Assembly: GCF_000757865.1 (NCBI RefSeq)
Contig: NZ_CP007754.1
Coordinates: 960,001 to 992,000, forward strand
Length of the DNA stretch: 32,000 bases
DNA from: Prochlorococcus sp. MIT 0801
GTDB taxonomy: Bacteria > Cyanobacteriota > Cyanobacteriia > PCC-6307 > Cyanobiaceae
Direction of reading: 5' to 3'
Of this stretch, positions 1 to 32,000 are shown in pieces. The first letter of the stretch is position 1, and every line of letters begins with the position of its first letter. The position numbers were made by a program, and so were the translations under genes. The notes below the pieces were generated by a model. It did no database searches and was not told where the DNA came from. It saw only the letters and a program-made list of their open reading frames with translations.

Positions 1-60
1 GGAAACGACGATGATGATTCAGACTCTGGAAGTGGTGGCTTGATGCAACCAGTCAATTAA
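1..60 (+). CDS. 3' end of an upstream CDS (partial, product not identifiable)
   Basis: Frame +1 is open from the window edge and reads ...GNDDDDSDSGSGGLMQPVN, then TAA at 58-60. Only 19 codons are visible. Confidence 0.3.
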   Translation, partial: GNDDDDSDSGSGGLMQPVN

Positions 61-68
61 TTGGAAGA

Positions 69-377
69 TCAATTAGGTATTAGGTTTGAAAGTCTCTCTC
101 TAAAATCACCCTTAGCAATACCTCCTTTAAGTTCACCAATAATTTCAAATTCTCCATCCGGATCATTAACTAATAGATAAGTCGGCCAGCCCATACCTTC
201 TTTGGTAGGATATTGCCTTAATAATATTGGTCTATATTTTCTATAAACAACTGTATCTTGTAGTTTAACGCTAATAAATTCTATACCTAATTCAGTCGCA
301 ACTTTAGAATCAAAGAAGCTCATCCTGTGACAAGTTCCACAATCCTCAGAACTAAATTTAATTAAAGAACAGGACAT
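69..377 (-). CDS. thioredoxin-fold protein (thioredoxin-like, CxxC)
   Basis: 102 aa ORF with ATG start. CGTC (CxxC) motif near the N-terminus, followed by a WPT (cis-Pro-like) segment typical of the thioredoxin fold. Confidence 0.7.
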   Translation of the reverse strand: MSCSLIKFSSEDCGTCHRMSFFDSKVATELGIEFISVKLQDTVVYRKYRPILLRQYPTKEGMGWPTYLLVNDPDGEFEIIGELKGGIAKGDFRERLSNLIPN

Positions 378-430
378 AAAAAAAATATATTATGAACTTA
401 TACTAAATATAAGTATTAATAAAAACTAGT

Positions 431-1081
431 TCAGTAATTAGACTTATTGTTTCTTGCAATGACTGAATAAAATGGATCACTCTCAGATGAGTAAAAGCCA
501 AAAAGCTTTTTATCTTGAGTTTTTTCATTTAATATTTTTTCAATCCTCCACCCATTTGATGTGAGGACACTAGTTACATATTCAATTCTTTTTTCCTCTG
601 ACGAATATGTCCAGATGTTTGGAGCTTTGGTCCAGAATGCTCGATTAGTGAAGGAGATTATCAATACTGAATCTGATTTTATAACCCTTGATAGTTCTAA
701 TGAAACTTTTTCAGGATATTGAAGATATTGCCAGCCAGCAACGATTAATCCAACATCAATAGAAGAATCTTCAATTGGCATATTTTGCTTCTTATTTAAA
801 TTTTGGACGAAGAACCAATCAAGTCTTTCATTAGAACTTAACTCGGCTTGATTCATTCCATGACCAATAACTTTTTTATATTTAATATTTGTTGGTAAAT
901 GGGATACCCAACTACTCATTAAATCTAAAATTATATGATGTTTGAGTAGATACTCTGAGTATAAATTTGTAAGTCTATTTCTGAATGAGTCGCTAAGGTG
1001 ATGAACAAATCTTGGCTGTTGATAAAAGATTTCATCATCTGAAATATCACTTTTACTCCTATCGTCAGTCGAAAGTTTCAT
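431..1081 (-). CDS. SAM-dependent methyltransferase-like protein (cyanobacteria/plastid-lineage family)
   Basis: 216 aa ORF with ATG start. The ILDLMSSWVSHLP segment resembles the degenerate motif I (LDLxSSWxSH) of a conserved cyanobacterial/plant methyltransferase-like family. Assigned by motif only. Confidence 0.55.
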   Translation of the reverse strand: MKLSTDDRSKSDISDDEIFYQQPRFVHHLSDSFRNRLTNLYSEYLLKHHIILDLMSSWVSHLPTNIKYKKVIGHGMNQAELSSNERLDWFFVQNLNKKQNMPIEDSSIDVGLIVAGWQYLQYPEKVSLELSRVIKSDSVLIISFTNRAFWTKAPNIWTYSSEEKRIEYVTSVLTSNGWRIEKILNEKTQDKKLFGFYSSESDPFYSVIARNNKSNY

Positions 1082-1204
1082 TTAGATCAAAATATTTCGT
1101 TAATAATAGTAGAGTTTTAATGTATTGGTGAGTAAAAAATAAGGAAACAGATAGTATATCTATATAAAGCCAATTTAAAGAATATTATTTAGTTTATATT
1201 AAGG

Positions 1205-1804
1205 TTATTCATTTATAATTTGAGAAGACTTAGGGGGTTCATTTAGATCAAATTTATTATTAGTAGGGATCAAGAGCATAAGGGAACTTGTGGATAAAAA
1301 TAAAACGAATGCATAAAATAAATTAAATCTTTTGTTTGATTTATAAACAAAAGATTTAATATATTTCTTGCTAAAAGGTTTGTCTAAGGGGATATTCCAA
1401 CATAGGTTAAATCTGGAATCAAATCTTAAGAGATCTAAACATTGAGTAAGATCTGACAATTCAGAATCATCTAAAATAATTTCGAGAGGCTTTACATCAT
1501 TCTTTGTACTATTGAGAAGTAATTTATGATTACTGCCAAATGGAGATATGGTCACAATACTTTTTTTAGATATAAATGTTTCTCGAATACCAGAGATATA
1601 CGATCGTGAATATTGAAGAATTACTTGCATCAAATCTTCAAGATGTTCCTTTTCACCCTCTAATGTAGGAGAGTCAATTATTTTCAATGTCCATGACGAT
1701 AAGATACCAATAGTATTCTCTGAGTCTCCATTTGACACATCTGGCATACCATTAAGTTCAAGAGATGAAGAGTTTTGAACAAATTTATAAGATAAATTAA
1801 TCAT
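1205..1804 (-). CDS. conserved cyanobacterial protein, DUF4335-like, C-terminal membrane anchor
   Basis: 199 aa ORF with ATG start. Hydrophobic helix FNLFYAFVLFLSTSSLMLLIP near the C-terminus. It sits next to a DUF3038-like gene, the usual cyanobacterial pairing. Family call is from memory of that pairing. Confidence 0.5.
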   Translation of the reverse strand: MINLSYKFVQNSSSLELNGMPDVSNGDSENTIGILSSWTLKIIDSPTLEGEKEHLEDLMQVILQYSRSYISGIRETFISKKSIVTISPFGSNHKLLLNSTKNDVKPLEIILDDSELSDLTQCLDLLRFDSRFNLCWNIPLDKPFSKKYIKSFVYKSNKRFNLFYAFVLFLSTSSLMLLIPTNNKFDLNEPPKSSQIINE

Positions 1805-1814
1805 TTATATAAAC

Positions 1815-2483
1815 CTAGGATTGATTATATAAAGAAGCTTTTAGTCTATAAGCACCACCTTTTCCACATGATAAAGAAAGAATGACTAATAACTCTCTAA
1901 AAAATTCATGTTTATCATCATTTAATAAGTAGTTTATATAACTACGATCCACATTCATCCTCTCAGTTATAAGTGACTTAAGACGTGAACTAAATAAAAA
2001 CCATCTCTTTTTATTAAGTGTCTCAGATTCTTTTGAGGAAAGTAATTGCCTAATAAGAGGATAAAGGTTTTTTGCCATGGAAGAAACAAGTTCAACAAGA
2101 GAATCGATCTGCTCCGATGAGAGTGATGTAAAGGTGTAACTTTTTCTCAAAGGGTTAGAACATCTAATTTTCCAGAATTGAACCCTATTAGTGAAATCAT
2201 CTGATAAACCAATATTTTTAGCCTCCAAAAAGACGGAATCCGTTGCATTGATTTGAAGCGTTTCGATAACTAAAATCAAAAAATCAAGTTTTCTTGATGC
2301 ATCCATAGCAATAACACAATTTGAATAATCACTTTCACCACAGGTTTTAAAATTTTTTGATTCATTAATCAATTCTTTACTATTCGTACAAACTAAATTA
2401 GATGACTTCATAAACTCAATAATGACAGGAGTTTGCTCATTTGCTAGCTTTAATGTTGGTTTTATAAAATCGCACACCTCCAA
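1815..2483 (-). CDS. conserved cyanobacterial protein, DUF3038-like
   Basis: 222 aa longest ORF, but position 2483 is a TTG only 12 bp from the divergent apt start. The first ATG (M25, coordinate 2411) is a more plausible start. Confidence 0.5.
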   Translation of the reverse strand: MEVCDFIKPTLKLANEQTPVIIEFMKSSNLVCTNSKELINESKNFKTCGESDYSNCVIAMDASRKLDFLILVIETLQINATDSVFLEAKNIGLSDDFTNRVQFWKIRCSNPLRKSYTFTSLSSEQIDSLVELVSSMAKNLYPLIRQLLSSKESETLNKKRWFLFSSRLKSLITERMNVDRSYINYLLNDDKHEFFRELLVILSLSCGKGGAYRLKASLYNQS

Positions 2484-2495
2484 TAATTATATTGA

Positions 2496-3014
2496 ATGGA
2501 TCACCTAAAAAAATACATTACAAAAATAAATGATTTCCCGAAAAAGGGAATCGTCTTCAAAGACTTAAACCCAATATATAAAGAGCCCAAGATATGGAAT
2601 GAATTAATGCTTCCACTTCAGAAGCTGATATCTACTAAAAAACCTGATTATATTGCTGGCATAGAATCAAGAGGGTTTATTTCTGCATCTGCACTAGCAT
2701 TTAAGCTTGAGATAGGTTTTATTACTATAAGAAAACCTAATAAACTACCTGGAGAAGTAATAGGTACTAATTATAAGCTTGAGTATGGAGAAGACAGATT
2801 AGAAATCCAGCAAAACCTAATTGAAAAAAATAGTAAGATACTTTTATTCGATGATTTACTAGCCACAGGGGGCACAGCAGGAGCAGCTGGTAAGTTGATC
2901 AAAAAAGCAGGTGGTAATTTAATTGGTTATGCTTTTATTGTTGAGTTAACTGAACTTAAAGGAAGAGCAAACTTAGATTCAAATTTATTTATAGAAACTC
3001 TAATAAAGTATTAA
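2496..3014 (+). CDS. apt: adenine phosphoribosyltransferase
   Basis: 172 aa. PRPP-binding motif ILLFDDLLATGGTAGAAG and typical Apt N-terminus (IxxFPKKGIxFKD), typical length. Confidence 0.93.
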   Translation: MDHLKKYITKINDFPKKGIVFKDLNPIYKEPKIWNELMLPLQKLISTKKPDYIAGIESRGFISASALAFKLEIGFITIRKPNKLPGEVIGTNYKLEYGEDRLEIQQNLIEKNSKILLFDDLLATGGTAGAAGKLIKKAGGNLIGYAFIVELTELKGRANLDSNLFIETLIKY

Positions 3015-3220
3015 TTATTACTTAGCCACAAAAGTATAATTTTTAATTGAGACAAGGTAATTAAACCATAGCTCCACATTACTACAGGAAGTGGGGAATT
3101 TTCCAAATAGGATCTTTTTATTCCTAGTTCAAGCGCACCTTGACTTATACCTAATTTATCAATAATGAAATTACACAATTCATCAGAAGGAGGATCAATA
3201 GCAGAACTAGTATTTATCAT
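3011..3220 (-). CDS. small conserved cyanobacterial protein (DUF2949-like)
   Basis: 69 aa ORF with ATG start. The PLPVVMWSYGLITLSQL segment resembles DUF2949. Its stop overlaps the apt stop by 4 nt (convergent). Confidence 0.5.
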   Translation of the reverse strand: MINTSSAIDPPSDELCNFIIDKLGISQGALELGIKRSYLENSPLPVVMWSYGLITLSQLKIILLWLSNN

Positions 3221-3236
3221 TTATATTTAACGCAAA

Positions 3237-4349
3237 TTATAATCCATTAGTCATTAAATTGAGAATGAATTTCCTAAATAAAGATGAATTTTTCATAATA
3301 AAGAATACAAGTAATCTAGGTAAATAGAAGATAGCAATATTACTTCGAGAATATCTTACTAAACTATCAGTTAGAAAAGATATCGATAATACATCAAGTA
3401 ATCTAGAAATAGAATATATTAATGGAATAAAGGAATGATTATTCCTTAATAAGGGGATGGAGGATATTTTTGCTAAACTATCAACATCTCGCCAACATAG
3501 ATTTAGACCTTGTCCACCAACAGGGTGAATTTTGTGTGCTGTTTCACCCAGATAAATATATTTACCCGAAAAGAAAGAGTAATTTAGACAAAAATTAATT
3601 GGGAAGGATTTAGGTTCATCAATTATAGTGTCAGGTTCAATACCGTAAGGAAGAATTGTTGATAAATAATCTAAAAATAGTGATTTAGACAAATTCATAT
3701 TATGAGTACCTTTTACTATTGATTGACTACAGATTATTTGAAATAAATCTCCTCCTAAAGGTAATACAGCAAATGGTCCCTCACTATTTAATATTTCAAA
3801 TGCTTCATTAGATTTAAGCCCTCTAAGAAGAACTTTGGCAGTAATACACATCTGATCATATTTATAAATAAACGATGGGGTTTTAAGCTTTTTTTTAGTA
3901 TTAGAGCTTGATCCATCAGCAGCAACAATTAGATCATAATTATTGGTATTAGGAATAACAGAAGTGGGAATCTTATTGATATTTTCTATATTAGAAATAA
4001 AATTTAAAATAGATAACATGATAAATTCATGTTCAGCAATCCAACCTACTGCCAAATATTTTTGGTCTGAAATACTTAAATCATTAACGAGAAATTGAAA
4101 CTTTTTATTTAATTCATAATCGATTACATTCAAATATTGAAATGGTACTAAATTTTTTGATAAATGTGACCAGATGCCAAGTTTTTCTAATATTTTTCTA
4201 GAGGAATGTGTAATAGCATATGTTCGATCTCTATTCACAAGTTCTTCGTCTGATAGTCTCTCATATAGATCAACTCTACAGCCGGCTTTTGCTAATGAAA
4301 TTGCTGCCAATGATCCAGTTAATCCAGAACCAATAATTGCTATATTCAT
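3237..4349 (-). CDS. ubiH: FAD-dependent monooxygenase, UbiH/Coq6 family (quinone-ring hydroxylase-like)
   Basis: 370 aa. N-terminal Rossmann motif IIGSGLTGSLAA, plus GETAHKIHPVGGQGLNLCWRDV, which matches the GDAAHxxxPxxGQGxNxGxxD flavoprotein hydroxylase signature. Confidence 0.85.
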   Translation of the reverse strand: MNIAIIGSGLTGSLAAISLAKAGCRVDLYERLSDEELVNRDRTYAITHSSRKILEKLGIWSHLSKNLVPFQYLNVIDYELNKKFQFLVNDLSISDQKYLAVGWIAEHEFIMLSILNFISNIENINKIPTSVIPNTNNYDLIVAADGSSSNTKKKLKTPSFIYKYDQMCITAKVLLRGLKSNEAFEILNSEGPFAVLPLGGDLFQIICSQSIVKGTHNMNLSKSLFLDYLSTILPYGIEPDTIIDEPKSFPINFCLNYSFFSGKYIYLGETAHKIHPVGGQGLNLCWRDVDSLAKISSIPLLRNNHSFIPLIYSISRLLDVLSISFLTDSLVRYSRSNIAIFYLPRLLVFFIMKNSSLFRKFILNLMTNGL

Positions 4350-4382
4350 AAATACTATTATATCATTTTTTACATTAAAGAT

Positions 4383-5030
4383 TTAGCTTGAAATTCTCAT
4401 ATTAACAAATTCTTCAAATGCAGGACGAAGAAGAAAAGGATAAGAACCTACCCATAAATTTATTTCTGGACACCAAGCATCACTTATCGCTTGAATCGTA
4501 TCAAAATCTCTTCTATTGCTAAAAACCACACAGTTAATTCTCATGCCTTTTGTAAGTATATTAAACTTTTTTTGTAGTGGAAAACTTATATTACCTATAA
4601 ATCCATCTTCATCTTCTATATCCAGAATAACGAATGTTCTCTTTTTCTCTAACACCTCTAATCTTCCATCTTGATTAGCTTGCTCCTGTTTATTTTCCAC
4701 CCTGTCTTCTACATAAACATCAGAAATATAGCCATCAACTAATGCTGAAAAAGTAAAACTTTTAAACTTTGAATTCTTTCTACTAGCTTCAAGTATGGGG
4801 CCCCACAAAATATATAAAAGAAAAATAACACCTAATACCAACCATAGAGAATAGAACTGACTTGTTACTTGACTTTGACTAATTAGTAACGTAATAACGC
4901 CTCCAATGGCAGAAATCATAATCCGCTGAAAGATCTTCTGAGGATTACCTAAAGCAGAATTGAATTGTTTCCCTGTCGCAACAGCAGGAATCAATTTATC
5001 AATCTCATTTTGCTTAATAGGAAATAACAT
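4383..5030 (-). CDS. conserved membrane protein of unknown function
   Basis: 215 aa ORF with ATG start. Two hydrophobic helices (IMISAIGGVITLLI, LWLVLGVIFLLYILWGPI) followed by a soluble C-terminal domain. Confidence 0.6.
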   Translation of the reverse strand: MLFPIKQNEIDKLIPAVATGKQFNSALGNPQKIFQRIMISAIGGVITLLISQSQVTSQFYSLWLVLGVIFLLYILWGPILEASRKNSKFKSFTFSALVDGYISDVYVEDRVENKQEQANQDGRLEVLEKKRTFVILDIEDEDGFIGNISFPLQKKFNILTKGMRINCVVFSNRRDFDTIQAISDAWCPEINLWVGSYPFLLRPAFEEFVNMRISS

Positions 5031-5042
5031 TTGTATTAAAAA

Positions 5043-5939
5043 CTATAAAATTTTCTCTAGTCCGTAAACCAATTTATTGAATGATCTAATTTTTTTGACA
5101 ACTAATAGAACGCCAGGCATGTAGGCAGATCGATCAATAGTGTTATGAGATAACTGATATGTCTCTCCATTTGAGCCAAACATGACTTGTTGATGAGCAA
5201 CAATTCCAGGCAACCTTACGGAATGGAGTCTCAAACCACTAGAACGAGAACCGCCTCGAGAGCCTTTAATTGATTCTTCTTCCTCTACAAAAGATCTATT
5301 GAAGGTTGAACGTTGCTCCTCAATCAGTTCGGCGGTTTTGATACACGTACCACTTGGGGCGTCAGCCTTTTTGTTGTGATGCATTTCAGTCAATTCTGCG
5401 AACTCATAAAAACGAGCTGCTGCTGCTGCTGCTTGCTGTAGCAAAACCATACCTACTGAGAAATTTGGAATAATAGCTGTACCAAGAGAAGCTTTGTCTG
5501 CAAATTTATAAAGATCATCTAACTGATCTGCCGTTATTCCAGTGGTACCAATCACAGGATGGACACCATAGGCGATTGATGTACGGGTGTGTTTATAAGC
5601 AAATTTTGGATGAGTAAAATCAACTAAAACAGCGCCATTATTTGAACCATCTTTAGGGACGTTCTGACTTGCAGCACACAAAGAGCCTTCGAAATCACTA
5701 GAAAGAAATACATCTAGTTCACCTAAACCTAGCAATGATCCTATGTCTTGACCTTCTTTACCCTTCTGGTTATCAATTGCGCCAACAAGTTGATAATCCT
5801 TTGATGAATTAATTGCCTTGATAACTTCAGATCCCATTCGACCCAAAGCCCCTGCTACTAAAACGGGTATTGATTGATAAGCAGAACTCATTAAATTTCT
5901 TTTTGCATTATTATATTCCGTATTTCTTGTAACAGGCAT
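5043..5939 (-). CDS. dapB: 4-hydroxy-tetrahydrodipicolinate reductase
   Basis: VLVAGALGRMGSEV NAD(P)-binding loop and the DapB signature ELTEMHHNKKADAPSGT. The longest ORF is 298 aa. The internal ATG at 5891 (M17, 282 aa) may be the true start. Confidence 0.93.
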   Translation of the reverse strand: MPVTRNTEYNNAKRNLMSSAYQSIPVLVAGALGRMGSEVIKAINSSKDYQLVGAIDNQKGKEGQDIGSLLGLGELDVFLSSDFEGSLCAASQNVPKDGSNNGAVLVDFTHPKFAYKHTRTSIAYGVHPVIGTTGITADQLDDLYKFADKASLGTAIIPNFSVGMVLLQQAAAAAARFYEFAELTEMHHNKKADAPSGTCIKTAELIEEQRSTFNRSFVEEEESIKGSRGGSRSSGLRLHSVRLPGIVAHQQVMFGSNGETYQLSHNTIDRSAYMPGVLLVVKKIRSFNKLVYGLEKIL

Positions 5940-6004
5940 TAACTAAATAACACACTAAAGGCCCACTGAACACTAGGCTTGGTCGAATTACCTAAGAAGA
6001 AAAG

Positions 6005-9000
6005 ATGTTTACACAGGTTCGCTCAGCAAATCGCAGAGTTTCACCTGTCGAGAATCACAAGCATAAAGCTGTGATGAAGGCTGTTTATGTAGTCCTTGAG
6101 CCTCAATATCAAAATGCTCTTACTCAGGCTGCTAACTCATTAAATTCGCAAAATGGTCCTATTGGAATTGAACTTAATGGATATTTAATTGAAGAACTTA
6201 GAGATACAAACAATTATGAAAGCTTTAAAAAAGATATAGAAAATGCTGATTTATTCGTAGCTTCATTGATTTTCATTGAAGATCTGGCGCAAAAAGTTGT
6301 TGAAGCAGTTGAACCTCATAAAGACAGTCTTAAAGCGGCAGTGGTATTTCCATCAATGCCTGAAGTAATGCGATTGAATAAATTGGGAACTTTTTCTATG
6401 GCGCAGCTAGGCCAAAGTAAAAGCATCATTGGCGATTTTATGAAGAAGAGGAAAGAAGCGGGCGGTGCTGGATTTCAAGATTCAATGTTGAAGCTTTTAA
6501 ATACCCTACCCTCAATTCTTAAGTATCTGCCCGTAGACAAAGCACAAGACGCTCGTAGTTTTATGCTTAGTTTTCAATATTGGTTAGGAGGAACTCCAGA
6601 TAATCTGCGAAATTTCTTACTAATGCTGGGAGACAAATATGTATTTCCAGAACTAAATGTAGAAGAAGAAAAAATTGAAGTTGCAGAGCCAGAAGTTTTC
6701 CCTGATTTAGGAATTTGGCATCCTTTAGCTCCAAATATGTTTGAGGATAAAAAAGAATATTTAAATTGGACAGCTTCCAGGGATGATCTAACAACTAATG
6801 CTAAAAACGGTCCTGTAATCGGACTTGTACTTCAAAGAAGTCACATTGTTACTGGAGACGATGCACACTACGTCGCAGTTATACAAGAATTGGAATATAG
6901 AGGAGCAACAGTAATCCCTGTTTTTTGTGGTGGATTAGATTTTTCCAAGCCAGTAAATGAATTTTATTACGATCCTATAAATCCTGAAAAACCCATTGTA
7001 GATGGCGTTGTTTCACTTACAGGTTTTGCACTTGTTGGAGGTCCTGCGAGGCAAGATCACCCAAAAGCTGTCGAGGCTTTAAAAAAGCTCAATCGACCTT
7101 ACATGGTTGCTCTTCCACTCGTTTTTCAAACAACTCAAGAATGGGAAGGAAGTGACCTAGGACTTCATCCAGTTCAAGTTGCACTTCAAATTGCAATTCC
7201 TGAATTAGATGGTGCTATTGAGCCAATAGTTTTATCTGGTCGAGATGATGCAACTGGGAAAGCTCATACACTTCAAGATAGAGTTGATGCAATAGCTGAA
7301 AGAGCTATTAGATGGTCATCACTAAGAATTAAAAAACGTGACCAGAAGAAATTAGCTATTACGGTATTTAGTTTCCCACCAGATAAAGGAAATGTTGGAA
7401 CAGCTGCTTACTTAGACGTCTTTGGCTCTATTTATAGAGTTTTAGAAGAGATGAAGCAAAAGGGTTATGACATAAAAGATCTACCTAAGAATCCAAAAGA
7501 ACTAATGGAGACATTAATAAATGATCCAGAGGCTTTACAAGGTTCTCCTGAACTATCTATAGCGCATCGAATGAGTGTAAAAGAATATGAGCAATTAACT
7601 CCTTATTCTGAAAGACTAGAAGAGAACTGGGGAAAGCCACCTGGAAATTTAAATAGTGATGGCCAAAATCTTCTTATATATGGAAAAGAATTTGGAAATG
7701 TATTTGTAGGCGTGCAACCAACTTTTGGATATGAAGGTGATCCTATGAGATTGCTTTATTCTAGAAGTGCCAGTCCTCATCATGGTTTTGCCGCTTATTA
7801 CACTTATTTAGAAAAAGTTTGGAAGGCAGACGCAGTTCTACATTTTGGAACCCACGGATCGCTTGAATTCATGCCAGGGAAACAAATGGGTATGAGTGAG
7901 ACATGTTATCCAGATTCATTGATTGGAGGTTTGCCTAATCTTTATTACTACGCAGCAAATAATCCCTCGGAAGCAACTATCGCAAAAAGAAGAGGATACG
8001 CATCAACAATTAGTTATTTAACGCCCCCTGCTGAAAATGCTGGACTATATAAAGGTTTAAAAGAACTTGGAGAATTAGTTGGTTCTTATCAACAATTAAG
8101 AGAAAGTGGAAGAGGAATTCAAATTGTTAACGCAATAGTTGAAACAGCAAAAAAATGTAATCTTGATGAAGATGTAAAACTACCTGAAAAAGATGCTTCC
8201 GAATTAGAAATAGATGAAAGAGATTTGGTAGTAGGAAATGTTTATAAACAATTAATGGAAATAGAAAGTCGATTATTACCTTGCGGCTTACACACAATTG
8301 GTAAACCAGCTACTGCTGAGGAAGCAATTGCAACCTTGGTTAGTATCGCATCTATAGAAAGAGAAGATGATGGAATCAGATCTTTGCCTGGTTTATTAGC
8401 TGAATCAAAAGGAAAAACTATTGAGGAAGTCTATGAAGGTAATAACAAGGGAAAATTAGAAGATGTCGAACTTAATAAATTAATTACAGAAACATCAAGA
8501 GAAGCTGTTGGCTCAATGGTTAGATCTCTAACAGGAAGAGATGGGAGAGTAAATATGAAGAAGAATATCTGGACACTAATTGTTGAGTTCTTAAGAGGAA
8601 TTGGTTTCTCAATCCCATCTCCATGGCAAGCATCGGCTAAGAAAGCAGGTTTTGAAAATGTAAATGCAGCTGCACTAGATAAGGTCTTTGACTATTTGAG
8701 ATTTTGCTTAGAGCAAATATGTGCTGATAAAGAGATGGAGAGCCTTTTAAAAGCTCTAGATGGAGATTATGTGATCCCCGGTCCCGGTGGAGATCCTATT
8801 AGGAACCCAGGAGTATTACCAAGTGGCAAAAATATTCATGCATTAGATCCCCAATCGATACCAACCGTTGCTGCTGTGGCTTCAGCTAAAGGTGTAGTTG
8901 ACAAGCTTATTGAGAGGCAGAAAGAGGAGCAAGGTACATGGCCAGAGACTATTGCTTGCGTACTTTGGGGTACTGATAACATCAAAACTTATGGTGAATC

Positions 9001-10018
9001 ATTAGCTCAAATCCTTTGGTTTGTTGGAGTAAAGCCAAAACCAGATTCTGTAGGAAGAGTAAACAAATTAGAACTCCTTTCCCTTGAGGAACTAGGAAGA
9101 CCAAGAATTGATGTAGTCGTTAACTGCTCGGGTGTTTTTAGGGATTTGTTTATTAATCAAATGGCATTAATTGACCAAGCAGTAAAAATGGCTGCAGAAG
9201 CAGATGAACCTCTAGATCAAAATTTCGTAAGAAAACATGTGTTAGAGCAGGCAGAAAAAGAGGGTAAAAGTATTAGGGAATCCGCAAGCAGAGTGTTCTC
9301 AAATGCAAGTGGAAGTTATAGCTCAAATGTCAATTTGGCTGTAGAGAATTCAACATGGGAAGAAGAAAATGAATTGCAAGAAATGTACCTTTCAAGAAAA
9401 ACTTTTGCTTTTAATGCAGATAATCCAGGTGAAATGAATCAGAACAGAGACGTTTTTGAATCAGTCATGAAAACTGCTGATGTTACCTTCCAAAATCTTG
9501 ATTCTTCGGAAATTTCATTGACAGACGTAAGTCATTACTTTGACTCCGATCCAACAAATTTAATTAAGAATCTGAGAGATGATGGTAAAGCGCCTAGTAG
9601 TTACATAGCCGACACAACTACAGCAAATGCTCAGGTCAGATCATTAAGTGAAACCATTAGATTAGATTCAAGAACAAAATTACTTAACCCAAAATGGTAT
9701 GAAGGAATGCTCAAGTCAGGATATGAAGGAGTAAGGGAAGTCTCAAATAGACTAAATTACACATTAGGATGGAGTGCAACTAGTGGGCAAGTTGATAATT
9801 TTGTATATGAAGAGTCAAATGAAACTTTTATAAATGATCCAGAGATGAGGAAAAGATTAATGGAATTAAATCCTCATAGTTTTAGAAGAATAGTTGGTAC
9901 ATTATTAGAAGTTAATGGGAGAGGATATTGGGAAACATCTGAGGAAAATATTGAACAATTAAAAGAACTTTATCAAGAAGTAGAAGATAGAATCGAAGGA
10001 GTTAATACAGAAGATTAA
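6005..10018 (+). CDS. chlH: magnesium chelatase subunit H (Mg-protoporphyrin IX chelatase, CobN/ChlH family)
   Basis: 1337 aa uninterrupted ORF. Length and sequence are typical of cyanobacterial ChlH: N-terminus MFTQVRS..., [15 protein letters not shown], and the [12 protein letters not shown] CobN-type motifs. Confidence 0.97.
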
Positions 10019-10025
10019 GAATATT

Positions 10026-10877
10026 TTAAATAATTGACTTAGTCATTATTACAACTTGAGAAATCTCTTTAATATCATGAACTCTTAGAATATCAACACC
10101 AGAACTCACACATCTAGATGCTACGGCAGCCATCCCAAAGATTCTTTTATTTGGGTCAGTTTCATTAATAACTGAACCAATAAATCTTTTTCTTGAAGCA
10201 CCTATCAATACTGGATAATTCATAGAAACAAATTCTTCTAAATTTCTCAGCAAAGTTAAGTTTTGATCGACATTCTTTGCAAATCCTATTCCAGGATCAA
10301 TAATAATTTGCTCGTCTTTAATGCCTTTGGATAGCGCTAAATCAATTTGATTGGATAATTCATTTTTTACATCTTTTACAACATTTGTATATACAGCTAA
10401 AGAATCCATTGTCTTACTATTTCCACGACTATGAGTCAAAACATAAGGAGAACCATTATTAGCGATAACATTATAGATTTCAGGATCATGTCGACCACCA
10501 CTAACATCATTAACCAAATCGGCACCAATATTTAATACTTTCTCTGCAACAGAATGATGAAAGGTGTCTACAGAAATTGGAATCTGTGGATGTAATAACT
10601 TTAGTTCTTTTATTAATGGAACTAATCTTTTAATCTCAGTTTCAGGACCTACCTCAGATGCGCCAGGTCGTGTGCTCTGTGCTCCAATATCTAGAATATG
10701 TGCTCCTTGATTAATACATAATGATGCATGATTAATTGCAGCGGGTAAGTCTATGTAAAGTCCTCCATCACTAAAAGAATCTTCAGTGATGTTTACTATT
10801 GCCATTAATTGGATTTCTTGTTTCCAATGCTTAGGCGGGAAATTATTAGATTTTTTCGTAGTTAGCAATTCTGGCAA
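10026..10877 (-). CDS. folP: dihydropteroate synthase
   Basis: Pterin-binding motifs [23 protein letters not shown] and DPGIGFAK. Position 10877 is a TTG; the first ATG is at 10805 (M25). Confidence 0.92.
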
Positions 10878-11586
10878 AATTTGTAGGATCTAGAGAGGCT
10901 CCACCTACTAGTACTCCATCAATATCTGACATAGACATTATTTCATCAATATTATTTGATTTTACTGATCCACCATATTGAATAATCACGTCTTCGTAAC
11001 CAATCCACTTACGAATAAGTCCACAAATTCGATTAGCCTCATTGGCTTCACAAGTTTTACCAGTTCCAATAGCCCAGATTGGTTCATAAGCAACTATTAG
11101 TCTTTTTACCTCAATTCCTTCAAGACCTTGTTCAATTTGTCTTCGTATAACCCTTTCTGCTTCACCCATTTCTCTTTGTTGAAAAGTTTCTCCAACACAA
11201 ACAATTGGAATTAACTGATGATCCTGAGCGGATTTTGCTCTTTTATTAATTTGTTCATCACTTTCACTGAAATATTTACGAGGTTCACTGTGTCCAACGA
11301 TTGCACACTTAACCGAAAGCTCATTAAGCATAATGGGAGAAACTTCGGCCGTATAGGCCCCACTATCCTCCCAATGAACATTTTGGCTAGATAAGGTTAG
11401 ATATTCACTTGTGTCCCTCATAAACTCAGACAGAGGGTATAGAGCTGTAAATGGTGGTGCAATAACAACTTCCCTATCTTTTTTCGGAATATCTTTCAGT
11501 AGTGGAATTAATACACGCATGTACTCAATCGCTTCGGTACACGTCATGTTCATCTTCCAATTCCCTGCAATGACCGGTTTACGCAC
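10846..11586 (-). CDS. tpiA: triosephosphate isomerase
   Basis: 246 aa with a GTG start. Motifs [19 protein letters not shown] and YGGSV. Confidence 0.95.
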
Positions 11587-11595
11587 GCTAGCTCC

Positions 11596-11814
11596 TCATT
11601 TTTCGCTTCTTGCCAACTTACGGCCTAGAGGATCAGAATTTGGAACAATGTATGTTTCATTTGCAAAAGAAATTTGATCTCCATCAATTAATTTCCTACC
11701 TCTTCTTTTTTCCACCATGCCATTTACTGATATTTTTCCTGAATTAATAATCATTTTGGCTTCACCTCCAGTCTGAACGATACCCATAAATTTTAAAAAT
11801 TGATCTAATTTCAT
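11596..11814 (-). CDS. S4-domain RNA-binding protein (YbcJ-like)
   Basis: 72 aa with ATG start. Pattern KLDQFLKxxGxxxTGGEAKxxIxxGxIxVNGxxExRRGRKL is typical of small stand-alone S4 domain proteins. It lies directly upstream of tpiA on the same strand. Confidence 0.8.
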   Translation of the reverse strand: MKLDQFLKFMGIVQTGGEAKMIINSGKISVNGMVEKRRGRKLIDGDQISFANETYIVPNSDPLGRKLARSEK

Positions 11815-11852
11815 TTACGTGCTTTTAAATTAAACATTGATAGTTTGATGGA

Positions 11853-13589
11853 ATGAAACAAAAAAACAAAATAAATTTTATTTACCTGATAGGGAAACTA
11901 AAGGGACATTTGCCAACATTGCTTTTGGGTGGGATAAGCATGTTTATATACGTAATTTGTTGGCCAATACTTGCATGGTTATCAGGCAAGTTAATACCTG
12001 CTATTGGTCAAGGCAATACAAAACAAGTATTGATTGTCATTTTACAAGCCTTAATTATTTTTATCATTCAAAAAACAGCACAATATCTTCAAGATAGTCT
12101 TTTAGCAAAACCAGCATTAGCCATAAGCCAAGACCTACGAACAACACTATTTAGAAAACTTCAAAGAACTAATATTCTTTTTATCGAAAAGCTTTCATCT
12201 GGTGATATTGCATACAGACTTACAGAGGATGTTGATCGAGTTGGGGAGGTTATATATAAATCCATTCAAGATACAACACCATCGATATTTCAATTATTAG
12301 CAGTATTTGGTTATATGATATTTATTGATTGGAATTTATCACTTGCAACGATCATATTAGCGCCATTAATTGCTTTGTTAGTAAGTGATTTTGGTGGGAG
12401 AGTATTAAAAGCATCTGAACAAAGTCAAGACAAAATCAGTTCATTAGCAGGTTTGCTATCAGAGGCAGTTCAAGGTCTACCCATGGTTAAAGCATTTGCT
12501 GTAGAGGCATGGCTTCAAGATCATTTTGAAAAACAAGTTAAATTACACAAAGAGGCTAAATATAAGATGCTTAGGCTTGTAGCCCTTCAGCATCCAATAG
12601 TCGGATTAATAGAAATAATAGGTATTTTAGGAATCCTCACAATTGGAACTTATAGAATACAAACAGGAGGTATGTCTAACGAGGAATTTGGCAGTTATTT
12701 TACAGCCTTAATAATGTTAATTGATCCAATAAGCCATATTACTACAAACTATAACGAATTAAAGCAAGGACAAGCTTCACTAAGAAGATTAAATGAAATA
12801 ACAACTAAACCATTAGAAATATCTAGTTCAGATAGAAGTATTACTCCTGATAGGATAGCTGGTAAGTTATCATTTAAGGATGTATTTTTCTCATATAATG
12901 ATGATAAAGAGGTTATAAAAAAAATTAATTTAGATATAGATAATGGAAAAATAACCGCATTAGTTGGACCTTCAGGAGCTGGAAAAAGTACAATCTTTTC
13001 ATTAATTTTAAAATTCATAGAGCCATCTAATGGATCAATATTTATTGATAATTATAATTTGAATAGAGTAAATACTAATCACTTAAGAAGATTAATAGGT
13101 ATAGTTCCACAAAAAACATTTATATTTTCAGGGACCATATCAGAAGCAATAAGATTTGGAAGGCCAGCCACTAAAGCGAACATAGTTAATGCAGCAAGAA
13201 TTGCAAATGCTCATGATTTTATTGAAGAATTACCAGACGGCTATGAAACGTTTATAGAAGAAAGGGGTAGCAATCTTTCTGGAGGTCAGTTACAGAGAAT
13301 ATCAATAGCAAGAGCTTTACTAGGAGATCCAACAATTTTATTGCTAGATGAAGCAACTAGTGCCCTAGATGCTGAATCGGAAGAATCTGTTCAGAAGGGT
13401 CTTCAACAAGCAATGCACAATCGAACTGTCTTGGTAATCGCTCACAGATTATCAACAATACAAAAGGCAGACAAAATAGCTGTGATTGAAAAAGGCGAAG
13501 TACTTGAAGTAGGTAGCCATAAAGAATTGATTAATAGGCAAGGAAGATATAAGGATTTTTGCGATAAACAATTTATCAAGAGCAATTAA
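11853..13589 (+). CDS. ABC exporter, fused permease/ATPase (MsbA/multidrug type)
   Basis: 578 aa. N-terminal six-helix-type TMD. Walker A GPSGAGKST, signature LSGGQLQRISIARAL, Walker B ILLLDEATSALD, H-loop IAHRLST. No N-terminal C39 peptidase domain. Confidence 0.9.
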   Translation: MKQKNKINFIYLIGKLKGHLPTLLLGGISMFIYVICWPILAWLSGKLIPAIGQGNTKQVLIVILQALIIFIIQKTAQYLQDSLLAKPALAISQDLRTTLFRKLQRTNILFIEKLSSGDIAYRLTEDVDRVGEVIYKSIQDTTPSIFQLLAVFGYMIFIDWNLSLATIILAPLIALLVSDFGGRVLKASEQSQDKISSLAGLLSEAVQGLPMVKAFAVEAWLQDHFEKQVKLHKEAKYKMLRLVALQHPIVGLIEIIGILGILTIGTYRIQTGGMSNEEFGSYFTALIMLIDPISHITTNYNELKQGQASLRRLNEITTKPLEISSSDRSITPDRIAGKLSFKDVFFSYNDDKEVIKKINLDIDNGKITALVGPSGAGKSTIFSLILKFIEPSNGSIFIDNYNLNRVNTNHLRRLIGIVPQKTFIFSGTISEAIRFGRPATKANIVNAARIANAHDFIEELPDGYETFIEERGSNLSGGQLQRISIARALLGDPTILLLDEATSALDAESEESVQKGLQQAMHNRTVLVIAHRLSTIQKADKIAVIEKGEVLEVGSHKELINRQGRYKDFCDKQFIKSN

Positions 13590-13630
13590 AATAGAATTAA
13601 TGCTATATTAAAGATATTATTCCTAATTAA

Positions 13631-13858
13631 ATGTCAAATACTCTATCAAACGAAAACGAAGCTATTTTAACATTTGAGGATAAAAAATATAACATTAAGA
13701 GCTTACCCAAAGAAGTACAAGAACTTATTAAAGGTATGCAAGTTGCAGACGCTCAATTAAGGATGCACGAAGACACACTAAAAGTTCTAGCAGTGGGGCG
13801 ACAGCATTTAATTATGCAACTAAAATCAAAACTGGAAACAATAAATCCAATAAACTAA
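13631..13858 (+). CDS. small conserved hypothetical protein (predicted coiled-coil)
   Basis: 75 aa ORF with ATG start and a coherent helical amphipathic sequence. No recognisable motif. Confidence 0.5.
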   Translation: MSNTLSNENEAILTFEDKKYNIKSLPKEVQELIKGMQVADAQLRMHEDTLKVLAVGRQHLIMQLKSKLETINPIN

Positions 13859-14006
13859 TTAATTAAACATATAATTAAAGAAAACTATCATGGCCTATAA
13901 AAATAATAAATAGTAAATTTACTTATAAATTTATAACGTTAAATAATTTGTTGCGCTAAACGCATTAGAGCTATGACATGAGAGAATCTAAAGAAAAAAT
14001 AAAGAG

Positions 14007-14297
14007 ATGGGAACCAAAGGCTATTGGCTTAAACAGGCCAAAATAGAAAGCACAGCTCAATTCATAGAATACGTAAAAACCGTAGTTCCATGGCTTAGGT
14101 CAGTTGGTGGAACGATCATTGCTAAAGATGTAAACCAAAACTCAGATTTAAACGAATGGGATGGCGGACAATTAGGAGTAATTGTTGAATTTGAATCTAA
14201 GGCCGCAGCTCAACAAGCCTTTAATTCATCTGAATTTCAAGAATACATAAAATATAGTGGAATTGAAAATCAGTTATCGCTATCAATAATCGGATAG
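14007..14297 (+). CDS. DUF1330-like protein (dimeric alpha/beta-barrel type)
   Basis: 96 aa with ATG start. Pattern GYWLxxAKIxxxxxFxEYxxxxxPWLxxxGG..IAKD...EWDGGQLGVIVEFES..AAQ resembles DUF1330. Confidence 0.6.
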   Translation: MGTKGYWLKQAKIESTAQFIEYVKTVVPWLRSVGGTIIAKDVNQNSDLNEWDGGQLGVIVEFESKAAAQQAFNSSEFQEYIKYSGIENQLSLSIIG

Positions 14298-14338
14298 CTT
14301 AACTATCAATATGAAAAAATAACTAGAAGAGATTTATT

Positions 14339-14566
14339 ATGATAAGAGATTCATCAACTCTTCAAAAAGGTCAACTATTAAGAGTTGAAATAAACGAAGT
14401 TAAAGATCGACTACCTCTAAATATACTAGAAGATATTAGAAAGGAACCTATTGTCGAATTAGTTGGCTATAAAATGGTAGATGGAAATGAATTTGGACTA
14501 GTGGTTAAACTAAATAATGGTGCGATAAATTGGTTTTTCGAAAAGGAATTGTCTGAGATAATGTAA
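14339..14566 (+). CDS. small conserved cyanobacterial protein (SH3-like, DUF2862-like)
   Basis: 75 aa with ATG start. Pattern GQLLRV...DRLP...VGYKMVDGNEFGLVVKLNNG..NWFFEKEL. Family call is tentative. Confidence 0.5.
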   Translation: MIRDSSTLQKGQLLRVEINEVKDRLPLNILEDIRKEPIVELVGYKMVDGNEFGLVVKLNNGAINWFFEKELSEIM

Positions 14567-14665
14567 TTAATACCTAGGAAGAGTATATTTAATATAACTA
14601 AAAGATACATATTAAGATAACAAATGATTAATAACGTATATTGACATTAACTAATTTAAAAGATT

Positions 14666-14806
14666 ATGCCTTACAACCAAATCACAGTGGTAATTGGTGG
14701 ACTTATGCATATTCCTGTAATTATACTAGTTCTAAGATTTATTGAGAATAGATTTAATAATAGAAACTGGACTGACGAAGAACTTAATTATAATAAAATA
14801 GTCTGA
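14666..14806 (+). CDS. 46-aa single-pass membrane miniprotein (hypothetical)
   Basis: Hand-translated ORF below the track cutoff: MPYNQITVVIGGLMHIPVIILVLRFIENRFNNRNWTDEELNYNKIV. One hydrophobic helix. It fills an otherwise empty 300-bp gap. Confidence 0.3.
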   Translation: MPYNQITVVIGGLMHIPVIILVLRFIENRFNNRNWTDEELNYNKIV

Positions 14807-14868
14807 TAATATATTAACAAGGAAATATTTATAATTAGCTTAATTAATCATAGGTAATATTATAAGGA

Positions 14869-15480
14869 ATGAAAACTATTATAATTACAGGACCATCTGG
14901 CTCAGGCAAGTCTTATTTAAGTAAAAAAATTGCTAAATTATTTAGCAATTCAATAGTAATAAAAACAGATTCATATTATAAAGATAATATATTCATCAGA
15001 TTATTATCAATATTACAATATGATATATATGATAGGCCTATTAGTTTCAAGAAAAATGAAATAAAGAAGACTATTAGATCTTTACATAATAAAAAAAGAT
15101 TAATATCATTTTATAAATATGACTTCAAAAGAAAATATTCATCAAAATCAGAAGAAAGCATTGACTATGATGGTGAAAATCAATTCCTAATATTAGAAGG
15201 GATATTTTCTCATAGGTTAGATTTAAACTATAACGAGACTATAAATATTGTATGTGAAGAGGAAAAAGCCATTTGTTTTAAAAGAAGACTAATAAGAGAT
15301 CAACTAGAAAGAGGAAGAGATAGTAGAGAAGTAATTAAAAAATTCAATAAGTCATGGTATTTATATTATGAGAATGTACAAAACTATCTGAATAACTTTG
15401 AGGTATTGTCAATAAATCCATTAGATAGGATTTCATATGATCAATTAGTTTTATATTTACAAAAACAAAAAACTAACTAA
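14869..15480 (+). CDS. P-loop nucleoside/nucleotide kinase, uridine kinase (PRK/Udk) family-like
   Basis: 203 aa with ATG start. N-terminal Walker A IIITGPSGSGKSYL followed by DSYYKD, as in uridine/cytidine kinases. Very Lys/Ile/Asn-rich. Confidence 0.65.
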   Translation: MKTIIITGPSGSGKSYLSKKIAKLFSNSIVIKTDSYYKDNIFIRLLSILQYDIYDRPISFKKNEIKKTIRSLHNKKRLISFYKYDFKRKYSSKSEESIDYDGENQFLILEGIFSHRLDLNYNETINIVCEEEKAICFKRRLIRDQLERGRDSREVIKKFNKSWYLYYENVQNYLNNFEVLSINPLDRISYDQLVLYLQKQKTN

Positions 15481-15542
15481 TTTAAAAAAATAATTAATTT
15501 ATTTAGATTAGTTAGTTTATTGCATCTTAAAATTTATAGTTC

Positions 15543-15692
15543 CTACTTTTTCACCTCTGGCGCATTCATACCATCGTAGTCAGGACCAACCATAAGTCCT
15601 ACAATTGCAAACAAAGCAATTGACGCAACTCCAACTAAAACTGCTGTTGGGGCAGGAGTACTAGTAAGACCAGTAAATAATAAATTACCCAT
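15543..15692 (-). CDS. 49-aa hydrophobic miniprotein, paralogue A
   Basis: Hand-translated: MGNLLFTGLTSTPAPTAVLVGVASIALFAIVGLMVGPDYDGMNAPEVKK. ATG at 15692, TAG at 15543-15545. Clear paralogue of the 15980-16132 product. Confidence 0.6.
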   Translation of the reverse strand: MGNLLFTGLTSTPAPTAVLVGVASIALFAIVGLMVGPDYDGMNAPEVKK

Positions 15693-15979
15693 AAAAGAGG
15701 AATAAAGCTAGTTATAAATAGCAGAAAAAAGGAATCAATATATTTATAAGTAACTAGTTTTGAACTAAAAATCTAGAAACAGACGTTTTGATACACATAT
15801 ATGAAAGAATTGTTTAAATGCTTGAAAATATTCTATACAAATTTAACTATTAATCGTACACGTAATATTTAAAGCATATGTCTGGAAGGAATCAATTGAT
15901 TAAGATAGGATTATTTTAAAACATAAAAAAATGGGTAAACATGGAAAACATATCAACCCACTTAATTTAACTAGATAGC

Positions 15980-16132
15980 CTATTTATTAGATGTATTTGG
16001 ATCATTGAAACCATCGTAATTAGGACCAACTACGACAGCCATAATTCCAAATAGAGCCATAAAAGCGATGCCTACGATTGGAGCAGTAGGAGCTGGTGTA
16101 CTTAGTAGTCCAGCGAAAGTTAAAGGAAGCAT
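15980..16132 (-). CDS. 50-aa hydrophobic miniprotein, paralogue B
   Basis: The track ORF extends to 16204, but alignment with paralogue A supports the internal ATG at 16132: MLPLTFAGLLSTPAPTAPIVGIAFMALFGIMAVVVGPNYDGFNDPNTSNK. Confidence 0.6.
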   Translation of the reverse strand: MLPLTFAGLLSTPAPTAPIVGIAFMALFGIMAVVVGPNYDGFNDPNTSNK

Positions 16133-16445
16133 GTTCTTTAGTAAGACCCAATATAAATACCAGCCATTAGGGAATATGACCATTGATATTTTAATTTGTA
16201 ACATTTAAATCTAGCTTAAGTAAGCTATGACTGGGTTTATAAAGAGAATCATGAAGAAATCTCACTGAAACTCAAATCCATGAAAGATAGCCATGCTGCT
16301 GTTTATAGAACATATTGATTGATTCAAAAATAAAAAATATAAAAGATGAAAAATATAATTTAATATCCAATGAACTTCAATCAAAATATAAGAAAAGAAG
16401 TAAATTTGCTAATATAAAAAAATAAAAGAAATTAAAAGTGTCGAA

Positions 16446-16847
16446 GTGATTTCTAACCTACGTCCAATAACACCCGTTGATGAATTTGAACAAGCCTGTA
16501 TACAAGCAAATTTAAATAATAAAGAACAAATGATTATTGACCACATTAGATATGTTGGTGTATTTACTCAACCGTCACTCACTAAAGATCTTAAATTAGA
16601 TTCGAAGCCACCAATATTATCTGTGCTATGTGAAATTTGCAGAAAAATAGGTAACCATATGCCAGAACACTTTAGTAGTGTTAGAGACTGGTCTAAACAA
16701 ATAAATGAGCATAAGGTTAAATGGGACGGAGACCTAATCTGTTCACTGGCATGGAATAAAGACGGAGAGCGATTATCACCAGAGAATGGGACGTGTTTGT
16801 ACCATACATTTGCTGTACACAAAGAATTATTTCAAGGTCTGGATTAA
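16446..16847 (+). CDS. hypothetical protein
   Basis: 133 aa ORF from a GTG at 16446; the first ATG is at 16530 (MIIDHIRY...). No recognisable motif. Sequence complexity is coding-like. Confidence 0.5.
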   Translation: MISNLRPITPVDEFEQACIQANLNNKEQMIIDHIRYVGVFTQPSLTKDLKLDSKPPILSVLCEICRKIGNHMPEHFSSVRDWSKQINEHKVKWDGDLICSLAWNKDGERLSPENGTCLYHTFAVHKELFQGLD

Positions 16848-16868
16848 ATTACTTACATATAGAAATGG

Positions 16869-17069
16869 TTATCCCTGACTAAGGTACTCAAACAAGACAT
16901 TATTAAAACCTAACTCTTCGGCTGAATATTCAAGCATCAAATTATCAGATTCTATTTGAGAACGGAAGTTTCTAATTTCATCGCTTTCTTCTCCTGTTGG
17001 TGGAATGCCGTCGACAACATCAAAGATAATGTTTTGTCGATCGATTTCTGGAAGAACTTCATTTGCCAT
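16869..17069 (-). CDS. acidic hypothetical protein (66 aa)
   Basis: The track ORF begins at a TTG (17090); the ATG at 17069 gives MANEVLPEIDRQN.... Divergent from the NmrA-like gene. Confidence 0.4.
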   Translation of the reverse strand: MANEVLPEIDRQNIIFDVVDGIPPTGEESDEIRNFRSQIESDNLMLEYSAEELGFNNVLFEYLSQG

Positions 17070-17287
17070 AATGATCAAATTTAGTACCAATTAATACATA
17101 GCCAATATCTTGCAACTGTAAAAGCAAATAAAACATACCTTTACGAAAATGCTAGGTTCTGAAAATGACGACAGCAAAGATTTTTAAAAATTAGACCAAG
17201 TTTTATTTGACTAACATTTTTACAGAGAAAAACACAACAATTTTACATAAATTCACCTATGATTTAACTTCGTAGAATATCTGGTAT

Positions 17288-18331
17288 TTGAGCGTGATTG
17301 AGCAAGTAGAAATTTTGGAGTCAGATGTAGAGAAAAAGCCTGTTGTGGCAGTAACTATGGCTACAGGCAGACAAGGTATGGGAGTGGTTAAAGAATTAAA
17401 CCAAACAGATAAATACCTAATACGCGCTATCACAAGAAATATAAAAAGTACAAAGGCTATAGAACTAGGAAATCTAAACAATGTTGAACTAGTTGAAGGA
17501 GATTTAATGGATCCTGAGAGCCTTAAAAAAGCTTTTGAAGGTGTTGATGTAATCTTTGGCAATACTACACCTACCAAAGGTTGGAAATTATTTAGAGGAA
17601 GTATTGTCAGATCTTATGAAATGGAACAAGGCTATAACCTTATAAATCAAGTCAAAACTGCCTACACTAAAGGGCATCTAAATCATTTTATATTTAGCTC
17701 AATCAGTAAAGCAAAAGACCCACTAAAAAATGATCCGGCCCCCGGTCATTTTACGAGTAAATGGGACATTGAAGAATATATAAAAAAATCAGGTCTTAGA
17801 AAAATTACTACTGTCTTAAGACCAGTAAGCTACTTTGAAAACTTTGAAAACAAATTACCTGGCTATACAATTTCAAAGAAAATTTTCCCAGGAATAGTTG
17901 GCAAGAAATTTAAGTGGCAAACAATCGCAGTACAGGATATAGGTAAATGGGTAAGAGGTGTTTTATCTAAACCAGAGAAATATAAAAATCAATCTATCAA
18001 TATTGCCGGAGAAGAGCTAACAGGACTTGAAATGGCGATGACTCTTCAAAGAATAGTTTCTTCAGAAGGAATAAAAACAAATTATGTGATGATCCCGAGA
18101 TTAGCAATTAAGTTATTAGAATATGACATTGGCGTTATGGCAGATTGGATTGAAAGATCTGGTTATGGAGCTGATATGAATAAACTTAAAACGCTTCAGA
18201 AAGAGTTAAATATTGTTCCTACATCTCTTAAAGACTGGCTTATTGCAAAACTTGAAAATCAAGATAATAAACAATATTCATGGGCAAGGCAGTGGAAATC
18301 GTCTCAATGGAAACTTCAATGGGATAAGTAA
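17288..18331 (+). CDS. NmrA-family NAD(P)-binding protein (atypical SDR)
   Basis: 347 aa. The N-terminal VAVTMATGRQGMGVV glycine-rich loop and overall pattern are typical of NmrA-like proteins. The start is a TTG at 17288 (alternative GTG at 17294). Confidence 0.8.
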   Translation: MSVIEQVEILESDVEKKPVVAVTMATGRQGMGVVKELNQTDKYLIRAITRNIKSTKAIELGNLNNVELVEGDLMDPESLKKAFEGVDVIFGNTTPTKGWKLFRGSIVRSYEMEQGYNLINQVKTAYTKGHLNHFIFSSISKAKDPLKNDPAPGHFTSKWDIEEYIKKSGLRKITTVLRPVSYFENFENKLPGYTISKKIFPGIVGKKFKWQTIAVQDIGKWVRGVLSKPEKYKNQSINIAGEELTGLEMAMTLQRIVSSEGIKTNYVMIPRLAIKLLEYDIGVMADWIERSGYGADMNKLKTLQKELNIVPTSLKDWLIAKLENQDNKQYSWARQWKSSQWKLQWDK

Positions 18332-18361
18332 TAAAGAGTATATAATTCGCAAATTGTAATT

Positions 18362-18532
18362 TTATAAACCATTCACCTCAATTGATTTTGCAATTGACCT
18401 TAGCAATTCAACGATCTCACTGTCACTACAACTTGTATCAACCTTAAGCTCTACACATAAATCTCTAATCGATACATTAGTAGACCACCAAATACCTGAT
18501 GTTTCTGTATCGTCAAAACTGAATTTGGACAT
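18362..18532 (-). CDS. 56-aa hypothetical miniprotein
   Basis: Hand-translated: MSKFSFDDTETSGIWWSTNVSIRDLCVELKVDTSCSDSEIVELLRSIAKSIEVNGL. ATG at 18532, TAA at 18362-18364. Convergent with the NmrA-like gene. Confidence 0.35.
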   Translation of the reverse strand: MSKFSFDDTETSGIWWSTNVSIRDLCVELKVDTSCSDSEIVELLRSIAKSIEVNGL

Positions 18533-18553
18533 TAGATTATATCCAAGTACAAG

Positions 18554-18760
18554 CTAAGAAAATTCTTGAGGATCAGTAGATGAATTATCTAAAGTTTTCA
18601 ATTCATCAGGCACTTCCATATCTAAACCTTCTAATAAACTTTTTAAAAGGATTTTATTATTAATATCATTTTTGCCCGATCTGAAATGTAGAAATAAGTA
18701 AAAAAGAGAACCAAAACCAAATATAAGAAAAAAGGAATATAAATATGTATTGTTGATCAT
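18554..18760 (-). CDS. 68-aa single-pass membrane miniprotein
   Basis: ATG start. N-terminal helix YLYSFFLIFGFGSLFYLFLHF followed by an acidic tail. Confidence 0.5.
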   Translation of the reverse strand: MINNTYLYSFFLIFGFGSLFYLFLHFRSGKNDINNKILLKSLLEGLDMEVPDELKTLDNSSTDPQEFS

Positions 18761-18819
18761 TCAGATAAATAATTACAATTTTATATTCATACAAAATCGA
18801 ATAAAAATCAATAAAAGTT

Positions 18820-18831
18820 AAAAAAAAAAAA
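18820..18831. repeat. A12 homopolymer in intergenic DNA
   Basis: Counted directly: 12 consecutive A at 18820-18831. Confidence 0.9.
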
Positions 18832-19088
18832 TATCAAAATGCTAGAACAAACACAATCAGAGCTTATAAAAAAGCATTTAATAAGTATTTATGACTAAAA
18901 GGAGTCGTCGTTTTGACATGCATCTCATTTTCGAGAGAAGCTATGGGAATAGAAAAATCAAGTAAATTCTCAAAATCAAAAGTAAGTAAAATTTATTATT
19001 TAATAAGAACATATTTAATACTTTACATTTACAATTGAAATAAATTTCAAATAAGAGCTTAATATAATTCTAAATAATTTTTAGATTA

Positions 19089-19256
19089 ATGGTAACGAAC
19101 ATAAGTTATATATTTTTAATCTCAATGCTTTTAATTCTTGGTGGGTGGACTTTTAAAGCATTGATATCTTTAGCTCAAGGGAAACCCATAGAAATTAATC
19201 TCAAAAACCCACTTAATTTGAAGGCAAGATGGCCCAAAGAAACTAAAGAGAAGTAA
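19089..19256 (+). CDS. 55-aa single-pass membrane miniprotein (hypothetical)
   Basis: Hand-translated: MVTNISYIFLISMLLILGGWTFKALISLAQGKPIEINLKNPLNLKARWPKETKEK. Confidence 0.35.
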   Translation: MVTNISYIFLISMLLILGGWTFKALISLAQGKPIEINLKNPLNLKARWPKETKEK

Positions 19257-19357
19257 CTAATTATCTAAGAACTAAAACATAAAGTTTTCATTGCGTAATA
19301 AAGGCTTTTGGTCAATTAGTATTAATACAAAATTCATAAGGTTTAAAGGAATTAGAA

Positions 19358-19516
19358 ATGCTTGAATCCTTAGATCCATTCCAGCAACTACTATTAGGCG
19401 TAACTAGTGTTGGGGTACTAATGATACTTTTAGTTATTTTCCTTACAGCAAGTCCTAACTTTGAAAACACAGATAGATTAAAAAAGATCTTGGACTTTTT
19501 TGATAAAAAGAATTAA
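19358..19516 (+). CDS. 52-aa single-pass membrane miniprotein (hypothetical)
   Basis: Hand-translated: MLESLDPFQQLLLGVTSVGVLMILLVIFLTASPNFENTDRLKKILDFFDKKN. Confidence 0.35.
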   Translation: MLESLDPFQQLLLGVTSVGVLMILLVIFLTASPNFENTDRLKKILDFFDKKN

Positions 19517-19665
19517 ATTCTTAATTACAGAAGATCGTGACTACTAATTATTTTAATAACTTAAAGAAAAGGTTCATCAAAATAGCTAATATACTCAAAG
19601 GATAACTTAATCAGATCAATCTATAAAACATAAGTAATGTTGGCAATAAATAATCATTGCTAAAG

Positions 19666-19917
19666 ATGCTAAAGGAATTCTTTGACAATAACAAATACTT
19701 GATTTGTGCAGGCTTAAGTACTTTATCTCTTGTATTTACGTCAATTTCAATCATATCCGTATCAAAGTCGGTTAAGGAGTTATCAACTGACTTGGAACCG
19801 ATTTCAACATGGGCTGACTCACAAAATGAATGCATAACAAAAACATTTCGCATCGACGGAAAAAATACACAAGGAATGCCCTCAAAGGTTTGGAGCTGTA
19901 ATGGAGGAGGACAATAG
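19666..19917 (+). CDS. 83-aa membrane-anchored or secreted hypothetical protein
   Basis: The track ORF starts at a TTG (19657); the ATG at 19666 gives MLKEFFDNNKYLICAGLSTLSLVFTSISIISV (N-terminal helix), then a small domain with 2 Cys ending in GGGQ. Preferred over the overlapping antisense ORF 19611-19853. Confidence 0.5.
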   Translation: MLKEFFDNNKYLICAGLSTLSLVFTSISIISVSKSVKELSTDLEPISTWADSQNECITKTFRIDGKNTQGMPSKVWSCNGGGQ

Positions 19918-19940
19918 GTTATCTTATTTACATTGGAGGC

Positions 19941-20123
19941 CTAAGATTCTCCCCATCTCTTTCCAATTTCATATCCCCATAGCTTTGCAAGTTCAACGAC
20001 ATCTTCATGTGTTTTACAACTAGTAAATAATTTATACTTTTTAGGCGAACTATTAATTAAATTAACTAGTTGATTTAATTGATCAATTTTGTATAGAAAC
20101 CTTTCATAATCTTTTTTCGACAT
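19941..20123 (-). CDS. Nif11-like domain miniprotein (60 aa)
   Basis: ATG start. Pattern FLxKIxxxxxLxxLI......HEDVVELAKLWGYEI matches the Nif11 helical domain (..vvaiAkeaGf.i). Confidence 0.55.
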   Translation of the reverse strand: MSKKDYERFLYKIDQLNQLVNLINSSPKKYKLFTSCKTHEDVVELAKLWGYEIGKRWGES

Positions 20124-20225
20124 TTTATTTTTACAAAAACGATAAATTATAGAATATTTTATCTAATGAATTTAGAGAATTAATATATGTTGAAGAAAAT
20201 AATGTTAAAGATATCACAGTGATAA

Positions 20226-21443
20226 TTAAGACTGTGTGTGGTCGGGTTGTTTCCAAACATATCTGTCGATAGCAAAATCCTTTTTTACTGCAACACAATT
20301 AGTAGCTATATGCCAAAGAGACTTGTGAATTGGAGTGGGATTGTATAGGTATACTTTAGTAAATTTATTTTTCAATATTCTCGTTGCAAGTCTTGCATGA
20401 TAGTGAGGAACAGTTGGTTCAATATGATGAATGGCGTGAGTAGAACCTATTGAGTGATGCAGAAAATCAAATATCTTTCCATAGGGTCTATCTATAGACA
20501 AGAAGGCTCCTCTCATATAAGAGAATTGACTAGCACCAAGATGGGGAACATCAGTATCTGTATGGTGGAGCCACGTATAAATAACTAGCCAAATATTAAC
20601 AACAATTAGAGGACCTAAGTAAAGACTAATCATAGAATTAATTCCAAAATTTATAGACCAAAGGATCAATAAAAGCACCATAAAACCAATTCCCCAGTCG
20701 GAGATCCATACTTTCTTAGCCCATATGGATGGCCAAAGTTTTTTTGAGAAGGGAGCTGCTGGCCAAAAATGATTACTGGTTCCATAACGAGGTCCGCCTG
20801 TTTTGCCAAGTAGTAAGTAAGCTGGCCATCCCAGAATCAAGTGAAGAAAAAGTTGATTAATTCCATATAGAAATTTTCCAAAAAACAACGAAGACTCCAT
20901 TTCATTCTCTCCACCTTTTTTCTCGGATTTACCATCGCCTGAGATAACAACAGGAACATGAGTTTCTCCATCTGTTATGTGGTTGGTAAAAGCATGGTGA
21001 ACAGCATGTGATCTTTGCCATGAAAAGTATGGAACTAATAAAAAAGAATGAAGACAATATCCGACAAGTGTTTCAAGTTTACGATTATCAGAAAATGCAC
21101 CATGTCCACATTCATGAGCTAAAACCCATAGCCCCATGGAAGTTGTCCCTGAGAGAATTGCATATAAAATCCAAATTGGAACCATCCCTTTGGTAAGAGG
21201 GATAGAGAGACCTATCAAAACAACAAAGAACTGGATAACTACTGTCCTAAAGAGATAAAAAAGAGATCTATTAGTTTGGCGAGTAAAACAATGCTTGGGT
21301 ATCGCTTCTCTAACTTCTTTTCTAGAGGGGATATCATCCAGTGAAATATCTAATGCTTTCCCGTTTAGACCAGAAGGAAGAAAAGTCCTATTATTAGTTT
21401 CGGTATTGACCCTCTCGAATCTAGTAAACAAACTTTTTTTCAA
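20226..21443 (-). CDS. membrane fatty-acid desaturase (Delta12/omega-type, three His boxes)
   Basis: 405 aa. His boxes HECGHG, WQRSHAVHH and HAIHHIEPTVPHYH with hydrophobic stretches between them. The start is a TTG at 21443; there is no nearby in-frame ATG. Confidence 0.9.
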   Translation of the reverse strand: MKKSLFTRFERVNTETNNRTFLPSGLNGKALDISLDDIPSRKEVREAIPKHCFTRQTNRSLFYLFRTVVIQFFVVLIGLSIPLTKGMVPIWILYAILSGTTSMGLWVLAHECGHGAFSDNRKLETLVGYCLHSFLLVPYFSWQRSHAVHHAFTNHITDGETHVPVVISGDGKSEKKGGENEMESSLFFGKFLYGINQLFLHLILGWPAYLLLGKTGGPRYGTSNHFWPAAPFSKKLWPSIWAKKVWISDWGIGFMVLLLILWSINFGINSMISLYLGPLIVVNIWLVIYTWLHHTDTDVPHLGASQFSYMRGAFLSIDRPYGKIFDFLHHSIGSTHAIHHIEPTVPHYHARLATRILKNKFTKVYLYNPTPIHKSLWHIATNCVAVKKDFAIDRYVWKQPDHTQS

Positions 21444-21632
21444 TTTTTAGAACATGATTACGGTTCATATACGACGTTACTCTTCAAGAGTGCTATGAGG
21501 CTATAGTAATTTCTAACTTTCACAAAAAATATTTTAAAGAATTATCATAATGTCTAATTAAAGTCCATTTATATGCCTTTAATATAAAAAATACAACTAG
21601 AAATTCATCACAAATACTTATATTTGAAAAAT

Positions 21633-21839
21633 TTAGTTATTCCTACTTTCTGGATATTCAACCGATCCATCTGCCTTCCTAACGGGTTTTGAATATAGAA
21701 CTCTTAATAAACCTTTTGTATCCATATTAGGACTAGTAATAAAAAAGCTTACAAGAAAAAAACCACCAAATAAAACTAATACAATTAAAATAGGCAAGCT
21801 AAGACCCATCTCTGAAAAAGATAATAAAAAAAGATACAT
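21633..21839 (-). CDS. 68-aa membrane miniprotein
   Basis: ATG start. Two hydrophobic segments (MYLFLLSF..., LPILIVLVLFGGFFLVSFFI). Confidence 0.5.
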   Translation of the reverse strand: MYLFLLSFSEMGLSLPILIVLVLFGGFFLVSFFITSPNMDTKGLLRVLYSKPVRKADGSVEYPESRNN

Positions 21840-21924
21840 CCTAAGTACTAATAGTTAAATATAAGAATTCTAATATTAAACGATTTAATAAAAAGATAAA
21901 CAAATGTAAATGAATAATAATTAT

Positions 21925-22617
21925 CTATAATTGAATTTTTTCGTAAGGAATCTCAACTATATCATTATTATCTACAAATACATTATAAGTATTTTTATTG
22001 TTTTTGAAACTTACATTTTTAAAAGGTTTGCCATCAATAAAGTGCATCGCGGAACCGCCTTCAATAGAAATGCAATTGGTAACTTTTTTTTCAAGTAGTA
22101 TTTTTTTTACATAAGGAATACGTGCAGGTTCCTCATCATAATGAGGACAGCAAGTCCCACTAATAAAATTTAAACAAGGTAATATCCTTAATTCGTTATC
22201 CCATGAGTCAGTAATACCACTAGTAAACCAGCAAATTGCTCCTGCACTTACCCCACTCATGATTACTCCTTTATTGTAAGCCTCTTTAAGTATTTGACTC
22301 ATCCCCCAATCATTCCAAATCGCAAGCATGCTCTTTGTATTTCCACCACCAACAAATACAATATCTTGATCCATTATATGATTTTCTATATCGATAGTTC
22401 TATTAAAAAATTCAATGTGACTAGGAATGCACTTCAGGCGAGTAAAAATCGAATAAAACCGTACTATATAGCTATCATTATCACCAGTTGCTGTTGGCAA
22501 GAAGCAAATTTTTGGGTAATTATTACTTGAATTACTAAGTAAATATTCTTCTATCAACTTAGAAGAACTCTTTCTGCCAAATCCACCACCACCTATTGCA
22601 ATAATATGTTTTTTCAA
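21925..22617 (-). CDS. peptidase S51 family protein (dipeptidase E / cyanophycinase-like, class I glutamine amidotransferase-like fold)
   Basis: 230 aa. IIAIGGGGF N-terminus, FVGGGNT, nucleophile elbow MSGVSAGAICW, and downstream CPHYDEE. TTG start at 22617. Confidence 0.75.
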   Translation of the reverse strand: MKKHIIAIGGGGFGRKSSSKLIEEYLLSNSSNNYPKICFLPTATGDNDSYIVRFYSIFTRLKCIPSHIEFFNRTIDIENHIMDQDIVFVGGGNTKSMLAIWNDWGMSQILKEAYNKGVIMSGVSAGAICWFTSGITDSWDNELRILPCLNFISGTCCPHYDEEPARIPYVKKILLEKKVTNCISIEGGSAMHFIDGKPFKNVSFKNNKNTYNVFVDNNDIVEIPYEKIQL

Positions 22618-22723
22618 GGGTTAAATATATTACTTTTAATATTGTACAATGAATAAAAACATAACAGAAACAATATCTAGATGTTTAAAAAGAAAGAATT
22701 TTTAATTAAATAAAATCAAATAC

Positions 22724-23443
22724 TTACCATGGAATAATACTGCTATCCCAAGCTAAAAACTTACCTGAATCTGATGTTTTTTGCGAAGAAATAATATTAA
22801 TTAAGTATTCTGTTGATTGAGCAGGAGTAAAAAGTTTATCTTTAGGAACAGCTGATTGAAAAGGTTTTGACAATTTCGTATCACAAGTCCCTGGATGCAA
22901 TATAGATACAATTGATAATGGGAATTTTCGACGCCATTCAATACTGAGAGTTTTTAAAAATTGATTCTGAGCAGCTTTAGAAGCCCTATATGAATACCAA
23001 CCACCAAGCCTATTATCACCAATACTTCCAACCCTGGCACTTAAACTTGCATAGGAGAATGGAAGTTCTGGTTCGATAAATTTTTCTATAGTTTTGGCAA
23101 TCAAAATGGGGGCAATAGAATTAATAGAAAAATTCTTGATAATATTAGAGCGACTGATATGTGAAAGTCTCTTTTCAGGTTTTAAATCTCTAGAATGAAG
23201 AAAACCACTGGTATTTATGACTAGACGAAGCGGCTTCTTAAATAGTGATATTTGTTTTTCAAGAGATATAAATGAATCATCTTTTTCCAAGTCTAAATAT
23301 ATCGAATTTTGACTTTTTAGATTTCGCCCACAGACAAAAATATCCAATTTAGGCGATAAAGTTGTCAAATAATCAGACATACATTTACCAATATCGCCAG
23401 CACCAATAATTAGAGCTATTCCTTTCCAATCCCGAATTGTCAT
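22724..23443 (-). CDS. short-chain dehydrogenase/reductase (SDR)
   Basis: 239 aa with ATG start. Cofactor loop ALIIGAGDIGKCM and catalytic YSYRASKAA (YxxxK). Confidence 0.85.
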   Translation of the reverse strand: MTIRDWKGIALIIGAGDIGKCMSDYLTTLSPKLDIFVCGRNLKSQNSIYLDLEKDDSFISLEKQISLFKKPLRLVINTSGFLHSRDLKPEKRLSHISRSNIIKNFSINSIAPILIAKTIEKFIEPELPFSYASLSARVGSIGDNRLGGWYSYRASKAAQNQFLKTLSIEWRRKFPLSIVSILHPGTCDTKLSKPFQSAVPKDKLFTPAQSTEYLINIISSQKTSDSGKFLAWDSSIIPW

Positions 23444-23754
23444 GATATTAAAAGATTAAACTCAATACTAGAGAAATCTTCTCATAAGCGAGTGTTTCAA
23501 ACAAACTACATTTATCTACATTAATTATCTTATATAATAATAGAAAGTATATAATGAAAAAAAATATATTGAAATCATGGAAAATGACTGGCTATATGAA
23601 TTTCAAACATATATTAAGAAATTTGCACTTCTTATAATTTCGATATTAATTATATTATTAATATTATCAGTTATATATTGATTTCATAAAGAAAAGCAAA
23701 TCATTGGAATAATCCACCACATGAAAAATCTACAGTTATATTGAAATAAAAAAC

Positions 23755-24495
23755 ATGACTATAAAAGCGACATACTACGGAGCGAATGGTTGGCTTATTG
23801 AATTGGATAAAACAAGAATTTTGATTGACCCTTGGCTAAATGGCGATTTAACATTCACTCCAGGAGATTGGCTAATAAAGGGGAAACTGAGTAAAGAAAA
23901 TGAGGTTCCCATAAGCATTGATTTATTATTACTAACTCAAGGCCAGCCTGATCATGCCCATCCTCCAACACTAGAGAAAATAAATAAAAGTATTCCAGTA
24001 ATTGCTTCAAAAGCAGCTAGTAATGTTGCAAGTAAAATCGGTTTTACCCAAATAAACACACTAAAGCCTGGTGAAAGCTTTAAAGAGAACAATATATATA
24101 TTCAAGCTTCATCAGGCGCGCCAGTTCCAAATATAGAAAATGGATACATTATCGAATCAGGCATAAATTCAATTTATATCGAGCCACATGGATTTCTTGA
24201 TAAAAAACTTAAAGCTAGAAAAATAGATTTAGTAATAACCCCAGTAATAGATTTTTCATTACCACTTGTAGGTAAATTTATAAAAGGTAAAACTGTACTA
24301 CCTCAATTACTAAAGTTATTTAATCCATCAACAGTCTTAGCAAGTACAACAGGGGGAGATATTACTTTTACAGGAATAATAAATAATTTAATCAAAGTTG
24401 ATGGTTCAGTTGAAGATATGTGCTTGTTGAAAGATAGAAGTACTATTTTAATAAATCCTGAACCATTAAAAGAATATAAATTCGAGAAAAACTAA
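23755..24495 (+). CDS. MBL-fold (metallo-beta-lactamase superfamily) protein with degenerate metal motif
   Basis: 246 aa with ATG start. YYGANGWLIE...ILIDPW beta-strand start and LLLTQGQPDHAHP at the position of the HxHxDH motif. Confidence 0.7.
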   Translation: MTIKATYYGANGWLIELDKTRILIDPWLNGDLTFTPGDWLIKGKLSKENEVPISIDLLLLTQGQPDHAHPPTLEKINKSIPVIASKAASNVASKIGFTQINTLKPGESFKENNIYIQASSGAPVPNIENGYIIESGINSIYIEPHGFLDKKLKARKIDLVITPVIDFSLPLVGKFIKGKTVLPQLLKLFNPSTVLASTTGGDITFTGIINNLIKVDGSVEDMCLLKDRSTILINPEPLKEYKFEKN

Positions 24496-24510
24496 TCAAT
24501 TACAAGCCAT

Positions 24511-24693
24511 CTATGTATTGTTTTTTTCGTCTTGAGTAATGTAAAATTGAGATACTTCATTTAACATTTTAATGACGATTTCGTTACCACACTTTGTTCT
24601 TTCTTGAAGTCTCATACAAGCTTCTTTGATATTAACAAAGGCATCTTCCCTCATTTCAGATAATTGTTCTTCCGAATATTCTGCTTTAATCAT
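24511..24693 (-). CDS. 60-aa hypothetical protein
   Basis: The track ORF begins at a TTG (24708); the ATG at 24693 gives MIKAEYSEEQLSEMREDAF.... Helical and charged. Confidence 0.4.
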   Translation of the reverse strand: MIKAEYSEEQLSEMREDAFVNIKEACMRLQERTKCGNEIVIKMLNEVSQFYITQDEKNNT

Positions 24694-24754
24694 TGTGAAT
24701 TTAAACAATTATTTTAATATTAGTATACTGATAGGTTAAAATAGCAAAATAAAG

Positions 24755-25087
24755 CTAAGTATTAATTAAATCTGATAATGACTTAAATTGCTTACGATAT
24801 TTAACAAGTGTTTTTAAATCTGGAAAACCTTCTGATGATAGTTTAGTTATGAATGATTTCTCAAATCCTAGTATTGACTGTGCAGAAGCTTTCTCAGCAT
24901 CAATGCTAAATAAGGGCTTTGTCTTCTCATATAGCTTCTGGTAAACATCTAGGTCAGATTCATTATCAAAAATAGAACCATCTTCTGCTGTAAAAGATTT
25001 TTTATTAATACTTTTATACAAATATAGTCCAAGAAATACTACAGCAACCAAGATAAAAATAGCTATAGCTATTAATGTAATATCCAT
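24755..25087 (-). CDS. 110-aa N-terminally membrane-anchored hypothetical protein
   Basis: ATG start. N-terminal helix ITLIAIAIFILVAVVFLGLYLY followed by a soluble domain. Confidence 0.55.
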   Translation of the reverse strand: MDITLIAIAIFILVAVVFLGLYLYKSINKKSFTAEDGSIFDNESDLDVYQKLYEKTKPLFSIDAEKASAQSILGFEKSFITKLSSEGFPDLKTLVKYRKQFKSLSDLINT

Positions 25088-25260
25088 AAATTTAGTAAGA
25101 ATTACAATACATCTTAGTGGATAAAGAAAAGAAATGGGAAAATATGATTATTAAATTGAGTAGTATCACTCAAGGGCTTGGCTAGGTTTTGTGTGATCAA
25201 TTTGAACTGACACATTAATTAGTTATCTATATAATAAAAAAGTACGACTATTTTAGTAAA

Positions 25261-25407
25261 GTGAATTTTATTTTTATTATAGTTATTTTATTTATATTAA
25301 CTATCTGTATTTTTAATTATTTAATCTATAGACGAAAAAAAAATTCTTATCTTGTGGCCGGTAAAAAGTGGGATAGAATAGTTGATGAGCTAAGAGGAAG
25401 AAAGTAG
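25261..25407 (+). CDS. possible 48-aa membrane miniprotein (GTG start)
   Basis: Hand-translated: (M)NFIFIIVILFILTICIFNYLIYRRKKNSYLVAGKKWDRIVDELRGRK. Helix plus basic tail (positive-inside-like). The only start is a GTG, so this is weak. Confidence 0.25.
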   Translation: MNFIFIIVILFILTICIFNYLIYRRKKNSYLVAGKKWDRIVDELRGRK

Positions 25408-25412
25408 ACTTT

Positions 25413-25628
25413 TTAATTATATTCTCCTGGTACATCATTCTTTTGTACTGTAACTCTTCCAACTTTTTTACCTGAAAATCGAAGCAATTCATCTCCTGAG
25501 AATTCATATCCCATCCTTAAGGCAATCAGGGCAACGTCATCTGCCGTTGAGGAAGAAAGAACTTCATTTTTTAGACTCTCATCATTCTGCATTTCCTTTA
25601 AAAATCTTCTTAATTGATCTAATGACAT
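25413..25628 (-). CDS. Nif11-like domain peptide (leader-peptide-type) with 25-30 aa C-terminal tail
   Basis: 71 aa with ATG start. MSLDQLRRFLKEMQNDESLKNEVLSSSTADDVALIALRMGYEFSGDEL closely follows the Nif11/N11P leader consensus (MSxEQLKAFLxKVxxDxxLQxxL....xxVVxIAKxxGFxIS.xxL). Confidence 0.7.
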   Translation of the reverse strand: MSLDQLRRFLKEMQNDESLKNEVLSSSTADDVALIALRMGYEFSGDELLRFSGKKVGRVTVQKNDVPGEYN

Positions 25629-25787
25629 TTAATAAAAGTGAATACTATTATTAGATTAATAACATTAGATTATCAAAGACCTATTAAATTAAAAATTAAT
25701 AAAATAACAACAAAATATAAATATTAAAATTGTACATTAATCAATAATCAAGATAAAATGTATAGTCAGTAGATTACTATACAGAAC

Positions 25788-26024
25788 ATGAAGTCAATCT
25801 TATTTGTATCTATTATACTTCTTACTTTCACTGGAACAGCTTATTCATACCCTGAAAGTCAAATGGATGACTGCGTTTCAAGTGCTTTAAGCAATCCTGC
25901 AACTAAGTCAATATCAGAAAATGCAATAACAAACTATTGCGATTGTGCTCTCAAAGCAATTATTGATGATAATAAAGATATTAGAGAATCAGGTTACGAG
26001 TGTGCTCAACAAAACTTTAATTAA
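25788..26024 (+). CDS. small secreted Cys-containing protein (78 aa)
   Basis: ATG start. Signal-peptide-like N-terminus MKSILFVSIILLTFTGTAYS, then a mature part with 4 Cys. Confidence 0.55.
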   Translation: MKSILFVSIILLTFTGTAYSYPESQMDDCVSSALSNPATKSISENAITNYCDCALKAIIDDNKDIRESGYECAQQNFN

Positions 26025-26073
26025 TTAGCCTAAATATAAATAATTCAAGTAATGAACTTAAAGATAAATAAAT

Positions 26074-26271
26074 CTAATAGAAATTCACATCAGACCTACC
26101 CCAATCGTTAGGCAATGCCAATACCCAATCATCAATAGAAGTTCCCAACCATTCCTTATATTCTTGAAAAATACATCTTCTTATATTGGCATCTGATGCA
26201 GATTCCATTCGAAGCACCGCATAAGAGACAACTTTGTGAAGGGTCAACTTCAAATCATCATCATCACTCAT
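26074..26271 (-). CDS. 65-aa hypothetical protein
   Basis: The track ORF starts at a TTG (26307); the ATG at 26271 gives MSDDDDLKLTLHKVV.... Confidence 0.4.
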   Translation of the reverse strand: MSDDDDLKLTLHKVVSYAVLRMESASDANIRRCIFQEYKEWLGTSIDDWVLALPNDWGRSDVNFY

Positions 26272-26355
26272 TTTATAAATCCAAACCAATATTTCTATAC
26301 ATAGCAATAAAATAAAAAAATAAACACATAGATCTTTACAAGATCATCATGAACA

Positions 26356-26556
26356 ATGACTTTTAATGTGGCCAGATTGAGAGTAAAGGAACTAGCAGAG
26401 GCCCTAAGCATTGATTCTTCTGAAATAATTGCAACATGCACGCTCTTAAAAATTCCTGCTTCATCACCACTATCGTCATTAACAGTAGAACAGAGCAAAG
26501 AAATAATTGACTATATCCAAAAGCTAAACTCCAACCAAAATATTAATAAGGAATAA
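26356..26556 (+). CDS. stand-alone IF2_N-like domain protein (66 aa)
   Basis: ATG start. LRVKELAEALSIDSSEIIATCTLLKIPASSPLSSLTVEQSKEII follows the IF-2 N-terminal region pattern (iRVyELAKeLgvsskeLixkLxxlGixvkshmSsLdeeeaexl). Confidence 0.5.
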   Translation: MTFNVARLRVKELAEALSIDSSEIIATCTLLKIPASSPLSSLTVEQSKEIIDYIQKLNSNQNINKE

Positions 26557-26679
26557 TTGTGATAACCAAAATGATTCATAACGAAAATTTTAAAATTAAA
26601 GTTACTTGAATCAATAAGCAAAGATATGATCGAACTAAGTTTGTAAAAATACTATATGAAAGAAATAATAAGAATAAAT

Positions 26680-26901
26680 CTAAAGATCATTAGCTTCTCT
26701 GAACAAAGCATCTTGATAATCTGATTCTTTTTTTAGATTTTCCATTTTAATTGGGTCAAAATGATCTATTAATGACTTGCCAAACTCAAAAATTTCCATA
26801 TCAGATAATCCCTGATCGCGTAAACCTGCAAGAATTGAAGATATGTCTTGGAACGCATCCTTACATAATTCTTTCTTATCTTCAGCTGTAAGAGATTGCA
26901 T
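26680..26901 (-). CDS. 73-aa acidic hypothetical protein
   Basis: ATG start verified at 26901-26899. Helical, acidic sequence. Confidence 0.45.
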   Translation of the reverse strand: MQSLTAEDKKELCKDAFQDISSILAGLRDQGLSDMEIFEFGKSLIDHFDPIKMENLKKESDYQDALFREANDL

Positions 26902-27059
26902 ATCAGATGATTACTAACACATTTAATTCAATCATACTATAAGTAATGATTAAAATGGATGATTATAAAATAGGCAAGGTTTAACCTTATAGAAACAAAA
27001 ACAACAAATATTTAATTCGATTATTACTATACTATAAAAGTTAAGACTAATGATTTAAA

Positions 27060-28103
27060 TTGAATCTAATAAAAACAAGTAAATTTAGAGGATATTTAAA
27101 AGTTTGGACTGCTCCAATATCATTACTCATATTCTTATTCTTATTCGGTGCATTAGGCTATAGATTTACAGAAGGATGGGATTGGGGAGATTGTTTATGG
27201 ATGGTACTGATTACTATTACAACAATAGGTTTTGGTGAAGTTGAAGTTTTGAGTTCAGCAGGGCGGGTTATAACTTTTTTAATCATCGGTGGGGGATTAT
27301 TTGTAGTTCAATTAACTCTTCAAAGATTTATACAATTGTCTGAACTAGGATATTTCATAAAATTAGAGGAGCTCCGATTAAGGAGATTAATTAGAAGAAT
27401 GAAAAATCATGTAATTATATGTGGGTATGGTCGTACAGGTAAAGAAATTGCTGACCAATTAAAGTCTGAAAAAATATCTACTCTAATAATAGAAAACGAT
27501 ACAACAAGCAAAATCGAAGCAGAGGAAAAAGGATTCAACGTCCTATTAGCCGATGCAACAATGGACGAAACATTATTACTAGCTGGAGTAAAAAATTGTC
27601 GGAGTCTAGTTGTTACTCTTCCAAATGATGCAGCAAATTTATATGTTGTTCTTAGTGCCAAAGCACTAAATGAAAGCTGCAGATTGATCGCTAGAGCAGC
27701 GAACGAGGAAGCTGCTAGTAAATTAAAACTTGCTGGAGCTGATGCGGTAGTTAGTCCATATGTTGCTGCAGGGAGAACCATGGCCGCCTCCGCATTAAGA
27801 CCTATAGCTGTAGACTTTATAGATTTACTTGCAGGCTCCGATTGCGAAATAGAAGAATTCAAGCTTACTGAGGATATTGATAAAATTGATATCTTTACAA
27901 GTCATCATGAAAATTCTCTTGACTTCTCAAAACGTGATCAAGCACTACTATTAGCAACTAAAGTCTCGGGTCAATTATTTGGTAATCCTAAAAATATTGT
28001 ATCTATCTCTCCAGGTATGATTTTGATATTCCTTGGAAGTAAAGAGCAACTAAACAGGATTCGTGTTCGCCTTAGAGAAGTTTTGGTAAAACCACTTAGT
28101 TAA
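27060..28103 (+). CDS. two-TM potassium channel with cytoplasmic RCK/TrkA-N domain (MthK-like)
   Basis: 347 aa. TM1, pore helix and filter WMVLITITTIGFGEV, TM2, then the Rossmann-like HVIICGYGRTGKEIA RCK domain and a TrkA-C-like tail. TTG start at 27060; the first ATG would delete TM1. Confidence 0.85.
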   Translation: MNLIKTSKFRGYLKVWTAPISLLIFLFLFGALGYRFTEGWDWGDCLWMVLITITTIGFGEVEVLSSAGRVITFLIIGGGLFVVQLTLQRFIQLSELGYFIKLEELRLRRLIRRMKNHVIICGYGRTGKEIADQLKSEKISTLIIENDTTSKIEAEEKGFNVLLADATMDETLLLAGVKNCRSLVVTLPNDAANLYVVLSAKALNESCRLIARAANEEAASKLKLAGADAVVSPYVAAGRTMAASALRPIAVDFIDLLAGSDCEIEEFKLTEDIDKIDIFTSHHENSLDFSKRDQALLLATKVSGQLFGNPKNIVSISPGMILIFLGSKEQLNRIRVRLREVLVKPLS

Positions 28104-28198
28104 TCTTTGAAAACAGTCCAAAGTGGGATAACACTACAATAAAGACTTAACGCCTAAAAATAAAATTGATTAGAACAAGTGGAACGGATTTCTAATAG

Positions 28199-28450
28199 AT
28201 GACATTACAAACAAAAGACGAATTAACAGACGAGATAAGAACAAACATTGACTCATCAATAATCAATGGAAGTATATTTTCTAAAGACTACGTAGATTTC
28301 TTGAGTGAAGCTGGTTGGAGATTAGAAAAAAAACTTCCATCAAATAGTGATAAATATTCAGACTTGCTTGAAGATACTGATTGGAAATCAAAAGATATTG
28401 ATCACAAATCCTCAAAGCATTACAGAAGAGATCTTGATGCAATAAGCTGA
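28199..28450 (+). CDS. 83-aa hypothetical protein
   Basis: ATG-start ORF. Hydrophilic, with no recognisable motif. Confidence 0.4.
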   Translation: MTLQTKDELTDEIRTNIDSSIINGSIFSKDYVDFLSEAGWRLEKKLPSNSDKYSDLLEDTDWKSKDIDHKSSKHYRRDLDAIS

Positions 28451-28536
28451 TTCGTTTTGTGTTTAGTATTTAATAATGGCTAAAATTAATAAATGCATCC
28501 CATATTAAGATGTATTTATTAATTGCCTCAAAATAG

Positions 28537-28665
28537 ATGAATTCTGAAAATCAATCATGGAAAGTATGGTTTTTTGTTTTTTGCCTCAACGTAGTTGCTA
28601 TCGGTGGTGCTTTCTACCTTAAATCAATTGGAATTGACCTTTATGCCTTTAGGGGATCATCTTGA
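28537..28665 (+). CDS. 42-aa single-pass membrane miniprotein (hypothetical)
   Basis: Hand-translated: MNSENQSWKVWFFVFCLNVVAIGGAFYLKSIGIDLYAFRGSS. Confidence 0.3.
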   Translation: MNSENQSWKVWFFVFCLNVVAIGGAFYLKSIGIDLYAFRGSS

Positions 28666-28724
28666 TTGCTAGGTAAAACTTTTTTATTAAAACAAAATTA
28701 AAATTCAACAGGAATTTAGATAAA

Positions 28725-28976
28725 ATGGATAAAGAAAATGAAACCAATTGGAAGAAGTCCTTAGATAATATATTAATTTATAATCTTTATATTCTAATAA
28801 TAGGATCCTTATTTTTAGCTTTTAGTTTTATCTTAAGTGTTAATGGGAAACCTTATTTTTATAATTTATTTCAAAAGCTTTGGTATCCTGTATTCATACC
28901 ATCATTAAGTTTATTCTTCACAGCAATATTGGTTGAATCTGTAATAAATTCTCTTGTTGATCGTCAAAACAAATAA
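28725..28976 (+). CDS. 83-aa two-helix membrane protein (hypothetical)
   Basis: ATG start. Helices ILIYNLYILIIGSLFLAFSFIL and VFIPSLSLFFTAILVESVI. Confidence 0.5.
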   Translation: MDKENETNWKKSLDNILIYNLYILIIGSLFLAFSFILSVNGKPYFYNLFQKLWYPVFIPSLSLFFTAILVESVINSLVDRQNK

Positions 28977-29064
28977 ACTCATGAATGGTTAAGCTTTCAA
29001 CATTTAAAACCAATCAATTGTTTTTAAAAAGAATTGGCATAAAATAAAAAAAATTCGAGTCAAA

Positions 29065-29211
29065 ATGAGATTTAAAGTTTCTATGCTTAATAAACAAGGT
29101 AATCTCCATGAAGAGACTGTTATTGCGAATAATAAGGAGGATGCAAAAAGAAATGTGCTGGGTCTTAATCCCAATTCAACAGTATTAGAAGCAAAATGGG
29201 TCTATAAGTAA
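29065..29211 (+). CDS. 48-aa soluble miniprotein (hypothetical)
   Basis: Hand-translated: MRFKVSMLNKQGNLHEETVIANNKEDAKRNVLGLNPNSTVLEAKWVYK. Beta-alpha-beta-like pattern. Confidence 0.35.
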   Translation: MRFKVSMLNKQGNLHEETVIANNKEDAKRNVLGLNPNSTVLEAKWVYK

Positions 29212-29220
29212 ACTTAAATC

Positions 29221-29234
29221 AAAAAAAAAAAAAA
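29221..29234. repeat. A14 homopolymer running into the ATG of the 117-aa ORF
   Basis: Counted directly: 14 consecutive A at 29221-29234. The last A is the A of the ATG at 29234. Confidence 0.9.
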
Positions 29235-29587
29235 TGGATGAACTTACTTATAAGGATCTGAGCAACAACGAATTAGACACCCTTAAAGATATGTATATAT
29301 CAAGTCGAGTTAACTCTATGACCGAGGATGATCTAAGGAATTTTGTTAAGGAAATTATTATCGATCAGATTAAAGGCACTGTAGGTAATGCTGAGGAGAA
29401 GGAAGCATGGGAAGAAATAAAAGATCATTTCTCAGAGGACTTAAGTAAAAAAATTCTTGAAGTGAAAGAAAAATGCAATAAAAATCCTAAAGTAGAACAA
29501 AAAAGTCAGGAAGATATTGAATTTGAGAGAAGACTTGGTCTTTTAAAACAACAACAAGAAGAGGAGTCAAGCAAAGACATGTGGTAA
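29234..29587 (+). CDS. 117-aa acidic hypothetical protein
   Basis: ATG start. Highly charged helical sequence (EEKEAWEEIKDHFSEDL...QQQEEESSKDMW). Confidence 0.5.
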   Translation: MDELTYKDLSNNELDTLKDMYISSRVNSMTEDDLRNFVKEIIIDQIKGTVGNAEEKEAWEEIKDHFSEDLSKKILEVKEKCNKNPKVEQKSQEDIEFERRLGLLKQQQEEESSKDMW

Positions 29588-29644
29588 GATTCAAACCATA
29601 AACACATTATAAAATTGATATCAATCACTTAATTAAATTATACT

Positions 29645-30187
29645 TTAATATAAAAGATACGTATACATCCGAAATAAGAAAGAAAACAAAGTAAAAACAA
29701 TAAATCTTGTGGATCTATATTTTAATTCATTCAGAAAACTTAAATATTTGCCGGATTGAGAGAATAAAGAAATAAATGCGAGTCCAAATGAAATCCTCTC
29801 AAGCCAAAAAAGTGACCGAAATATAGCTTTATTTAAATCATTAATATTTAAGGATATAAATACCAATATAAGAATAAAAATTAATGATAATAATAATATT
29901 GATTTGATGAAAATCTCTAATATTATACTAAAGGGGTAATTAAGTTTGGAAATTCTTTGTTTTATCTCTTTAAGATGAGTATTTTCTAAACGAAAATACT
30001 CCGTTTGAGGAATCCTAAACTTTTTATACCGATAATGTAACTCTCTTTCTAATTTAACATAATCAACGGTATACAATTTAGCTACAACATTATCTGGCTT
30101 GAGTTGTCTCATCCTATTCTCAAAGTTTTTTGTAATTCCAATCTTATATAAGTCTCTATTTCTTATTAAGTAAAGCCAACCACTCAT
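29645..30187 (-). CDS. T5orf172/MUG113-type GIY-YIG-like domain protein with three C-terminal transmembrane helices
   Basis: 180 aa with ATG start. GWLYLIRNRDLYKIGITKNFENRMRQL...LERELHYRYKKFRIPQTEYFRL matches the T5orf172 pattern (G.vYi.....yKIG.T.....R...L....E..lH..f...r...EwF). It is followed by the hydrophobic helices IILEIFIKSILLLSLIFILILVFISL, ISFGLAFISLFS and FIVFTLFSFLF. Confidence 0.75.
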   Translation of the reverse strand: MSGWLYLIRNRDLYKIGITKNFENRMRQLKPDNVVAKLYTVDYVKLERELHYRYKKFRIPQTEYFRLENTHLKEIKQRISKLNYPFSIILEIFIKSILLLSLIFILILVFISLNINDLNKAIFRSLFWLERISFGLAFISLFSQSGKYLSFLNELKYRSTRFIVFTLFSFLFRMYTYLLY

Positions 30188-30227
30188 ATTAATTTAAACT
30201 CTTTCGTATTCAAGATTAATGAGTAAG

Positions 30228-31520
30228 TTATGCCGCCTCATTTTTTCTAATTGAGTTAAATTTTTCTCTCATAGTAGGATTATTTCTGGTCAATCGTTTA
30301 ACCGAAACATCTTGAGCTTTATCATTAGCTAACCTAAGATTTCTATCAGCACCAAGTAAAGCATCTTTGGTTTTTTGCAAGTGATTAATAGATTTATCAA
30401 TCTCCATAATTGCTGTTTCAAAGCGTTTTGACGCTAGCGTATAATTTTTACCAAACGAATCCTTAAATAATTCAAGGCTATTTTCAAAATTTGTGATATC
30501 AATATTCTGCTCCTTAATAGCAGCTAGTTCTGATTTATACGCAAGCGCCTTATGTGAAGCGTTCCTCAATAAAGAAATTATTGGTAAAAAACATTGGGGA
30601 CGAACAACATACATTTTTGGATAACGATATGAAAAGTCAACAATTCCAGAATTAAACAAATCATTGTCAGATTCTAATAAAGAAACTAAAACAGCATATT
30701 CGCAATTTTTTTCAATGCGATCTTTATTTAACTCTTTAAGAAAGTCCTCATTTTTCTTCTTACTAGAAGTGCTATCACATTCATTTTTCATTTCAAACAT
30801 AATAGATACGATTTCGTTCCCTTCACTATCACAGTCACGGAAGATATAATCACCTTTACTACCAAAACTAGAATCATTATCTTTGTCAAAATATGCATTA
30901 GGAAAGGCTGTAGCCCGTAGTCGATTAAATTCATTCTCACAATGTTGCTCAAGTGACTCGCCAACCATTTTTGTAGATAATTTTATTTTCATATCACGAA
31001 GTCTCTCAATTAAATCATCTCGTTCTTTTAACTGAATCTCATATCTCATTTTTATAGAATTTTCAGACAATTCATTTTGAAGCTCAACTTTATCTAAATT
31101 ATTTTTGATTTTTTCATACCCTTCTCTTAATTCAGAAATTGCTTCAGAAACTGCAAGTTTTTTTTCATATTCATTCTTTTCTCTAGTTTTCTCCAATAAA
31201 AACTCAAGTGAATCTCTCTCTTTTTCGAAGGTATGTTTGATTTTATTCACAGTCATAGTCTTATCAGTCTGAGCAGCCATCAACTGAGTATGAAGGTCTT
31301 GCATTTTTTTTTCATTTACTAATGCTGCCTCTTGCATTTGTAATCGAATATTTTGAATAGCAAGCTCAACGGATTTCTGTTTATCCTTTTCAAGAAGTTC
31401 AAGCCTTTTGTTCATTTCATCCTCAAACTCCTCATCTCTTACCTGCTTAATAATGTTTGAGTAATTATCTTCATCAATATTTATAGTGCTACCACATTCA
31501 GGACATTTGATTTCATTCAT
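30228..31520 (-). CDS. DUF2130-family protein: CPxCG knuckle, long coiled coil, C-terminal restriction-endonuclease-like (PD-(D/E)xK-like) domain
   Basis: The track ORF starts at a TTG (31544); the ATG at 31520 gives [33 protein letters not shown]..., the typical DUF2130 N-terminus. C-terminal blocks: [76 protein letters not shown], and QNIDITNFE...[10 protein letters not shown]...LRLANDKA. Confidence 0.85.
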
Positions 31521-31664
31521 ATCTGAATTAGAGAGACAAACCAACTATCTACCCTTTTTATCTGTTTTCACACCCACAAGCAAGAATTATGTTAAACCCA
31601 AAAACCAACTATAAAAAGGAAGAGGTTAGGACTTGAAATTTAGAGAAAACAAAATCTTCTTTTA

Positions 31665-31898
31665 TTATTCTTTAGATCTTGGATAAATTCCAGACAAATC
31701 ACCTTTATTTGCCTTAATGGCAGAAGATTTCCATTCATACCATTTTTTATTTCTTGAATAGTCTTCATCTTCCCAAATCTGATTTTGAAATATCAAGATC
31801 CCACAAAGTATGAAAAAGATGAGGGCACCCAAAATGATATGCCAATCGATCATTATTGATGCATTTGAATAACGAACGTAGGCAATGATTTTCATCAA
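31665..31898 (-). CDS. 77-aa single-pass membrane protein (hypothetical)
   Basis: ATG starts at M1, M2 and M16. Helix WHIILGALIFFILCGILIF followed by a Trp/Lys-rich tail. Confidence 0.45.
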   Translation of the reverse strand: MMKIIAYVRYSNASIMIDWHIILGALIFFILCGILIFQNQIWEDEDYSRNKKWYEWKSSAIKANKGDLSGIYPRSKE

Positions 31899-32000
31899 AA
31901 AGTCACTTATGAACTAATCCACATCAAAAGATGTACTCGTCTGATACTAAAGAACTTTCAGTTGAAGTGCGTTTTTTACCAACATTTGATTAAATGTTAT

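Follow-up and report, generated by a model that had tools for sequence, protein, structure and literature searches.

SNIPE, a GIY-YIG nuclease bound to the membrane, is a proven antiphage system (Saxton et al., Nature 2026, PMC13190303). Besides its GIY-YIG nuclease, it contains a transmembrane (TM) segment and a coiled coil (DUF4041); it cuts phage DNA at injection, and its protection is direct rather than abortive (PMC13190303). The anchorless form of SNIPE is toxic to host cells, and among its homologs the nuclease domain is conserved and the membrane-targeting region is highly variable (PMC13190303). Nucleases of the T5orf172 family have also been characterized experimentally, namely ICP1 Odn/Gp88 (PMC8263062).

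The DUF2130 family (COG4487; PF09903; 3,562 clusters at 50% identity) was classed in 2012 as PD-(D/E)xK family 109, in the same superfamily as RmuC, and transfers of DUF2130 have been reported as well (Steczkiewicz et al., PMC3424549). We found no functional literature on DUF2130, a family with no assigned function; the mentions of DUF2130 in papers on Anabaena surface proteins and Granulicatella vesicles are weak or incidental. What is already known comprises the PD-(D/E)xK class of DUF2130, the characterized T5orf172 nucleases, and the membrane-bound GIY-YIG nuclease SNIPE. Here, we describe a Prochlorococcus gene pair that places a DUF2130 gene directly upstream of a gene for a T5orf172 protein with predicted membrane helices (T5orf172-TM). 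The initial annotation of this DNA had stated that neither family has an experimentally defined role, which is true of DUF2130 but, given Odn/Gp88, false for T5orf172.

DUF2130 and T5orf172-TM form a probable operon

Within the window, i.e., the whole 32,000-nucleotide stretch of Prochlorococcus sp. MIT 0801 DNA that was analyzed, two minus-strand open reading frames (ORFs) were confirmed at 30228-31544 (438 amino acids [aa] from TTG) and 29645-30187 (180 aa). The features of the locus are as follows.

29645-30187, minus strand: T5orf172-TM gene, 180 aa; annotated in GenBank (EW15_1118) as 155 aa only, from M26
29648-29932, minus strand: hydrophobic C-terminal half of T5orf172-TM, residues 86-180, with three predicted membrane helices (one strong, two weaker) and a conserved SGKYLSFWNELKYR loop
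29942-30187, minus strand: T5orf172/MUG113 (GIY-YIG clan) domain, residues 1-82 (Pfam)
30188-30227: 40-bp intergenic spacer, in which a purine-rich GAAAGAG precedes the second ATG
30228-31520, minus strand: DUF2130 gene (GenBank EW15_1119), 430 aa from the ATG at 31520; the ORF reaches a TTG at 31544
30231-30593, minus strand: C-terminal helical hairpin and terminal helix of DUF2130, residues 310-430, within the Pfam DUF2130 match
30594-30962, minus strand: PD-(D/E)xK-type core, residues 187-309, with an invariant RPQ motif at its end
30948-30950, 30849-30851, 30792-30794, and 30786-30788, minus strand: codons of E191, D224, E243, and K245, respectively
30978-31433, minus strand: charged helix of ~150 residues, residues 30-181, a presumed coiled-coil stalk (AlphaFold2)
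31491-31505, minus strand: CPECG knuckle, C6-G10, whose single CxxC lies in a predicted N-terminal beta-hairpin
31665-31898, minus strand: candidate third member, an ORF of 77 aa with a single hydrophobic helix, in the same orientation as DUF2130 and ~145 bp upstream of it

Since the 40-bp spacer contains no terminator-like hairpin, DUF2130 and T5orf172-TM are probably co-transcribed as one operon, as the initial annotation had proposed. The T5orf172-TM gene was found 16 to 88 bp downstream of DUF2130 in 70/70 marine metagenome contigs with sufficient upstream sequence, the spacer length thus varying from ~16 to 88 bp across these contigs. This linkage spans T5orf172-TM identities of 45 to 84% and includes lineages whose DUF2130 proteins differ by up to 27% from the window protein. 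The same gene order occurs in loci L001-L004, L006, and L007. Given the lengths of the ORFs in 31% GC DNA, the E values of the hidden Markov model (HMM) matches, and dN/dS ratios well below 1, chance can be ruled out as the source of the two reading frames. The two proteins may interact physically or functionally.

By tblastn, the 77-aa ORF was found upstream of DUF2130 in 25 Prochlorococcus loci (61 to 100% identity) and was not found at the most divergent Prochlorococcus DUF2130 loci; judging from its position, it possibly belongs to the pair. Rfam and ARAGORN detected no RNA genes in the window, and NCBIfam holds no model for either protein of the pair.

DUF2130 is predicted to be a stalked PD-(D/E)xK protein

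Since all homologs begin with MNEIKCP, translation of DUF2130 probably starts from the ATG at 31520. The protein matches Prochlorococcus sp. MIT 0801 proteins of 430/438 aa with 100% identity and aligns end to end with 48 homologs (41 to 91% identity). Pfam confirmed the family assignment of the initial annotation, matching DUF2130 over profile positions 2 to 255 of 255 (E = 5.1e-86; 288.6 bits versus a cutoff of 26.7), and the window protein is thus a full-length family member.

The CPECG knuckle described in the initial annotation is present, and C6, P7, and C9 are invariant in alignments of 49 and of 62 homologs; in the AlphaFold2 model, the strands of the CxxC hairpin comprise residues 2-5 and 12-15. 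The long charged helical stretch was likewise borne out. Charged residues make up 43% of positions 26-180, a segment that contains one Gly and lacks Pro, and residues 30-181 are modeled as a single unbroken helix with a pLDDT of 75 to 90 over most of its length. The length of this stalk differs between homologs through indels.

In the AlphaFold2 model, the core that follows is ordered as a helix, three strands, a helix, and a strand, with E191 in helix 190-204, D224 in strand 224-230, and E243/K245, which lie within FEMK, in strand 236-245. E191 and D224 are invariant in the homolog alignments, and conservation reaches 90% or more at E243 and K245. This arrangement corresponds to the PD-(D/E)xK motif order, in which an acidic residue in the first helix precedes an Asp that opens a strand, with (D/E)xK in the following strand. 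The initial annotation had read these residues as a nuclease motif, which is correct but had been published in 2012 (PMC3424549). From these features, DUF2130 is a predicted nuclease. Beyond the core, the model contains C-terminal helices at residues 308-337, 343-411, and 415-429. A Foldseek search of the model against the PDB gave no significant match to a solved structure, a result that speaks neither for nor against a nuclease-like geometry of the putative active site, and phmmer and hmmsearch searches of PDB sequences returned coiled-coil noise only. Among the PADLOC models, none matches DUF2130.

In RmuC (PF02646), a PD-(D/E)xK core likewise comes after a coiled coil, and the resemblance drawn in the initial annotation holds for this overall architecture, but it does not extend to the sequence or profile. 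Since Pfam gave no RmuC match at an E value of ≤0.1 and hhalign against Escherichia coli RmuC gave a probability of 0.2% (E = 0.26), we rejected membership in the RmuC family. Unlike RmuC, DUF2130 has no N-terminal membrane segment, and it carries the CxxC knuckle and the C-terminal helical hairpin.

T5orf172-TM joins a GIY-YIG-type domain to predicted membrane helices

Homologs of T5orf172-TM with the same length as the window ORF, 180 aa, were found. The domain call of the initial annotation was upheld by Pfam, in which MUG113 matched with an E value of 7.1e-16 (59.0 bits versus a cutoff of 22.3) and T5orf172 with an E value of 8.5e-12 (45.9 bits versus a cutoff of 20). Y6, Y14, R25, R27, H51, and E63 (codon at 29999-30001) are invariant in 25 homologs and are also retained in the 43 to 50% identical orthologs L006 and L007 from single-cell genomes. 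We equate Y6, Y14, R25, R27, and E63 with the catalytic positions of I-TevI (GIY-YIG motif). The domain was modeled with a pLDDT of 81 to 90, and Foldseek searches of BFVD with the N-terminal domain model gave 79 matches at an E value of ≤0.001, the best with an E value of 4.3e-6 and a root mean square deviation (rmsd) of 2.3 Å over 88 columns; the matches were viral T5 Orf172, GIY-YIG, and BRO proteins. The model thus places the domain in the GIY-YIG-clan fold, and T5orf172-TM is a predicted nuclease. A search of its model against the PDB with Foldseek gave no significant match.

The initial annotation had assigned three TM helices to the C-terminal half. Three Kyte-Doolittle peaks do recur at similar positions in T5orf172-TM orthologs, but one is strong (3.07, residues ~86-115) and two are weaker (1.30 and 1.54); the modeled helices comprise residues 86-143 and 151-179. 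The topology of the protein in the membrane is accordingly a prediction from hydropathy and the model. Among the PADLOC models, the candidate PDC-S57 was matched weakly by the T5orf172 domain (E = 1.9e-6; 25.6 bits) over profile positions 8 to 90 of 212, i.e., by the nuclease domain alone, and no other PADLOC model matched T5orf172-TM. We take the "S" series of these candidates to denote single-gene systems.

Odn/Gp88 of phage ICP1 and CapR of the phage satellite PLE share the T5orf172 domain with the window protein and, like it, keep the GIY-YIG-type catalytic residues. As in Gp88, there is no His or Tyr in the NRMRQL stretch of the window protein, its predicted first helix. In contrast, Odn/Gp88 and CapR are soluble proteins in which T5orf172 is fused to sequence-specific DNA-binding domains. 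Since the only fusion in T5orf172-TM is to membrane helices, no DNA-recognition domain is apparent in it.

The pair is a possible SNIPE-like system split over two genes

Like SNIPE, whose nuclease faces the cytoplasm, the pair combines a predicted nuclease of the GIY-YIG superfamily with a predicted membrane anchor and an extended helical or coiled-coil element. The dN/dS ratios of T5orf172-TM also follow the SNIPE pattern of a conserved nuclease domain and a variable membrane part. However, SNIPE is one polypeptide with an N-terminal TM segment, DUF4041, and a C-terminal nuclease, whereas these elements are split here over two genes. In T5orf172-TM, the nuclease is N-terminal and the hydrophobic anchor, which is probably multipass, is C-terminal, while the coiled coil resides on a separate protein that bears a second core of the PD-(D/E)xK type. 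Neither protein matches DUF4041 in Pfam at an E value of ≤0.1.

Our preferred, though tentative, reading is that the pair is a module of two membrane-associated nucleases that targets incoming DNA, with a SNIPE-like function that is split over two proteins and fixed in the lineage. The Prochlorococcus-specific, vertically inherited operon would encode two predicted DNases located on the cytosolic side of the plasma membrane. The T5orf172 (GIY-YIG-type) nuclease domain would reside in the cytoplasm, with the C-terminal helices tethering the small protein to the membrane and thereby keeping the nuclease off the chromosome, as in SNIPE. The DUF2130 protein would be elongated and probably dimeric, consisting of the CxxC knuckle, the ~150-residue helix, and the PD-(D/E)xK core, and it would contribute either a second cleavage activity or the capture and licensing of DNA. 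The most likely target would be DNA entering the cell, such as cyanophage genomes at injection, and we infer an antiphage role in which the pair may cut incoming phage DNA.

The locus is stable within Prochlorococcus

The initial annotation had placed the pair in an island-like, flexible part of the window. This placement does not hold, since synteny extends to five other loci of the low-light clade I (LLI) type and the neighbors are identical in L001-L005 and in all 70 metagenome contigs, with a single 417-bp deletion as the sole variation. No tRNA gene lies in the window, and Pfam detected no integrase or known defense gene within ~10 kb of the locus. Given the constant neighbors and the lack of tRNA or integrase borders, we rejected the classification of the pair as flexible genomic-island genes. 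The divergence of DUF2130 from its LLI orthologs (88 to 91% identity) is like that of the neighboring trkA (87 to 88%). The initial annotation had itself taken a locus that is syntenic and invariant in all related strains as a sign of core housekeeping, and the outcome of our strain survey approaches this pattern.

The dN/dS ratio of DUF2130 is 0.08 (core, 0.04; C-terminal helices, 0.06), compared with 0.11 for trkA, and that of T5orf172-TM is 0.34 (nuclease domain, 0.20; membrane half, 0.53), so that T5orf172-TM evolves ~4-fold faster than DUF2130. These ratios indicate that both genes are under purifying selection and functional, and the syntenic orthologs indicate that the pair is inherited vertically and stable in the lineage. 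The two genes were nevertheless seen apart in three cases: one LLI single-cell genome lacks the 5' 131 codons of T5orf172-TM and has an intact DUF2130, an LLVII-grade lineage has DUF2130 alone in another gene context, and a divergent T5orf172-TM homolog apparently has no DUF2130 upstream.

Stable synteny, a constraint on DUF2130 that exceeds the constraint on trkA, and surroundings without mobile-element hallmarks would also fit an account that we regard as somewhat unlikely, namely, that the pair serves housekeeping DNA repair or recombination. DUF2130 would then be a structure-specific nuclease, RmuC or SbcCD/Rad50-like, acting on chromosomal intermediates, and T5orf172-TM would be an accessory or localization factor. 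The combination of a coiled coil with a PD-(D/E)xK core is common to RmuC, although similarity to RmuC itself is undetectable by the Pfam and hhalign comparisons described above. The lone, invariant CxxC that terminates a long helix is also reminiscent of the zinc hook, and we count it for the repair account.

DUF2130 has defense-type partners in other bacteria

The genomic distribution of DUF2130 is patchy and resembles that of a horizontally transferred gene. The best 80 genome matches listed included four Prochlorococcus species clusters and no other cyanobacterium with DUF2130, and a neighbor-joining tree placed the Prochlorococcus DUF2130 clade among the sequences of other phyla, apart from those linked to OLD-family genes. 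Such patchiness argues against the repair account, since a general repair factor would be expected to be more widespread.

In 11 loci, an OLD-family gene lies upstream of DUF2130 and is translationally coupled to it, and these OLD-family partners match the PADLOC models of the Gabija and PARIS ATPases (GajA and AriA). DUF2130 is thus the second gene after an OLD-type ATPase-TOPRIM nuclease in these loci, as in the OLD two-gene systems (P2 Old, Gabija GajA/GajB, and PARIS AriA/AriB), although the window itself contains no OLD gene. The only OLD-DUF2130 locus that was checked, L092, lies inside a real prophage. Other tight partners of DUF2130 are HerA with a methylase, ResIII with a TnsA-like endonuclease, SMODS with AGS_C (a CBASS-like cyclase), HsdR, and GmrSD with an HNH protein. 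That many of the tight partners are defense genes rather than repair genes also counts against repair; nevertheless, many DUF2130 neighbors elsewhere are housekeeping genes (RNase E/G, YchF, and ABC transporters), and the several DUF2130 loci in such surroundings favor it.

The initial annotation had suggested a census of gene neighborhoods, which found that the two families are not adjacent elsewhere: phmmer and a broadened HMM detected a T5orf172 gene within ~8 kb of DUF2130 in 0/97 non-Prochlorococcus loci. In these data, the pairing is specific to Prochlorococcus, and DUF2130 occurs elsewhere alone or with OLD, HerA and a methylase, SMODS, or other partners. Neither protein had a tblastn match at 1e-5 in 50,697 phage genomes; IMG/VR contained only distant T5orf172 domains (32 to 39% identity) and 22 DUF2130 contigs, of which only L092 was confirmed as a prophage. 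A phage origin of the pair was thus not detected in the 50,697 phage genomes or in IMG/VR.

For the reading that the pair acts on incoming DNA, support comes from the defense-type genes that accompany DUF2130 in other bacteria and, in at least one case, in a prophage. Against it stands the behavior of the locus as a stable lineage-core gene, unlike a flexible defense island, and since DUF2130 has no T5orf172 partner outside Prochlorococcus, guilt by association is not transferable to the pair. Also counting against it are the negative PADLOC and phage genome searches with DUF2130, the negative PDB searches with both models, the three cases in which the genes were seen apart, and the housekeeping neighbors of DUF2130 elsewhere. 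The candidacy as a defense module put forward in the initial annotation accordingly stays plausible through these partners and the SNIPE precedent but not through residence in a flexible island.

The restriction of the pairing to Prochlorococcus might alternatively mean that the genes are neighbors rather than a functional unit, with T5orf172-TM being a domesticated or formerly selfish gene of the homing endonuclease type that an ancestor acquired downstream of DUF2130, that has since been retained passively, and that acts alone or hardly at all. We consider this improbable, since the linkage in 70/70 contigs with a short, conserved spacer persists over DUF2130 divergence of up to 27%, the nuclease domain is constrained (dN/dS of 0.20) with invariant catalytic-type residues, and a membrane anchor is not a feature of homing endonucleases. 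T5orf172 domains are nonetheless typical of phage homing endonucleases, according to PMC10448857 and matches in PHROG and BFVD. Separate roles would also fit the ~4-fold-faster evolution of T5orf172-TM, its deletion from one genome with DUF2130 left intact, its divergent homolog seemingly without DUF2130, and the match to PDC-S57, taken as a single-gene candidate.

Least probable of all, and in our view very unlikely, is an abortive-infection or toxin module in which a nuclease released or activated on infection degrades host and phage DNA and the cell dies: the presence of two nuclease-like proteins, the toxicity of anchorless SNIPE (PMC13190303), which indicates that such enzymes can kill, and the GajA- and AriA-like OLD partners of DUF2130 elsewhere would fit it, but the pair lacks any component resembling an antitoxin or a sensor and matches none of the known abortive-infection models in PADLOC, the SNIPE precedent protects directly, and the tolerated loss of T5orf172-TM alone implies that DUF2130 is not a toxin restrained by T5orf172-TM.

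Implications for Prochlorococcus and the DUF2130 family

A broader version of the preferred antiphage reading is that the zinc-knuckle DUF2130 protein and T5orf172-TM form a new two-protein, lineage-fixed antiphage system, a split analog of SNIPE that would cut cyanophage DNA during its passage through the membrane, and that DUF2130 is generally an unrecognized defense nuclease module, found also with OLD proteins, HerA and a methylase, and CBASS-like cyclases in other bacteria and prophages; we think this broader version unlikely. DUF2130 is nevertheless a worthwhile target for defense discovery, being a large family that has no PADLOC model and is repeatedly linked to OLD and other defense genes. 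If the repair account were true, the pair would be a lineage-specific DNA maintenance factor in a streamlined genome, which would be of more modest interest.

Recognizable defense systems were found in only 4/17 marine picocyanobacterial strains studied, among which unexplained intracellular resistance is common (PMC6708340). Conserved throughout an abundant low-light ecotype of Prochlorococcus, this nuclease-like gene pair is a testable candidate for such intracellular phage resistance.

Gene models and source strain

The two proteins encoded by the pair were 100% identical to EW15_1119 (DUF2130) and EW15_1118 (T5orf172-TM) of Prochlorococcus sp. MIT 0801, which the supplement of PMC6370341 lists with genomes of low-light clade I (LLI). 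Both minus-strand open reading frames (ORFs) lay where the initial annotation had put them, at 30228-31544 and 29645-30187. Since all homologues of the upstream protein begin with MNEIKCP, we start the DUF2130 gene at the ATG at 31520 rather than at the TTG at 31544. The GenBank model of EW15_1118 encodes 155 aa from M26 and thereby loses half of the domain (the GIY/YIG half); homologues conserve the 180-aa form. A search for a terminator-like hairpin in the spacer between the two genes found none.

Features at the locus (window coordinates)
29234-29587, plus strand: DUF7326 gene, 117 aa
29645-30187, minus strand: T5orf172-TM gene, 180 aa
30188-30227: intergenic spacer, 40 bp
30228-31520, minus strand: DUF2130 gene, 430 aa
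31665-31898, minus strand: ORF of 77 aa with one hydrophobic helix

The DUF2130 protein carries a conserved PD-(D/E)xK motif set

The upstream protein matched Pfam DUF2130 unambiguously (E=5.1e-86). Among 1.84 billion cluster representatives searched, 3,562 clusters matched DUF2130 at E<=0.001; all close Prochlorococcus relatives fell into one 50%-identity cluster, outside which no relative in that search exceeded 54% identity. The whole architecture was conserved in an alignment with 48 diverse homologues: an N-terminal CPxCG knuckle with invariant C6, P7, and C9; a charged region of variable length after it; a core with invariant G187, L190, E191, D214, G223, D224, S239, M241, F242, and M244 and near-invariant E243 and K245; an invariant RPQ motif; and a helical C-terminal part. 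An AlphaFold2 model built from 62 sequences, of moderate confidence (pLDDT 71.7), placed the knuckle on a small beta-hairpin, residues 30-181 in a single unbroken helix, and the core in the order helix, three strands, helix, strand, followed by a helical hairpin. Because the motif residues are conserved in the alignment and fall where expected in the modeled core, the earlier reading of an E / D / ExK nuclease motif is correct. It is not new, since DUF2130 (COG4487) is family 109 of a 2012 PD-(D/E)xK survey, which gave its function as unknown and recorded transfers between phyla (PMC3424549).

The resemblance to RmuC noted previously is confined to architecture; an hhalign comparison gave a probability of 0.2%. 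Foldseek of the model against the PDB, run as a check on the putative active-site geometry, returned nothing below E=0.06, and the protein matched none of the PADLOC models. The family also has four invariant or near-invariant cysteines (C6, C9, C194, and C273) and a conserved H193. With a single CxxC and not a full zinc ribbon, this set would fit a metal site that is shared by subunits or by knuckle and core.

The T5orf172-TM protein is probably membrane anchored

Residues 1-82 of the downstream protein matched MUG113 and T5orf172 above threshold (Pfam) and were modeled confidently (pLDDT 81-90); the model matched viral T5 Orf172, GIY-YIG, and BRO proteins with E values down to 4e-6. Y6, Y14, R25, R27, H51, and E63 were invariant in 25 homologues and were kept in orthologues of only 43-50% identity. 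One strongly and two weaker hydrophobic segments in the C-terminal half all recurred in orthologues, and the sequence indicates that the protein is probably membrane anchored and multi-pass. The initial annotation held that neither family had a defined role; this stands for DUF2130, whose function was not addressed in the literature searched, but not for T5orf172, as ICP1 Odn/Gp88 is a characterized nuclease of that family (PMC8263062).

The pair forms a stable, probable operon in Prochlorococcus

Five other LLI-type loci carried DUF2130 with the same neighbors: a DCC1-like gene and the 77-aa ORF upstream, and the convergent DUF7326 gene, small ORFs, and trkA downstream. When a metagenome scan was seeded with the T5orf172-TM protein, it recovered 80 marine contigs; DUF2130 lay 16-88 bp upstream in 70/70 contigs that extended 200 bp or more in that direction, and DUF7326 came next in nearly all of them. 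Core genes (dapB, Mg-chelatase large subunit, a pterin-binding enzyme, and an ABC transporter) lie in the first 13 kb of the window. A tRNA search of the window found nothing, and the Pfam-annotated neighbors of the pair include no integrase. Given this synteny, the core-gene surroundings, and the lack of a detected tRNA or integrase, the locus is a stable, probable operon conserved in the lineage and not the flexible, island-like region originally described.

We found three exceptions to the pairing. In the LLI single-cell genome AG-402-B19, a 417-bp deletion (L005 1654-1669, window 29795-30211) removed T5orf172-TM codons 1-131, and with them both the nuclease domain and the first of the membrane helices, leaving DUF2130 intact and ~150 bp of the T5orf172-TM 3' end. 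AG-363-P08, which groups with strain MIT1341 of the LLVII grade, carried a 65%-identical DUF2130 gene in another genomic setting (L008 1478-2767) with no T5orf172 partner. Finally, a divergent T5orf172-TM homologue (L188 48-590 and L189 197-733; 38-39% identity) with the same plan of domain and hydrophobic tail was preceded by an unrelated ORF end, and the 196 bp before it showed no 3' end of a DUF2130 gene, so the membrane-anchored nuclease may also exist alone. In a neighbor-joining tree, the Prochlorococcus DUF2130 proteins formed one clade with AG-363-P08 basal. The tree fits a single acquisition and vertical descent thereafter, during which the partner gene was gained or lost.

The 77-aa ORF, co-directional and ~145 bp upstream of DUF2130, occupied the same position in 25 Prochlorococcus loci (61-100% identity) and was not detected in the most divergent loci; it may be a third component of the pair. 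The DUF7326 gene is convergent with T5orf172-TM, with 57 bp between the stop codons; its product had weak PHROG matches (phrog_1352, E=1e-4), and it was syntenic in nearly all Prochlorococcus contigs examined. About 4.4-10 kb past the right end of the window, L002/L003 70-760 and 4900-5615 hold two short proteins (200-228 aa) with weak DNA_ligase_aden matches and five clustered 35-49-aa ORFs in tandem, the final one with a weak chlorophyll a/b-binding (hli-like) match; all were syntenic in the complete LLI-type genomes examined (L002-L004).

DUF2130 has defense-type partners outside Prochlorococcus

A genome scan with the DUF2130 alignment gave 76 non-Prochlorococcus loci among the best 80 matches listed, and IMG/VR added 22 contigs; 97 of the combined loci had a recognizable DUF2130 ORF. 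Co-occurrence of the two families failed at this level, because a T5orf172-like ORF lay within ~8 kb of DUF2130 in 0/97 of these loci (phmmer, and an HMM broadened with viral T5orf172 domains). The immediate neighbors were very heterogeneous, with 147 proteins matching 184 Pfam families, but of the tightly coupled ones an appreciable fraction were defense-type genes. In 11 loci, DUF2130 was preceded by, and translationally coupled to, a gene for an OLD-family ATPase-TOPRIM protein (~630 aa; PADLOC Old E=8.7e-58); these loci came from genomes (L011, L033, L038, L054, and L058) and from six IMG/VR contigs (L092, L094, L095, L096, L100, and L104). Most had a 2-bp gap or 4-bp overlap, with the OLD gene ending at ~7998 and DUF2130 starting at ~8001 in locus coordinates. 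L092, the only one of the IMG/VR loci checked, proved to be a true prophage, carrying genes for portal, TerL, TerS, ParB, and a methyltransferase. The pairing was not described in the DUF2130 literature searched.

Other tight partners (L018 5884-11436, L107 6570-9218, L113 4528-8879, L079 6807-9251, and L102 5313-9230) were HerA (DUF87) with an N6/N4 methylase, SMODS with AGS_C (a CBASS-like cyclase), type I HsdR, GmrSD with HNH, and ResIII with a TnsA-like endonuclease. In all, defense-type tight partners occurred in ~17/97 loci, which by our rough judgment would be several-fold above random gene pairs. Housekeeping partners were also present (RNase E/G, YchF, ABC transporters, and a sigma-54 activator). 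The gene neighborhoods of the tight partners suggest that DUF2130 may be a reusable nuclease module in several defense contexts.

The pair resembles a split SNIPE

Among LLI-type loci, DUF2130 was 88-91% identical, in the same range as trkA (87-88%), and T5orf172-TM was 65-72% identical. Pairwise NG86 dN/dS ratios, which are approximate because dS is near saturation, were 0.08 for DUF2130 (0.04 in the nuclease core), 0.34 for T5orf172-TM (0.20 in the nuclease domain and 0.53 in the membrane half), and 0.11 for both trkA and DUF7326. This split mirrors SNIPE, a membrane-bound GIY-YIG nuclease that cleaves phage DNA during injection and whose homologues combine a conserved nuclease with a fast-evolving membrane-targeting region (PMC13190303). 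SNIPE joins a TM segment, a DNA-binding coiled coil (DUF4041), and a GIY-YIG nuclease, and its anchor prevents self-cleavage (PMC13190303). Although SNIPE is the closest working precedent for the parts list of the pair, the pair lacks DUF4041, has the reverse domain order, and splits its elements over two genes; we therefore reject membership in the SNIPE family.

By analogy, the small protein would be a GIY-YIG-type nuclease that faces the cytoplasm from a membrane tether, and the DUF2130 product a second, elongated protein that joins a CxxC knuckle to a ~150-residue helix and a PD-(D/E)xK core. Given the parts list, the SNIPE precedent, and the matching conservation pattern, we tentatively favor a module of two nucleases that is associated with the membrane and acts on DNA entering the cell; for the pair, we infer every step, namely co-transcription, topology, interaction, catalysis, and phage phenotype. 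The main rival, a lineage-specific repair or recombination function, draws on the core-like stability of the locus and seems to us rather unlikely. Adjacency without function, with T5orf172-TM as a domesticated homing-endonuclease-type gene, is less probable than repair or recombination, and an abortive-infection toxin, also less probable than that rival, has the smallest chance of all.

Both domain families were known already. Undescribed in the searchable literature are the strict, Prochlorococcus-specific association between DUF2130 and a membrane-anchored T5orf172 protein, the OLD-DUF2130 operon and other defense-type DUF2130 partnerships, and the resemblance of the pair to a split SNIPE. 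Of the defense cassette first proposed, the island context is not supported and the defense role is circumstantial. The pair is nevertheless a good, testable defense candidate in an organism with few known defenses.
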